DNA of 64,000 nt from an uncultured Candidatus Rokubacteria bacterium (lineage in GTDB: Bacteria > Methylomirabilota > Methylomirabilia > Rokubacteriales > DASRDR01): contig CAWDVE010000016.1 in NCBI GenBank assembly GCA_963805625.1, forward strand, positions 480,001 through 544,000, in the 5' to 3' direction. Below, piece by piece: positions 1 to 64,000 of this stretch (positions are counted from its first letter, which is position 1; every line of letters starts with the position of its first letter). A program made the position numbers and the translations under genes. The notes beneath the pieces are model-generated. The model was given only the letters and a program-made list of their open reading frames with translations. It made no database searches and was not told the origin of the DNA.

Positions 1-400
1 CCACGCGATCGCCATGGGCACCATGGGCGTGATCACGGGCAGGAAGTAGATGGCCTGGTACGCGGCCGTGAAGCGGAGCTTCCCGGCCAGCAGGACGGCC
101 AGCGCCAGTCCGGCCACGACGGACAAAGCCACCACGGCCACGGCGAAGAGCGTCGTGTTCCAGAGGGCCACCAGGAAGTTCTGGTCCTGGAGGAGCTCCC
201 GGTAGTTCGCCAGCCCGACCCATGGCTTCAGTGGCCTGATCAGGTGCCAGTCGTGGAACGACAGGAAGAAGGTCCGGCCGATCGGCTCGAGCCGCAGCAC
301 CCAGTAGATGGCGAACACCGGCAGGAGGCCGAGGTAGCAGAAGCGGTACTTCGCGAGCGTCAGGCGGTTCAGGCGGAGCGTGGTCGTGGCCTCGACGCGC
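1..400 (-). CDS. Carbohydrate ABC transporter permease, N-terminal part (continues beyond window)
   Basis: Manual translation: ...KYRFCYLGLLPVFAIYWVLRLEPIGRTFFLSFHDWHLIRPLKPWVGLANYRELLQDQNFLVALWNTTLF..., a typical CUT1 permease; lies downstream of an SBP. No clean in-frame ATG/GTG found, so the start is uncertain. Confidence 0.75.
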
Positions 401-462
401 GCCCCGCCGCTCTCGCCCGCGAGGGCGGCGGGGCGTCCAGCGTCACGATGGAAAGACGGGGC

Positions 463-1827
463 CTAGTCGGTGCCGTAGACTCCGGCCTTCTTCAGGAGCT
501 CGTCGCTCTGAGCGGCCATATCCTTGATGGTCTTGGCGATGCCCGCGGGGTTGTCGAGGAGCGACTTGTCGGCGTAGGCGGTGACCAGACGATCCGCCAT
601 CTTGGTCTCCAACTCGTCCCAGACCGGGAGAGCCGGCTCGGCGTAGATGGCGCGACCCTTGTCCCACTGGACGAACGGCTTGAACTGGGGCGTCTCCTTG
701 AGGAGTGGACCCCAGTCGGCGTCCTCGCGCAAGGAGAGCCACCCCGTCTGGCGGGTGAGCTGCACCGCCATCGCCGGGCTCACCAGGAACTGGGCGAAGT
801 CCCAGGCCGCCTCCGCGTTCTTGCCCTTGCTGACGTAGATGCTGTACGGCTGGGTCATCCCACCCCAGCGCTTGGCGCGCGGGACCGCAACCGTGTTGTA
901 CTCGACCTTTGGCCCCTTTTCCTTCAGCTCGCCGATGACATACGCCTCCCGCATCAGCATGGCCGCCTGCTCGCTCACGAAGGCGGACGAGTCGTGAGGG
1001 AGCTTCTGGTCGTCCACCCGGTACTTGTGGACGGCGTCGACGTAGAACTTGAGCGCGGCCCGCCCGGCATCGTTGTCATAGTTGTTGTGCCACTTGCCGG
1101 ACTTCGTCTGGACGATCGGGTCCCCACCCATCGCGTAGAGGACGTACCAGAACTTCTCGGCGACCCCCGAGCCCTGGCCCGAGAGGCGAAGGCTAATGCC
1201 GGCTCGGGTGGGGTTTCCGGCGGCGTCCTTCTTCGTGAGCTTCTGGGCGGTGGCCAGCAGCTCGTCGAAGGTCTGAGGCGGCTTGCTGGGGTCGAGCCCG
1301 GCTTCCTTGAACATCTTCGTGTTGTAGAAGAGCGCCGGCTTCGAGCCCTCCATGAGGGGGAGCCCGTACACCTGTCCCTTCCACGTGTTGTACTCGATGA
1401 CGACCGGGTGGAAGGCCTTGCTCTTCAGGAGCGCCATGACCTTGGGTGGGTTCGGCGGGAGAAGGTTCGCGTCGGAGAGGCTGATCGAGATGTTGCGCGC
1501 GACGTCGAAGATGTCGGGACCCGTGTCGGTCGGGATCGACGCCGTGATCTTCTGCTCCATCTCACGGAGTTGGGTCGACAGGGTCTCGAGCTTGAAGCCG
1601 GGGTTCTTCTTCGCGTACTCCTGGCCGGCCACCTTGTAGAAGGCCTCGATGTCGGGGAACCCGGACCAGATGGTGAGGGTCACCGGCGCGGCGACGCTGA
1701 TGTGGGGGCGGAGCGCCGTCACCCCGGCCGCCGCGGCCAGCCCGACCCCGGTGCGCTGCAGGAAGGTTCGTCGGGAGATGCCCGAGGTGGTTCGCTTGGG
1801 TTTGGTCGACCCGGTGTGCTGTTTCAA
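463..1827 (-). CDS. Tat-exported sugar-type ABC extracellular solute-binding protein
   Basis: ISRRTFLQ twin-arginine signal; SBP family 1 motifs (GPDIF, LFYNTKMFKEAGLD, PQTFDEL); GGAGGA RBS upstream of TTG. Confidence 0.9.
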   Translation of the reverse strand: MKQHTGSTKPKRTTSGISRRTFLQRTGVGLAAAAGVTALRPHISVAAPVTLTIWSGFPDIEAFYKVAGQEYAKKNPGFKLETLSTQLREMEQKITASIPTDTGPDIFDVARNISISLSDANLLPPNPPKVMALLKSKAFHPVVIEYNTWKGQVYGLPLMEGSKPALFYNTKMFKEAGLDPSKPPQTFDELLATAQKLTKKDAAGNPTRAGISLRLSGQGSGVAEKFWYVLYAMGGDPIVQTKSGKWHNNYDNDAGRAALKFYVDAVHKYRVDDQKLPHDSSAFVSEQAAMLMREAYVIGELKEKGPKVEYNTVAVPRAKRWGGMTQPYSIYVSKGKNAEAAWDFAQFLVSPAMAVQLTRQTGWLSLREDADWGPLLKETPQFKPFVQWDKGRAIYAEPALPVWDELETKMADRLVTAYADKSLLDNPAGIAKTIKDMAAQSDELLKKAGVYGTD

Positions 1828-1977
1828 AGCTCATTCCTCCCGACTGGTCGCGTTGTGGACACACGTCCCGTCCGCCCGCCCGGACGACGCCGGTGTCCGC
1901 GACCGTAGGTCTCGCTCCGGAGGGAGGAGGACGCATCAGGGACTCTAGTCGATGCCGGACGGCCCGTCAATGAGCCC

Positions 1978-2060
1978 CGGCATCAACGACTACTTCGACG
2001 GGCTCATGAGCGATCTGCGCCTTAATGACCGGCCGCTGGGAGCGGAAATCGCGGCCTGGC
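1978..2060 (+). pseudogene. Remnant resembling the C-terminal strands of a LamG/concanavalin-like domain
   Basis: GINDYFDGLMSDLRLNDRPLGAEIAAW resembles the FxGx(I/L)xx(V/L)RLYDRAL C-terminal motif also present in the 3326-4999 protein. Very short. Confidence 0.35.
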
Positions 2061-2131
2061 GATGCGATTGGCAGAACCTACGATCCTGGTTGGGGAGCTG
2101 GATCAGGCCGCCGCCAATGCGCTCGGGCTCG

Positions 2132-3226
2132 CTACTTGGACGCGAGCCGCTTGATCTCCCGCTCCATCAACTCGGCATCGAGTGGCAACTCGACGGTCCT
2201 CCCCAGGAGGCCGGACAGGAGCATCGCGTTGCCGATCTCCAGCGACCGGATCGCCTCCGCCGCCGGGGCCAGAATCGGCCTGCCATCGAGAATGGCGTCC
2301 CGGAAGTTCTCGAGAATGACGATGTGGCTCTCGGGGCCTTCGCCGTCGCCCGCCACGGGCACATCGATCTCCTGGCACGGCGGCCGGGCGAAGCGCTCCT
2401 TCGTGGTCCGGCTGAACTCCGAGGTCGGCACCTCGTTCCTGAAAAACTTGAGCTTGCCGCTCTCGGTATCCAGCTCCAGCTTCCCCTTGTCGCCGGCGAT
2501 CTCCACCCGGCTGGTGCCCGGCGCCTCGCCAGTCGTCACGGCGAACAGCCCGGTGGCGCCACTCGGATACTCGAGCACGGCGCTGACGTCGTCCTCCACC
2601 TCGATAGGATGGTACTTGCCGAGACCGATCTTCGCGGTGACTCGCGCGGGGAGCCCCGCGAACCACTGAAGGAGATCCAGGTCGTGAGGGGCTTGGTTGA
2701 TCAGAACTCCCCCGCCTTCGCCGGCCCAGGTCGCCCGCCACCCGCCGCTCGCATAGTAGGCGTGCGGGCGGAACAGGCCGGTGGCGAGCCAGATCACGCG
2801 GCGTATCTCCCCGAGTTCCCCTGTCTCGATCATGGATCGGATCTTGACGTTCACGGGGCGTGTTCGCTCGTTGAAGATGACGCCGAAGCGGCGAGTCTTG
2901 TCTACGTGCGCGGCGAGCACGCGGCGGCCATCGGCCACGTGCACGGCCAGAGGCTTGTCGGTCAGTACGTGCAGCCCCCGCTTGAGGGCGTCGATGGCCA
3001 CCTCGGGGTGGCTCCAGTGAGGCGTCGCGATGACAACCGCCTCCACACGGCCCGAGGCGATCATGGCGCGGTGGTCCGAGAACTTCTCTCCCGGCAGGTC
3101 CTGTATCTTGGCGAGGGTCCGATTGCAGACGGCCGCCAGCTCCAGCCCGTCGATAGACTGTATCGCGTCGGCATACACGCGGCCCATGGAACCGACACCG
3201 ACGACGCCAACTCTCACGCTCTTCAA
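2132..3226 (-). CDS. Gfo/Idh/MocA family oxidoreductase
   Basis: GVVGVGSMG Rossmann motif; ATPHWSH, VLTDKPLA, GGGVLINQAPHDLD. Confidence 0.92.
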   Translation of the reverse strand: MKSVRVGVVGVGSMGRVYADAIQSIDGLELAAVCNRTLAKIQDLPGEKFSDHRAMIASGRVEAVVIATPHWSHPEVAIDALKRGLHVLTDKPLAVHVADGRRVLAAHVDKTRRFGVIFNERTRPVNVKIRSMIETGELGEIRRVIWLATGLFRPHAYYASGGWRATWAGEGGGVLINQAPHDLDLLQWFAGLPARVTAKIGLGKYHPIEVEDDVSAVLEYPSGATGLFAVTTGEAPGTSRVEIAGDKGKLELDTESGKLKFFRNEVPTSEFSRTTKERFARPPCQEIDVPVAGDGEGPESHIVILENFRDAILDGRPILAPAAEAIRSLEIGNAMLLSGLLGRTVELPLDAELMEREIKRLASK

Positions 3227-3325
3227 CTCGGCTCTCCTTTCGGGTCCTTCACTTCGGCGGGTCCTCGCCTCGCCTTCTTCGAACGGGAGGAAAGCACGGC
3301 GAGAGCCCAGTGTCGCACGCCTGCA

Positions 3326-4999
3326 TCAGGCCACACCCCGGCGCGCAGTCAGCGCGGCGATCTCGCCGGCCGCGAGTGCCCGATCGTAGAGCCGGACCCC
3401 CGCCAGCTCGCCGTCGAGGCCGGTCTGCGGGCCGCCACCCAGCCACAGCGTCGGACCACTGCCGAGATCGAGCGGCACGGCCGGGTCGTCATCGGCCCGC
3501 GAGGCAACCCGATGCCCGTCGACGTACAGGGCGATCGTGCCCCGCTCACGGACGGCAGCGACGTGTCGCCAACCGACCTCGAGCGCCCGATCGTGCGAGA
3601 CGGCAAGGCCGGCCTGCATCGAGTAGACATTCGCGCCCGGCAGCGTGCCGCAGAACAGCTCGCCACGGTAGACGCCCATGGCATGCGCCCGGCGATAGAG
3701 GACGTCGGGCGTCGTGTCCAGCGTCCGGAGCGCCGACCACTCCCGGTCCCGGTCGCGGCGGTAGACCTGCGCATGCGGCAGCGTGCCCGCGTAGAGCATC
3801 CCGTTGAAGGATGCGAGCGCCATCACCTCGGTCTCGCTCCCGAGCCGGCCGGTGCTCTCCCAGCGACCGGATGAACCGAGCCGAAAAACGAGCCCGCTCG
3901 GCCACGTGCTGATGTACATCTGGCCGCCGTGGGTCACGATCGAATAGAGCTGGGTCGTGTCGGGTTGGAGGCCGCAGCTCGTCCAGCGCTCGCCGCCGTC
4001 GTAACGGAAGACGCCGCCGCCGCCCTCGCTCGACTCGGCGGCCACGACCACTCCCGCTCGCGTCTGCTCGATCGCCGACTCGACGTGCACGTGGTCGTTG
4101 CCGGCCCCGTACAGCGCGCCATCGTGGACGCCCAGCGCGAGCAGGCGCCGGCCCGGCGTCCCGCACCAGGTCCACCTCCCCGGAGCGTCCATGCGGAAGA
4201 GCCCCTGCGAGTAGAGCGGTGTCGCGTAGAGCGTTCCATCGAAGGGCACGAGCCCGGCCACGGAATCGGCTCCCTCGAGCTGCCCGCAGTCGCTCCACTC
4301 GGTCCCGCCCTCGTACCGCAGGATCCGGCCGCCGGGGTTCAGGTTGAGCGAATCGGGACGGCCCGAGCCGCCACCCTTCACCCGCGACACGCCCGCATAG
4401 AGGTGGCCCTCGTGGACCGCGAGGCGCGTCACCGCGTTGGCGTCCCAGGGCGTTCCGCAGTCGATCCACTTCCGATCCTCGAGCCGATAGACGTGGCCGA
4501 GCGGCGACGATGACTCCTCCCACGTCGCCGTGTACAGGTGGCCGTCGTGGACGACCAGGGCGTAGATCATCACCGCGGCCTCGGCCGGCGAGCCGTAGTC
4601 GGTCCAGCGCGGCTCGCGGCCAGCATCGAGCCCGAAGAACAGGTTGCGATCGTTGCAGTGGCTGCCGCAGATCGCCTCGTGGCGGAAGCCGAGCGTGAAC
4701 CCCCGCCGCATGGTCGGATCGAAGAATGCCGCCAGATCGCCGAGCGGCGACGTCGGTCGGGCGTTGGCGTTCACCCAGAGCGCGAGGCTGAAATCGGTCA
4801 TCCCGAGCTCGCGGACCCCAGGGACCTCGAGATGGCCCTTCCCCCGCTCGATCCGGGCCACTGATGCCGTCATCGTCGGGTCGGTCGACCGACCGAACGC
4901 CACGCGCCCATGCGGGACCGCGTGCCGACTTCCGCCGGATCCGTCACGGCCGTCGACCGACAGGTCCCACGATCCAATCAGGTGGTTCTCGGATGACAT
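3326..4999 (-). CDS. LamG-like jellyroll protein with an inserted beta-propeller
   Basis: FSLALWVN ... WRHVAAVR-YVDG-LDGELAGVRLYDRAL flank repeated (L/V)xVHDGxLY / WxxCG propeller blades. Start moved to ATG 4999 (MSSENHLIG). Confidence 0.75.
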   Translation of the reverse strand: MSSENHLIGSWDLSVDGRDGSGGSRHAVPHGRVAFGRSTDPTMTASVARIERGKGHLEVPGVRELGMTDFSLALWVNANARPTSPLGDLAAFFDPTMRRGFTLGFRHEAICGSHCNDRNLFFGLDAGREPRWTDYGSPAEAAVMIYALVVHDGHLYTATWEESSSPLGHVYRLEDRKWIDCGTPWDANAVTRLAVHEGHLYAGVSRVKGGGSGRPDSLNLNPGGRILRYEGGTEWSDCGQLEGADSVAGLVPFDGTLYATPLYSQGLFRMDAPGRWTWCGTPGRRLLALGVHDGALYGAGNDHVHVESAIEQTRAGVVVAAESSEGGGGVFRYDGGERWTSCGLQPDTTQLYSIVTHGGQMYISTWPSGLVFRLGSSGRWESTGRLGSETEVMALASFNGMLYAGTLPHAQVYRRDRDREWSALRTLDTTPDVLYRRAHAMGVYRGELFCGTLPGANVYSMQAGLAVSHDRALEVGWRHVAAVRERGTIALYVDGHRVASRADDDPAVPLDLGSGPTLWLGGGPQTGLDGELAGVRLYDRALAAGEIAALTARRGVA

Positions 5000-5019
5000 G
5001 GTCGGCCAGCTCCCTCGTC

Positions 5020-5240
5020 TGTCGGAGGTCCTTGACACGGGGCTTGTCGCGGCCCATGACGGCGACGTTGGCTTCGGTCGCCGCGGGGGCTGTTCGAGCT
5101 GCGCGAGATCGACGGGTCGATGCCTCGCCTGACCAGTTCGGCGATCGCCTCGAGCAGCATCGCGTTCATCCCGAAGGCGTTCACGAACGTCGACCGGCCC
5201 GACCTTCTCGCCGACCCGGGCGAGAAGCTCGGCGTCCAAA
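5020..5240 (-). pseudogene. Frameshifted C-terminal remnant of an SIS (sugar isomerase) domain protein
   Basis: Joining frames gives DAELLARVGEKVGPV/STFVNAFGMNAMLLEAIAELVRRGIDPSISRSSNSP.GD/EANVAVMGRDKPRVKDL, matching by eye the C-terminus of UPF0309-like SIS proteins. Confidence 0.5.
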
Positions 5241-5498
5241 GCCTGTTCCCTGCTCCCTCCCCGGCCCCATCGTCAGCCAGCACCGCATTCCGGGGTCGCC
5301 GGACTCTAGCGCGCGGCAGGCCGGCTCGGCAAGGGTCAGCGCGAGCTGTGCCCGCGCCGTCGCTCCCGCGCGAGGCCCGTCTCGCGTGTGGGCTACGGGC
5401 CGGTGCTAGAATGGCGCTCGCCGTCATTTCCACGACGCTGGCCATCACGTTGGTCATCATGCCGGCTGCGTGCTGGCTGACCGCGGGAGGAACCCAGG

Positions 5499-6317
5499 AT
5501 GCTGTTGCGCAACAAGGTCGCGGTCGTTACCGGATCTGGCCGGGGCATCGGCCGGGGCATCGCCACGCGCTTCGCCCTCGAGGGTGCCCGGGTCGTCGTC
5601 AACGACCGCGACGACGACGTCGCCGCGCGGACGGCGAAGGAGATCCGGGAGGCGGGAGGAACCTGCCTCGAGGTGGCCGCCGACGTCAGCGTGGAATCGG
5701 AGGTGGCGCGTCTGTTCGACGAGACGCTGCGGGCCTTCGGCACGCTCGACGTTCTCGTCAACAACGCCCAGATGTTCGTCAACAAGGGTGAGAGCGGCGC
5801 CTTCCTCACCATGACCAGCGCCGGCTGGGACGCCTACGTGCGCGCCAACATGGGCATCCTGTTCTACTGCACGCACCAGGCGGCGCGGATCATGGCGCGG
5901 CGGGGCGTGCGCGGCAACATCATCAACATCAGCAGCAACGGCGCCAACCGCGTCCACCGGAACCTGATCGCGTACGACTCGGTGAAGGGGGCCATCGACA
6001 CGTTCACGCGCGCGGTGGCCGTCGACCTGGCCCCGTGGGGCATTCGTTGCAACGCGCTCCGTCCGGGGATGATCGCGGTCGACTACTGGGAGGGCCTCTC
6101 GCCCGACGAGAAGGCGCGGCGGATCGAGACCATCCCTATCGGCCGGGAGGGCCGCCCGACCGACATCGCCTGGGCCGCCGTCTTCCTGGCAGCCGACGAC
6201 GCCGGATTCGTCACCGGTCAGAACTTCGAGATCGACGGCGGCATGTTGGCACCAGGGCGCTCGGCGCAAGCCGAACTGGGCCAGGTCAACACCCCGGAGA
6301 GCATCGGCGACTTCTGA
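5499..6317 (+). CDS. SDR family NAD(P)-dependent oxidoreductase
   Basis: TGSGRGIG, VNNA, YDSVK catalytic YxxxK, VTGQNFEIDGG. Confidence 0.93.
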   Translation: MLLRNKVAVVTGSGRGIGRGIATRFALEGARVVVNDRDDDVAARTAKEIREAGGTCLEVAADVSVESEVARLFDETLRAFGTLDVLVNNAQMFVNKGESGAFLTMTSAGWDAYVRANMGILFYCTHQAARIMARRGVRGNIINISSNGANRVHRNLIAYDSVKGAIDTFTRAVAVDLAPWGIRCNALRPGMIAVDYWEGLSPDEKARRIETIPIGREGRPTDIAWAAVFLAADDAGFVTGQNFEIDGGMLAPGRSAQAELGQVNTPESIGDF

Positions 6318-6374
6318 CGACCTCCGGCTGCCGAATCGCCGAGGACCAGCGGTTGGCCGGGGAGGGAGCGGCGC

Positions 6375-7283
6375 GTGTTGACGCGAGCTGACCTGGAAGC
6401 GGTGATGCCCCTCGCGGCGAAGTTGCCCGATTCGGTCATCGACGCCCTCGATGCCGCGATGCGTCGCTTCGAGATCAACACGCCGTCGCGGATGGCTGCC
6501 TTCGCGGCCCAGCTCGCTCACGAGTCCAGACAGCTCCAGCGGTGGACCGAGAACCTGAACTATCGCTGGGAGCGTCTGCGCCAGGTCTTTCCGAAGTACT
6601 TCACGTCGGACGCGCAGGCGCAGGCATTCGATCGGAAGCCCGAGCGCATCGCGAACCGCGTGTACGCCAGTCGTCTGGGGAACGGACCGGAAGCCAGCGG
6701 CGACGGCTGGCGCTACCGCGGACGCGGGCCGATCCAGCTCACGGGCAGGGACAACTATCGCGCGTGCGGGTCGGCCATCGGCGTGGATCTCGTCGAGGAC
6801 CCCGATCTCTTGGCGACGCCGGGCCCAGGGTGCCTGGCGGCTGCGTGGTTCTGGGCCCGGAACGGTCTCAATGCGCTGGCGGACGCCGGGGACTTCGTGA
6901 CGATCACGCGGCGGATCAACGGCGGCCTGAACGGCCTCGCCGAGAGGCGGGCGTTCTGGGAGCAGGCCAAAATGGCCTTCGGGGTTCCCGTAGCCGTTCC
7001 AGCCGAGGTTGGTGCCCGGCAGGCAGCGAAAGCCGCTGCGAGACCGCGACGGAAGGTCCGCAGGGCACCCAAGCGTCGGCGGCGACCCGCTCGTTCCAAG
7101 GGCTCGCCGGTGCCCCGCCGGTCGCGGTCTGGCGGCGCGACGAGAGCCCCGCGAACCCGGCGCAAGGCCGCAGCCCGCCCGCGCCGTCCGGCGAAGAAGC
7201 CCTTGCGGCCTACCGGAGGCAAGGGGGCGAGCCGTCGCCGCCGGCGAGTCGCGTCGAAGCGTCCGCGCCGCCGGCGCTCCTGA
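6375..7283 (+). CDS. Glycoside hydrolase family 19 (endolysin/chitinase-like) with a long Arg/Lys-rich C-terminal tail
   Basis: AQLAHES, ENLNY, YRGRGPIQLTGRDNY, TRRINGGLNGL motifs; ~85-aa polybasic tail; GGAGGGAG RBS. Confidence 0.88.
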   Translation: MLTRADLEAVMPLAAKLPDSVIDALDAAMRRFEINTPSRMAAFAAQLAHESRQLQRWTENLNYRWERLRQVFPKYFTSDAQAQAFDRKPERIANRVYASRLGNGPEASGDGWRYRGRGPIQLTGRDNYRACGSAIGVDLVEDPDLLATPGPGCLAAAWFWARNGLNALADAGDFVTITRRINGGLNGLAERRAFWEQAKMAFGVPVAVPAEVGARQAAKAAARPRRKVRRAPKRRRRPARSKGSPVPRRSRSGGATRAPRTRRKAAARPRRPAKKPLRPTGGKGASRRRRRVASKRPRRRRS

Positions 7284-7381
7284 CCCGCCTCAGTGGCGTT
7301 CGAGGTCCGCGCTCCTGTCTACGGGTCGAGTGGATGCGCGGCCAGCGTCTCGTCCGCGTCAACGGTGTTTTGACCGGTCAC

Positions 7382-8892
7382 CTAGAAGCCTCTGACCGAC
7401 TGGATGCGGACGGGCAGCTTGCCGGGCGACGACAGGCCGAGGATGCGCGCGAGCGTCTGCTCGATGCCTTCGATCCAGTTATCGAAGCAGCCGTGCACCG
7501 ACCGGATGCTGAACGCCGGGAGCTCCTCGACCACGCGTTCCTCCTCCAGCGCCTCGGCGTCGTCCGAGAGCTTCAGCCAGGACTTTCGCCAGAAGGCGAC
7601 GTCAGGGTTCGGCCTGCCGGGGACCGGCGCCGCGAACACGCCTTCCTTGTCGAGCTTGGGCTCCCAGGTCGCTTCCATGCCGAGGATCGGCGTCTTGTGG
7701 GACGGCTCGAGCGCGCGCGAGACGAGCGCGAGACGAGGTAGAGGAGCGACTTGCCGTACGGTCCCACGGTATCGTTCAGCTCGTTCGAGTTCGACAGGAC
7801 GTCGCAGACGACGTGCTTGGGGTCGATGATCTTTTCCTCGGCCGCCGGCAGGTAGCTGCTGTTCGCGAACGCCACGGTACAGGCGGGGGCATACAGGGAC
7901 ACCGCGCGGGCCGTGAGCCGATTGCGGGCCAGCTGACCGAGGAAGGCGCCGAGCAGGATCGCGCCGGCGGAGTGCCCCACCAGGTGGATCTCGAGATTCG
8001 AGTAGTCCTCGCCGAGCCTGGCGAGACATCTCGCCAGCGCCACCATTGCACCGTCACCTGATGAGGCCGCGACGGCGTTCTGCTTCATCTGGCTCCAGAT
8101 GGGGCGCGCCGGCACGATTGCGGCCGCCTCGATCAGGTAGTCGCGAGCTTCCGAGACCGTGTCGACCAGCGACCGCGTCTTCCGGTCCTGCGCCCCGCTG
8201 ATCAGGCTGCCGATGAAGTCTTCGATGATGTTCTCGATCGTGTCCGCGACTCCCGATTGCCAGGCGATGAACACGGGGTGGATGCCGTTCTGCTCGAACC
8301 ACGGTCCCATCACCTGGGCGCGATCGAGACTGGCGGTGAGATCGTTCAAGCCACCGTGCGCGTAGACGGCGATGCGGCGTCCGCCGTTCCTGGGGCTCTT
8401 GAGCCAGACACGCGCGCTCGACGGCGGCGGCCGCGTCGGCATCCTCGATCGTGACGTGATCCGGAAGTCCTTCGTTGCCGAGGATCACCGTGTGATTGAC
8501 CGCGGTCTCCGTATTCCACGCGTTTGGCCGGGACGGCTCGGCGACCACATCCGCGGTCGCTCCGTTGGCCAGCCCCGCGCCGAGATGGGCGTCCGAGGCT
8601 GAAAGGGTCCGCAGGCTCGTCAGCATGATCGCGGGCGCACGCGCGGCGATGGGAGCGCCCATGACCGCGACCCAGGCGTCGTCACCGTTCGTCAGCCAGT
8701 CGTCGTACGTGACCCGGGCGAAGCCGTGAAAGCCCCAGTCCTCGCCCCACGAGTCTTGCACGATGAAGCCGCTCGCGTCGTAGCCGACGAGTGCGAAGGC
8801 GTGGCGCCACCGACAGGGGCCGTGCCGGATTTCCAGGGAATCGTCGGGATCGCTGACGTGGTGTTCACAATGGAATCCCAGCCCCTGTGCAC
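7382..8892 (-). pseudogene. Degraded papain-like (C1) peptidase + alpha/beta-hydrolase-fold fusion gene
   Basis: GGHAFALVGYD..GFIVQDSWGEDWG (C1 His/Asn region, Asn changed to Asp), then YAHGGLN and HLVGHSAGA nucleophile elbow; frameshifts near 8805, 8410 and 7730 (tandem duplication CTCGTCTCGCG). Confidence 0.8.
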
Positions 8893-9060
8893 ATCAACTA
8901 CCTGCTCTTCCGGCAGTTCGTCTTCGGCAAGACGCCGCCGTCACCGACGGTGAGCATGCGCATGATCTACCATCTCGCCCGCAAGCACGACGAGTGGCCC
9001 GGCGAGGACTACGAGGGATCGAGCTGCCGCGGTGCCATGAAGGGCTGGTTCCACCACGGC
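8887..9060 (+). pseudogene. Inverted N-terminal fragment of a C1 peptidase gene
   Basis: INYLLFRQ...VSMRMIYHLARKHDEWPGEDYEGSSCRGAMKGWFHHG is the segment that follows the catalytic Cys in bacterial C1 peptidases; it sits on the opposite strand, back-to-back with the rest of the gene. Confidence 0.7.
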
Positions 9061-9303
9061 GAAGCGGCCCGGGCCCGGGCTGCCGACAACCGGTGGAAGC
9101 TCCACGAGTCGAGGCCGTGGCTCCTCGACGATCTGGAGGCGCAGGCGCGCCTCATGGGGCCGGGCTTCGAGCCGTACGGTCTCGGCGAGAAGAACCGCCG
9201 CATGGTCGCCCGATTCTGCGAGGAGCAGCACGCGCAAGGATTGATCCCGCGCCCGCTCGACCCCGACACCGTCTTTGGTGAGTTCGAGGCCCTCGCCGGC
9301 TGA
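9061..9303 (+). pseudogene. C-terminal fragment of a 4,5-dihydroxyphthalate decarboxylase-like / SBP-fold protein
   Basis: PWLLDDLEAQARLMGPGFEPYGLGEKNRRMVARFCEEQHAQGLIPRPLDPDTVF matches the family C-terminus (PW..E....lG.D.wPYGl..NR..l........EQGL..r.l....lF); fused in frame to the C1 fragment. Confidence 0.6.
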
Positions 9304-9492
9304 GCGGCGCCGGGCGACCAGCGACGGTGCGGCGCGTCCCCGGTCGCTCTAGGAAGGTCGCCCCGTCCTTGACCTCTCCCCGTCGTGGGGGCTAGCCTTG
9401 GCGCACCCGAAGGCAGCAGCCTGGTGAGCCTCTGCAGGCGAGGCGGCACCCCGGGCGTGTCCCTGGACGTCACCGTCGGAAGGAGATCGCTC

Positions 9493-10314
9493 ATGAGCAT
9501 CGCCGCGGTCGCCTCAGCTCCGCTCCGCCTCTCGGCCGACGAGCAGGCGGCGTACTCGCGGGACGGGATCGTGATCCCCCAGGCGCGGCTGTCCGCGGTC
9601 ACGGTCGGCCGGCTTCGTAACGCGCTGGACCGGCTGATCGCCGACAACCCCGATCGGCGCCCCGAGCAATTGGTGAACGCCCATCTCCGGGAAGGGCCGG
9701 AGGGTATCCGCGGAAACGATGTCTTCCTGGACATGGCTCGTGACCCGGCGATCGTGGATCTCGTGGCGGGTCTCGTCGGCCCTGACGTGATCCTGTGGGG
9801 TTGCCAGGTGTTCTGCAAGCCGGGCGGCGACGGCATGGAGGTGCCGTGGCACCAGGACGGTCACTACTGGCCCATCCGCCCGCTGGCCACGACAACGGCG
9901 TGGATTGCCATCGACGACTCCACGACCGAGAATGGCTGCATGCGCGTCATCCCCGGCTCGCACGCCCGCGGACTCCTTCCCCACGCCAAGGCCCCGCGGG
10001 ACCGCGTCGTGCTGGACCTGGAGGTGGATGCTGCCGCCTACGACGACGCGACCGCTCGCGACGTTGTCCTGGAGGCCGGCCAGCTCTCGCTCCACGACGT
10101 CCACTTGATTCACGGCTCGCGCCCAAACCGCTCGCCACGGCGCCGGGCCGGGCTGGCCATCCGCTACATGCCGGCCACGTCGCACTTCGACCGCACCATT
10201 GCGCCGATGACCAGCTACGGGACGGCCGTCATCGACTTCTCTCGGCGCCCCCTCTGGCTGGTCCGCGGCACAGACCGCGCCGGAAACGACTTCGCCGTCG
10301 GGCACCCTCGCTAA
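9493..10314 (+). CDS. Phytanoyl-CoA dioxygenase (PhyH) family Fe(II)/2-oxoglutarate enzyme
   Basis: PWHQD (HxD), ENGCMRVIPGSH, HGSRPNRS; AGGAG RBS before ATG 9493. Confidence 0.9.
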   Translation: MSIAAVASAPLRLSADEQAAYSRDGIVIPQARLSAVTVGRLRNALDRLIADNPDRRPEQLVNAHLREGPEGIRGNDVFLDMARDPAIVDLVAGLVGPDVILWGCQVFCKPGGDGMEVPWHQDGHYWPIRPLATTTAWIAIDDSTTENGCMRVIPGSHARGLLPHAKAPRDRVVLDLEVDAAAYDDATARDVVLEAGQLSLHDVHLIHGSRPNRSPRRRAGLAIRYMPATSHFDRTIAPMTSYGTAVIDFSRRPLWLVRGTDRAGNDFAVGHPR

Positions 10315-10505
10315 CGATTCCGCCCGCAGGTGGCGGGAGGTATGCGAGGCACGCGCCCGGTCAGCACGCAGGTCGCGGACCGTCCATTCCCCGGCCTGGC
10401 GCCGCCGGCCCCTGTCCGACGCTCGGCTGGGCGTGGTAGTCTTGGGCACCCTGCATCGACGTCTCGTCGCCCCCGCGGGGACTCACTGCACCAGGGAGGT
10501 CGCAA

Positions 10506-11831
10506 ATGGCGAAAGGCGCCCGGCTTGTCCTCATGCTCGTCCTGGCCGCCGCCGTCGGGCTCGGCTTCGCGTCGGCCCGAACCGCGGACGCACAAGGGCA
10601 GACGATTAAGATCGGTCTCCTCTACGACCACACCGGGCCGTTCTCGGCCGCCGGCTCGCTCAACGGCTGGCGGGGCACCAAGATGATGATCGACCTGATC
10701 AACGAGAAGGGCGGCGTGCTCGGGAAGTACAAGATCGTCCAGGTCGACGGCGACAGCCAGTCGAAGACCGAGGCGGCGATCAACGAGGCGGAGCGGCTGC
10801 TGAACGTCGAGAAGGTGGACATCCTGGCTGGCATCTACTCGAGCGCGCATGCCGTCCCGCTCGCCGAGAAGGTTGACAAGCAGAAGAAGTTCCTGTGGAT
10901 CACCATTGCGATCTCCGACGCAGTGGTCAAGGACCGCAACCTCGAGTACACGTTCCGTCCGCAGACAAACAGCGGGCTCTTCGGGGTCGCCTCGGTCCAG
11001 TACATCGCCGCCCACGCCCCGGAGAAGTTCAAGAAGGCGGCCAAGGACCTCAGGATCGCCATCATCTACGAGGACGGGCCATACGGTGTCGGGGTGTCCA
11101 GCGCCAACGAGGCCGAGGCCAAGCGCCAAGGGATGCAGATCGTCCTGAAGGAGGGCTACTCGGCCAGCGCGCCGGACCTTTCCTCGCTGGTGACGAAGCT
11201 GCGGGCTGCGCGGCCGGACGTATTGTTCCACACCGGCTACAACCCCGACATCAATTTGTTCCTTCGGCAGAGCAAGGAGCAGGGGCTGCGCGTGCGCGCC
11301 TACATCGGTCACGGCGCCGGCCACAGTCAGCTCGACAAGCTGAAGGAAGCGCTTGGCAATGAGGTCGAGGGCTTCCACACGGTCGATCCGCCGGCCTCCC
11401 AGCTGATCGACCCGAAGCAGCTCAAGGCCGGCGTCGGCGAGCTGACCCAGGAGATGGTGAAGCGGTACAAGGCATACGAGCCGAACATCCCGGTCGGCGC
11501 CATCGCACCGCACGTCTCCATGGGTTTCAACAACATGTGGATCCTGCTGAACGACGTAGTCCCCCGCGCCATCCAGAAGCACGGAGGCTTCACGCCCGAC
11601 GCTCTCGCCAAGGCGGCCCGAGAGACGGACATCCCAGAGGGCGGTACCATGCAGGGCTACGGCGTGAAGTTCTACGGCGAGGGGAACCCGATGCGGGGCC
11701 AGAATGAGCGGGCCATCGCAGCCGTGTACCAGATCGTCGAGGGACGCTTCCAGCACGTCTGGCCCAAGGTCATCGCGATGAACAACCCGCCGGTGCTCCT
11801 GCCGGCGTCCTCTCCGTTTGCCGCACGCTGA
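10506..11831 (+). CDS. Branched-chain amino acid-type ABC substrate-binding protein
   Basis: Signal peptide, IKIGLLYDHTG, INEKGGVLG, YSSAHA; heads a complete liv-type operon. Confidence 0.92.
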   Translation: MAKGARLVLMLVLAAAVGLGFASARTADAQGQTIKIGLLYDHTGPFSAAGSLNGWRGTKMMIDLINEKGGVLGKYKIVQVDGDSQSKTEAAINEAERLLNVEKVDILAGIYSSAHAVPLAEKVDKQKKFLWITIAISDAVVKDRNLEYTFRPQTNSGLFGVASVQYIAAHAPEKFKKAAKDLRIAIIYEDGPYGVGVSSANEAEAKRQGMQIVLKEGYSASAPDLSSLVTKLRAARPDVLFHTGYNPDINLFLRQSKEQGLRVRAYIGHGAGHSQLDKLKEALGNEVEGFHTVDPPASQLIDPKQLKAGVGELTQEMVKRYKAYEPNIPVGAIAPHVSMGFNNMWILLNDVVPRAIQKHGGFTPDALAKAARETDIPEGGTMQGYGVKFYGEGNPMRGQNERAIAAVYQIVEGRFQHVWPKVIAMNNPPVLLPASSPFAAR

Positions 11832-11927
11832 CCGTAGCGGCGGGGGTCCCGGCGTCCCCGCCGGCCGCTCTACCCCGGGCCGAGGGCGGGACTCGCGCGT
11901 CCTCGGCCCGGCCGATCCCGCCCGGCG

Positions 11928-12671
11928 ATGACGCCCTTGCTCGCGGTGGCCGGCCTCGTCAAGAATTTCGGCGGGTTCACCGCGCTCGCCCGCGTCTCCT
12001 TCGAGGTCGCCGAGGGGGAGATCCTCGGGCTGATCGGCCCGAACGGCTCCGGCAAGACGACGATGTTCAACTGCATCTCCGGGGCTCTCGAGCCCACCTC
12101 GGGGTCCATCCGCTTCCGTGACCAGGAGATTGCCGGGCTCACGCCGGACGCGATCTGTCACCGGGGCGTGGCGCGCACGTTTCAGATCCCGCGTCCGTTC
12201 CGGAAGCTCTCGATCCTGGAGAACGTGGCGGTCGCCGCCCACTTCGGCGCCCAGCGGCGCACGACGGAGGCCGAGGCCCGGGCGCGGGCCCGCGAGGTTC
12301 TCGGACTCGTCGGCCTGCCCGCCGCCGATGAGGACGCGTCCACGGCGCTCCTCGGAGCGGGCGGACTCAAGAAGCTCGAGCTCGCGCGGGCGCTCGCGAC
12401 CGGGCCGAAGCTCCTGCTCGCCGACGAGAGCCTCGGCGGGCTCGACCCCTCCGAGATGGCGAGCGCGGCGGAGATGCTCAAGCGGGTCCGCGGTGAGCTC
12501 GGCGTGACCATCGTGTGGGTCGAGCACATCATGGCCACGCTGATGCGCGTGGTCGACCGCGTCGTCATGCTCGATCACGGCGAGAAGATCGCGGAAGGGC
12601 GTCCGCTCGAGGTGGCCGAGGATCCCCGTGTCATCGAAGCGTACCTCGGCGAAAAGCTGGTAGTGAGCTAA
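11928..12671 (+). CDS. Liv-type ABC ATP-binding protein (LivG-like)
   Basis: GPNGSGKTT Walker A, ARTFQIPRPF, LLLADE. Confidence 0.92.
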   Translation: MTPLLAVAGLVKNFGGFTALARVSFEVAEGEILGLIGPNGSGKTTMFNCISGALEPTSGSIRFRDQEIAGLTPDAICHRGVARTFQIPRPFRKLSILENVAVAAHFGAQRRTTEAEARARAREVLGLVGLPAADEDASTALLGAGGLKKLELARALATGPKLLLADESLGGLDPSEMASAAEMLKRVRGELGVTIVWVEHIMATLMRVVDRVVMLDHGEKIAEGRPLEVAEDPRVIEAYLGEKLVVS

Positions 12672-12781
12672 CGCATGTTCGCGGCACGACCGGCCGCGGG
12701 TGACGCGGGCGGCGCCCTCCCACCCGACGGCGGGAGGGCAAGCCGGCGGCAGGACCCGCGGCTGGTCGAGGGCGCCTGACG

Positions 12782-13482
<701 letters not shown>

Positions 13483-13486
<4 letters not shown>

Positions 13487-14349
13487 TCGACCCGATCTTC
13501 CTCGCGGAAGCCGCCATCAACGGCATCCTGCTGGGCGGGATCCTCGCCCTCCTGGCGCTCGGTCTCAACCTCATTTTCGGCGTCATCGAGGTCGTCTGGA
13601 TCGTCTACGTCGATCTGGTCATGCTGTGCATGTACGCGATGTACTTCCTCTACCAGGTTCAGGGCTGGCCCTTCTGGGCGGCAGCGGTCGTGTCGCTCGG
13701 CCTCGGCGCGCTCCTCGGCATGGCCGTCCACCTCCTCGTGATCTCGCCGATCCTGGCGAGCCCGCCGATCAACCAGCTGCTCGCCACTGGCGGCCTCCTC
13801 TTCTTCGTCCAGTCATTCGCGACATTTCTGTGGACCACCGATCACCGGAGCCTGCGCTTCTCTCTTCCGAGCTACGAGGTCGGCGGGATCTTCCTGCCGG
13901 CCACGCGGCTCATCCCGTTTGGGATCTCCATCCTGGCGATGCTGGCCCTCTACTTGTTCTTGACCCGCACCTACATGGGGACCGCGATCCGCGCCGTCGC
14001 CCAGGACCGGGACGCGATGTCGCTCATGGGCGCGAGCCCCCAGCGCGTCTACGTGGTGACCTCCGCCGTGGGCGGCATGATGGCGGGTCTTGCGGGGGCG
14101 CTCCTCGTGTTCCAGTACTCCGTCCATCCGTTCTTCGGCGGGCAGTTCGGGCCGCTCACCTTCATGATCTGCGTGCTGGGCGGGCTGGGGAACATGGTCG
14201 GGGCGTTCGTGGCCTCGTTTGTCATGAGCGAGATCATCTCGATCGCCGGGGTCATCTGGTCCACGGAGATGGGCTACGTCATCGCCTTCCTGGTCTTCAT
14301 CGTCATGATGTTCCTCCGGCCCAGCGGCCTCCTGGCGAGGCGGGAATGA
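13483..14349 (+). CDS. Liv-type ABC permease (LivH-like)
   Basis: LGLNLIFGV, GTAIRAVAQD, VLGGLG; hydrophobic; overlaps the upstream stop. Confidence 0.92.
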
Positions 14350-15344
14350 GGGCGGCGCGCTCCCTCGCCGGCCGCGGGGCCGCGGTCGGCGTCGGCGTCT
14401 TGCTGCTGGCGGTCCCGCTCTTCCTGACGGGCGGGTGGGGGCAGTACGGGCTCCACGTCCTGATTCAGATCTTCATCTGGTCCTTCATCGGCCAGGCGTG
14501 GTCCCTGATGGGCCGATTCGGGCTGGTGTCGCTCGGGCACGGGGCCTTTCTCGGGCTCGGCGCCTATACGGTCGCGCTCCTCTGGAACTTCTTCGGGCTG
14601 ACGCCGTGGATCGGCGCCGTGGTCGCGGTGGTGGGCACCGGGCTCTTCGCCGCCGTGATCGCGTACCCCTGCTCTCGCTTCCGGGTGGTGGGCCACTACT
14701 TCACGCTCATGACGCTGGCGGTCGGCGAGGTGATCCGCCTGCTCATCATCGCCGAGCGCGACTGGACCGGCGGCTCGCTCGGGCTCACGCTCAAGACCGC
14801 CGGCTCGCACGGCCTGCTGGCGATCCAGTTCGCCGACCGGCGAGTCTTCTACTACGGCGCGCTGGTCCTGTGGGCGGCAGGGCTCTGGGTGTGGTGGCGA
14901 CTCGATCGCTCGATGGCTCGGTCGGCGATGGAGGCGATCGGGGAGGACGAGACGGCGGCGGCCTCCGTCGGCATCCACGTGACGCGGTTCAAGATCGGGA
15001 TCACGGTGCTCTCCGCCGCGCTGACCGCCGTCGGCGGTGTCGCCTACGCGCAGTACATCACGTACGTGAACCCGGAGACCCTGTCGGGGATCGGCGTGTC
15101 GCTCAGGATCGTCTTTGCCGTCGTGCTGGGCGGGATGTACGTGCTCCTCGGGCCGACCGTCGGCACCGCGTTGACGATCGCCCTGAGCGAGTCGCTCCGC
15201 ATCGTCTTCGGACTCAAGTTCATCGGCATGGCCGAGACGATCTACGGCCTCCTGCTCGTGCTCTTCATCATCTTCCTGCCGGCTGGGATCTACGGGTCGC
15301 TCGCGCGGCTCGTCGCGCGCCGTCCCGCCGGGGCGGAGACGTGA
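14346..15344 (+). CDS. Liv-type ABC permease (LivM-like)
   Basis: VSLGHGAFLGLGAY, AIGEDETAAASVGI, VLGG; ATG at 14346 overlaps the LivH stop. Confidence 0.9.
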   Translation: MRAARSLAGRGAAVGVGVLLLAVPLFLTGGWGQYGLHVLIQIFIWSFIGQAWSLMGRFGLVSLGHGAFLGLGAYTVALLWNFFGLTPWIGAVVAVVGTGLFAAVIAYPCSRFRVVGHYFTLMTLAVGEVIRLLIIAERDWTGGSLGLTLKTAGSHGLLAIQFADRRVFYYGALVLWAAGLWVWWRLDRSMARSAMEAIGEDETAAASVGIHVTRFKIGITVLSAALTAVGGVAYAQYITYVNPETLSGIGVSLRIVFAVVLGGMYVLLGPTVGTALTIALSESLRIVFGLKFIGMAETIYGLLLVLFIIFLPAGIYGSLARLVARRPAGAET

Positions 15345-15369
15345 GCTCCGCGCGGGAGGGACGGCGACC

Positions 15370-16227
15370 GTGACCCGGCGGCAGCAGCTCCGCGCGCTGG
15401 TGGCCGAGCGGCGGGGGCTCGTCGTCCCGGGCGTCTACGACGCCGTGTCGGCCCGGCTCGTCGAGCAGGCGGGGTTTCCCGCGGTGTACATGACCGGTTT
15501 CGGCGTCTCGGCGGCGCGGCTCGGGCTGCCCGACCTCGGGTTCGCGGGACTCGCCGAGATGGTGGACCAGGCGCGGAACCTGGCGAGCGCGGTGTCCATC
15601 CCGCTCATCGCGGACGCGGACACCGGCTACGGCAACGCGCTGCAGGTTCGCCGCACGGTCCAGCAGTACGAGCTGGCAGGCGTCGCCGCCCTCCATCTCG
15701 AGGATCAGGCCGCGCCCAAGCGCTGCGGTCATCTGGCGGGCAAGCAGGTGGTGCCGGTGGAGGAGTTCGCCGGGCGCATCCGGGCGGCGGTCGAGGCGCG
15801 GACCGATCCGGATCTTCTGATCATCGCGCGCACGGACGCGATCGCGGTCACCGGCTTCGAGGACGCGGTCGACCGGGCGGCGGCGGCGGCCCGCGCGGGC
15901 GCGGACGTCCTCTTCGTCGAGGCACCCACGTCCGAGGCCGAGATCGCGGCCCTGCCGCGCCGGCTCGATCGGCCCCTCCTGTTCAACTACGCGCCGAGCG
16001 GCCGGTCGCCGCTTCTCCCGTTCGCTCGCCTGCGCGCCCTCGGCTACGCGATCGTCATCGTGCCGGTCGATCTCCTGTTCGTCGCGACTCGCGCGATGCA
16101 GCGGGCTCTCGCCGAGCTCCGTGACCGGGACGCGACGCTGCAGGATCCCGAGCGCCTCACGTCGTTTCAGGAGTTCTGCGACCTGATCGGCCTCCCGGAA
16201 CAGCTCGGGCTCGGGCAGCGGTACTGA
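15370..16227 (+). CDS. Isocitrate lyase/PEP mutase family enzyme (methylisocitrate lyase/oxaloacetate decarboxylase-like)
   Basis: YDAVSA, DADTGYG, HLEDQ..PKRCGH, IIARTDA motifs. Confidence 0.92.
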   Translation: MTRRQQLRALVAERRGLVVPGVYDAVSARLVEQAGFPAVYMTGFGVSAARLGLPDLGFAGLAEMVDQARNLASAVSIPLIADADTGYGNALQVRRTVQQYELAGVAALHLEDQAAPKRCGHLAGKQVVPVEEFAGRIRAAVEARTDPDLLIIARTDAIAVTGFEDAVDRAAAAARAGADVLFVEAPTSEAEIAALPRRLDRPLLFNYAPSGRSPLLPFARLRALGYAIVIVPVDLLFVATRAMQRALAELRDRDATLQDPERLTSFQEFCDLIGLPEQLGLGQRY

Positions 16228-16263
16228 CGGGCCGGAGCCGGGCGGCAGGGCCGAGGTCATGAG

Positions 16264-16728
16264 ATGACGTGCTATCTCGTCCGTCACGGGACGGCGGCGA
16301 CCGGATCCGACGACCGGACGCGTCCGCTCACGCCGGAGGGACGAGCCGAGGTCGAGGCGACGGCGCGGGCCCTCGTGGCCCGCGGGGCGGAGGTGGCCGA
16401 GATTCGCCACTCGGGGCTGGTCCGCGCACGCGAGACCGCCGAGATCCTGGGCCGCGTCCTGATGCCCGCGCGCGGCATCCGGGCGACGACCGGCCTCGCG
16501 CCCGAGGACGACCCCGATGTTGCGGCGGCGGAGCTCGGGCTGGTCGCGGCGCCCCTCATGCTGGTGGGCCACTTGCCGCACCTGGCGCGTCTGATGGCCG
16601 CGCTCGTCGGAGGTGCGAAGCTCGTGGGGATCCACTTCGCCCCGGGGACGGCCGTGGGGCTCAGGCGCGGCCCGGGCAGCTGGGAGCTGGAGCTGGTCGT
16701 CCCGCCGCGCGTCGGAGCGGCGCCCTGA
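16264..16728 (+). CDS. sixA: Phosphohistidine phosphatase SixA
   Basis: YLVRHG, RPLT..G, HSGLVRARETA, LVGHLP; 154 aa. Confidence 0.82.
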   Translation: MTCYLVRHGTAATGSDDRTRPLTPEGRAEVEATARALVARGAEVAEIRHSGLVRARETAEILGRVLMPARGIRATTGLAPEDDPDVAAAELGLVAAPLMLVGHLPHLARLMAALVGGAKLVGIHFAPGTAVGLRRGPGSWELELVVPPRVGAAP

Positions 16729-17981
16729 TGCCGCACCTCGTCTGTGTCCGGTGTGGTGCCGCGGCGCCGCTTGGCCCTGCCTTCGAGGGTTGCGTGGCAT
16801 GCGCCGGCGAGCCGCGGGCAGCGCTCGAGGTGGTGTATGACTACGCGGCACTCGCGGCGGGCGGGACCCTCAAGGCATGGGCGTCGCGTGCCGGCGGGCT
16901 CTGGCGGTTCCGTGAGCTCTTGCCGCCGCCGCCGGACGTGTCGATCCTGAGCCTGGCGGAGGGCGCGACGCCCCTGATCCGGCTGCAGGGGGCCGGTGCC
17001 CATCGCATCTGGCTCAAGGACGAGACGCGGAATCCCACGGGGTCCTTCAAGGATCGCCTCCATGCCGTGTCCCTGACGATGGCGCGCGCGCTCGGCTTTC
17101 GGAAGGCCGTCGCCTCGACGACGGGGAATCACGGCACGGCGCTCGCGGCCTATGCCGCGCGGGCGGGGATGACCGCGCTCGTGTTCTGCGATCCCCGGAC
17201 GCCGCTGGTCCAGCGGCGATTGATGCAGCTGTTCGGCGCGCGGGTGGTGGTCCTCGCCGAGCGTGCGGCGCATATCGGCTGGCTGGTCCGGGATCGCGGC
17301 TGGTATCCGTCGTCAGGGATGACGCCCGAGCCGGTCGGCACGCCGTACGGGGTGGAGGGGTACAAGACCATCGCCTACGAGATCTTCTTCCAGCTCGGTG
17401 GCCGCTTTCCCGGCCGGATGCTGGTGCCGACATCCGGTGGCGACGCCGTGTACGGTCCCTGGAAGGGCTTCCGCGAGCTGCGCGCGCTCGGTGCGGCTGG
17501 CGCGCTGCCGCGAATGGTGGCGGTCCAGGCGGCCGGCTGCGACCCGATCGTTCGGGGCTGGCGGGCGGGTGCCGCGACCGTTCCGGTGCATCCCGATCCG
17601 CGAACGATCGCGGTGTCGATCGCGGACGAGACCGGCGGGCCGGCGTCGCTCCGGGCGGTCGCCGAGTCCGGAGGCTCCGCGGAGGCGGTGTCGGATGCGG
17701 CGATCCTGGACGCCATGCGGCGGCTCGCGGGGCAGGGGATCGCGGTCGAGCCGTCCTCGGCGGCGCCCGTCGCGGCCGCGCTGGCGCTGGCGGCCCGGGG
17801 CGCGCTCGAGGCCGACGAGGACGTCGTCTGTGTCCTGACCGGTGCGGGGGCCAAGTGGCCCGACGCCCTCGTCGACGCACTCACGCCACGGGAGCTTCAG
17901 GATGCGAACCCGGCGGCCGTGCGCGCGTGGATCGACGCGATCGACGCGGAGCCGACGCCCGCTACTTCTGGGGTCCGCTGA
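16728..17981 (+). CDS. Threonine synthase-like PLP-dependent enzyme (fold type II) with N-terminal Zn ribbon
   Basis: CVRC..CVAC, LAEGATPL, NPTGSFKDR (PLP lysine), STTGNHG, EPSSAA; ATG overlaps the sixA stop. Confidence 0.88.
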   Translation: MPHLVCVRCGAAAPLGPAFEGCVACAGEPRAALEVVYDYAALAAGGTLKAWASRAGGLWRFRELLPPPPDVSILSLAEGATPLIRLQGAGAHRIWLKDETRNPTGSFKDRLHAVSLTMARALGFRKAVASTTGNHGTALAAYAARAGMTALVFCDPRTPLVQRRLMQLFGARVVVLAERAAHIGWLVRDRGWYPSSGMTPEPVGTPYGVEGYKTIAYEIFFQLGGRFPGRMLVPTSGGDAVYGPWKGFRELRALGAAGALPRMVAVQAAGCDPIVRGWRAGAATVPVHPDPRTIAVSIADETGGPASLRAVAESGGSAEAVSDAAILDAMRRLAGQGIAVEPSSAAPVAAALALAARGALEADEDVVCVLTGAGAKWPDALVDALTPRELQDANPAAVRAWIDAIDAEPTPATSGVR

Positions 17982-18082
17982 TGGCGGGGGCCCTGGCCGG
18001 CTCGATCCCGGTGGCGCTGGTCTACTCGTTCTTCGTGGACCAGTACGCGGCCGGGCTCACCGCCGGGGCCGTGAAGGGCTGA
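17963..18082 (+). pseudogene. C-terminal remnant of a carbohydrate ABC permease
   Basis: YFWGPLMAGALAGSIPVALVYSFFVDQYAAGLTAGAVKG is closely similar to the C-terminus of the 32680-33558 permease. Confidence 0.8.
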
Positions 18083-18312
18083 GGCGCCCCGCCCCCCGGC
18101 GCCTTCTTCTCGGGAGCGGGGCATGACGATCTCGTGGGGCATCTCGGCGCTGGATGATACCACGCGGCTCTGGACCATCGCGTCTCGCGGGCCCGCTTGC
18201 GGCGGCGGGCCGCCGGCGGGATGATAGGAGCATTCGAGACGGTCGCGCGACCCACCGCCAGCGCGGGCAGAGCCGTTCGCGGACCAGGCCTGCCGAGGCC
18301 CAGGAGCGTCGC

Positions 18313-20169
18313 ATGAAGCCCTTCGTCGTGAATCGCTACGGCCGGATCGTCTTTCCATCCAACTTCTTCCCGGAGCTCGACTTCTCGGTCTTCCAGTCGC
18401 TCGAGCAGTTCGCGGCGGTGATCCGCCGCGACTTCGAGGAGAAGGCGCCCACCGAAACCGACATCGTCGCCCGGGTGGAGGGGCGCGGCTACGCGAGCCG
18501 CTACGAGCTCTTGCGCGACCTGGCCTTGAACCTGTTCTGGGTGAACCGGTATGCGATGACCATGTACCGGAAGCAGCCCACGCGCTGGCGGGACGTGCCG
18601 CGATCCCGGGACGACGTCTTCCTGCCGGTGTTCCGACCCTGGGACGGCGGCGAGCTCGTGAGTGCCATCGAGGCCGGCTACCGCGCACTGCCGCCCACAT
18701 GGGACGAGGGGACGGAGACCAAGGCCTTCACCACCCTGCTCGACATCTTCCGGCACAAGAAGGGTGCCGGCGCCGAGCTGCCCGCGCTGAAGCCGACGGT
18801 GGCCGAGATCCTCGCGAACCCGAAGAACCTGACCTACCATCTTCTCGCGTACAACCCGGACTACCCCCGATATGGTGCCGACGACCTCATCGAGTGCGCC
18901 CATCCAGTTCCGGAGCTGGAGGCGTTGCTCCGGCAGGCCATGGTGCTCCACAACCAGTATCCCTGGGACCGGGCCAAGACCCGTCTGATCGAGGTCGGTC
19001 AGCTCCAGGCGGATGACTTCGTGGTCGTGTTCCAGCCGCGGAGCGACGAGGTCTTGCACTTCATCCGTCGCGCCAAGGGATCCCGGCGCCCGCGGCCGCG
19101 AAAGCCCGCTCCCGCCCGGACCCGACCGCCCGTGACGCCGTTTCCTCCGGTCGACGTCCGGACGCGGTTCCGGGTGATGCCGCGCCTCGAGGCGCTCGCG
19201 GTCTACCGGGGCGAGCGTGCCTGCACGAACGACGACCTGATCCGGAACGCGGCGTGGTGCTGGTCGCCGATGACGGCGGCCGAGATCCGGGAAAAGACCG
19301 GCATCGAGCAGCGCCTGTACTCCGAGCTCGACCTCGACCACATGGCGCTGCTGGCGGCCGAACGGGCCCTCGCGAAGGCCCGGCGGCGCCCTGAGGAGAT
19401 CGGGGCGGTGCTCTTCTGCTCGTGCACGAGCACGAAGATGATGCCGTCGCTCGCGACCTGGCTGTCGGGGCAGCTCGGCATGCTCCAGACCCACGCGTCA
19501 CTCGACATGGTGGCCGCCTGCGCGGGGCTTCCCTACGGGCTCGGTGAGGCGATCCGGCTGCTCCAGGAGGTGGAGCGCCCGGTCCTGGTCGTGTGCGGAG
19601 AGAAATTCTCCGACAAGATCGGGACGGTGCGGACGTCGCGGATGATCTTCGGAGACGGGGCGGGGGCCCTGGTCATCGGGCCGGCGCCGGCAGGCGCCCC
19701 GCCTGACATCGAGGTCTTCCAGACGTACGCGAGCGGGCCCATGGCGGAGGTCGACTCGATCATCTGGCCCAACCCCGACTTCGACAACAACATCACCGTC
19801 TTCGGCCCCGAGGTGCGCGCCCTGGTGAAGCGCTACCTGGAGCAGATGATCGCCGAGCTCCGGGCGCTCCCGCACCCCGACGGCCAGCCTGGCTCGCTCC
19901 TCGACGCGATCGACCTCATCGTCCCCCACCAGGCGAACAAGACCATGGTCGTGGCCATCGCGCGGGCGGCGGGGGTGGCCCCGGAACGGCTCTACTTCAA
20001 CATCGAGCGGGTGGGTAACACGTCGTCGGCGAGCATCCCGATCGCGCTCCACGACGCGGTCCGCGAGGGTGTCCTGGATCGCCCGATGCGCGTGTTCGTC
20101 CCGGGCTTCGGGGCGGGCGCCGTAGGCGGCTACGCCGTCCTGCGCGTCGACCCCGCCGTCATCGCCTGA
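18313..20169 (+). CDS. FabH/KAS III-like thiolase-fold enzyme with a ~280-aa uncharacterised N-terminal domain
   Basis: Cys-His-Asn triad (AACAG, PHQAN, GNTSSASIP), FGDGAGA, GFGAG; CAGGAG RBS before ATG 18313. Confidence 0.85.
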   Translation: MKPFVVNRYGRIVFPSNFFPELDFSVFQSLEQFAAVIRRDFEEKAPTETDIVARVEGRGYASRYELLRDLALNLFWVNRYAMTMYRKQPTRWRDVPRSRDDVFLPVFRPWDGGELVSAIEAGYRALPPTWDEGTETKAFTTLLDIFRHKKGAGAELPALKPTVAEILANPKNLTYHLLAYNPDYPRYGADDLIECAHPVPELEALLRQAMVLHNQYPWDRAKTRLIEVGQLQADDFVVVFQPRSDEVLHFIRRAKGSRRPRPRKPAPARTRPPVTPFPPVDVRTRFRVMPRLEALAVYRGERACTNDDLIRNAAWCWSPMTAAEIREKTGIEQRLYSELDLDHMALLAAERALAKARRRPEEIGAVLFCSCTSTKMMPSLATWLSGQLGMLQTHASLDMVAACAGLPYGLGEAIRLLQEVERPVLVVCGEKFSDKIGTVRTSRMIFGDGAGALVIGPAPAGAPPDIEVFQTYASGPMAEVDSIIWPNPDFDNNITVFGPEVRALVKRYLEQMIAELRALPHPDGQPGSLLDAIDLIVPHQANKTMVVAIARAAGVAPERLYFNIERVGNTSSASIPIALHDAVREGVLDRPMRVFVPGFGAGAVGGYAVLRVDPAVIA

Positions 20170-20190
20170 CCCAAGTCAAGGCTTGCGCGT

Positions 20191-20982
20191 CTAGACGAGC
20201 CCCGCGTAGGATCCGCCGTCGACGAGCACGCTCTCCCCGGTGATGAACCGGGCCTGCTGGGAGCAGAGGAACGCGACGACGGCTCCGAAGTCTCCGGGGT
20301 CACCGATGGTTCGCATGGGATTGCCGGCGCGGTGGGCGTCCATGGCGGCCTCGAAGCTGATCCCCTCGCTCGCCGCGCGGCTCCGCGCGGTCTGCTCGAC
20401 CCGATCCGTCGCGTGAGAGCCGGGCAGGACGGCGTTGAGGGTCACGCCGGTCTGGGCGATCTCCCGCGCCACCGTCTTCATGAACCCCGTCAGCCCCGCC
20501 CGGGCGGTGTTGGAGAGGAGGATGTGGGGGATCGGCTGCTTCACCGAAACCGAGGTGATGTAGACGATCCGGCCCCACTTCTTCTTGACCATGGCCGGCA
20601 CCGCCGCGTAGGTGAGTCGGATCGAGCTCATCATGGAGAGCTCGACCGCCGGGATGAACTGATCGAGCTTCGTGCTGGCGAAGGTCCCCGCCGGCGGCCC
20701 GCCGGCGTTGCCGACGACGATGTCGGGATCGCCGAGTCGTGCGCATACCCCTGCCATCAGGGCGTCGATGTCCTCGGCCTTCGTCATGTCGGCCACGAAC
20801 GGCACCACCTCGTGGCCTGACCGGGCCGCGATCTCGCGGGCCACCCGCTCCACGTCCGCGCGCGTCCGCGCGCAGATGGCCACGCGGCAGCCTTCGGCCG
20901 AGAGCGCCTCCGCGGAGCCGCGACCGAGTCCTTTCGACGCAGCGGTGACGAGCGCAATCCTTCCCTTGATCCCGAGATCCAT
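20191..20982 (-). CDS. SDR family oxidoreductase (FabG-like subgroup)
   Basis: VTAASKGLG, NAGGPP, SNTARAG, ITGESVLVDGG. Confidence 0.9.
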   Translation of the reverse strand: MDLGIKGRIALVTAASKGLGRGSAEALSAEGCRVAICARTRADVERVAREIAARSGHEVVPFVADMTKAEDIDALMAGVCARLGDPDIVVGNAGGPPAGTFASTKLDQFIPAVELSMMSSIRLTYAAVPAMVKKKWGRIVYITSVSVKQPIPHILLSNTARAGLTGFMKTVAREIAQTGVTLNAVLPGSHATDRVEQTARSRAASEGISFEAAMDAHRAGNPMRTIGDPGDFGAVVAFLCSQQARFITGESVLVDGGSYAGLV

Positions 20983-21012
20983 CGATCGGTCCTCCGTGAC
21001 GGGGTGCGAGGC

Positions 21013-21708
21013 TCAGACGGGCCAGGCCTCCCGAGTCCAGGACATCTCCCAGAACAGGTACTCGTAACGGCTCGAGGTGAGAAAGGCCTCCTCCATCCGC
21101 CCGAGGGTGGTGTCGTCGGCCCCGGCGGCCAGACGGTCCACCAGTTCCCGGCACCATTCGGCCAGCGCCGCGAACTCGGGATCGGCGTACATCCGGATCC
21201 ACTTCGCGTAGCGCGGCTCGGCCGGCAGGCCCCGCGCGGCGAGGGCCTGCCCGATCTCCGCGAAGCCCCACATGCACGGCAGGAGCGCCGCAGCCAGCTC
21301 GGCGAAGTCCCCGGTGGCCGCGACCCGCACCAGGAAGTCGGTGTACGCGCGGGTGGTCGGCGCCATGGGCTCACGCTCGAGCGCGGCGGGCGCGATGCCG
21401 AGCTCTGCGGCGTAGGCGCGGTGAAGGTCCATCTCGGTCCGGGCCGTGGTCTGGAGGAGGTCGGCGAAGCGCACGAGAGTGTCGAGATCCGGTGCCCGCG
21501 CTGCCGCGAGCCCGAACAGACGACAGTACTCTACGAGGAACCGGTAATCTTGCCGCACCCAGTGGCGGAAACGCTCGAGATCAAGTGACCCGTCCCCGAT
21601 GCCTCGGACGAAGGGGTGCTCCTGCTGGGCGCGCCACACCAGGTCCGCCAGGCGGCGAAGGCGAGCCGAGAAGGGCTCGCGGTCGGGATCGCGCGTCGCC
21701 CCGGTCAC
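21013..21708 (-). CDS. tenA: Thiaminase II / aminopyrimidine aminohydrolase TenA
   Basis: HPFVRGIGDGSL, QDY.FL, PTTRAYTDFL, LLPCMWGF (catalytic Cys), SSRYEYLFWEM. Confidence 0.9.
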   Translation of the reverse strand: MTGATRDPDREPFSARLRRLADLVWRAQQEHPFVRGIGDGSLDLERFRHWVRQDYRFLVEYCRLFGLAAARAPDLDTLVRFADLLQTTARTEMDLHRAYAAELGIAPAALEREPMAPTTRAYTDFLVRVAATGDFAELAAALLPCMWGFAEIGQALAARGLPAEPRYAKWIRMYADPEFAALAEWCRELVDRLAAGADDTTLGRMEEAFLTSSRYEYLFWEMSWTREAWPV

Positions 21709-21724
21709 GGTGCCAGGGTCGGGC

Positions 21725-22372
21725 TCAGGACGAGGGCGGATCCGTGTCCGGCCGCCCGGTGCCCGTCCATTCCGTCACGAGCCCGTGCGCTATGCCGATC
21801 CGGTCGAGCACGCGGCCCACCGTGTGGTCGACCAGGTCGCGGATCGTCTTGGGGCGGTGGTAGAAGGCCGGGACCGGCGGCAGGACGACGGCACCCATCT
21901 CCGCGAGGGCCAGCATCTGACGCAGGTGGCCCACGTGCAGCGGGGTCTCGCGCACCACGACGACGAGCGGCCGACCCTCCTTGAGGGTGACGTCGCCGGC
22001 ACGCGCGATCAGGGTGTCGGCGTGGGAATTGGCGAGGGCAGAGAGCGTCTTGATGCTGCACGGCGCGACCACCATGCCGGCCGTCCGGAATGAGCCGCTG
22101 GCCAGGGCCGCTCCGATGTCCCGGTCGTCGTAGACCCGTGTGGCCAGCGCCTCGACGTCACGCACGGTGTAGTCTGTCTCATCCACGAGCGTGCGCTTGG
22201 CGGCCCGGCTGACGACCAGGTGGGTCTCCAGCTCCGGAACGTCCTGCAGCACCTCGAGGAGCCGGATCCCGTAGATCGACCCGCTCGCTCCTGAGATGGC
22301 GACGACGAGGCGCACCGGGGCACGCCGCTCGGCCCCGCTGACCGGAACATTGCGGCGAGTCGGGGGGCTCAT
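21725..22372 (-). CDS. ubiX: UbiX family flavin prenyltransferase
   Basis: ISGASGSIYG, ASGSF, APCSIKTL, RAGDVTLKEGR, RETPL, PPVPAFY; start may instead be GTG 22315. Confidence 0.92.
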   Translation of the reverse strand: MSPPTRRNVPVSGAERRAPVRLVVAISGASGSIYGIRLLEVLQDVPELETHLVVSRAAKRTLVDETDYTVRDVEALATRVYDDRDIGAALASGSFRTAGMVVAPCSIKTLSALANSHADTLIARAGDVTLKEGRPLVVVVRETPLHVGHLRQMLALAEMGAVVLPPVPAFYHRPKTIRDLVDHTVGRVLDRIGIAHGLVTEWTGTGRPDTDPPSS

Positions 22373-22956
22373 GCCGCTCGGTGACCGTGCCGCGGCGTTC
22401 CGCCGTCCGGCGCATGGCCCCGCAGCTCCGCGTAGCGGGCGATCTGCGCGGGGTCGAGCACGGCGCGGGTCTCGAGGTGGGCCCGGAGGTGGACGGTCCG
22501 GAGCTCGCCGGGGAGCGCCGCAATGCGCTCGACTCGCACCCGGAGACTCGTCGCATCGATCCCGCCATTCTGGAACGCGAGGGCGAGCTCCCGCTCGCTG
22601 TCGAGCACGAGACCTCCCACCCGCCGCGCCTCGCTTCCCATCGTTCGCGCGATCTCCTGCACTCGGGTCACCTGATCGCTCGAGAGCGAAAGCGTTCCGC
22701 CGCCCCACGCGTCGAGCACGTGCCGGGGTCCGGGGTATCCCTGGACCTCCGCGACGCGCGCCTGGCCCATGCCGCGGCCCTCGAGAAGCTCGGCGACCTC
22801 GTTCGCCCCGAGGCCCGGGATGTCGGGACCGGAGGTCTCGTGATCGGGCGCGAGAATGCGGGGAGACGGCGCCGGTCCGCCGGTCTGGGCGCGGCCGGCA
22901 GGCGCCAGGAGGGCGGCGAGAGCCAACAGGCCTCCCGTCATGAGGCTGGTACGCAT
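22369..22956 (-). CDS. Secreted Spy/CpxP-like helical protein
   Basis: Signal peptide; GRGMG.A..AE..GYPGPRHVL; LDPAQ.A.Y..LRGH (LTxxQ-like). Confidence 0.7.
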   Translation of the reverse strand: MRTSLMTGGLLALAALLAPAGRAQTGGPAPSPRILAPDHETSGPDIPGLGANEVAELLEGRGMGQARVAEVQGYPGPRHVLDAWGGGTLSLSSDQVTRVQEIARTMGSEARRVGGLVLDSERELALAFQNGGIDATSLRVRVERIAALPGELRTVHLRAHLETRAVLDPAQIARYAELRGHAPDGGTPRHGHRAA

Positions 22957-23028
22957 CGGCGGGGACCCTCCGGGGCATCGGACCGGGGCGAGCCCGGCCT
23001 TGGGTGGTCGACGAGCGTCCCTAGCCTA

Positions 23029-23547
23029 TCACGGTGGACTGGTCGAGCGTACGATCAGGCCATTGTAGCGCGTGCCCTTCTTGATCCTTGCGGCTCTCGG
23101 AAGCGCGGACGTCCGGTCCGGCGCGCCCGCCGCCGGAAGCATCTCCTGTCGCCCCAGGTCTCGGGGAGCTCGCGGCAGGGTTCTCACGTACTGAATGACG
23201 GCCTCGATCTCCGCGTCACCGAGGACGAAGCCAAAGGACGGCATCCCCGGCTTGCCGAAGGTCGACCCGCCGTGGCGGATCAGCTCGGCAAGATACCGGT
23301 CGGGCAGCGACGCCAAGGTCGGGCTGGCGAGGTCGCCGGGCCGCAGGAAGAGCAGACGCGCCCGCCACGAGTCTCCACGCCCCGCGGCGCCGTGGCAGCT
23401 CGCGCAGTGCGCCTGGAAGAGCGCGCGGCCGGGCTCCGGCCCGCGGGGCGACGGAGGCAGCGGCGCACGAACCAGGGCCACACCGGTGGCCAGAAGTGCC
23501 AGCAGCGCGACCCCGCCGACTCCCCAGGCGAGGGCGCGCCGGCCCAT
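23029..23547 (-). CDS. Membrane-anchored mono-haem c-type cytochrome
   Basis: N-terminal hydrophobic helix, CASCH haem motif, GKPGMPSF axial Met. Confidence 0.82.
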   Translation of the reverse strand: MGRRALAWGVGGVALLALLATGVALVRAPLPPSPRGPEPGRALFQAHCASCHGAAGRGDSWRARLLFLRPGDLASPTLASLPDRYLAELIRHGGSTFGKPGMPSFGFVLGDAEIEAVIQYVRTLPRAPRDLGRQEMLPAAGAPDRTSALPRAARIKKGTRYNGLIVRSTSPP

Positions 23548-24350
23548 CAAGCCGACGTCTCCCGGCCGAGGTCGAGCAGCGTCCGCTGCACTTCCGGATT
23601 GTCCAGCAGCTCCGGCCCGGTCCCGGTCACGAGAATCCGGCCCGCGTCGAGCACGTAGGCGCGATGGGCCACGCGGAGGAGCGTCCGGACGTGCTGGCCC
23701 GCGGCGAGGATCGCGAGGCCCTGGTCGGCGGCGAGCTCCCGAAGCCGCCGGGCAAGGCGGGCCCGGATCGGTGGCGCGAGCCCGAGGAACGGATCGTCTA
23801 GCACGAGGCACCGTGGGCTCGCCATGAGAGCTCGACCGGCTCCGGGACGCGCGTCAGGAGGCTCCGCCACAGGTAACCCAGCGGGATGAGGGCGACGCCC
23901 GCCAGGAGTGCCAGCATCGGGAGCGGCAGGCCCCAGGTTCGCCAGGCCGCGTACGCCACGTAGCCGCCGAGGACAACGAGCTCCCCGTGGGCGAGGTTGA
24001 GCGCGCGTCCGAGCCCGAATCCACGTAGCCGCCGACGAGGCCCACGACGCCGTGGCGAGCGACCAGCTCCTCGGCCGCCGCGATCGCCCGCTCGGCCTTC
24101 CCCTCGTCGTCGCGTTCGAGGAGCCGAAGAGGGCGACCACCCACGCCACCAGCGGCGTTCACGGCGTCGATGGCGATCCGGACCCCTTCGGCGATGGCCA
24201 AACCCTGGGCGGCGAGAATCCCGGTGCGGGAGTCGATCTCCCCGATCAGGATGGGCTCGGCGGCCCCGGCCGCCTGCGCTCCCAGGAGGAGCGGGAGCAT
24301 CGCGAGCAGGACGAAACGGCGGGGAGCCGCGAGACCCCCCGCCGCGGGGT
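23547..24350 (-). pseudogene. Collapsed liv-type ABC operon: SBP N-terminus + internal LivH fragment + LivF C-terminus
   Basis: EPILIGEID..NAAGGVGGR..DDEGK..LVGGYVDS (SBP, ~24020-24300); FGLGRALNLAHGELVVLGGY (LivH, ~23830-24020); RALMASPRCLVLDDPFLGLAP..AYVLDAGRI (LivF, 23547-23830). Each in a different frame and each truncated. Confidence 0.8.
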
Positions 24351-24381
24351 GTGCGAGCGACGGCGCGTACGCGCTCCGCCG

Positions 24382-25479
24382 CTACTCGATCGACTGCTCG
24401 GTCTTCGCGTCGAAGAAGTGCAGGCGCTCGGGGTCCAGCGACAGCCGGACGCGCTCGTGCATGCGGAGGCGTGAGGTCGGCGGGACGCGCGCCACCATCG
24501 GGTTCGTGCCGATCTTGACGTCGATCAGGATCTCGTTGCCGAGAGGCTCGACCACCTCGACGACGGCCTCGACCTGGGAGTCCTTCGGGTCGCCGGGGGC
24601 GCTCTCCCGGATGTCCTCGGGCCTGATCCCGAGCGTGACCGACTGGCCGCGATAGCGCTCGAGCGACGCCCGGTTCGCGGGTGGGACCGCGATGAGGAAC
24701 CCTCCCGGCGCGTCGACGGCCAGGGCTCCATTGGAGCCGGTCACGGTGCAGTCGATGAAGTTCATCGCCGGCGACCCGATGAAGCCGGCCACGAACCGGT
24801 TCCGCGGCTTCGCGTAGATCGTCAGCGGCTCGCCCACCTGCTGGACGAGACCGTCCTTCATGACGACGACGCGGTCGCCGAGGGTCATCGCCTCGACCTG
24901 GTCGTGGGTGACGTAGATCGCGGTCGTCTCGAGACGGTCGTGCAGGCGCTTGAGCTCCACGCGCATCTGGACCCGGAGCTTGGCGTCGAGGTTCGACAGG
25001 GGCTCGTCGAAGAGGAACACCTGCGGGTGGCGGACGATCGCGCGCCCCACCGCGACCCGCTGCCGCTGGCCGCCCGAGAGCTGGCGGGGCTTGCGGTTCA
25101 GCAGCTCCTGGATGCCGAGCATCTGCGCCGCTTCCCGGACGCGCGTGTCGATCTCGGCCTTGGGGAACTTCCGCATCTTCAGCCCGAAGGCCATGTTGTC
25201 GTAGACGGTCATGTGCGGGTAGAGCGCGTAGTTCTGGAACACCATCGCGATGTCGCGATCCTTCGGAGGCAGATCGTTGACCAGCCGATCCCCGATGTAG
25301 ATCTCGCCCGAGCTGATCTCCTCGAGCCCCGCGATCATCCGGAGGGTCGTGGACTTGCCGCACCCGGAGGGTCCGACGAGGACCATGAACTCCTTGTCCT
25401 TGATCTGGAGGTTCACGTCGCGGACCGCGACCACCTCGTCGAACTTCTTGGCGAGATCCTTGAGGGTGACCTGTGCCAT
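24382..25479 (-). CDS. MalK/UgpC-type carbohydrate ABC ATP-binding protein
   Basis: [46 protein letters not shown]-terminal TOBE domain. Confidence 0.96.
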
Positions 25480-25957
25480 GCGATGCTCCCTTGGTGTGGG
25501 GTTCCGTGGTTAGGGCGGCCGGGGGGAAGGCCCGACCGTCAACCGCTGCTCTCGCCGGGGCCTTGCCCAGGCACGACGGGCTCCGGCGGCGTGTGACAGC
25601 ATGATTGGGAGTCGTCGTGACGTCAAGAGGGGTCAGAGGGGAGGGTCAGCCCCGGGCCTCTGGCTTCCTGGGCGCCCGCCGGTCGGGATGGATGCCGGCC
25701 ATCACGGGCCTGACCTGCGTGCTGGGGTGTGGCCGTTCGAATGGCCCGGGATCGTTTCCGTCTCCGTGCCCCTCGTGCCCTCCGTGGGCGTGTCCGTCTA
25801 CCTCCTCAGAGTGCGGCCCGGAGTTTCACGAACTGGCTGTTCGACAGGGTTTGCGAAGACTCGATGGGTCGGCGTCCCAGCCCCCGACTCGACAGCGACA
25901 CATTGACGTCGCCAGGCGGGCTAAGCTAGCATCGCCGACACGACCGAGACCGCCAGC

Positions 25958-26890
25958 ATGGTCCCCGTTCCAGCCCGCCCGGCCAGCCGTGTGATTCCAC
26001 GTTCCGGTTTCACCAGGCGACGACGTGAGATCGCCTGGGCCTACGTCCTGATGGCTCCGGCCCTCTTGATGGTCCTCGCCGTGCTCGCCTACCCGGTGGC
26101 CTGGGAGGTCTGGATCGGACTCACCAACTTTTCCAGTCACACCGAAGGGAGACCGGAGTTCGTCGGCCTCCTGAACTACCGCACGATGCTGGCGGATATC
26201 TTCTTCTGGCAGGCCCTCCTGACGACGGTGGTGTACTTCGCGGTCACGACCGCCGCCAAGCTGGCCCTCGGCCTGGCCATGGCCCTCCTGCTCGCTCGCC
26301 CGTCGCGGGGCCGCACGCTCGTCTTCCTCGCCGTGTTTCTCCCTTGGGCGTATCCGGGCGGGGTGACCGTCGTTGCCTGGTACTGGATGCTGAACCCGCC
26401 ACTGATCACCGGCTACAGCGTCTCCGCCGGTAACCTCAAGCACGCCGTCGATACGATCTTGGGGAACGGCGCCTACGCCTTCCTGAGCGTCATGCTGTTC
26501 AACGTATGGCGCGGCGGGTCGTTCACGGCGGTCTTCCTCCTGGCGGGTCTCAATGCGATCCCCACCGAGCTCTTCGAGTACGCCCGGCTGGAGACGGTGA
26601 GCGCGTGGCAGCGATTCCGGCAGGTGACCGTGCCCCTACTCCGTCCGTACCTTGCGCTCGCCGCGTTCCTGTCGTTCACGACAGCGTTCGCCGACCTCGC
26701 CAACGTCTGGATGCTGACCGGAGGTCGTGTCGTCTTCCCGATCATCGGCACCTACGCCTACTGGCTGGGGATTCGGAATGGCCAACTCGCGGAGGCGGCG
26801 GCCTGGTCGCTCTCGCTTGTGCCGCTACTCGCCATCGGGCTCTTCTTCCTCTTTCGGTGGTTCGACCCTCCGCAGGAGAAGCCCGCGTGA
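25958..26890 (+). CDS. Carbohydrate ABC permease
   Basis: FVGLLNY, LLAGLNAIPTELFEYARLE (degenerate EAA loop), six TM segments. Confidence 0.88.
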   Translation: MVPVPARPASRVIPRSGFTRRRREIAWAYVLMAPALLMVLAVLAYPVAWEVWIGLTNFSSHTEGRPEFVGLLNYRTMLADIFFWQALLTTVVYFAVTTAAKLALGLAMALLLARPSRGRTLVFLAVFLPWAYPGGVTVVAWYWMLNPPLITGYSVSAGNLKHAVDTILGNGAYAFLSVMLFNVWRGGSFTAVFLLAGLNAIPTELFEYARLETVSAWQRFRQVTVPLLRPYLALAAFLSFTTAFADLANVWMLTGGRVVFPIIGTYAYWLGIRNGQLAEAAAWSLSLVPLLAIGLFFLFRWFDPPQEKPA

Positions 26891-27747
26891 GGGGCAGGCT
26901 CCGGCGCTGGCGGCACGGCCTCCTCCTCGGCGTGGCGGCCCTGTACAGCCTCTTCCCCATCTACTTCATCACGGTGCAGTCGCTGAAGACGCCAGAGGAG
27001 GACGTTTTCGGCAACCCCCTGTACGTGACCGCCCCCACCTTCGAGAACTACACGGACCTGTTCGAAGAGGGCGAGGCGCGGGTCCGCGGCTACGTGATCG
27101 TGCCGCGGGTACCGTTCCTCATCTGGCTGCTGAACTCCGCCCTCGTGCTGACGGGAGCGGTGTCGGTGACCCTCGTGGTGGGCGTCCTCGCCGCCTACGC
27201 CCTCGGGCGGCTGCAGCCGCCGGGTTGGAGATGGTGGCGCCGCGCGTTGTTCACGACGTACGTGATCCCCCAGACGATCCTCTTCATCCCCCTGTATCAG
27301 GTCATCATCCGGCTCGGGCTCGACGACAACCACCTGGCCCTGATCCTGATCTACTCGACCATGGCCCTGCCGTTCTGCGTCTGGATCCTGTCCGCCTACT
27401 ACCGGAACCTGCCGCGCGAGATCGAGGACTCGGCGCTGGTAGAAGGCGCCACGCCAGCCACCGCCTTCCTGCGCATCATGCTGCCGATGAGCCGGAACGT
27501 ACTGGTCGCCGCCTTCCTCTTCACGTTGGGGACGGTGGGCAACGACTTCATGCTCGCCTCCATCTTCCTTTTGGAGCCCGACAAGCAGACGGTGGCGGCT
27601 GGCCTCGGGGTGATGGACGTGAGCCTTGAGGAACTTCTTGCCGTGGCAGGGGTGAACCTAGCTGCCATCCCCGTGGTGGTCGTCTGCGCGGCCCTCGCGC
27701 GAGGCTACGTGCGAGGCCTCACCGCCGCTATGGTGGAGGGAGCGTAG
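26887..27747 (+). CDS. Carbohydrate ABC permease
   Basis: PTFENY, AAYALGRL, LPREIEDSALVEGA EAA loop; GTG overlaps the upstream TGA. Confidence 0.88.
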   Translation: MRGRLRRWRHGLLLGVAALYSLFPIYFITVQSLKTPEEDVFGNPLYVTAPTFENYTDLFEEGEARVRGYVIVPRVPFLIWLLNSALVLTGAVSVTLVVGVLAAYALGRLQPPGWRWWRRALFTTYVIPQTILFIPLYQVIIRLGLDDNHLALILIYSTMALPFCVWILSAYYRNLPREIEDSALVEGATPATAFLRIMLPMSRNVLVAAFLFTLGTVGNDFMLASIFLLEPDKQTVAAGLGVMDVSLEELLAVAGVNLAAIPVVVVCAALARGYVRGLTAAMVEGA

Positions 27748-27755
27748 CGTCTCGC

Positions 27756-28814
27756 CTACATGTCACCCGGCGTCAAGCGGACGATACGGTGGAGCGACGA
27801 TTCCGCGACGTAGAGACGGCCCTCTTCGTCAAGGGCGATGCCCTCGGGATCCGCGAGGTTGCTGGCCACCGTCGCGACCACCCCTTGCGCCGAGACCCGG
27901 AAGATGCGCGCCACATGAAAGCCGCCGCTGACGAAGATATCACCGTCGGGGGCGGCAACCATGTTGATCCGGTTGTACATCCCCTGGCCGCGGGGTAGGT
28001 GCGCGAGAGAAGCGAGACTTCCGTCGGCGTTGAGGCGCAGCACTTCGCCCGCGGAGCTCAGAAAGGTCAGTTCCCCCGCGTGCGAGGCCGCGACCGCGAT
28101 GAGGCGGGGCAGGAGCCCGCCCCCTTTCTTGCCGCCCCAGGCGCGCGGAAACAGCGGAGGGAGCCGATCGAGGCGCCGGGGCAGGGGGATGTTGGGATCG
28201 AGGGCTATACGAAGGACGAGGGGGCCGCGGTAATCCTCATCCCTAAGCGGCTCGAATTCGGGTGGCGCCCGCTCCTCGCCCGGCGCCGTGACCGGGTCGA
28301 CGTTGTCCACGACGACCAGGCGGCCCGCCGAGTCGAACGCCAGCGTGCTACCGCCGGCGAGCCTGTGAAGCCCCCGAGCGTAGAGGGTCAGCCGCTCTGC
28401 GGAGGACAGGCGATAGATGCGAGTGCCGTTCTCCTCGCCGAGGAACAGCTGACCCGTCGCGGGATCGAGGGTGAGGCTCCCGAGCGTTGCCATCCGAGCA
28501 TCGGCGAAGGGAATCCGCACGCGCGGCTCCCGGGTTAGATCCGCGGGCCGGTCGCCGCTGAGGTCGACTCGATAGATCTCCCCCGCGGAGTCGCCCCGCC
28601 AGCCGGGACTCAGGATGACGAGGGCGCGGCCATCCATGGCGAGCTGGAGCGGTCGCGGCACGCCGGTGGCGACCACCTCCGGGCTGGTCGTGGACCGCGC
28701 CCTGGGAGATGTCGCGGCGAACCCCAGGAGAAGCGTCGCCGCGAACGCCGCCGCAACCCGCCGCGTGGCCGCCCCCTGCTCGCCCGCCCCGTTAGATCGA
28801 CTAGTCGTCCGCAC
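27756..28814 (-). CDS. Secreted NHL/SMP-30-like beta-propeller protein
   Basis: Hydrophobic signal; blades PRPLQLAMDG, LAFDSAGRLVV, DPEGIALDEEGRLYVAES. Confidence 0.72.
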   Translation of the reverse strand: MRTTSRSNGAGEQGAATRRVAAAFAATLLLGFAATSPRARSTTSPEVVATGVPRPLQLAMDGRALVILSPGWRGDSAGEIYRVDLSGDRPADLTREPRVRIPFADARMATLGSLTLDPATGQLFLGEENGTRIYRLSSAERLTLYARGLHRLAGGSTLAFDSAGRLVVVDNVDPVTAPGEERAPPEFEPLRDEDYRGPLVLRIALDPNIPLPRRLDRLPPLFPRAWGGKKGGGLLPRLIAVAASHAGELTFLSSAGEVLRLNADGSLASLAHLPRGQGMYNRINMVAAPDGDIFVSGGFHVARIFRVSAQGVVATVASNLADPEGIALDEEGRLYVAESSLHRIVRLTPGDM

Positions 28815-29259
28815 CGGCCTTTTGCGTCGTGGCGCCGCCCGGCGTGCTGATCAGCAGGAGGAGATACTTCACCGGGGTCTGGCCGTTGTTCATGTAGTTG
28901 TGCCAGACTCCGACGGGATCCGTGTACGACTGGCCCGCGGCGTGGTACTGGATGCCGGCGACGCCTGTCGGTCCGCCATCGGTGTCCGTTGTGAGTACCC
29001 CATCGAGAACGTAGACATACGATGGGACCAGGTGCCGCTGCCGTCCGGTCTGCCCGCCGGGCTCCAACTCTACGATCTGACCGGTCAGGATGATCGGGAT
29101 GTTGGCCGTGCCTCGGAAGCCCCCCAGCGAGGTCACGAGGTTCGTCGCCTTCACGCCTTTCGGCTGGGCCGGTGCTTCCTGCGCCTGGGCCGACGCTGAT
29201 GTCGATCCGATGGCCAGGAGAAGGGCGAAGAGGACGATCACTACGCTTCTGCGTCCCAT
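28801..29259 (-). CDS. Secreted cupin-domain protein
   Basis: Signal peptide; ELEPGGQTGRQRH.VPSYVYVLDG and AGQSY.DP.GVWHN..N cupin motifs; GGAGG RBS before ATG 29259. Confidence 0.82.
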   Translation of the reverse strand: MGRRSVVIVLFALLLAIGSTSASAQAQEAPAQPKGVKATNLVTSLGGFRGTANIPIILTGQIVELEPGGQTGRQRHLVPSYVYVLDGVLTTDTDGGPTGVAGIQYHAAGQSYTDPVGVWHNYMNNGQTPVKYLLLLISTPGGATTQKAGADD

Positions 29260-29296
29260 GGCTGCACCTCCCTGTTCCGCACGTTGTTCGCAGCGT

Positions 29297-30169
29297 TCAC
29301 TTGATCGCCGCTCCGGTAATGCCAGAGATGAACTTGTCGAGAAAGAGGTTGTACACAATGGCCACCGGCACGCCCACGAGCAGTGCACCGGCCATCAGCG
29401 AGCCCCAAAAGAACACATCGCCGCGAATCAACTCTGTCGCTACCCCCAGGGGAACGGGCTTCTGCTCGGAGATCGAGACAAAGGCCAGGGAGTACAGGAA
29501 GTCCTGCATCGAGAGCGTGAAGGAGAAGATCACCGCGGTGGTCAGACCGGGCCAGCTGACGGGCAGCACGACGCGCCACAGCGCACCGAATTGCCCACAG
29601 CCGTCCACCATCGCGGCTTCCTCGATCTCGAATGGAACGGTCTTGAAGAAGCCCATGAGGAGCCACGTGCAGAAGGGGATGGTGAACGTCGGATAGACCA
29701 CGACCAGCGCCCACCACTTGTCCTGGAGGTCCAGCGTGCCCACCACGCGCGCGAGAGGGATGAACAGGATGATGGCGGGAACGAGATACGTTAGGAAGAT
29801 GGCGATGCCCAGGTTCTCGGCGAACCGCAGCCGGAGGCGAGCCAGAGCGTAACCGGCAGGCACGGCGGTGAGGAGCGTAATCGCCGACACCCAGAAGGAG
29901 ATCGACATCGTGTTGATGATCCAGTCCACGTAGGACGTCCGCCGGAAGAGGAACTCGAAGTGCTTCCAGGTCGGCGGCAAATGGAACCAGAACGGCACGA
30001 CGTCCATGCGATACAGGTCGGACTCCTCCTTGAGGGCGGTCACCGCCATCCAGAAGATCGGGAAGACGGCGAGGATCAGGAACGGTGCAAGTCCGAGATA
30101 GATCAGCGTGTGGCGCTGGACCTCCTTGGACCGGTGGTTCCGTGGAACGGCGACTCCGGTGCTCCTCAT
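29297..30169 (-). CDS. Carbohydrate ABC permease
   Basis: AGYALARLR, FFKTVPFEIEEAAMVDG, WGSLMAGAL. Confidence 0.92.
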   Translation of the reverse strand: MRSTGVAVPRNHRSKEVQRHTLIYLGLAPFLILAVFPIFWMAVTALKEESDLYRMDVVPFWFHLPPTWKHFEFLFRRTSYVDWIINTMSISFWVSAITLLTAVPAGYALARLRLRFAENLGIAIFLTYLVPAIILFIPLARVVGTLDLQDKWWALVVVYPTFTIPFCTWLLMGFFKTVPFEIEEAAMVDGCGQFGALWRVVLPVSWPGLTTAVIFSFTLSMQDFLYSLAFVSISEQKPVPLGVATELIRGDVFFWGSLMAGALLVGVPVAIVYNLFLDKFISGITGAAIK

Positions 30170-31152
30170 CAATGCTGGGTCCGGCGCAGCGTGCGCAGGA
30201 GGACAATCATGGCGGGCAGGAGCATGGGAAAGAGAAAGAGTGAAACAGCAGCGCCGCGTCCGAGGGCGCCCGCCCTGATGCCCATGTTGTAGGCGAGCGT
30301 GGGCAGAATCTCCGTCGCTCCGTCGGGTCCACCGTTCGTCAGGAGGTAGACGATGCTCAGGTCCGAGAGTGTGAAGACCGTGTCGAAGGCGCTGCCGATG
30401 AAGAGGATCGGCGCGATCATCGGCACGATGACCATCCGGAAGCGCTGCATGAATGTAGCCCCATCGACCTTGGCGGCGTCGATGACCTCGGGGGGGACCG
30501 AGGTGAGGCCGGCGAGGAGGACGATCGCGCTGAATGGAAAGCCGCGCCAGACGTTGACGAACATGACGGACAGGAGAGCCAGGCCAGGCTCGCCGAGCCA
30601 CACCGGCCACCCCGGACTGCCGTAGTCCCCGATCAGGTGGAGCCCACTCAGGGCCCAGTTGATCACGCTGAACTGCGAGTCGAACATCCATTTCCATCCC
30701 AGCACGCTGACGGCGATGGGGAGGGTGAAGGGGATGACGACCACGGCCCGGACTAGCTTCCGCCCTCTGAACGGCTGCAGGAGGAGGAACGCCAGGGTGG
30801 TCCCAAGAAAACCCTTGAGGATTCCCGCGCCGATCGTGAAGACGAGCGTGTTCCGGAGCGCCACGTAGAAGGTCGGGCTTTCGAGGGCCGATCGGAAGTT
30901 CTCGAGCCCGACGAACGCGGCCACGGGGTCGCCGACGGTTGCGTTGCTCATGGCGAGATAGAGTGAGAAGAGAAACGGGGCGCCGACCAGGAGACCGACG
31001 TATAGAATCGCTGGCGCCAAAAGGGTGTAGCCAAAGAGGTAGCGGCGGGCGGTCGGAGTGCGCCGCCACGGCATCACTCCGACGCGCCCGCGGATCGTGA
31101 CCGCGAGCGGTGTGCCCGAATGAGGAGTCCCGCCCGCGGCCACCTTCGTCAC
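30169..31152 (-). CDS. Carbohydrate ABC permease
   Basis: FVGLENF, NVWRGFPF, VPPEVIDAAKVDGA. Confidence 0.92.
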   Translation of the reverse strand: MTKVAAGGTPHSGTPLAVTIRGRVGVMPWRRTPTARRYLFGYTLLAPAILYVGLLVGAPFLFSLYLAMSNATVGDPVAAFVGLENFRSALESPTFYVALRNTLVFTIGAGILKGFLGTTLAFLLLQPFRGRKLVRAVVVIPFTLPIAVSVLGWKWMFDSQFSVINWALSGLHLIGDYGSPGWPVWLGEPGLALLSVMFVNVWRGFPFSAIVLLAGLTSVPPEVIDAAKVDGATFMQRFRMVIVPMIAPILFIGSAFDTVFTLSDLSIVYLLTNGGPDGATEILPTLAYNMGIRAGALGRGAAVSLFLFPMLLPAMIVLLRTLRRTQH

Positions 31153-31156
31153 GCCG

Positions 31157-32494
31157 CTAGGCAGCCTTGTACTTGGCGTAGATGCGCCGGATCTCCCCGA
31201 GGCCGAACTTCATGGCATCCTCGATCCCTGCCCCGCGAGCCACGCGCGTGAACATGTCGGGGACGACGAAGGTGGTGACGACCTCCTGGGCGGCGGGCGT
31301 CATGGGCCCGGGGTGGCCGAAGAAGGCCGTGATCTTCTCCTGATCCTGCAGGGCCGAGAGCTTGGAGTCGGTGCCCAGATACGGCATCGGCTTCTTGTAC
31401 TGGTCGCGTAGGAACGGCATGTTATAGCCCCGGCTCGCCTGCATCGCTTCCTTCTGGTTGTCCGAGATGTGCAGGATAAATTCCTTGGCAGCGGGGATGT
31501 TCTTCGAGAACTTCCAGATCGCCCAGACGTTCGGCTCGCCGACGTTCCACATGAGCCCGCTCGGGCCCGCCACCTCGGGGATGCAGAAGGTTTCCTGGAA
31601 CACCTTGGGGTTCGTGTCGCGGGTCGAGTGGAACGCGGAGATCGCGTCGTGGATCCAGGAGGCGACCCCCGAGGCGAGGAAGCGGTTATCGGAGGCGTCG
31701 TCCCAAGAGAAGACCTCGGGGGTCATGCCCTCGTCGTACATGGCTTTGGCGAACCGGAGGGCCTCCCGCATCTCCTTGGAATCGATCTCTATGTTCTGGC
31801 CGGAGGCGTCGGTCTCCTTGACCCCGAAGGAATACATCAGGGCGCGCCAGTTGTGGTTGGCGTCGTTGCAGTGCGAGAACTGCATGCCCGTGGGATGACC
31901 TTTCGGCTTGAGGACCTTCGCGGCCTGCCGGAGGTCCTCCCAGGTCTTGGGTTCGCCGAGGCCGACCGAAGCGAACAGGTCCTTCCGCCAGAGCACCGGG
32001 ATCGAGATGAAGAAGTCGGGGATTGCGTACCACCGCCCCCCAACCTGAGCCGCGCTCTTGGATGACTCGAGCCAACCCCCGTACTTCTTGTTCAGGGCGT
32101 CGGCGAGGTCGCCGAGATCGACGAGGTTCCGGTAGTACTGGCCGGTCAGGATCTGGCCGACGAAGTAGATCAGGTCGTGACCGGTGCCGGCGGCGAACTC
32201 GGCCGCATAGCGGGCGGGCAACTCGAGGTGCGGGATGTGATCCACCCGGACCTTGACGCCGTTCGCATCGCCCCACTTCTTGGCGAAATCGTCGAACCAG
32301 ACGTCGTAGGCGGGCACATAGTGGCTCCACTTGAGCATGCGTAGGTTCGTGCCCCGGATCTGCGCCGGAGCCTGGCGTGCCCGGAGCATAGTGAGGAGCG
32401 AGGCGCCGGCAGCCCCCCCGCCCGCGACACCCAGGAAGCGGCGGCGGCTGACCCCTTCGCGATCGGTCAGAGCGGATCGGGACTCACTCATCAT
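31157..32494 (-). CDS. Tat-exported sugar-type ABC solute-binding protein
   Basis: VSRRRFLG signal; WSHYVP, WRKDLF, PKTWEDL, WDDASDNR. Confidence 0.92.
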   Translation of the reverse strand: MMSESRSALTDREGVSRRRFLGVAGGGAAGASLLTMLRARQAPAQIRGTNLRMLKWSHYVPAYDVWFDDFAKKWGDANGVKVRVDHIPHLELPARYAAEFAAGTGHDLIYFVGQILTGQYYRNLVDLGDLADALNKKYGGWLESSKSAAQVGGRWYAIPDFFISIPVLWRKDLFASVGLGEPKTWEDLRQAAKVLKPKGHPTGMQFSHCNDANHNWRALMYSFGVKETDASGQNIEIDSKEMREALRFAKAMYDEGMTPEVFSWDDASDNRFLASGVASWIHDAISAFHSTRDTNPKVFQETFCIPEVAGPSGLMWNVGEPNVWAIWKFSKNIPAAKEFILHISDNQKEAMQASRGYNMPFLRDQYKKPMPYLGTDSKLSALQDQEKITAFFGHPGPMTPAAQEVVTTFVVPDMFTRVARGAGIEDAMKFGLGEIRRIYAKYKAA

Positions 32495-32679
32495 GGGCCT
32501 CCCTTGCGGGGGCCACGCGCCAGCCGTGGCGCGTGGCGCTACGGAGTCGGAGGAAGACTCGGGGGGACCAACCTACGACGCGACTGACCGACAAGGCGGA
32601 AGACGTCACGTGCAGCATCGGACTGGTGTGGGCCGTCGCTGGAACCACATTGGATAGCGCATCGGGTCTTGCCCGGACG

Positions 32680-33558
32680 TCAACCTTTGACGGCGCCCGT
32701 CAGCCCCGCCACGTAGTGCTCGACGAAGAAGGAGTAAATCAGGGCCACGGGGACCGAGCCGAGCAACGCGCCCGCCATGAGCGGGCCCCAGTAGAAGACG
32801 TCACCGCGGATCAGCTCCGACACCACGCCCACCGGCACCGTCTTCTGCTGGGGCGAGGAGAGGAACACCAGGGCGTAGATGAACTCGTTCCAGGACAGCG
32901 TGAACGCGAAGATGCCGGCCGACAGGATACCGGGCATGGCGATGGGGAAGACGATTTGGATCATGGCCCGGATGCGGCTGGCCCCGTCGATGCGAGCGCA
33001 CTCCTCGAGCTCCCGAGGGATGGTCTTGAAGTAGCCCATGAGGAGCCAGGTGCAGAACGGGATGAGGAATGTCGGGTACGTGAGGATCAGGGACCATGGG
33101 GTGTCACCGAGCCGGAAGTTCCGGATGATGTCGGCGAGCGGAATGAACAGGAGCGTCGGCGGGACCAGGTACGTGACGAAGATGCTCGTGCCGATACCGC
33201 CCGCCAGCGGGAACCGGAGCCGCGCCAGCGCGTATCCGGCCAGCAGCCCGCAGAACACCGAGATCAGCGTCGACACGATCGCGATGAACATCGTGTTGTA
33301 GAGCCAAGTTCCGAACATCGTCTCCCTGAAAAGGTACGTCATGTGCTCCCAGGTCGGATGGGTGGTCCAAAAAGGCGTGTTGTTTACGGCGCGCCACGGC
33401 CGGTACAGCTCGGCATCGGGGCGGAACGCGGTGATCAGCATCCAGTAGAAGGGGAACAGCGTCCCGACCATGAACAGGGTCAGGGGAATGTAGAAGTAGA
33501 ACCACTTCTTCCACCGAACCCCCTCGACCATCCCCGCGCCGGACCCGCCTCGGCTCAT
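32680..33558 (-). CDS. Carbohydrate ABC permease
   Basis: AGYALARLRF, YFKTIPRELEECARIDGA, YWGPLMAGAL. Confidence 0.93.
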   Translation of the reverse strand: MSRGGSGAGMVEGVRWKKWFYFYIPLTLFMVGTLFPFYWMLITAFRPDAELYRPWRAVNNTPFWTTHPTWEHMTYLFRETMFGTWLYNTMFIAIVSTLISVFCGLLAGYALARLRFPLAGGIGTSIFVTYLVPPTLLFIPLADIIRNFRLGDTPWSLILTYPTFLIPFCTWLLMGYFKTIPRELEECARIDGASRIRAMIQIVFPIAMPGILSAGIFAFTLSWNEFIYALVFLSSPQQKTVPVGVVSELIRGDVFYWGPLMAGALLGSVPVALIYSFFVEHYVAGLTGAVKG

Positions 33559-33559
33559 G

Positions 33560-34546
33560 CTAGGCCCCTTCCACGCGCCGGATGTACCAGAGCTGGATCA
33601 CCACGATGATGAAGAGCAGCGGGAACATGGCCAGGGACGCGGCGGCGCCCTCGCCGAGGAGCCCCGTGTTGATGCCGATCTGGTAGGCGTAGGTGGCGAA
33701 GAGGTGGGTCGCGTTGGCTGGCCCGCCATTGGTGAGGACGTAGACCAGCTGGAAGTCGGCGAACGTCTGGATAACGGAGAAGAGCGTCACCACCATCGTC
33801 ACCGGGAGGAGGAGCGGCCAGGTGATCCGCCAGAAGCGCTGCCAGGTGTTGGCGCCGTCGATGGCCGCCGCTTCGTGGAGCTCGGGGCTCACCGTCTGAA
33901 GCCCGGCCAGGAGCGTGATCGCGTAGAAGGGCATGCCGCGCCAGATGTTCACGATGATGATCGACCCCAGGGCCAGCGTGGGGTCGGTCAGCCACCCGAT
34001 CCGCGTCTGGATGATTCCGGCGTGATAGAGGGTCCAGTTCAGGACGCTGAAGGTGGGGTCGAACATCCACTTCCACGCGAAGGTCGACAGCACGGTCGGC
34101 ACGATGAAGGGGAGGAGCATCGAGGCTCGCACCAGGCGCTTGCCCTTGAAGTGTCGGTTCAGAAGGAGCGCCAGCCACATACCCAGCGCGAGCTTCCCGA
34201 CGGTGGCGATCCCCGTGTAGACGAACGTGTTGTAGGCGGCTTGCTGGAAGATCGAGTCGTTCCAGATCTTGACGAAGTTCTTGAAGCCCACGAAGACGCC
34301 CGGAACCCCGACGGTGGCGCTGGTCAGGGAGATCCAGACGCCCTTGACGAACGGATAGGCGATGAACAGCGCGAGCAGGAGGATCGTGGGCGCGAGGAGA
34401 ATCCACCCGAGGACCCGCTCGTCCTCGAGGAGTTTTCCCCTCGCCCCCGCGCGCCGGGCGACCGGGACGATCGTGGGCACGGCGGTAGCCTGCCCAACCT
34501 CGCCCCGGCCGCCGGCGATCGGCCGGATGCGGCGGCCCTCGTTCAT
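33560..34546 (-). CDS. Carbohydrate ABC permease
   Basis: FVGFKNF, NIWRGMPF, ELHEAAAIDGA. Confidence 0.93.
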   Translation of the reverse strand: MNEGRRIRPIAGGRGEVGQATAVPTIVPVARRAGARGKLLEDERVLGWILLAPTILLLALFIAYPFVKGVWISLTSATVGVPGVFVGFKNFVKIWNDSIFQQAAYNTFVYTGIATVGKLALGMWLALLLNRHFKGKRLVRASMLLPFIVPTVLSTFAWKWMFDPTFSVLNWTLYHAGIIQTRIGWLTDPTLALGSIIIVNIWRGMPFYAITLLAGLQTVSPELHEAAAIDGANTWQRFWRITWPLLLPVTMVVTLFSVIQTFADFQLVYVLTNGGPANATHLFATYAYQIGINTGLLGEGAAASLAMFPLLFIIVVIQLWYIRRVEGA

Positions 34547-34571
34547 GACCGGGCCGCCTTCGAGTTCATGT

Positions 34572-35882
34572 CTACGCGCCGTAGACCTTCTTCAGCTCGC
34601 CCTCGGCCCACTTCACTGCTTCCTCGGCCGCCATGCCCTGGATGGCCTTCGCGTACATGTCGATGATGATGTACTTCGAGTAGGCCTCGGACGCCTTCGC
34701 GTTGGCGGGGCCGGCCCACCCGAAGAGCCGGAGCTTGCTGGCCGCATCCCGATAGGGCAGCATGACCGGATCCTGCTGCCAGAGGGGGTGAGACTCCCAC
34801 ATCTTGGTCAGACCCTGAGCGAATCCCTTCTGCGCGGTGAACCAGACCTCGAACTGCGGCTTCGCGTACCACCACTTCAGGAAGTCCTTGGCGAGCTTCT
34901 GGTTCTTCGAGTAGCTCATGACGCCGTGGTTGAACGCGGTGTGGATCGCATAGGCGCCGGCCGGCCCGGGCGGGTGTGCCGCGTGCTGGATGTCGGTGTG
35001 CATCAGCGCGCCGGTGTCGGTCTTGTACTTCTCCTTGTTCCGGAGCGACTCGATGTAGATCGACGCGCCGTTGATGGTGGCGCTGATGGTGCCCGAGAGG
35101 AAGGCCCGGTTGTTGTTGGAGTCGTCCCAGGCCAGCCCGCCCTCGTCGCAGGCGTCCTTCCAGAAGCCCGTGAAGAACTTCACGGACTCGACGGTTTCCT
35201 TCGAATTGATGGCCACCTTGCCGTCGGTCCCCACTTCCTTCCCGCCCCAGGCCCACATGGCGGGATACCAGAAGGTGGGGGCGTCGCCGAACGTGTGGCC
35301 AGCCGTCTGGCCGATCGGATAGCCCTTGGCCTTGAGCTTCTTGCCGACGTCGCGGTAGGCCTCCCAGGTCTTCGGGAACTCGTTGGCGCCAGCCTCGGCG
35401 AAGAGGGACTTGCGGTAGGCGATCATTCCGCCGACCACACAGTGGGGCGCGGCGCGCCAGACGCCGTTGACCTTGGCCAGGCCCTCGGCGGCCGGGTAGT
35501 AGCCGCCCTGCTCCTTTCCGATCACGTCCACGATGTCACCGACATCGATCAGGCTCTTCTCGTAGAGATGGGCGAGGTTGTGCTGGAGGAGGAAGATGTC
35601 CGCGCCCGCGCCCGAGGAGATCGCCGCGGTGATGCGCGGCTGGATGTCGTTCGCGTTGATCGTCTCGACCGTGATCTCCGCGCCGAGCGCCTTCCCGGCC
35701 TCCACCGCCTGCTTCTTGAGCGCCTCGTCGGCGGCCGGGACGAAATCCACCCAGCGGACCATGTGGAGCTTCTGGCCCTGGGCGTAGGCGGGAGCCCGAC
35801 CGGAGGCGAGGATACCCGCCAGCCCGGCCGTGGTGGTACCCGTGACCTTCAGGAACGACCGGCGATCCATCTTACCCGCCAT
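34572..35882 (-). CDS. Tat-exported sugar-type ABC solute-binding protein
   Basis: MDRRSFLK signal; YRKSLF, FPKTWE, GHTFGDA, WDDSNNNRAF; AAGGAGG RBS before ATG 35882. Confidence 0.92.
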   Translation of the reverse strand: MAGKMDRRSFLKVTGTTTAGLAGILASGRAPAYAQGQKLHMVRWVDFVPAADEALKKQAVEAGKALGAEITVETINANDIQPRITAAISSGAGADIFLLQHNLAHLYEKSLIDVGDIVDVIGKEQGGYYPAAEGLAKVNGVWRAAPHCVVGGMIAYRKSLFAEAGANEFPKTWEAYRDVGKKLKAKGYPIGQTAGHTFGDAPTFWYPAMWAWGGKEVGTDGKVAINSKETVESVKFFTGFWKDACDEGGLAWDDSNNNRAFLSGTISATINGASIYIESLRNKEKYKTDTGALMHTDIQHAAHPPGPAGAYAIHTAFNHGVMSYSKNQKLAKDFLKWWYAKPQFEVWFTAQKGFAQGLTKMWESHPLWQQDPVMLPYRDAASKLRLFGWAGPANAKASEAYSKYIIIDMYAKAIQGMAAEEAVKWAEGELKKVYGA

Positions 35883-36326
35883 CAGCGCCTCCTTGCGCAC
35901 GAGCGCGGGAGTCTGACCCGCACCCGTCAGCTGTAGAACTTCTCGAGCTCTCCGTCGGTCATCAAGTCATGCACCACAGCAGGCGAAGCCGTCATCCCGG
36001 CGCCTCGGTCGGCGCTCCGTCGGGCGCTGCGTTTCCCGACGCTGGCACGCTTCCCTTGGGGGAGGTGGGGCTCATCCTCGCAGCCTCAGCCAATGCACCG
36101 ACCGGCACCCGCGCGGCGGGTCCCTGCGAACCGTGATGGGCGACTGCCCTGGGGCTTGTTCACTGAAGGTTCGAGGTCCGATTTGCCGATCTTGGTGCCG
36201 CGACTCTATCACAACCCGGCCGGAGGCTGTCAACGGGGCCGACCCGGCAGGGCGGGCCCTTGGCTGCGGGTCAGGCCGCGGCCGGATGACCACGGGAGTC
36301 CCCGCGGCCCGGGGCCCGCCGGGCCG

Positions 36327-37589
36327 TCAGACTCCCGGGGCCAGGGCGGGGACTCGGGCTGGCGCCCGGAGCGTCAGGGCCACTGCCACCGCACCCGCCC
36401 CGACGAGCGTGCTGGCGAGGTGGAGGCTCCAGTACGTGCCCAGGTGGTCGAAGAGGAATCCGCCGCCGTAGGCGCCGAGACCCATCCCGATGCAGGAGAT
36501 GAAGAAGATCCCCCCGAAGGTCATGCCGACCACCCGCTCGCCGAAGAATTCGCGGGCGACCAGGGCATAGAGGGGCATGGCGCCTCCGTAGGCGACGCCG
36601 AAGACCAGGGCGACGGCGAACAGGGACACGGCTCCGTCGGCGTATAGGTACGTGGAGAGGGTTGCGGCCTGAAGCGCGAGCATGCCCAGGAGCGCAGGCT
36701 TCGCGCCAAGTCGGTCGGCGAGAACGCCGCTCGACAGCCGACCGATGATGCTGGTTGCTCCGGAGAGACCGAGCATCGAGGCCGCGGCCATTTTGGTGAC
36801 GCCCAGGTCCATGGCGTGGGCCACCATGTGAAAGATCGGTCCCGAGTGCGCCGCGCAGCACCCGAAGTGAACGAGGGCCACCCCCCAGAAGGCCGGGTGC
36901 CGGAGCACGTCCGCCGCGGTCATGTCCTCGCCCGGCGGCGCCCGGCGCGCTCCGCTCGACGCGGGCGCCGCGCCATAGCTCCGGAGCCCCCGATCCTCAG
37001 GCTGGTCTGCGAGGTACCGGAGGGCCACACTCCCCACGACCCAGGTGAGTCCGCCGAACACGGCGAAGGTCACCCGCCACCCGAACGCGGTGATGAGGGC
37101 GCGAGCGCTGGGCGGGACGACGAAGATCCCGAGCCCCATGCCGCTCGAGATGATGCCCATGGCGAGTCCGCGCCGCGCGGCGAACCACCGCGTGGCGGTC
37201 GCCGAGAGCGGGACGTAGAACGCGCTCGCGCCGAGAGCCCCGAGGATGCCGAACGCGACGTAGAGCTGCCCGGCCGAGCGGATCTGGCTGGAGACGAGGA
37301 GGGCGGCACCGAGCAGGCCGGAGCCGGCCCCGACGACGCGCCGGGCCCCGATCCGATCGGAGAGGATTCCCGCCACGAGGGAGCCAACCCCGAAGATGAC
37401 CCAGTTGACGAAGGCGACCCCGGAGATCAGGGACCGGGTCCAGCCGAACTCTTCCTCGAGGGGCCGAAGGAACACGGCCAGCGAGAAGATGGTGCCGGTG
37501 CCGACGGCGATGATGGCGACCGACGCCGCGAGGACGACCCAGCCGTAGAAGACGCGGGAGCCGGTCGCGACTCGAACCGGTGCGGCCAC
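36327..37589 (-). CDS. MFS transporter (OFA/MCT-like)
   Basis: FYGWVVL, GILSDRIGAR motif A, RWFAARRGLAMG, ~12 TM segments. Confidence 0.9.
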   Translation of the reverse strand: MAAPVRVATGSRVFYGWVVLAASVAIIAVGTGTIFSLAVFLRPLEEEFGWTRSLISGVAFVNWVIFGVGSLVAGILSDRIGARRVVGAGSGLLGAALLVSSQIRSAGQLYVAFGILGALGASAFYVPLSATATRWFAARRGLAMGIISSGMGLGIFVVPPSARALITAFGWRVTFAVFGGLTWVVGSVALRYLADQPEDRGLRSYGAAPASSGARRAPPGEDMTAADVLRHPAFWGVALVHFGCCAAHSGPIFHMVAHAMDLGVTKMAAASMLGLSGATSIIGRLSSGVLADRLGAKPALLGMLALQAATLSTYLYADGAVSLFAVALVFGVAYGGAMPLYALVAREFFGERVVGMTFGGIFFISCIGMGLGAYGGGFLFDHLGTYWSLHLASTLVGAGAVAVALTLRAPARVPALAPGV

Positions 37590-37624
37590 GACTCCGGATT
37601 ATACGCGTCTGGAGCGCGCTGGCC

Positions 37625-38942
37625 TCAGCGCCACGTCTGCCCGGTCGGCTCGCGGACCCCGAGGAGGAGGACCACGGCGACCGCCATGGCGCCGGCGAGC
37701 GCGATCCAGCCCGGCCCGTAGCTGCCGAGACGGTCGGCGAGCGCCCCGACGAGCGGCGCTCCCGCGATCACACCGAGTGACGAGACGGCCAGACAGAGGC
37801 CGACGGCGGTCGCCGCGGACTCGCGGCCGGCGAGCTCGGCCACGAGCGTGTGGTGCACGCCGTTCCACCCGATCCTGGCCACGCCGAAGGCCAGCGCGAC
37901 CAGGGCGAGCCACGTCGCCGGCGAGCCGGGCTCGAGCCCGCCGGTCGCGAGACAGAGGAGGCCGCTGGCGATTCCCGCCCCCAGCAGGACGATCAGCCGC
38001 CGTCCACCGAGCACGCGGTCCGAGAGGACGCCGAAGCCTACGCGGCCGAGGATCCCGCCACCCTGGGCGAGCCCGAGCACCGCGCCGGCGCCGATGACCG
38101 AGAGCCCCACGACCTCGGAGAGGTAGAGCGGCGCGTAGCTGATCCACGACACCTGGACCGCCGCGTACAGGGAAGGTCGCCCACGAGACGAGCCAGATGG
38201 GCCGGCTTGCGAGCACGACGCGCGGCTGCGGGCCCGGGCGGCCGCCGCCCGCGTGGGCGGATTCCCGCGGCGGCTCGCGGTACCCGAGGCCCACCGCCGC
38301 GGCGGACAGGAGGATGAGCCCGGCCGCGACCGCCAGCGCACCGCGCCAGCCGAGGCTCGCCGGGATCGCCAGCGTGGGGAGCGCCAGCGCGCCCAGCGCG
38401 CCGCCCAGGGGAAATCCCGCCTGCTTCACGCCGACGACGGTGGCGCGGCTCCGCGCCGGGAACCACACGAGGACGCCCTTGGTGGAGGTCGGATTGACGG
38501 TGCCGAAACCGACGCCCGCCAGCGTGACCAGCGCCAGGAGGATCGGGTAGCCGGGCGCCAAGACCATCAGGGCGAAGCAGACTCCGACGAGGGCCTGGCC
38601 GGCCAGAAGCGTCCACCGCACGCCGATGCGATCCGCGAGCCAGCCCGCGGGGAACGACGTCAGCGCCCCCCCGACGTAGAAGGCCGACAGGAACGAGCCT
38701 GCCTCCTGTCGGGTGAGGCCGAGGTCGCCGCGGAGCAAGGGAGCCAGCGCGGGCAGACCGAGCGCTCCGAGGTTGCTCGCGGTCTGCACGGCCATGATCA
38801 GCGCGAGGGCGACGAAGCGATACGACGGGAGCGCGGGCGAGAATCCGGGCACGGAGCCGATCGTAGCACCCGGGGTACGAAGGAATTCGGCCGGGCGCTC
38901 GGGCACGAGCTCCGCTTTGACGCGCACGGACTCGCGTGACAC
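37625..38942 (-). pseudogene. MFS transporter with a single +1 frameshift at ~38170
   Basis: GWLADRIGVR (N-half) and GVLSDRVLG (C-half) lie in different frames; ACCTTCCCTGTAC reads TFLY if one C is removed. Confidence 0.82.
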
Positions 38943-39023
38943 GATCAGGCCGTACCGCAGGGGCGCGGCGCCCCGAGTGAAGACACGAGGCCTGTGCGGC
39001 CACGCCGATCAGCGGAGGGAGCG

Positions 39024-40127
39024 ATGGTCACGGTCATCCACGAGGATCGGGAAACGGAGATCGCCGGGGCGCGCGCCGTCGGTGAGAGTCTCTGGCTGTC
39101 GAGTGCCGACGTCCACCGGGCGACGGGCTGGACGGTCACGCCCGAGGGACTCTGCCGCGAGGGAGTCTGCGTCCCGGTGCCACGGGGCCACGACGCCGAC
39201 GTCATCCGGGGCGACGCGGTCGACATCGCCGCCGTCTGGCGGCACGTCGGCCATCCGGTGGTGCGCGACGGCGCGAGGCAGGTCTGGGTGCTGGGCACCG
39301 GGGCGGCCGAGCGGGCTCGCGCTCTTCGGTCGCTGGAGGCGCCGGACTTCGCGCTTCCCGATCTCGACGGGCGCATGCACGCCCTGTCGGATCATCGCGG
39401 GACGAAGGTGCTGCTGGTGACGTGGGCCTCCTGGTGAGGCTGCCGCGCCGACCTGCCGGTCTGGCAGGCCCTCTACGAAGACCTGAAGGCCCGCCGCTTC
39501 ACGGTCATGGCCGTGGCCATGGATCGAACCTCCGACGCGGCCCGCCCCTGGATCGAGGCCGCAAAACCGAGCTATCCGTGCGTCATCGATCACGACCACC
39601 GGGTGGCCGAGCTCTACAACATGGTCAACGTGCCGCAGGCGGTCTGGATCGACGAGACCGGGCACATCGTGCGACCGACCGAGAGCGCCGGCGCCTACGA
39701 GGGATTCCGCTCCATGGATCGCACGACCCGGAAGGTCCCCGATGAGGTGGCCGCGATCACCAGCCGGGCCAAGCGCACCTACGTCGACGCCGTCCGCGAC
39801 TGGGTGATCCGGGGTCGCTCGAGCGTCCACGTGTTCGGTCCGGAGCAAGCGACCGCGCATCTGACCCTGCCGGACGAGAGCGTCGCCCGGGCGCACGCGC
39901 ATTTTCGTCTGGGACAGCACCTGCTGAGGCGAGGCGAGGAGTCCGCGGCGCGAGCCGAGTTCGAGGCAGCGCGGCGCTTTCACCCGGATTCGTGGAACAT
40001 CTGGCGCCAGACGGCGGCGGTCGATGCGCGCGGGCTGGCGGCGGGCCCGGAGTTCTGGGAGCGCGTCGAGGCGCTCGGCAGCCGCCGGTACTACGCGCCC
40101 GTCGACATGGAGGGCATGCCGGACTGA
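39024..40127 (+). CDS. Selenocysteine-containing thioredoxin-fold (TlpA/ResA-like, WAxxUGC motif) redoxin with C-terminal TPR-like helices
   Basis: ORFs 38994-39437 and 39507-40127 are in the same frame, separated only by TGA 39435-39437 in APDFALPDLDG...KVLLVTWASW-U-GCRADLPVWQALYEDL. SECIS-like hairpin immediately downstream; GGAGGGAG RBS before ATG 39024; 367 aa, U at codon 138. Confidence 0.9.
39435..39470 (+). promoter_or_regulatory. Bacterial SECIS element
   Basis: TGA followed by hairpin CCTGCC-GGTCT-GGCAGG (39452-39468); apical GGUCU starts 21 nt after the UGA, resembling the E. coli fdhF SECIS apex. Confidence 0.85.
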
Positions 40128-40381
40128 TACGCTGCCCGGCATCTGCCGGGTTCGTCCGAGCGACGAGTCGAGGGTCCTGCGAGGCCCGAGGGACGTGGCC
40201 CCCGGTCTGTCTCGGACGACCAAGAGGCTCACGCCCTAAAGCGCCTCGCTCTCTGGCCCGCCTTCCTCCCGGTCCCCAAGCTCCAGAAGAGGCGCGGCAG
40301 TCTGCCGCGACCCTTGACCCGGTGCGCGCGCGGCCGTAACGTGGGTCCGCCATTAGGCGGATACGCGCAGAGCATACACGC

Positions 40382-41485
40382 GTGGGTGCCGTGATAGGGT
40401 TGCCCCAGCGCGACCTCCTGACCATCCTCGACTTCCTTCGGGGAGCCGGCGCGGTCGGGGGAACCCGCACGTTCGCGGCGTATGTCACGTCCGAGGTTAC
40501 CCGGGTCATTCCAGCGGCCTTGACCGCCTTCGCCGAGCTCGATCTCGCGAAGCGTTCTGTCCACTGGGTGATGGATCGCCCGGATGCGGGTCATCCGAAT
40601 GCGGCGCGGGTGCTCGCCGCCCACATCCACGATAACCCGTTCATCCGCTACAGGAAGAGCACCGGCGATGTCGGGGCAGTCCGGCTCTCCGACCTCATCA
40701 CGACTCGCGCTTTCGAGCAGACCGACCTCTACCACGAGTTCTACCGCCCGCTCCACCTCCACTACTCGATGGCCTGCGCGCTGCGGCTCGGCCAGCGGGA
40801 GCTAGCCGCGGTCGCCGTGTACCGGAGCGGGTCCGATTTCTCCGAGCGCGACCGCCTCTGCCTCGACGTACTCCGGCCGCATCTGGCCCACCTCTACCGG
40901 AGCGCCGAGGCGATGTCTCGGACCCGGCGGGACCTCGCGCTCGTGACCCGAGGCGTCGAGATGTCGAACCACGCCCTCCTCATCGTCGGACGAGAGGGAC
41001 GTATCCGACGGGCGACGGAAAGGGTGGACCGATGGCTGACCCACTACTTCGACCCTGCGCCCCGGCCGGCCCATCTCCCCGTGCGCCTCTGGGAGTGGTT
41101 GCAGTGGCACGAAACGATGGGTGGACGCACGGACGCCCTCCCGCCTGTTCGGCAGCCGCTCGTGGTCGAGCGGCTGAATCGCCGCCTGACAGTTCGCTTC
41201 ATCTCGCAGCCACCGGATAGCATTCTTCTTCTCGAAGAGAGCGCCACTGGCCTGGAGCCCGCCGTGCTGGCCCATCTAGGGTTATCGTCCCGCGAGGCAG
41301 AGGTCCTCGCCTGGGTGACCGCCGGCAAGACGAACCCCGCCATCGCGACTCTCCTGCGGATCTCTCCGCGCACCGTCCAGACTCACCTCGACCGCATCTA
41401 CCGGAAGCTCGGCGTGGAGACGCGGACGGCCGCGGCAGCGCGCGCTCTGGAGGCCATGCGCGAAGCGCCGCTCGAGCAGCCCTAA
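40382..41485 (+). CDS. LuxR-family HTH regulator with N-terminal GAF-like sensor region
   Basis: GLSSREAEVLAWVTAGKTNPAIATLLRISPRTVQTHLDRIYRKLGV; DFSERDR..L..LRPHL GAF-type C-terminal helix. Confidence 0.9.
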   Translation: MGAVIGLPQRDLLTILDFLRGAGAVGGTRTFAAYVTSEVTRVIPAALTAFAELDLAKRSVHWVMDRPDAGHPNAARVLAAHIHDNPFIRYRKSTGDVGAVRLSDLITTRAFEQTDLYHEFYRPLHLHYSMACALRLGQRELAAVAVYRSGSDFSERDRLCLDVLRPHLAHLYRSAEAMSRTRRDLALVTRGVEMSNHALLIVGREGRIRRATERVDRWLTHYFDPAPRPAHLPVRLWEWLQWHETMGGRTDALPPVRQPLVVERLNRRLTVRFISQPPDSILLLEESATGLEPAVLAHLGLSSREAEVLAWVTAGKTNPAIATLLRISPRTVQTHLDRIYRKLGVETRTAAAARALEAMREAPLEQP

Positions 41486-41502
41486 ACCCCCTCGGGGTCC
41501 GT

Positions 41503-41967
41503 CTATGCTGCGCCCGAGGTCATTGGATCGGATGCGAGCGTGTGCCGGTCGGAAGCGAGGCGCTGGGCGAGGATCACGGCGACCCGCAGGGCGAGCTCCG
41601 GGTTCGACTGCAGGAGCTCGAGGAACACCGGGCCGGGGATTTTGAGGGTCGCCACGTCGGTCTCGGCCTTGATCGTGGCGCTTCGCGGGCCCCGATAGAG
41701 GACCGCCGTCTCCCCGAACAGCTGACCGGACCGCATGGTCCGGAGGAGCACGGGTCGGTGCGGGGCGTCGTCGAGCCAGACCTCGGCCTTGCCCTCGATG
41801 AGGGCGTACACCGCGTCCGCCGGGTCACCCTGCCGGACGATCACCTCTCCGGCGCCGAAGCGCGTCACCTCCGCGGCCTGCGCGACAGGCCTCAGGGGAG
41901 CTGTCGGCAGCTCTGCGAAGGGGCCGATGGTCCGCAGCAGGTCGATCTTGCGCTCGAGGCTCTCCAT
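41503..41967 (-). CDS. Stand-alone cyclic nucleotide-binding domain protein
   Basis: GEVIVRQGD, GQLFGETAVLYRGPRSATIKA phosphate-binding cassette; no HTH. Confidence 0.9.
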   Translation of the reverse strand: MESLERKIDLLRTIGPFAELPTAPLRPVAQAAEVTRFGAGEVIVRQGDPADAVYALIEGKAEVWLDDAPHRPVLLRTMRSGQLFGETAVLYRGPRSATIKAETDVATLKIPGPVFLELLQSNPELALRVAVILAQRLASDRHTLASDPMTSGAA

Positions 41968-42551
41968 CGTGCGCTCTCCTCTCCGCGACTCCGATCGGGC
42001 GAGATTCTCGGACCGGGGTGCGCGGCTGTCCCGTCGGCAGCCCCGAGATGCCGTCCTAGGCTTTCTAGACCAAGTCTAGCCCTTCTCGAGCTGTTCGAAC
42101 ACATCATCCCGAACCAGTGGAGGCAGCGTCGTCTGATACGGCCGACCGTCCCCATCACCCGCGATCGGCCATCGGCCGGAACCCAAGACCTGTGGCCAGG
42201 CCCCTGCAGATCGCTAAGGGGGTTCGTCTGCGGGCTCGACACCCTCCAGTCGTCGTGCAACGGCTCGCCGCCCTGCGCCGACGCGAGGCGCACTGGCATC
42301 CCCAGCGGCTGGATCGGGCAGCGCCCGTACGCTGACCGCCAATTGGCAGAGCACGGCGGGGGCGGACGCGAAACTCGGGCTGCGACGCGTCAGCGAGAAA
42401 TGGTGCTAGCATGCAAACGATGCGCGGGTCGGTGAGCGGCAACGGTCAGAGAGGGTAACGTGTTCACCTGTGTCTGGGCGGCCCCTGTGTCAGACTGCCG
42501 CGTCGGCGGTGGCCCGTGGCCGCCGACTCGTCGGGTCGCTGGCTGATCGGA

Positions 42552-45500
42552 ATGGTCGACCAGCCCACAGGACGCTGTCCCGCTTGCGGCGCTGACAACC
42601 CCGCGACCCAGAAGTTCTGCGGCGAGTGCGGCGCCCGCCTCGCCCTCGTCTGTCCTGCCTGTAGCCACCAGAACCCCGGCGGCCAGAAGTTCTGCGGGGA
42701 ATGCGGGGCGAAGCTCGGCGCGCCGGCGGCCCCGCCCCCGGCGGCACCGGTGGAGCGGGTTCCGGTGGCGCCGACGCCAGTGGAGGCTGACACGGCCCCC
42801 GCCGCGCTGCGACCGGGTTCGGCTTTCCGGGAGGCGGCGCCCGCGGCCTACACCCCGAAGCACCTCGCCGAGAAGATCCTGACCTCCAGGAGCGCCATCG
42901 AGGGCGAGCGCAAGCAGGTGACGGTCATGTTCACCGACGTCTCGGGCTTCACCGCGATGTCGGAGCGCCTCGATCCGGAAGAGGTCCACGCCATCATGGA
43001 CCGCGTTTTCGAGGTGATCCTTGGCGCCGTCCACGGATACGAGGGGACGATCAACCAGTTCCTGGGGGACGGCGTCATGGCACTCTTCGGGGCGCCGATC
43101 GCCCACGAGGATCATGCGGGCCGCGCCCTGCGGGCGGCGCTGGCGATCCAGGAGAAGCTCGCGCCGGTCCGCGTGGACGTCCAGCGCCAGCACGGGCAGA
43201 ACTTCCTCATGCGGGTCGGCATCAACACTGGGCCCGTGGTGGTGGGCGCCATCGGCCGTGACCTGAGGATGGACTACACGGCCGTGGGCGACACCGTGAA
43301 CCTGGCGGCGCGGCTGCTGAACGTTGCGCAACCGGGGCAGATCGTGGCCAGCCGCCACACCAAGGCGCTCTGCGAGGGCTTCTTCCTGTTCGACGATCTC
43401 GGCGACTTCCAGGTCAAGGGGAAGACCGAGCCCCAGCGCGCCTACGCCGTGAAGAGCGAGATCAGCGGCCGGACCAGGCTGGAGGTCTCGAAGGAGCGCG
43501 GGCTGACGCCGCTGATCGGACGCGTGGCGGAGCGCGAGCGGCTGATCGAGGGCTTCCAGCGGGCCAGCGGTGGCCATGGGGGCGTCGTTGTCATCTCGGG
43601 CGACCCCGGGGTCGGCAAATCGCGCCTGCTCTACGAGTTCCTCCGGGGCCTCGACGAGACCGGGTACCTCGAGCTGGAAGGCACCTGCGCCTCCTACGGT
43701 CGCACCATGGCGTACCGTCCGCTCCTCGAAGTGTACCGGCGATACCTCGAGATCACCGAGGAACTGTCCCCCGAAGACGTCAGGCGGCGCGTGGCTGCCC
43801 GGCTCGTCGCCCTCGGCCTCGAGGGCGAGGAGCCGGCATTCCTGCTCTGCCATTTCCTGGGCCTTCCGGTGCCGCCGGAGTTCCTGCTCCGGGTGCAAGG
43901 CGCGAAGCTCCGGGACCGCACCCACGAGGTCCTCCAGAGCCTCATCTTCCGCGAGAGCGTGCGACAACCGGTCGTGCTGGTCGTCGAGAACATACACTGG
44001 GTCGACGCCAGCTCGGAGGTGTTCCTGAAATCGCTGGCGGAGCGCGTGCACGAGCACCGGTTGTTGCTGGTGTTGACCACGCGGCCCGGGTCAGCCCTGG
44101 AGTGGCTCCCGGCCACGACCGTGAGGCTCAAGCTGGAGGGTCTCGACCACGACGACATCAGGGAGATGGTGGGCGCGCTCTGCGGCGCGCGCGCGGTGTC
44201 GGAGCCGCTGTTCGAGCTGCTCATGGCCAAGGGAGAGGGCAATCCCCTGTACGTCGAGGAGATCGTCCGGCAGCTCCAGGAGACCGATGGGATCGTCGTC
44301 GACGACGGCGAGGCGCGGCTTCGCGCCGCCGACGTGACGGTGCCGGAGACGATCCGCGACATCATCGCCGCCCGGGTGGACCGCCTCGCGGAGTCTCCCA
44401 AGCGGACACTGCAGGTCGCCTCCGTCGTCGGCCGCCGCTTCGGCATCACGCTGGTGTCCCGCGTCCGCGAGAGCGATCACGATCACGTGGCCGGCGACCT
44501 CCAGGATCTCCATGCCGTCGACTTCGTCTTCCCGAGCGCGAACGACCCCGAGCTGATGTACAGCTTCAAGCACGCGCTCACCCAGGATGTCGTCTACACG
44601 AGCCTCCTGGAGCGTCGTCGCCGGCGGTTCCACGCCGCCGCCGGACGTGGCCTCGAGGAGCTCTATGCGGACCGGATCGACGACGTCGTCGAGCTGCTCG
44701 CCTACCACTACGAGCACAGCGGGGAAGATGACAAGGCGGTGGACTACGCGATTCGAGCCGCCGAGAAGGCGCAGGGCCGCTGGGCCACCGCCGAGGCGGT
44801 CGCGTACTTCGAGACCGCCGTAAAGCGCCTGGAGACGATGCCCGACACGCCGGAGAACCAGGTGCGCCGCATCGATGCTGTCGTGAAGCAGTCGGAGATC
44901 ATGTTCGCCCTCGGGCGCCAGGCCGAGCAGCTCCAGCGCCTGGAGACCATCCGCGACCTCGTGGAGACGGCGGCCGACCCACCCCGCCGCGCGGCCTGGT
45001 ACTCCTGGGCCGGGTTTCTTCGCAGCGGCACACAGGGTCGACCCGACGTGCCGATCGCCTATTGCCGTGAGGCGATCGCGGTGGCGGAGGCCAACGGGCT
45101 GGACGAGATCAGGGCGTTCGCCGAAGGCTGCCTGGCGCATGTCTACGACATGGCGGGACGTCTCCGGGAGTCACTGGAGGCGGGTGAGCGCGCGCTCGAG
45201 ACCTTCGAGGCACGCGGGAACGTGTGGTGGGCGTGCCGGACCCTCTGGGGCATCAGCATGGCGGCCACGGGGCTGGGGGAATGGCAGCGCAGCCTGGACT
45301 ACTGCCGGCGGGCTCGTCAGCACGCCAAGGGGGTGAACGATCGGCGACTGAAGGTGGTCGGCTTCTGGCGGACCGGCTGGACGCATGTCCAGCGCGGCGA
45401 CATCGAGGCAGGCCTCCGCTATTGCGAAGAAGCCCTCGCCCTGTCTCCCAGCCCGTTCGACGCAGCCATGGCCAAGGCGGCGCAGGGGTACGGCCAGGTC

Positions 45501-45992
45501 AAGGCCGGGGAGCTGGCGGTCGGGACGGCGCGGTTGGAGGAGGCGGTGGCGTGGTTCGATCGCTCGCACCTGCCGCTGACGTACGCGCGGTTCGCGCTGT
45601 GCCTGGGGGAAGCCTACGTGCGCCAAGCGAGGCCGGCCGAAGCCCGAGCGCTCTTCGAACGGGGCCTGGGTATGAGCCGCGAGCTCGGGTACCGCTACTT
45701 CGAAGGCGTGGCGCACCGCCTCCTTGGAGAGTCACTCGCGACCGACGCGCCGTCCGACGCCACCCAGCACCTCGACGCGGCGGCGAAGATCCTCGAGGAG
45801 GTGGACGCGCGCAACGAGTACGCCAAGACGCTCGTCGCTCAGGCCGAGCTGCGACGCGCGTCAGGCGACCGGGGCGAGGCCGATCAGCTGCTGGAGCGCG
45901 CGTTGGAGATCTTCGACGAGCTCGGGACCCTCGACGAGCCGCCCCACGTCCGGGCTGCGCTCGCCGCGCTACGGGACAATCTACCAGCGTAG
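42552..45992 (+). CDS. Double zinc ribbon + class III nucleotide cyclase + STAND/AAA ATPase + TPR protein
   Basis: CPACG/FCGECG twice; FTDVSGFT, QFLGDG, YTAVGDTVNLAARL; GDPGVGKSRL Walker A, VVENIHWVD, EGNPLYVEE, YSFKHALTQD; helical repeats to the C-terminus. Confidence 0.93.
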   Translation: MVDQPTGRCPACGADNPATQKFCGECGARLALVCPACSHQNPGGQKFCGECGAKLGAPAAPPPAAPVERVPVAPTPVEADTAPAALRPGSAFREAAPAAYTPKHLAEKILTSRSAIEGERKQVTVMFTDVSGFTAMSERLDPEEVHAIMDRVFEVILGAVHGYEGTINQFLGDGVMALFGAPIAHEDHAGRALRAALAIQEKLAPVRVDVQRQHGQNFLMRVGINTGPVVVGAIGRDLRMDYTAVGDTVNLAARLLNVAQPGQIVASRHTKALCEGFFLFDDLGDFQVKGKTEPQRAYAVKSEISGRTRLEVSKERGLTPLIGRVAERERLIEGFQRASGGHGGVVVISGDPGVGKSRLLYEFLRGLDETGYLELEGTCASYGRTMAYRPLLEVYRRYLEITEELSPEDVRRRVAARLVALGLEGEEPAFLLCHFLGLPVPPEFLLRVQGAKLRDRTHEVLQSLIFRESVRQPVVLVVENIHWVDASSEVFLKSLAERVHEHRLLLVLTTRPGSALEWLPATTVRLKLEGLDHDDIREMVGALCGARAVSEPLFELLMAKGEGNPLYVEEIVRQLQETDGIVVDDGEARLRAADVTVPETIRDIIAARVDRLAESPKRTLQVASVVGRRFGITLVSRVRESDHDHVAGDLQDLHAVDFVFPSANDPELMYSFKHALTQDVVYTSLLERRRRRFHAAAGRGLEELYADRIDDVVELLAYHYEHSGEDDKAVDYAIRAAEKAQGRWATAEAVAYFETAVKRLETMPDTPENQVRRIDAVVKQSEIMFALGRQAEQLQRLETIRDLVETAADPPRRAAWYSWAGFLRSGTQGRPDVPIAYCREAIAVAEANGLDEIRAFAEGCLAHVYDMAGRLRESLEAGERALETFEARGNVWWACRTLWGISMAATGLGEWQRSLDYCRRARQHAKGVNDRRLKVVGFWRTGWTHVQRGDIEAGLRYCEEALALSPSPFDAAMAKAAQGYGQVKAGELAVGTARLEEAVAWFDRSHLPLTYARFALCLGEAYVRQARPAEARALFERGLGMSRELGYRYFEGVAHRLLGESLATDAPSDATQHLDAAAKILEEVDARNEYAKTLVAQAELRRASGDRGEADQLLERALEIFDELGTLDEPPHVRAALAALRDNLPA

Positions 45993-46200
45993 CCAGCGCC
46001 GAGCAGACCAAGCGGCTAGCCTACAGACGTACCTTCACAGTGCGTGGCGGGCTGGCTCCTTTGCGCGTGGGCGCGATGGGTCCGCAAACTGGTAGGCCTC
46101 GAGGAGGCGGAGCGGGCAGAATCCGTGCCGACTCTCTCCGTGGTTCTCGAGTTGGCGAACGCATTCTGGACAACACGCGACCCCTCGCGCGCCGGCCAAG

Positions 46201-46244
46201 CTGACGAGGGGGCGGGCCGCGCTCGCAACCCGCCCCCTCGTCAG
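46201..46244. terminator. Perfect 16-bp inverted repeat between convergent genes
   Basis: CTGACGAGGGGGCGGG (46201-46216) / CCCGCCCCCTCGTCAG (46229-46244); no U-tract. Confidence 0.65.
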
Positions 46245-46257
46245 GACTGAAGAGTCG

Positions 46258-49026
46258 TCAGGGCTGAAGAAGAGGAGAGGCACCGTGGTCTAGGCGCTGC
46301 TGTTGTGTCGCCTGACTGCACTTCGGGCTTGTCGATTCGGTCAAGTCGCCGCAGTACAGCGCTTGCGACTGGTTGATCTGGACCACCCCGGTTGAGGGCG
46401 ATCCGACCGTGAAGCTGCCGGTCGGCGCGGCGTGAAGTCGTGTACTGCCGCTCACCGCCTCGACGGTCTCGTGACCCAACTCGTGAGCGAGTGTGAAGTC
46501 GGTGGCGATGCTCGTCAGCATCGTGCCCGTGTTGGTCGCTGGGGCGACGACCTCCGAACAGAAATCGCCCGGATTGGCCGTGAACGCCTTGACCCCGCTG
46601 ACGCCCGTCGCGGATATCACATAGTAGAGGTTCACGTCGGTCGCCACGGTCGGGGGCGCGGGGGACGGGGGCTCCATGTTCATGAGGTTCTGTTCTTCTG
46701 TCGTGAGAACCTTATTCGTGAGGGCCACGCCGTCGACTCCGAGCACGATGGCGGGAGGGGACGCGGTTGTCAGGCAGTTGGGCTCCGTCGCATTCAGTTG
46801 ATGGTTGACATCGACGTCCAGGAGGGTATCGACGACCGGCACCGTCGTGATGCGACGGAGCCGGACGTTCACCCCGGCCTGCGAGAGGATCTCAGTCACG
46901 TTGCGGACGTCCCGCTCGACTAAGGCGTTGTCAACAGCCCCTGTCTGCCCGGCCGTCGGGTAATTCACCCGGTTTGCAAACCTGGTCGTGCTCTTGAGGA
47001 TCTTGGCGTCGACCCAGATCGTCTGGAAGCGGATATCGTCGATGAGCACCCGCGTCTCGTACTGGCCGTCGCCCCCGTTGGACAGCGTGAACAGCAACTC
47101 GAGTGTTGCGTTCGTCCCAGCAGCGCTGCTCAGGTCGAACTCGACAGTCCTCCAGTTCGTCTGTGCGCACGATGTATCCCCGGGGGTGGGGCTGGCGGCG
47201 AAGCAGTCACCGAACTGATACGGCGAAAGAACTGCGCCCGCGCTACTGATGAGCGTGAAGGCGCTGTTCACTGTCGACTGGAATTGTTTCGGCGTCCAAC
47301 CCGAGGGGCAATTGGCGGTGCAGTTGATGAGGATCGTGAACGGATCTTGAAACGGCTTGCCGACCCACTCGGTGATCTCCTCGGTGACGTAGTTGTAATT
47401 CATGCGAAACTTCGTCGCCCCGGCCGGGACGGTGATGGTCTGCTTCAGACTCGAGCCGGTGTTCAAGCCCGTGGTCGGGTCGTTGGTCCTCAGGGCCGCC
47501 ATCGATTTACCTTCCGACGGCAGGATGGTACCAGGAATGGTACCTAGCGTGCCACGCCCCCATGCGCTGGGGGAGCAAATATTCTGATAATTGATGTTGT
47601 TGCCGCGTTTGATCGTTTTGCAGAGAGGGTTGGGAGGGACATAGGTAGCGGTCGGCCCGAGTTGCTGTATGACCGAGGCGCCTCCGGTGAACGCCCAGCT
47701 CGAGAGGTCACCGCGCTCGAAGCCGCCGTTCCGAATCCCCGGGCGCGTGTTGACTGGCGCGCTCGGTGCCGTAAGCGTGATGTTGGCGGTTCCCGTGCCC
47801 AGTTCAGACGGAATCGTGCCGGTTCCCGAGCCGACTGAGCCTTTCAAGGGGTGAAAGGCGTTCACGGTGAACTGGCCGCCCCCGGGCGTATCGACGAAGA
47901 GCGTGTACTTGCCGCTCGAGTCCGTCGTGGCGACGAGAGTGTTCGTCGGGTTGCTCACGACGACACCGGGCTGCGCCACCCCCCCTTGGGTGACGGTCCC
48001 CGAAGCGTATCCGCTCCCATTCCCCGCCAAGATCCCGTACGTCCCCGCCGTGAGAATACCTGGAAGCGCGCATGGTTGCCCATCCAATACCGTGGTCGTC
48101 ATGATCGTCCCCGCGGAGACGCTTGCGCAGGCCACCGGAATCGCCTGCGCGGTCGCGGAACCGACGCAGATGGGGGTGGGGCCGTCGACGAGAGTGTAGC
48201 CCATGGGGCACTGGCCGCCGGAGGGAAGCGTGACCTTGTCGACGAACACCTCCTGGGCGACCACTAACTTCGTGCCGTCTATCAAGCCCGACTGCGTCTG
48301 CACCTCGATGTCGAACGGCAGGCTCGGATCCTCAGCCTCGCCTCCGAACACTGCGCTATCGACGGTCAGGTTCACGACTTCGACGACCGGCTTGTTTCCA
48401 GGGTTCGCGCCGAAGACCTTCCCTTTCTTGGCTGAGACGAAGGCGGCCCCGCGAAGGGAACCTGGCGGGACGTGCACCGTGACTCCGTTCCCCTGAACCG
48501 TCCCGGCCGCCCCCGCGTCGAAGAACTCGCCGACCAGCAAGATGAATTCACCCGACTCGAACGAACTCGGCGAGTTCTTCAGACTGTAATTGAGGCGAAC
48601 CTTGAGACGCATGGAGATCGCGAGAGGCTCGTTGAAGGTTTGATCGCAGATGAAGAGTCCCTTCCCGACGTTGTGAAAAGATGACCCCTGACCCGTACCG
48701 ACCGCTGTCGAATCCTTCATCTGACAGACGGTCGTCTCGGAGCCGGTGTCGCTTACCCGCATCAGCTTGACGAGGAGGGACCCCTTCAGGGCGGGATTAT
48801 TAAAGTCGCCGATCTGTGCCGTGAACGACACCGTTGTCGGCACGCCGACCTGGATGCAACAGTAGTTGTCATTGAAAGCGTCCGCGTTCTGGGCTACGAA
48901 TGACGTGGCCGCGACCGTCGGGGCAGCCCACGCGATGGCGGGGCCTCCGAGAATAATCCCGAAGAACAAAGCGGACAGGACTGTGGACCCAACGATTGCC
49001 AGAATCCCCGCCGGCTGGCTTCTCAT
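46258..49026 (-). CDS. Large secreted Thr/Ser/Cys-rich multidomain protein: carboxypeptidase-regulatory-like domain, CBM-like jellyroll, C-terminal HExxH (zincin-like) region
   Basis: Signal peptide after GGAGG RBS (MRSQPAGILA..AIAWA); SGTVT..GV.V..ATTDSSGKYTL; IRNGGFERGDLSSW..VLIDDIRF; FTLAHELGHE. Confidence 0.72.
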   Translation of the reverse strand: MRSQPAGILAIVGSTVLSALFFGIILGGPAIAWAAPTVAATSFVAQNADAFNDNYCCIQVGVPTTVSFTAQIGDFNNPALKGSLLVKLMRVSDTGSETTVCQMKDSTAVGTGQGSSFHNVGKGLFICDQTFNEPLAISMRLKVRLNYSLKNSPSSFESGEFILLVGEFFDAGAAGTVQGNGVTVHVPPGSLRGAAFVSAKKGKVFGANPGNKPVVEVVNLTVDSAVFGGEAEDPSLPFDIEVQTQSGLIDGTKLVVAQEVFVDKVTLPSGGQCPMGYTLVDGPTPICVGSATAQAIPVACASVSAGTIMTTTVLDGQPCALPGILTAGTYGILAGNGSGYASGTVTQGGVAQPGVVVSNPTNTLVATTDSSGKYTLFVDTPGGGQFTVNAFHPLKGSVGSGTGTIPSELGTGTANITLTAPSAPVNTRPGIRNGGFERGDLSSWAFTGGASVIQQLGPTATYVPPNPLCKTIKRGNNINYQNICSPSAWGRGTLGTIPGTILPSEGKSMAALRTNDPTTGLNTGSSLKQTITVPAGATKFRMNYNYVTEEITEWVGKPFQDPFTILINCTANCPSGWTPKQFQSTVNSAFTLISSAGAVLSPYQFGDCFAASPTPGDTSCAQTNWRTVEFDLSSAAGTNATLELLFTLSNGGDGQYETRVLIDDIRFQTIWVDAKILKSTTRFANRVNYPTAGQTGAVDNALVERDVRNVTEILSQAGVNVRLRRITTVPVVDTLLDVDVNHQLNATEPNCLTTASPPAIVLGVDGVALTNKVLTTEEQNLMNMEPPSPAPPTVATDVNLYYVISATGVSGVKAFTANPGDFCSEVVAPATNTGTMLTSIATDFTLAHELGHETVEAVSGSTRLHAAPTGSFTVGSPSTGVVQINQSQALYCGDLTESTSPKCSQATQQQRLDHGASPLLQP

Positions 49027-49085
49027 GGGGAAATCCGCCTCCATCTTTTGTTGGTGAAGACACGATCTTGTGGTGAAGATGCGAC

Positions 49086-49199
49086 CGCTTCGTTCGATAC
49101 GACGATACGATGAAGATCCCCCGAGCGCTTCGTTCGATACGATGGAGATTGTCTGCAAAGCGTCAATCTGAGGCACTTCCTGACTGAGGCACTTCCTGA
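49086..49199. repeat. Direct repeats in the 5' leader of the secreted-protein gene
   Basis: CGCTTCGTTCGATACGA at 49086-49102 and 49126-49142; tandem 16-mer CTGAGGCACTTCCTGA at 49168-49183 and 49184-49199. Confidence 0.85.
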
Positions 49200-49214
49200 C
49201 CAAAACACGCGGCA

Positions 49215-49242
49215 ATACTAGCATTCTCTGAGACGGTGTCAA
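49215..49242 (-). promoter_or_regulatory. Sigma-70 promoter for the secreted-protein gene
   Basis: Minus strand reads TTGACA-N16-TAGTAT with a TGn extended -10. Confidence 0.6.
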
Positions 49243-49259
49243 TCCGCGGGGTTCTCCGA

Positions 49260-50756
49260 TGCTGTTGGTCCATAAGAATGTCATAGGCTAACTGTTCAGT
49301 GAGAGTGTCACCCCATGCCGACATGGGAGCCTCTCACGATGAGTCGCAAGGAAGTCCCGCGGCCCGGCCTGCTCAAGGCGGCCCTGGCCGGGAAGTTCAC
49401 CAATGCCGAGGGAGCCGGGGCCTTGCACCTGAGCGTCCGGCAGTTCATCCGGGTCAAGCATCGCTTCCAGGCCGCCGGGGCGTCGGGCCTGTGCCACCGC
49501 CTGCGGGGGCGACCCTCCCCCCGCCGGCTGCCGGCCGACGTCCGGGCGCGGGTGGCGGCGCTCCTGCAGACCACCTACCTCGATGTCAATGACTGCCACG
49601 CCACGGAGAAGCTGCGCGAGGTCGAGGGCCTCCGCGTCAGCCGGGCCTCCGTGCGGCGGATCCGCCGCGCCCTGGACCTGCCGGCCAAGCATCGCCGCCG
49701 GCCCCGCCAGCACCGGGCTCGCCGGACCCCGGAAGCCCGCATGGGCGTCCTCGTCCAGCTCGACGGCAGCCCCCACGCGTGGCTCGAAGACCGGGGCCCC
49801 GCCCTGACCCTCCACGGCGCGATCGACGACGCCACCGGCACGGTCCTGGCCCTGCACGTTCGGCCGACCGAGGACCTGCACGGCTACGCCACCGTGCTCC
49901 AGCAAATCGGTCTGGCCTACGGCCTCCCGCTGACCCTGTACGGCGATCGTTTCGGCGTTTTCGTCCGCAACGACCCGCACTGGACGCTCGCGGAAGAACT
50001 CCAAGGCCACCAGCACCCCACCCATTTCGGCCAGATCCTCCGAGACCTCGCCATCGGCTTCCTGGCGGCGGGCTCCCCCCAGGCCAAGGGGCGCATCGAA
50101 CGGCTCTGGCGCACCCTGCAAGATCGCCTCGTCGTCGAGCTCCGCCTGCGCGGGATCGCGACCCGCGCGGCGGCCAACGCCTTCCTCCCTGAGTTCCTCG
50201 CCGATTACAATGGCCGCTTCGCTCATCCCCCCACCGACGCCCACGCCGCCTGGCGGCCGCGGCCGCGGGACTTCGCCGACCAACTCAGCTGCCGCTACAC
50301 CCGCGTCGTCGCCCCCGACAACACCGTCCGCCTGGGGACCCGCTGGGCCCAGATCCCCCCCGGTCCTTCCGGCCGCTCCTCCGCGGGCCGCCGTGTCGAC
50401 CTCCGCGAGTGTGTCGACGGCCGGCTCCTTGTCGTCCGCGCCGGCGGGCGACTCGTCAGTCAGCCCTCGCCGGGGCCTGATTTCGTCCTCACGCCCCGCA
50501 GCAAGCCCCACGCGGAGCGCACGCGTCGCCTACGCGCCTCCAGGACTGCGTCGGAGGAGGGGGGCCGCCATCAGAGTATTCCCCAGAAACCGCCTGCGCG
50601 CCCCTCGGCGCGCCGCCTCACCCCGACCACCCAGACGGCTCGCCCCGCCGCCACGCATCCCTGGCGCCGCTCACTCAACCTCCGTCGCCACACCCCTCAC
50701 ACAGGGGTGACATTCTCACGGAACAGTTAGGGTGACATTTTCACTGGACAGCTACA
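49260..50756 (+). mobile_element. Complete IS1202-family (ISNCY) insertion sequence with 17-bp target-site duplication
   Basis: TG...CA ends with ~55-bp imperfect terminal IRs (CTAACTGTTC.GTGAGA.TGTCACCCC); TCCGCGGGGTTCTCCGA at 49243-49259 and 50757-50773. Confidence 0.9.
49315..50730 (+). CDS. DDE transposase, IS1202/ISNCY family
   Basis: HTH (LHLSVRQFIR), VQLDGSPHAW, AIDDATG, LYGDR, SPQAKGRIERLWRTLQDRL. Confidence 0.93.
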   Translation: MPTWEPLTMSRKEVPRPGLLKAALAGKFTNAEGAGALHLSVRQFIRVKHRFQAAGASGLCHRLRGRPSPRRLPADVRARVAALLQTTYLDVNDCHATEKLREVEGLRVSRASVRRIRRALDLPAKHRRRPRQHRARRTPEARMGVLVQLDGSPHAWLEDRGPALTLHGAIDDATGTVLALHVRPTEDLHGYATVLQQIGLAYGLPLTLYGDRFGVFVRNDPHWTLAEELQGHQHPTHFGQILRDLAIGFLAAGSPQAKGRIERLWRTLQDRLVVELRLRGIATRAAANAFLPEFLADYNGRFAHPPTDAHAAWRPRPRDFADQLSCRYTRVVAPDNTVRLGTRWAQIPPGPSGRSSAGRRVDLRECVDGRLLVVRAGGRLVSQPSPGPDFVLTPRSKPHAERTRRLRASRTASEEGGRHQSIPQKPPARPSARRLTPTTQTARPAATHPWRRSLNLRRHTPHTGVTFSRNS

Positions 50757-51110
50757 TCCGCGGGGTTCTCCGACACCGGCTCAATCCGCGCGGAGTCGGC
50801 TGCCAGGTCGTTGGAGGATCTTAGAGCGACAACGGAGGAACCGGGTGGGGGCGACATCTCGGCTGGCGATGTTGCCCTCGTCGGTGGCCAGGCAGCAGGC
50901 TCAGACCTTCCTGAGCCTATGACGACGCGTCAGGTAGGCCGTTACCCCCGGCGGGCGATGACCTCGCAGGACTCAACTCAGGTGAAAGCGCCGCACAAAA
51001 TTCACCCAGCACCGGCCGTAACCTCCCAGCCGGTCGGGTAGTCCTTCAGTGTTTCCGGGCAAGCATCTTCGCCCGGTCTATCGAGACGCCTGGTGGGGTC
51101 GGCGAATCCG

Positions 51111-51263
51111 TTAGCGTCGCCGACGGGCCCACCATGCGACGCCGGCCACGCCGATGCTCAGCAGCGCCATCGTCCCGGGCTCGGGCACCTGCTCAAACCC
51201 ACCAGCCTGGGCGACCGCGGCCCAACTCAGGATCAAAGCGACCACCATCATCGTCCTGCGCAT
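51111..51263 (-). CDS. 50-aa PEP-CTERM micro-protein (signal peptide + GGFEQ + sorting signal)
   Basis: Manual translation MRRTMMVVALILSWAAVAQAGGFEQVPEPGTMALLSIGVAGVAWWARRRR*; GAGGGGGAG RBS; below the ORF-track length cutoff. Confidence 0.85.
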   Translation of the reverse strand: MRRTMMVVALILSWAAVAQAGGFEQVPEPGTMALLSIGVAGVAWWARRRR

Positions 51264-51316
51264 AGACTCCCCCTCATGTGGATTGCGAGGAAACCCTTGT
51301 CGCAGTCTTAGAGCGA

Positions 51317-51332
51317 TGCACGAAGTGGGCCA
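51317..51332 (-). promoter_or_regulatory. Sigma-54 (-24/-12) promoter of the PEP-CTERM gene
   Basis: Minus strand TGGCCCACTTCGTGCA has exact GG-N10-GC spacing, ~55 nt upstream of the ATG. Confidence 0.65.
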
Positions 51333-51397
51333 AAAGGCGCAAGTTACGGCCAGATATGCTCTTTCATGAAGTCCATCGCGCTGACGGTGCTAACTCT

Positions 51398-51414
51398 TGT
51401 AAACATTGATGACA
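51398..51414. promoter_or_regulatory. TGT-N11-ACA enhancer-binding-protein site (PEP-CTERM box-like)
   Basis: TGTAAACATTGATGACA ~65 bp upstream of the sigma-54 site; a second TGT-N11-ACA (TGTCGGCTTTGTTGACA) lies at 51533-51549. Confidence 0.55.
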
Positions 51415-51751
51415 GTGGCACTTAGAGATTGGGGCACATCCAAACGATTGTAAACAAGCACCAGCTGACTCTATTTCTGATCGGCACAGCGCCGCGGGAA
51501 TTACAGCAAGCGCATCATATCGACGATAGGGTTGTCGGCTTTGTTGACACAGCGGGGCTGTCAGACGCGGGATACATTGCAAAGGGATCCAGGCTCCGTT
51601 ATGAGAGAAATGGCACGATTCCAACCCCAAACGATCGTGAAGGAGGACCCCCCTGGTTCACTTGACCCATTTCACCAGGCGATCGAGGCCCGTATACTAG
51701 TTGGCGCCCAGATAGGAGCCGTCCAAGCTGTCCGGTATAGCGAGTCCGTCC

Positions 51752-52339
51752 ATGACGAGGCGCACCCTTATCCAGGGGCTGGCCATCCTGCTCCTGGGGC
51801 TCGCGGCGTCTATCTGGCTGATTTCGCCGAAACGGCTGCTTCGGGTCCTCTCCCGGCTCACGGCCAACCTTCTGGGCCCTCGACTGGATGCTTCCTCTCC
51901 CACCGGAGTCCTGGGGCCGGCCGAGCTGGATAGCGTCGTCGCTTTCGCTGAAGTGCTGGCGGAAGGGGTCCCCCTGCCCTCCGAGGGGTTGCAGATCCTG
52001 GTAGAGCACGTCAACGGGCGCACTCGAACCACCCCTGGGTGCCTCTCGCTCTATCGGGCGACCGCCACGGCGCTCGATCGCCTGGCCAACCGCCCATTTT
52101 CCGCTCTCGATCTCCCTGAGCGCACCGCCGTGATCATGGAGCACGGCCTTGCGCACCCGGTACGCATCTGGGAGCACCTAGTCCCCGTCCGGCGTCACGC
52201 CCTAGCGGTGCGCTTCCTGGCGGTTCCCGATCTGATCGACGGCTACTATCGCTCGGCGGCAGGGTGGGCCATCGTTGGATATGCCGCCTTCCCCGGACGC
52301 TGCGGCGACCTGGTTCGTTACACTCGCCCGGAGCCCTGA
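51752..52339 (+). CDS. Tat-signal accessory subunit (gluconate 2-dehydrogenase subunit 3-like)
   Basis: MTRRTLIQ signal; PFSALDLPER, GYYRSAAGWAIVGY..FPG; directly upstream of a GMC flavoprotein. Confidence 0.65.
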   Translation: MTRRTLIQGLAILLLGLAASIWLISPKRLLRVLSRLTANLLGPRLDASSPTGVLGPAELDSVVAFAEVLAEGVPLPSEGLQILVEHVNGRTRTTPGCLSLYRATATALDRLANRPFSALDLPERTAVIMEHGLAHPVRIWEHLVPVRRHALAVRFLAVPDLIDGYYRSAAGWAIVGYAAFPGRCGDLVRYTRPEP

Positions 52340-52345
52340 CCGCTC

Positions 52346-53941
52346 ATGGCCGTAGCGGACCCTCCGGAGCGGACGGAAGTCTGCATCATCGGCGCCGGAG
52401 CCGCGGGCGGGATTATCGCCGCAGAGTTGGTGCGGCGGGGCCTCCGGGTGGCCATGCTGGAATCAGGACCACGCCATGAGCTCGCCAAGCGGGCCGAGTA
52501 TGCAAGACGGTTCCTTCGAGGCGAGAACCCTTGGCGAACGGCTCTCACAGGGCTGGACCGCTACACGACAGGGGGGAGCGTCGCATATCGCCTCGAGTGG
52601 AACCGGGCGCGCGGGGTTGGCGGAAGCACGCTCCACTGGGAGGGTTACGCCCTGCGATTTCACGCGAATGATTTTCGCTTGCGCTCGCTTTACGGTATCG
52701 CCGACGATTGGCCGATCTCCTACCAAGATCTGGAGCCGTTCTATGCCCGAGCCGAGGTGAGTCTCGGGGTTGCCGGAGCCCCGGATGATCCGTGGGCCTC
52801 ACCGCGAAGCGCGGGCTTTCCGCTGCCGCCATTCTCATTCAGCTACTCCGATGGCGTGTTTGCCCAAGCCTGCAGCAGCCTCGGCATCGCCCTGCATCAC
52901 TATCCTCAGGCCAGAAACTCCGTCCCGTATGGCGGCCGCGCGCAATGTCGCGCCTGTGGCACCTGCCACGTCTGCCCCACGGGGGCCAAGGCGACCATCG
53001 ATCTCACCCACATCAGAGAGGCGGAGGCGACGGGCCGTCTCCAGCTCGTGACAGATGCGACGGCTCTGAGACTCCATGTCGATGAATCCGGCCAGGTGAC
53101 CTCCGTCGCATACGCGGGTCACGACCGGCGCGAGCGCAGGTCGGTCGCACGCATCTTCGTCGTCGCCGCCGGTGCGATCGAGACGGTCCGCCTCCTCCTC
53201 CTGTCCGCGTCAGAGCGCTTCCCGCGGGGTCTGGCGAATCGCAGCGGAGTCCTGGGAAAGTACTTCATGTCACACCCTGCGATCACGGTGACCGGGCGCC
53301 TGAAGGCAAAGGTCCATCCTTATCGCACGGGCTTCTCGAGCGCCATGTCGCGGCAGTTCGCCATTGACCGCATGCGGGCGAGAAGAGGCGCCTTCATGCT
53401 CGAGCTTCTCAACTCCGCCGGCCCTACACCGAACCAGATTGCTACTTCCAGTGGCCTCTGGGGGGAGGCGTTGCGGGGTCATGTTCGCGAAGAATTCGGG
53501 CACGTGCTCGGAATCCGGATCTCCTGCGAACAGCTCCCCGACGCGGCGAACTCGATCTCCCTGGACCCGGAGCTCAAGGACCACTTCGGGAATCCGGCGC
53601 CCCGCATCACATATGATGTCGGGTCGTACGAGCGTGAGACGCTCCACGAAGCGACGGGGGTGGCCCAGCGGATTCTCGGAGCCACCGGTGCGGTTGACGT
53701 CGAGTCCCACCCATTGTGGTTTCTCGCCCACCAGATCGGAACCCACCGCATGGGAACCGATCCGCGATCGAGCGTCGTCGATTCCGACCTCCGCGCTCAC
53801 GATGTGTCAAACCTCTATCTGGTGGGGAGCGGGTGCTTCGTCACCGCAAGCTCCTCGCCACCAACCCTGACCATTGCCGCGCTGGCGATCCGAGTCGCCG
53901 AGCACATCGCCGCCCGACTCCGTCGCGATGCGACCGCGTAG
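52346..53941 (+). CDS. GMC family oxidoreductase with Cys cluster
   Basis: IIGAGAAG, GVGGSTLHW, WPISYQDLEPFY, CRACGTCHVCPTGAK, HQIGTHRMG, PTLTIAALA. Confidence 0.93.
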   Translation: MAVADPPERTEVCIIGAGAAGGIIAAELVRRGLRVAMLESGPRHELAKRAEYARRFLRGENPWRTALTGLDRYTTGGSVAYRLEWNRARGVGGSTLHWEGYALRFHANDFRLRSLYGIADDWPISYQDLEPFYARAEVSLGVAGAPDDPWASPRSAGFPLPPFSFSYSDGVFAQACSSLGIALHHYPQARNSVPYGGRAQCRACGTCHVCPTGAKATIDLTHIREAEATGRLQLVTDATALRLHVDESGQVTSVAYAGHDRRERRSVARIFVVAAGAIETVRLLLLSASERFPRGLANRSGVLGKYFMSHPAITVTGRLKAKVHPYRTGFSSAMSRQFAIDRMRARRGAFMLELLNSAGPTPNQIATSSGLWGEALRGHVREEFGHVLGIRISCEQLPDAANSISLDPELKDHFGNPAPRITYDVGSYERETLHEATGVAQRILGATGAVDVESHPLWFLAHQIGTHRMGTDPRSSVVDSDLRAHDVSNLYLVGSGCFVTASSSPPTLTIAALAIRVAEHIAARLRRDATA

Positions 53942-53944
53942 CCC

Positions 53945-54496
53945 GCAAATTCGCCCCCGGACGGCCACGCCGGCCCCCGCTTCGATGCTCGCGAGCGCCT
54001 CCATCGTCTCACCGGCGTCGATCTCACCCGGATCGATGGGATTGATGCCCCCATGGCCTCAGTGCGGTCGCCGAGATCGGGCTCGACATGACCGGTGGCC
54101 CACTGAGAAGCATTTCGCCTCCTGGCTCAGCCTCGCGCCCGGCAGCAAGGTCTCCGGGGGCAAGAAGCTCAGCAGCCGGACCAAACCCTCAGTCAGCCGG
54201 GTGGCGGCCGCGCTCCGTCTCACCGCCAGCTCTATCACAGCCAGTCCACCCTCGGCGCCTTCCACCGCCCACTGAAAGGCCGCTTCGGTGCTCCAGGCCA
54301 TCACCGCGACCGCCCACAAGCTCGGTCGGGCTCCGGTTCAGCACCGAATACGTCGACCGCGGTCAGGACTACTGCGAGCGACGGTACCAGCCCCGCGTCC
54401 TCTTCAATCTCACGCGCGTCCAAGAACTCGGCTACCGTCTCATCAAGAGCGACAACCTACCCACGACCACTTCACCGGCCTGAACAGGTGACTTGG
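53945..54496 (+). pseudogene. Degenerate C-terminal half of an IS110-family transposase
   Basis: LHRLTGVDLTRIDGID, WPTEKHFASWLSLAPGSKVSGGK, AITATAHKL, YVDRGQDY; several frameshifts; N-terminal RuvC part absent. Confidence 0.85.
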
Positions 54497-54597
54497 TCCC
54501 CGGCGACGCTGCCGAAGAGGTAGGCGGCCACGACACCGCGGTGCTCCCGCGCGAAGAACGCCCGGAGCGTCGGCTCGAAACCGCTTCAGTTCTTCAT
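54497..54597 (-). pseudogene. Truncated minimal nucleotidyltransferase (MNT/MntA-like) N-terminus
   Basis: MKN*SGFEPTLRAFFAREHRGVVAAYLFGSVAG; AYLFGS is the MNT signature; ends at the IS110 remnant before the DxD motif. Confidence 0.6.
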
Positions 54598-54742
54598 GAG
54601 CGGATTACAGAGCCGTTGACCCGACGCCGATTCTGACCGATTCAGGGAGCGTTGCGCCCTGGGTCGTGCCTCCGGTCGAGGGGTCAGGCCAGAGGGCGAG
54701 CATGCCGACCCAGGCGACTTGCCCCTCGGGCGGGATGCCGAG

Positions 54743-56098
54743 TCAGAACGACCGGATCAGGCGCTCCACCCGCTCGTCGTGAGCCTGGAACGGGTCCTTG
54801 CAGAGGATGGTCTCGCGCTCGGGGTCGTTCAGCTTGAGGTAGACCCAGTCCACCCGGTAGTCCTTGCCCTTGAGGTTCGCCCGGCGGATGAACTCGCCCC
54901 GGAGCCGGGCGCGCGTCGTCTGGGGCGGCGTGTGCTTGGCCCCCTCCACCTGCTCGTCGCGCACCAGCCGATCGACGCGGTCGTTCCGCGCCAGCAGGTA
55001 GTAGACGCCCTTGAAGGGCCGGATGTCGTGGTACTGGAGGTCGATGAGGGACACGCGGGGGTCCCGCCACGACAGGCGGTGCCGGGTCATGTAGTCCTCG
55101 ATCACCTGGCGCTTGATGACCCAGTCGACCTCACGGTCGCACTGGTTGGGGTCCGTTTCGAGCCGGGTCAGCATGTCGGCCCAGCGATCCAGGACATCGC
55201 GCGTCACCGGGTCGGCGTCGACGTGCTGCGCGTAGGCGAGGCACGCCTCCAGGTACTCCTTCTGGATCTCGAGGGCGGTCATGGCGCGCCCGTCCTTGAG
55301 CTTCACCGTCTCCCGGAGCCCTGGGTCGTGGGAGATGTCCCGGATGGCCTGGACCGGCGACTGGAGGCTGTAGTCCCGGTCGAAATAGCCGTCCTCGATC
55401 ATGTCGAGGACCACGGCGGTGGTGCCGACCTTGAGGTAGGTCGCGACCTCCGACATGTTCGAGTCGCCGACGATCACGTGGAGCCGCCGGTACTTCTCCG
55501 CGTCCGCGTGGGGCTCGTCGCGCGTATTGATGATGGAGCGGGACGAGGTGGTGGCGCCGGAGATCTCCTGGCAGATGTGCTGGGCGCGCTGCGACAGGCA
55601 ATAGTGGAAGCCCCGCGGCGTCTGGAGGACCTTGCCGGCGCCCGCGAAGATCTGGCGGGTCACGAAGAACGGGATCAGCGCCTCGGCGAGCCGCTGGAAC
55701 GAGACGTCGCGTGACACCAGGTAGTTCTCGTGGCAGCCGTACGAATTGCCCGCCGAGTCGGTGTTGTTCTTGAAGAGGAGGATGTTCCCCGAGATCCCGT
55801 CCTCGCGGAGCCGCTTCTCGGCCTGGTGCAGGAGGTCCTCGACGATGCGCTCGCCGGCCTTGTCGTAGACGACCAGGTCCATCACGTCGTCGCACTCCGG
55901 AGTGGCGTACTCCGGATGGAAGCCGGTGTCGAGATAGAGTCGCGCCCCGTTCTCCAGGAAGACGTTGGCGTTGCGCGCTCCCGGAATGACCTTCTCGAAG
56001 AGATAACGAGCGACGTTGTCCGGGGAGAGCCGGCGCTGACCGTTCAGCGTGCACGTCAGCCCGTACTCGTTCTCGAGCCCGAAGATGCGTCGCTTCAT
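54743..56098 (-). CDS. pafA: Pup-protein ligase PafA
   Basis: [66 protein letters not shown]. Confidence 0.95.
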
Positions 56099-56820
56099 GA
56101 GGTCCCCGTGGGCCGGCCGCCCTCTGGCGGGTCGGGACGCCCGAGGATCGTGCGGAGCTCGCCGTTGGCGACGCGCCGGAACTTCCGGCGCTCGCGCTTC
56201 TGGTCGAGCACCGCGACCTCGAGGTCGCGGTCCGTCAGCGTCTTGTTCTGCGTGACCGTCAGTGCACGGATCCCCAGCCGCACCGCCTCGGCGAGGGGGG
56301 TGCCCTCTCGGTAGTGCTCCTTGAGGAAGCGGCGGATCTCCTCCGCCTGGCCACCCATGGCCGCGTAGTTGCGCTCGTCCTCGATCGACCCGTCGTAGAG
56401 GACATGATACATCTCGTTCTTCCCGTTGGAGCCGTCGGCCACCTCGACGACCAGCACCTCGACCTCGAACGGCTTGAGCCCCTCGGTGAAGATGGTCCCG
56501 AGCGCCTGGGAATAGGCGTTGGCGAGCGCCTTCGCGGTCACGTCCTCACGGTGGTACGAGTAGCCGCGGAGGTCGGCGTGCCGCACCCCTGCGATCCTGA
56601 GATTCTCGAACTCGTTGTACTTGCCGACCCCGGCGAAGGCGATCCGGTCGTAGATCTCGGAGATCTTGTGGAGCAGGGTGGAGGGGTTCTCGGCGACCAG
56701 GAGCACGCCATCCTGGTACTCGAGAGCGACGATGGACCGGCCGCGGGCGATGCCCTTGCGGGCATACTCGGCCTTGTCCTTCATCATCTGCTCGGGCGAG
56801 ACGTAGTAGGGAAGGGGCAT
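56095..56820 (-). CDS. prcA: 20S proteasome alpha subunit
   Basis: [49 protein letters not shown]. Confidence 0.96.
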
Positions 56821-56823
56821 GGA

Positions 56824-57654
56824 TCAGCGTCCCTGGCGCCGCGCCGCCACCACGGCCTCGCACTGGGCTCGCACCTCGGCCTCGGCGACCTCCTCGAACC
56901 CGGCGCGGGTGATCACCTTCACGGTCGGGAAGATCCCGTAGGTGAAATCGGGGCCGCCGGTCCCCACGTCTTCCTCCGCCGCGTCGACGAGCGCCTCGGC
57001 TGCCCAGCGGATTCCGTCGACTCGCGACGCGCCCGTCCGGTACAGCTTCTTGAGCGTGGTGCGCGCGTCCTTGCCGCCCGACCCGGTCGCCGCGTAGTCG
57101 GTCTCCTCGTACCGGCCCCCCGTGACGTCGTAATTGAAGATCCGCCCCTCGGCGCGGCGCAGGTCGTAGCCGGCGAAGATGGGCACGACCACGAGGCCCT
57201 GCAACGCCATCGGGAGGTTCATCCGGATCATCTGGCCGAGCTTGTTCGCCTTGCCTTCGAGCGACAGGCCGTCGCCCTCCACCTTCTCGTAGTGCTCGAG
57301 CTCCGTCTGGAACAGGCGGGCCATCTCGATCGCCGGTCCGGCCGCGCCGGCGATCGCGACCGCGGAGTACTCATCGGTCTTGTAGACCTTCTCGATCCGC
57401 CGGTGGGCGACCTGGTAGCCCTCGGTGGCCTGCCGGTCGCCGGCGACGATGACCCCGTCGGCGTACCGCAGCGCGAGGATCGTCGTCCCGGTCGGCACGC
57501 CCGGAACGCCGTGGGGCTCGGCATGGGGGGCCGGCCCGCTCACACCGGGGCGTGAGCCGAGCAGGTCCGGCGCCTCCTGGCGCAGGAGATCCACGAAGCT
57601 CCGGTTCACGTAGCGCCCGAAGAGACCTTGCCAGGACTCGTGCATGGGGGCCAT
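56824..57654 (-). CDS. prcB: 20S proteasome beta subunit with propeptide
   Basis: G/TTILAL autoprocessing site, AGDRQATEG, ELEHYEKVEG, ATGSGG. Confidence 0.95.
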   Translation of the reverse strand: MAPMHESWQGLFGRYVNRSFVDLLRQEAPDLLGSRPGVSGPAPHAEPHGVPGVPTGTTILALRYADGVIVAGDRQATEGYQVAHRRIEKVYKTDEYSAVAIAGAAGPAIEMARLFQTELEHYEKVEGDGLSLEGKANKLGQMIRMNLPMALQGLVVVPIFAGYDLRRAEGRIFNYDVTGGRYEETDYAATGSGGKDARTTLKKLYRTGASRVDGIRWAAEALVDAAEEDVGTGGPDFTYGIFPTVKVITRAGFEEVAEAEVRAQCEAVVAARRQGR

Positions 57655-57727
57655 CCGTAGGGGGGATTATACAGCCGAGCTTCGCCGGGAGCCGCGCCTT
57701 CCGGCGCCCCGGGTGTCCGGCTCTAGC

Positions 57728-57848
57728 GCCGTGGCCGATCCGCATCGCATCCCGTCGTCCTCGGTCGTCGGCGGCCCTCAACGTACAGGAGTACGCCTCG
57801 GGCCGCCTTCTCCCTGCGTCCTAGGGCTGCTCGCGTCTCGGCCACGGC
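57728..57848. repeat. 121-bp nested palindromic element (MITE/REP-like or structured RNA)
   Basis: GCCGTGGCCGA/TCGGCCACGGC outer stem, GGCGGCCC/GGGCCGCC inner stem (57770-57807), CGTAC-AGGA-GTACG apex. Confidence 0.75.
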
Positions 57849-57948
57849 ACAAGTGGCCCGACAAGGCATCTAGAGTCCTTGAAGGACAGAACTTGGTGTG
57901 AATGAGTCAAGTTTTCGTGGGGCAACGATCTTGGGGGCGCCCACGGCT

Positions 57949-59445
57949 CTAGACGATGGTCGGCTTCGAGATGTTCTTGAGGAGATCCCGCGCGGTCGGC
58001 GACTGGTCGAACAGCCGACGCACGAGGGCCTCGGTGCCCCGCAGGGGCTCGAGCATGAAGATCTTCTTCAGCGGCCCCTCCTTGAGGTCGAAGAGCACCG
58101 AGTCCCACGAGGCCGAGACGATGTCCTCGGAGTAGCGCTGGAGGCACATCCCCCGGAAGTAGGCCCGCGTGTCGCGCGGGGGGTCGTTGACCGCTCGCGC
58201 GATCTCCTCGTCGCTCGCGATTCGCTCGACCGCCTCGGACTGCTCGAGCTTGTAGTAGAGGCCCTTGCTCGGCCGGATGTCGTGGTACTGGAGGTCGATC
58301 ATCGCCACCCGGGAATCGGTCCAGCCCACTCCGTGCTTGGCCCGATAGCTCTCGAGGAGATCGAGCTTGATCACCCAGTCGAGCTCGCGGCTGAGTGACA
58401 TCGGATCCTGGGCGAGCCGGTCCAGCACGTGCTCCCACCGCACCAGGACGTCCTTCGTCACGGGATCGAGCTCCCGGTCCCGGTAGTAGCGGTGGGCCAG
58501 CTCCAGGAACTCCCGCTGGAGGTCGATGGCCGTCACGGTCCGCCCGTCGCGGAGGCGAAGCGTCGACCGGCAGGCGAGGTCGCGGGAGACCTGGCGGAAG
58601 GCCTGGACCGGGCTGTCCAGCGAGAGGTCCCGGTCGATGAAGTCGTCCTCGATCATGGACAGGACGATCGCCGTGGTCCCGACCTTGAGGTAGTTCGCCA
58701 CCTCCGACATGTTGGCGTCGCCCACGATCACGTGGAGCCGGCGGTACTTCTCGGGATCGGCGTGCGGCTCGTCCCGGGTGTTGATGATGGGGCGGGAATG
58801 CATCGTCTCGAGGCCGACCTCCGTCTCGAGGAAGTCCGCACGCTGCGAGACCTGGTACTCGGTGTACTCGAGGTTGTTCTCCGACCCGACCTTGCCCGCG
58901 CCGGTGAAGATCTGGCGCGTGACCAGGAAGGGCATCATGTACTGGACGATCCGCGTGAAGGGGCAGCGCCGGTCCATGAGGTAGTTCTCGTGGGTGCCGT
59001 AGCTGTTGCCCTTGGAGTCGGTGTTGTTCTTGTAGATGAGGATGCGCTGCTCGGGCGGGGAGGCTGCTTCCGCGCGCCGGCGTGCCAGGTCGAGGATTCG
59101 CTCGCCCGCCCGGTCCCAGACCACGAGGTCCCGCGGGTTCGTGCACTCCGGAGTCGAGTACTCGGGGTGGGCGTGGTCGACGTAGAACCGGGCCCCGTTG
59201 GGCAGGATCAGGTTGATGAGGCGCGACTCCTCCTTGGACGGGAGCTCCTTCTCCTCGGCGTACTCGAACCCCCGGGCGTCCCTGAGCGGGCTCTCGGCCT
59301 CGTAATCCCAGCGGATGCGGGCGGTGCGGTAGGTCTCGTAGGAGTTGATGAGGAGGAGGGAGGACAGGATCGGGTTGAAGTCCGCCTGGTTGCGGACCGT
59401 GATCCCGTACTCGGTCTCGATCCCCATCACCTTCGGGATGGCCAT
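57949..59445 (-). CDS. dop: Depupylase/deamidase Dop
   Basis: KVMGIETEYG, WDYEAESPLRDARGF (Dop loop), NGARFYVDHAHPEYS, SYGTHENY, TRAYFRG. Confidence 0.94.
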   Translation of the reverse strand: MAIPKVMGIETEYGITVRNQADFNPILSSLLLINSYETYRTARIRWDYEAESPLRDARGFEYAEEKELPSKEESRLINLILPNGARFYVDHAHPEYSTPECTNPRDLVVWDRAGERILDLARRRAEAASPPEQRILIYKNNTDSKGNSYGTHENYLMDRRCPFTRIVQYMMPFLVTRQIFTGAGKVGSENNLEYTEYQVSQRADFLETEVGLETMHSRPIINTRDEPHADPEKYRRLHVIVGDANMSEVANYLKVGTTAIVLSMIEDDFIDRDLSLDSPVQAFRQVSRDLACRSTLRLRDGRTVTAIDLQREFLELAHRYYRDRELDPVTKDVLVRWEHVLDRLAQDPMSLSRELDWVIKLDLLESYRAKHGVGWTDSRVAMIDLQYHDIRPSKGLYYKLEQSEAVERIASDEEIARAVNDPPRDTRAYFRGMCLQRYSEDIVSASWDSVLFDLKEGPLKKIFMLEPLRGTEALVRRLFDQSPTARDLLKNISKPTIV

Positions 59446-59520
59446 GCCGTCCTCGAGCCGGTCCGCGTCACCCGTGCCTACCGGCGCCCTCCGGCGCCCC
59501 GCTGGGAACGCGGCCGACAG

Positions 59521-59557
59521 AAAAGGGGTGAGGGGGCGACCCGCGCTCCCTCACCCC
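59521..59557 (-). terminator. Intrinsic terminator after arc
   Basis: Minus strand GGGGTGAGGGAGCG-CGGGT-CGCCCCCTCACCCC-TTTT directly after the arc stop. Confidence 0.7.
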
Positions 59558-59563
59558 TGCCGC

Positions 59564-61387
59564 CTACAGGTACTGGCCGGTAGTCTGACGCTCCACGGGT
59601 CGGTGCTTGTCCTTGCTCTCGCCCGTGAGCGGCTTGACGTAGACGATCCGCTCGCCCTTCTTCCCCGCGATCTTCGCCCAGTCGTCGGGGTTGGTCGTGT
59701 TGGGCAGGTCCTCGTTCTCCTTGAACTCCTCGCGCACGGCCGCCAGCAGGTCGTCGAGCTTGACGCCCTTCTCGGCGCTCGCGATGTAGCGCTTGAGCGC
59801 GAGCTTCTTGGCGCGACGCACGACCGACTCCATCATCGCGCCCGAGGCGAAGTCCTTGAAGTACAGGATCTCCTTGTCCCCGTTGGCGTAGGTGACCTCG
59901 AGGAAGCGGTTCTCGTCCGCGATGGTGTACATGGCGTCGACCGCCATCTCGATGAGCCGCGCGATGGCCGCCGACATGTCATCGCCGTGGGGCCGGAGCT
60001 CCTGCTCGTGCATCGGGATATCCGGCGTGAGGTACTTTGCCATGATGTCGGCCGCCGCCTGACGGTCCGGCCGGTCGATCTTGATCTTCACGTCGAGCCG
60101 CCCGGGCCGAAGGATGGCGGGATCGATCAGGTCCTGCCGGTTCGAGGCGCCGATCACGATGACGTTCTTGAGCCCCTCGACCCCGTCGATCTCGGCCAGG
60201 AGCTGCGGCACGATGGTCGTCTCGACGTCGGAGGAGATCCCCGAGCCGCGCGTGCGGAAGAGCGCGTCCATCTCGTCGAAGAAGACGACGACGGGCACGT
60301 CCTCGGCGGCCTTCTCCTTGGCCTTGACGAAGATCTCCCGGATCTTCCGCTCGGTCTCGCCCACGTACTTGTTGAGGAGCTCGGGGCCCTTGATGTTCAT
60401 GAAGAAGCCCTTGATCTTCTCCCCGCGCTTCTCCGAGACCTTCTCTGCCAGGTTGTTCGCGACCGCCTTGGCGATCATCGTCTTGCCGCACCCCGGCGGC
60501 CCGTAGAGGAGGACGCCCTTGGGCGGCGCGAGCTTGTGCTCGCGGTAGTAGTCGGCGTAGAGATACGGGAGCTCCACCGCGTCCCGGATCGCCTCGATCT
60601 GGGACGTGAGGCCGCCGATGTCCTCGTACTGGATGTCGGGGACCTCCTCGAGAGCCAGGTCCTCGACCTCGCTCTTCGGCAGCTTCTCCAGGAGGTAGCC
60701 CGACTTCGAGTCCATGAGGAGGTGATCGCCAACCTTGAGCTTGGCCGGGCGGAGCGGCTCCGCGATGACCGCGACCTTCTCCTCGTCCGCCCGCACCGTG
60801 ACGACCGCGCGCGCCTCGTCCAGGGTCTCCTTCATGATGACGACCTCGCCCTGGATCTCGTAGCCCGCCGTCTCGATGACGTTCAGGCCCTCGTTCAGGA
60901 CGAGCTCCTGCCCCGGCTTGATCGATTCCTTCCCGATCGACGGGTGGAGGTTCACCTTGACCTTGCGCCCGCTCGACAGGATGTTCACCGTGCCGTCGTC
61001 GTTCAGCGAGAGGAACACGCCGTAGCTGGAGGGTGGCGCGCAGAGCTTGTCCACCTCTTCCTTCAGGGAGGAGATCTGCTCGCGCGCCTCGTAGAGCGTG
61101 TTCACGAGCTTCTCGTTCTGGTTGAAGGCCTGGACCAGCTGCCGGTTCGCCTCCCGCAGCTTGTTCTCCAGGACGACGAAGTCCTTGGGGATCTCCTCGA
61201 GCTTCTTCCGGAGATGCACGACCTCCGTCTCCATGGCCCGGGCGTGAGCCTGGAGATCCTGGATTTGGATCTCGTACTCCGTCAGGCGGCGGCGGTAGGC
61301 GGATTCCGTCATTGGCAGGAATTTTGACAGCCCCTTGACACCCTCGGAGTCACGGGGAGGATTCGCCTTCTTTTCGAACTCTTTCAT
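59564..61387 (-). CDS. arc: Proteasome AAA+ ATPase ARC/Mpa
   Basis: N-terminal coiled coil, OB domains, [21 protein letters not shown]-terminal GQYL gate-opening motif. Confidence 0.96.
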
Positions 61388-61669
61388 GGCCTCCCGTCCC
61401 TCTCGGCGAGCACTGAGACCGCGCCGCGCCGGCCGGGTCCGGCGCGGGCGACTCTACCCCCGCCAGCTTGAGCAACTATAGGCGGCGCTGGAAAAAAAAG
61501 TCAAGTTGTGGAGCCATTCCCGCCCCCGTTCAGACGTGCCGTTGCCATCACGCTGCCTTCTGACGCCCGAAACCGTGCAACGCCGGTGCCAGCGACGAGT
61601 CGGGCGCGGGTCGAAAGGTCCCGCGCGAGAGGGGTCCGCGGAGCCGAGACATCTCTATAATGGGCGCCA

Positions 61670-63289
61670 ATGCGCCCCAGGGCTGCTCGACGGTGTCGGT
61701 GTCCCCGGAGTCCGGCGCGCGCGGCAGTCCTTGTCAGCTTCATCGTACTGTTCGCCGTCACCCGTCTCGCCAGCGCGGCGCCGGCCGCCGAGCTTCACGT
61801 CGGCGTGCTCCACGTTCCTGCGAGTCTCGATCCGGCGGAGGCCACGGCGTCGTCCCAGCTCCTGGCGATGCGCCTGCTCTACCAGGGCTTGGTCGCATTC
61901 GGCGAGCGAGGCGACATCGAGCCCGCTCTCGCGACGACGTGGACCGTCTCCCGCGACGGGCTGGTCTGGACCTTCCGGCTCCGCCAGGACGTCCTGCTTC
62001 ACGACGGCACCCCGCTCGGGCCCGATGAGGTCGTCGCGACCCTCGCCGAACGGATCTCCGCCGACGAGCCCCCGGACGGCGCGCCCCCCTGGGTCCGTCC
62101 CTTCCGCGGCGCGGGGCGGGTCGTCCGGGAGGTGCGACGCGGTGAGGGCGCGTCGGTCCAGATCGTCGTGGGGCAGCCATACGCGCCGCTGCTCGCGCTC
62201 CTGGCCCATCCCGGCCTCGCGATCGCCGTCGCGCGGTCCAGCGGCCCTCGGGTCGGGAGCGGGCCTTACCAGGCCGTCGAGCTCACACCCGATCGGCTCG
62301 CGCTGGAAGCGGCGCCGGTCTGGCGAGGGGACCCGCCCCACAGCGCCCGCCTGATACTGCACGCGGTCGCGGACGACGCGGCCGCTCTCGCCGGGCTCGC
62401 TCCCGGAGGTCCTCTCCATGCGGCGCTGCTCGCCGCCCCCCCGGCCTGGGCCGCGGTGGGCCTCCAGGTCATGTCCGGGCCGACCCGGCGGGTCGGACTC
62501 CTGGCGCTTCGGACCGACCGGGGTCTCACGAGCCGCAAGACGGTGCGCCAGGCCGTGGCGCTTGCCCTCGATCCCGCGCTCCTCCGCCCGGCGCTCGGGC
62601 AGTGGGCGGTGCCGCACGCCGCCTGGCTGCCGCCCGGCGCCTGGGCAATGCGCGACGCCAGCACCCTCCTGTTCGACCCCGCGCGAGCGAGGCGACTGCT
62701 GGCTCAGGTCGCTCCGGTCGACCCGACGTTGACCCTCCTCGCGTCGGACCAGGTCTCGGGGCCAGAGGCCGCGGGCATCGCCGACGCCATCCGGCTCTCG
62801 CTGGGCGCCGCGGGCTTCCGCGTACAGGTGCGGCTGGAGCCGCCGGACGCGGCCGAGACCGCCGCGCGGCAGGGTGCGGCAGAGCTGACCCTCCACGAGG
62901 AGACGCTCGAGGTGAACGACCCCGACATCTTTCTCCGGCGGCTCCTGGCCACCGACGGAGCCACGCCCGGGAGCGCGACCAACATCGCCTTCCTCCGGAG
63001 CCCGCTGGTCGATGGCATGCTGTCGCGCGCGGGCCAGCTCGGGTTCCGGCCCGAGCGCTTCCGGCTCTATCAGCGCCTCCAGGGGCTCCTCGGCGAGGAG
63101 TTGCCGTACGTGCCGCTCTACGTCCGGCTCCAGTGGATGGTGGCTCGACCCGAGGTGCGGGGCATGGCCCTGGATTCTGCTGGGCTGCACCGCCTCGAGC
63201 GCATGAGCCTCGAGCCTCCGCCCGTGCCCGCGCCGCCGGAGGCTCCACTGAACCCGCTCTCGGGGATGCCACCGCCCACACGTCCGTGA
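61670..63289 (+). CDS. Peptide/nickel-type (family 5) ABC substrate-binding protein, orphan
   Basis: SLDPA, LYQGLV, EPALATTWTVSRDGLVWTFRLRQDV..HDGTPL, VGSGPY, VRQAVALALD. Confidence 0.85.
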   Translation: MRPRAARRCRCPRSPARAAVLVSFIVLFAVTRLASAAPAAELHVGVLHVPASLDPAEATASSQLLAMRLLYQGLVAFGERGDIEPALATTWTVSRDGLVWTFRLRQDVLLHDGTPLGPDEVVATLAERISADEPPDGAPPWVRPFRGAGRVVREVRRGEGASVQIVVGQPYAPLLALLAHPGLAIAVARSSGPRVGSGPYQAVELTPDRLALEAAPVWRGDPPHSARLILHAVADDAAALAGLAPGGPLHAALLAAPPAWAAVGLQVMSGPTRRVGLLALRTDRGLTSRKTVRQAVALALDPALLRPALGQWAVPHAAWLPPGAWAMRDASTLLFDPARARRLLAQVAPVDPTLTLLASDQVSGPEAAGIADAIRLSLGAAGFRVQVRLEPPDAAETAARQGAAELTLHEETLEVNDPDIFLRRLLATDGATPGSATNIAFLRSPLVDGMLSRAGQLGFRPERFRLYQRLQGLLGEELPYVPLYVRLQWMVARPEVRGMALDSAGLHRLERMSLEPPPVPAPPEAPLNPLSGMPPPTRP

Positions 63290-63513
63290 GACCGGCCACG
63301 GGCTGACACCAGTCCGCCAGTCCGGCGCACCTCGTTCACGCCCCCGCCCCGGCGCCTCCCGCGGGTTCGGGTGTCATCGCGGGCCGGGTCCTGGCGGAGC
63401 GCCCACGGACGAAGGGCCCGCGGCGTGGTTTGCCGGGGGCCAGCGCCGCGGCTACAATGAGTCGGCCTCCCACACGACGGGCCACGACGGGCCAAATCAC
63501 GGAGGAGTCGCTG

Positions 63514-64000
63514 GTGCCCACGGTTCGTGAGACCGTCGCCGAGATGGTCCAGTACGTCTTCCCCCAGTACGCGGGCGCACCGGGCCAGATCTACGGCGGG
63601 CGGATGATGGATTGGATCGCCACCGCGGGAACCCTGGCTGCGTCCCGCGTGGCTCGCGGTCCGGTGACGGTGGGCGCGATGGATGAGATCGACTTCCTTC
63701 ACCCCGTGCGGGTGGGGGAGATCGCGATCCTCCGGGCCCGGGTGGAGTACGTGGGGCGCACGTCGCTCGAGGTAGGGGTGCGGGTCTATTCGGAGAACGC
63801 GGCTACCGGGGAGCGCCACGTGACGCTCTCGTCGCACATGGTGTTCGTCGCGATCGACGAGGCGGTTCAGCCGCGCCCGGTCGCGGCGCGCATCGTTCCC
63901 GCCGACCCCGGGGAGGTCGGCGTCATCGAGGCCGCGCGGGCCCGGCGGGAGGTGCGTCGAGCGCGGCTCGCCTCGCGGGCCGAGCGCGCGCGCGAGGTGA
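63514..64000 (+). CDS. Acyl-CoA thioesterase (hotdog fold), truncated by the window end
   Basis: Manual translation MVQYVFPQYAG..GQIYGGRMMDWI..MDEIDFLHPVRVGE..VEYVGRTSLEVGV..MVFVAIDE; GGAGGAG RBS before GTG. Confidence 0.88.
   Translation, partial: MPTVRETVAEMVQYVFPQYAGAPGQIYGGRMMDWIATAGTLAASRVARGPVTVGAMDEIDFLHPVRVGEIAILRARVEYVGRTSLEVGVRVYSENAATGERHVTLSSHMVFVAIDEAVQPRPVAARIVPADPGEVGVIEAARARREVRRARLASRAERAREV

Follow-up and report, generated by a model that had tools for sequence, protein, structure and literature searches.

Can a protein that consists of little more than its own sorting signals be a substrate of the PEP-CTERM/exosortase system? In this work we have analysed a stretch of 64,000 nucleotides of DNA (the window) in which the initial annotation had drawn attention to a 50-aa ORF, read as a signal peptide, the residues GGFEQ and a VPEP motif followed by a membrane helix and RRRR. 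This reading was borne out by the sequence and by the scores of two sorting-signal profiles. The ORF is organised as follows:

51111..51263, minus strand: micro-protein ORF (signal peptide, GGFEQ, PEP-CTERM), 50 aa; its relatives are short and it has no frameshifting indel against the orthologous locus L011
51204..51263, minus strand: predicted Sec signal peptide, codons 1-20, ending in AQA; read from the sequence, with an AlphaFold helix at residues 2-14 and a predicted cleavage
51189..51203, minus strand: cargo GGFEQ, five residues; GGFE is invariant in 6/6 family sequences
51114..51188, minus strand: PEP-CTERM sorting signal (VPEP, membrane helix, RRRR); PF07589 and TIGR02595, helix 29-49

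The micro-protein belongs to the PEP-CTERM proteins, as its C-terminal tag scores above the curated cut-offs in the profile scans (PF07589, 36.2 bits against 20.7; TIGR02595, 28.4 bits against 16), and it is the best-scoring of the 19 PF07589 matches in the genome. Judged by eye, its N-terminus has the n/h/c layout of a signal peptide and the AQA end at which cleavage is predicted. An AlphaFold model, built with 88 sequences of the micro-protein class, contains helices 2-14 and 29-49 with a loop between them. The mature outer segment would thus be GGFEQVPEP, and the cargo is free of Ser, Thr, Asn and Cys. Near-identical short-read contigs cover 50751-51162 and 51220-51370, none of the pieces listed spanning the cargo codons. 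Among 9 sequencing runs listed for it, none was an RNA data set, which says nothing for or against expression. The predicted signal peptide and the tripartite C-terminal tag are those of the PEP-CTERM/exosortase (EpsH) system with PrsK-PrsR and sigma-54 (Haft 2006, PMC1569441). The difference lies in the cargo, which has five residues here and roughly 130-200 in the intact PEP-CTERM proteins of this genome; Ser, Thr and Asn in PEP-CTERM cargo have been linked to glycosylation (PMC1569441), and the micro-protein has none of them there.

The region upstream of the ORF contains three elements:

51267..51275, minus strand: purine-rich ribosome-binding site, seen in the sequence and kept in L011
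51317..51333, minus strand: sigma-54-type -24/-12 promoter, GG-N10-GC (motif 2 of Haft 2006); core identical in L011
51398..51414, minus strand: PEP-CTERM box (motif 1, predicted PrsR site), TGT-N8-TTTACA / TGT-N11-ACA; first base differs in L011

The PEP-CTERM cis-element was described as a 17-nt motif ending in TTTACA and followed by a sigma-54 motif, with 62.8 +/- 10.6 nt between the two and 71 +/- 38.5 nt from the end of the sigma-54 motif to the start codon (Haft 2006, PMC1569441). In the micro-gene these distances are 64 and 53 nt, so that both sequence and spacing agree with the published element, and here too a single gene follows a long intergenic region with the TTTACA motif about 63 nt before the sigma-54 site. 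On the two strands of the 7.27-Mb genome there are 8 copies of TGT-N8-TTTACA, of which 4 lie upstream of PEP-CTERM matches, and the composite of TTTACA and sigma-54 pattern occurs 3 times where about 0.4 would be expected. The ribosome-binding site and the GG-N10-GC promoter named in the initial annotation were both found and both are kept in L011. The TGT-N11-ACA palindrome is likewise present, with the TTTACA end, but its 5' arm is CGT in L011, where TTTACA and the sigma-54 site are retained; the palindrome itself is thus not strictly conserved. For one PEP-CTERM gene, dependence on RpoN was shown in a 2023 study of Aquincola (PMC9850573).

The machinery that such an element calls for was also largely found, as in other PEP-CTERM genomes (TIGR02602, TIGR02915/6). 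An exosortase on contig C13 scores 124 with TIGR02602 (cut-off 105.55), no named subtype attaining its own cut-off, and the motifs C-x-G, N-x-x-R and H-x-x-x-G are visible in its sequence; a second sortase is a weak, XrtH-like match. PrsK (406, cut-off 300) and RpoN (441, cut-off 277) were found in profile scans of the genome. There are two copies of prsR, 94% identical; a single additional base occurs in both, though not at the same position, and their TIGR02915 pieces (279+304 and 222+355 bits) stay below the cut-off of 503 as they stand. The extra base of the C19 copy is missing from a related short-read contig, and further genes are split in the same assembly, so the extra bases are likely an assembly error. 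Exosortase, PrsK and RpoN, which the earlier reading had expected together with prsR, hence stand above their cut-offs, with prsR interrupted in both copies as assembled, and the reading as a PEP-CTERM gene under a PrsR/sigma-54-type element is upheld by this machinery and by the geometry of the box. The prsK-prsR region is duplicated (G000 C19:696140-700072 and C17:472188-474618), the match of the second prsK being confined to the C-terminal portion of the model. PEP-CTERM tails with neither signal peptide nor cargo occur at G000 C10:331935, C10:236659, C12:144253 and C13:3382; these are apparently decayed fragments, one of which has a sigma-54-type site upstream.

Is the ORF a gene in its own right, or what a deletion of the cargo has left of an ordinary PEP-CTERM gene, persisting near-neutrally? 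PEP-CTERM genes are described as turning over fast (PMC1569441), several fragments lacking a signal peptide lie in the genome, and an insertion sequence is found 355 bp downstream. The relatives speak against a remnant. A search returned 10 matches among 32 candidates, two of the same length and 76-80% identical; their clusters contributed two more, and a fifth was a mis-started copy. These five relatives are 76-84% identical to the micro-protein and equally short, as are all 6/6 sequences of the family. No long-cargo orthologue, the finding that would have marked the ORF as a remnant in the initial annotation, turned up: the signal peptide was absent from 119 longer matches (the best 120 of 311, less P0013), in which its best score was 36 against 99-113 for the true relatives. 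The 103-aa P0013, tried as a long form, proved to be the same micro-protein, extended upstream, and was rejected. Because of the five short relatives and the missing long-cargo orthologue, a recent deletion is unlikely.

A single orthologous DNA locus, L011, was recovered; it is free of the insertion sequence, and its next gene is orthologous to that of the large secreted protein. Searches of 40 relatives at the DNA level and 60 at the protein level gave no orthologue, and none of the 250 other genomes searched in the taxonomic class of the host yielded the family of this micro-gene. A short-frame match in G004 was set aside as a different micro-protein, and two loci from a GTDB-wide scan were rejected, one as an antisense chance match and the other as the tail of a long PEP-CTERM protein. 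Against L011 the 50 codons give a dN/dS of 0.38. The membrane helix accounts for ten of the 11 non-synonymous changes, and the signal and cargo part for 1 in 29 codons. There are no frameshifting indels in the coding part, where about 4 would be expected, and 16 in 579 flanking bases (P ~0.015), so the reading frame appears to be protected. The ORF is 87% identical to L011 and the non-coding flanks 83-84%, and this DNA pair is a weak test because the flanks are almost as conserved as the ORF. Many unrelated clusters show this design as well, and of the 13 micro-gene pairs listed 12 have a dN/dS below 0.5; the one pair at 1.41, on few changes, counts against this. Together, the comparisons indicate that the micro-gene is real and that its short form is conserved, and we regard a cargo-less remnant as improbable. 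No Rfam match was obtained in 49000-52000, and comparison with L011 revealed no conserved ORF in the downstream spacer.

Next to the micro-gene we find several genes of secreted or envelope type and a mobile element:

46258..49026, minus strand: large secreted protein with a C-terminal HExxH, a possible zincin, ~922 aa; protease activity predicted from the motif only
49260..50755, plus strand: ISNCY-family insertion, transposase 49315-50730; absent in L011
51752..52339, plus strand: 195-aa protein, probably the small (hitchhiker) subunit of a dehydrogenase in the periplasm; divergently oriented to the micro-gene
52346..53941, plus strand: GMC flavoprotein; closest solved relatives are fructose/glucose dehydrogenase large subunits

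The HExxH protein has no PEP-CTERM tail and no family match above cut-off. It occurs in only 2/251 genomes of the class, in both beside a micro-gene, as in L011; the homologue in the other of these two genomes (L085:1630-3930, 34% identity) is followed by one. The insertion is flanked by an unusually long direct repeat of 18 bp (49242-49259 and 50756-50773), four further sites in the genome are 100% identical to its end over 57-59 nt, and in L011 its insertion point is occupied by a sigma-70-like site that precedes the large secreted gene. Could the promoter then serve chiefly the HExxH gene, the micro-ORF being a by-product in the leader of a longer transcript? In the insertion-free L011 both genes point the same way with about 545 bp between them, and no terminator-like site was called in this interval on that strand. 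The large gene of L011, however, has its own sigma-70-like site (10/12), the micro-gene of G241 lies downstream of the HExxH homologue, and many micro-genes stand alone, so that a mere leader is very improbable.

Homologues of the pair formed by the 195-aa protein and the GMC flavoprotein occur in 18 other genomes, of which 17 loci were examined; a weak match with two stops (G081) was left out. One homologue of the 195-aa protein has a weak match to PF13618 (E 0.036). At 2 of the 17 loci, both in other genera, an unrelated micro-gene directly adjoins the pair, the other 15 have none, and the orientation differs across all three linked cases. Two genomes carry both a micro-gene and the pair on separate contigs. 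About ten of the pair loci come after a gene for a large secreted protein, usually with a small DUF7450-like gene between, and the five such proteins scanned gave zincin and TSP3 matches. A recurrent four-gene operon (secreted ~880-aa zincin/TSP3 protein, small secreted DUF7450-like protein, dehydrogenase small subunit, GMC flavoprotein) can be seen in about ten genomes of the class, at loci L120-L130 and L132 (for example L123:94-3786 and L129:2933-8002). The HExxH protein of the window was considered as a member of this ~880-aa type and rejected, as the two are not alignable.

Elsewhere in the class, a micro-gene adjoins an unclassified secreted protein at 4 loci and a MauE-like membrane protein or a fatty-acid hydroxylase at 2 loci each. 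The unclassified secreted family has ~400 residues and a conserved C-terminal motif (L049:542-1732, L050:5974-7104, L082:2039-3277, L086:2131-3369) and gave no Pfam, NCBIfam or PDB sequence match; 4/4 copies adjoin micro-genes whose cargo contains Asp, through which the family was found. In two genera, a gene of the fatty-acid-hydroxylase family directly follows micro-genes whose PEP is replaced by PGP or PAP (L048:335-1623, in tandem, and L090:3108-4180). The recurrence of these neighbours exceeds chance adjacency, but shared islands of secreted-protein genes could explain it without a direct partnership.

How unusual is a PEP-CTERM protein with almost no cargo? Among 50%-identity representatives, a profile search gave 536 matches; 36 of the best 150 are <=100 aa, and about two dozen of those 150 consist, by eye, of a signal peptide, a few residues and PEP-CTERM. 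With a profile of 24 sequences of the class, 1,761 short proteins scored at E<=0.01 among 7,982 candidates, and a heuristic sorted the best 120 of them into 81 with a signal peptide and a cargo of <=12 residues, 25 with a longer cargo and 14 with no signal; their source names include Alphaproteobacteria and Gemmatimonadaceae. The rarity implied by the initial annotation was thus not supported, equally minimal proteins being common and a tiny target being already modelled by TIGR04200. The cargo has 4-9 residues in 78/89 micro-proteins, and a predicted Gly at +1 is found in 37/89 of them against 20/129 long ones, a length peak and a glycine excess that are partly built in because the profile favours such a length and Gly after the cut. 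The cargo differs among subfamilies, and the same design appears in many separate clusters.

In the taxonomic class of the host we counted 21 micro-genes at 20 loci in 17/251 genomes, the studied gene included, a minimum given that no more than 26 candidates were scored in each genome; the long proteins of G210, G046, G245 and G158 were dropped, as were G166 and G139, in which no intact micro-gene was seen. A subfamily unrelated to the studied one, in five species of one genus (L083, L087, L089, L091, L094), has its micro-gene at a fixed site with the PEP-CTERM box in 5/5, an invariant five-residue cargo core, diverged signal peptides and a dN/dS of 0.33-0.44 in the 8 pairs listed. At these loci the micro-gene lies between what we take to be a NUDIX-type gene and a DAHP synthase gene. 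This subfamily is the best candidate for experiments on the class, which looks widespread and mostly unnamed, the studied gene being one more member.

What might such a protein do? We favour, at a probability of about 0.5, a minimal exosortase substrate that would give rise to an envelope-linked peptide of 7-9 residues in a biofilm-type module of secreted enzymes. According to this model, PrsK/PrsR and sigma-54 would turn the micro-gene on under biofilm or EPS conditions. Sec or YidC would then insert the micro-protein as a hairpin and signal peptidase I would cut after AQA, so that a single-pass peptide of 30 residues remains and exposes GGFEQVPEP on the outer side. The general exosortase might next cut in or near PEP and hand the short peptide on to an acceptor, a lipid or a glycan; cleavage and transfer of this kind have been proposed for ordinary PEP-CTERM proteins (PMC1569441, PMC12188702). 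In the last step, the weakest of the model, the product may serve a small envelope module together with the secreted HExxH protein and the periplasmic sugar-type dehydrogenase, as a small conjugate or handle and not as a folded surface protein.

It may be instead that no exosortase is involved and that the product is a small membrane protein, a hairpin or a 30-residue single-pass protein, acting as partner or regulator of the envelope enzymes encoded nearby, or titrating exosortase as a decoy. One look-alike cluster in the Atlas is named 'XrtJ-associated TM-motif-TM protein', no exosortase was detected in three micro-gene genomes that are 93-98% complete, the Glu of PEP is replaced in 6 of the 21 micro-genes, and the cargo varies by subfamily; the undetected exosortase and the replaced Glu also count against the favoured model. 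On the other hand, the first helix has only 13 residues (2-14) and a classical A-x-A end, the studied protein keeps a canonical VPEP, and exosortase is enriched, being present in 13/16 other micro-gene genomes against 85/251 overall, a comparison between partly kindred and so non-independent genomes. We consider an exosortase-independent membrane protein possible, at clearly lower odds than the minimal substrate.

A peptide signal has also to be weighed. In the agr system (AgrD/AgrB/AgrC), a short precursor is processed by a membrane cysteine peptidase and read by a multi-helix sensor kinase, and the promoter is under the cognate regulator. By analogy only, the micro-protein offers a short precursor, a membrane cysteine peptidase, a sensor kinase and a regulated promoter: exosortase might free the cargo or cyclise it via its N-terminal glycine, the neighbours might tailor it, PrsK or another sensor might read it, and the PrsR box would close a feedback. 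The cargo is indeed invariant within subfamilies (GGFE here, the five-residue core in the other genus), Gly at +1 is enriched, though the query itself favours Gly, the enzyme-like neighbours recur, and the stimulus of PrsK has been called obscure (PMC1569441). Unlike in agr, the genes are unlinked, with prsK or exosortase in the flanks retrieved for 0/20 micro-gene loci of the class, the cargo has no Cys, and the precursor is missing from many exosortase-positive genomes. Gly at +1 is missing in 58% of micro-proteins. PrsK was found in 9/15 micro-gene genomes scanned and is absent from 6/15, which also counts against our favoured model. In a deeper search, 0/5 near-complete genomes chosen for their exosortase, not for PrsK, contained a micro-gene, and this argues against a universal role as the PrsK signal. 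A modified or released peptide of this type seems doubtful to us. Among the roles proposed in the initial annotation, an anchored peptide or scaffold fits the recurring enzyme neighbours best, while a released signal is weakened by the patchy distribution.

Tiny exosortase targets as such are already known, the XrtJ target and VPEID-CTERM being modelled in NCBIfam/Pfam, and look-alike clusters of 52-56 aa in the Atlas include both. VPEID-CTERM proteins pair with a dedicated exosortase. Their model (PF27847) is found on 15% of the members of an Atlas cluster of 52-aa look-alikes, with a motif that differs from that of the micro-protein. The XrtJ target ('PExPT-CTERM'/TM-motif-TM; TIGR04200, PF27850) resembles it in size (a 57-position model) and layout, with a weak match over residues 4-48 and an Atlas look-alike at 0.90. 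It differs in that the TIGR04200 score is 20.2 against a cut-off of 40, the motif of the micro-protein is VPEPG, no exosortase gene lies nearby, and no XrtJ exosortase was found in the genome (best 25, cut-off 200 bits); across the micro-protein class, 6/88 members match TIGR04200 at E<=0.001. What the studied locus adds is a variant with the general exosortase and a PrsR box, repeatedly linked to specific enzyme cassettes. Haft 2012 (J Bacteriol) reportedly defines exosortase subfamilies and may already describe such tiny targets. In the searchable literature, which lies outside that paper and includes the accessible part of 10.1101/2023.06.07.544157, we found no description of the class.

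The small size of the product also has a practical side. In the 2006 paper the exosortase cleavage site is left unspecified (PMC1569441), and in the 2023 Aquincola paper the C-terminal cut is said to need further study (PMC9850573). With a cargo of five residues the product could be read whole by mass spectrometry, which makes the question of site and acceptor directly testable. The recurrence beside a few enzyme cassettes hints at uses of the sorting tag beyond the display of folded proteins. Could cargo-less PEP-CTERM genes even be the precursors of an overlooked class of ribosomal peptides or peptidolipids? Exosortase would then be a maturation transpeptidase that lipidates the 7-9-mer or closes it on its N-terminal glycine, the neighbours (HExxH protease, GMC pair, fatty-acid hydroxylase, unclassified secreted protein) would tailor it or act as its partners, and the lineage-specific cargo would signal, or mark surface identity, in biofilms of soil and sediment. 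We think this unlikely as a whole.

The genome has a GC content of 70% and, by this value and its proteasome genes, may come from a Rokubacteria-type member of Methylomirabilota; on the minus strand of the window, at 54743-57654, lie three genes that we take to be those of a Pup-proteasome ligase and of the proteasome alpha and beta subunits.
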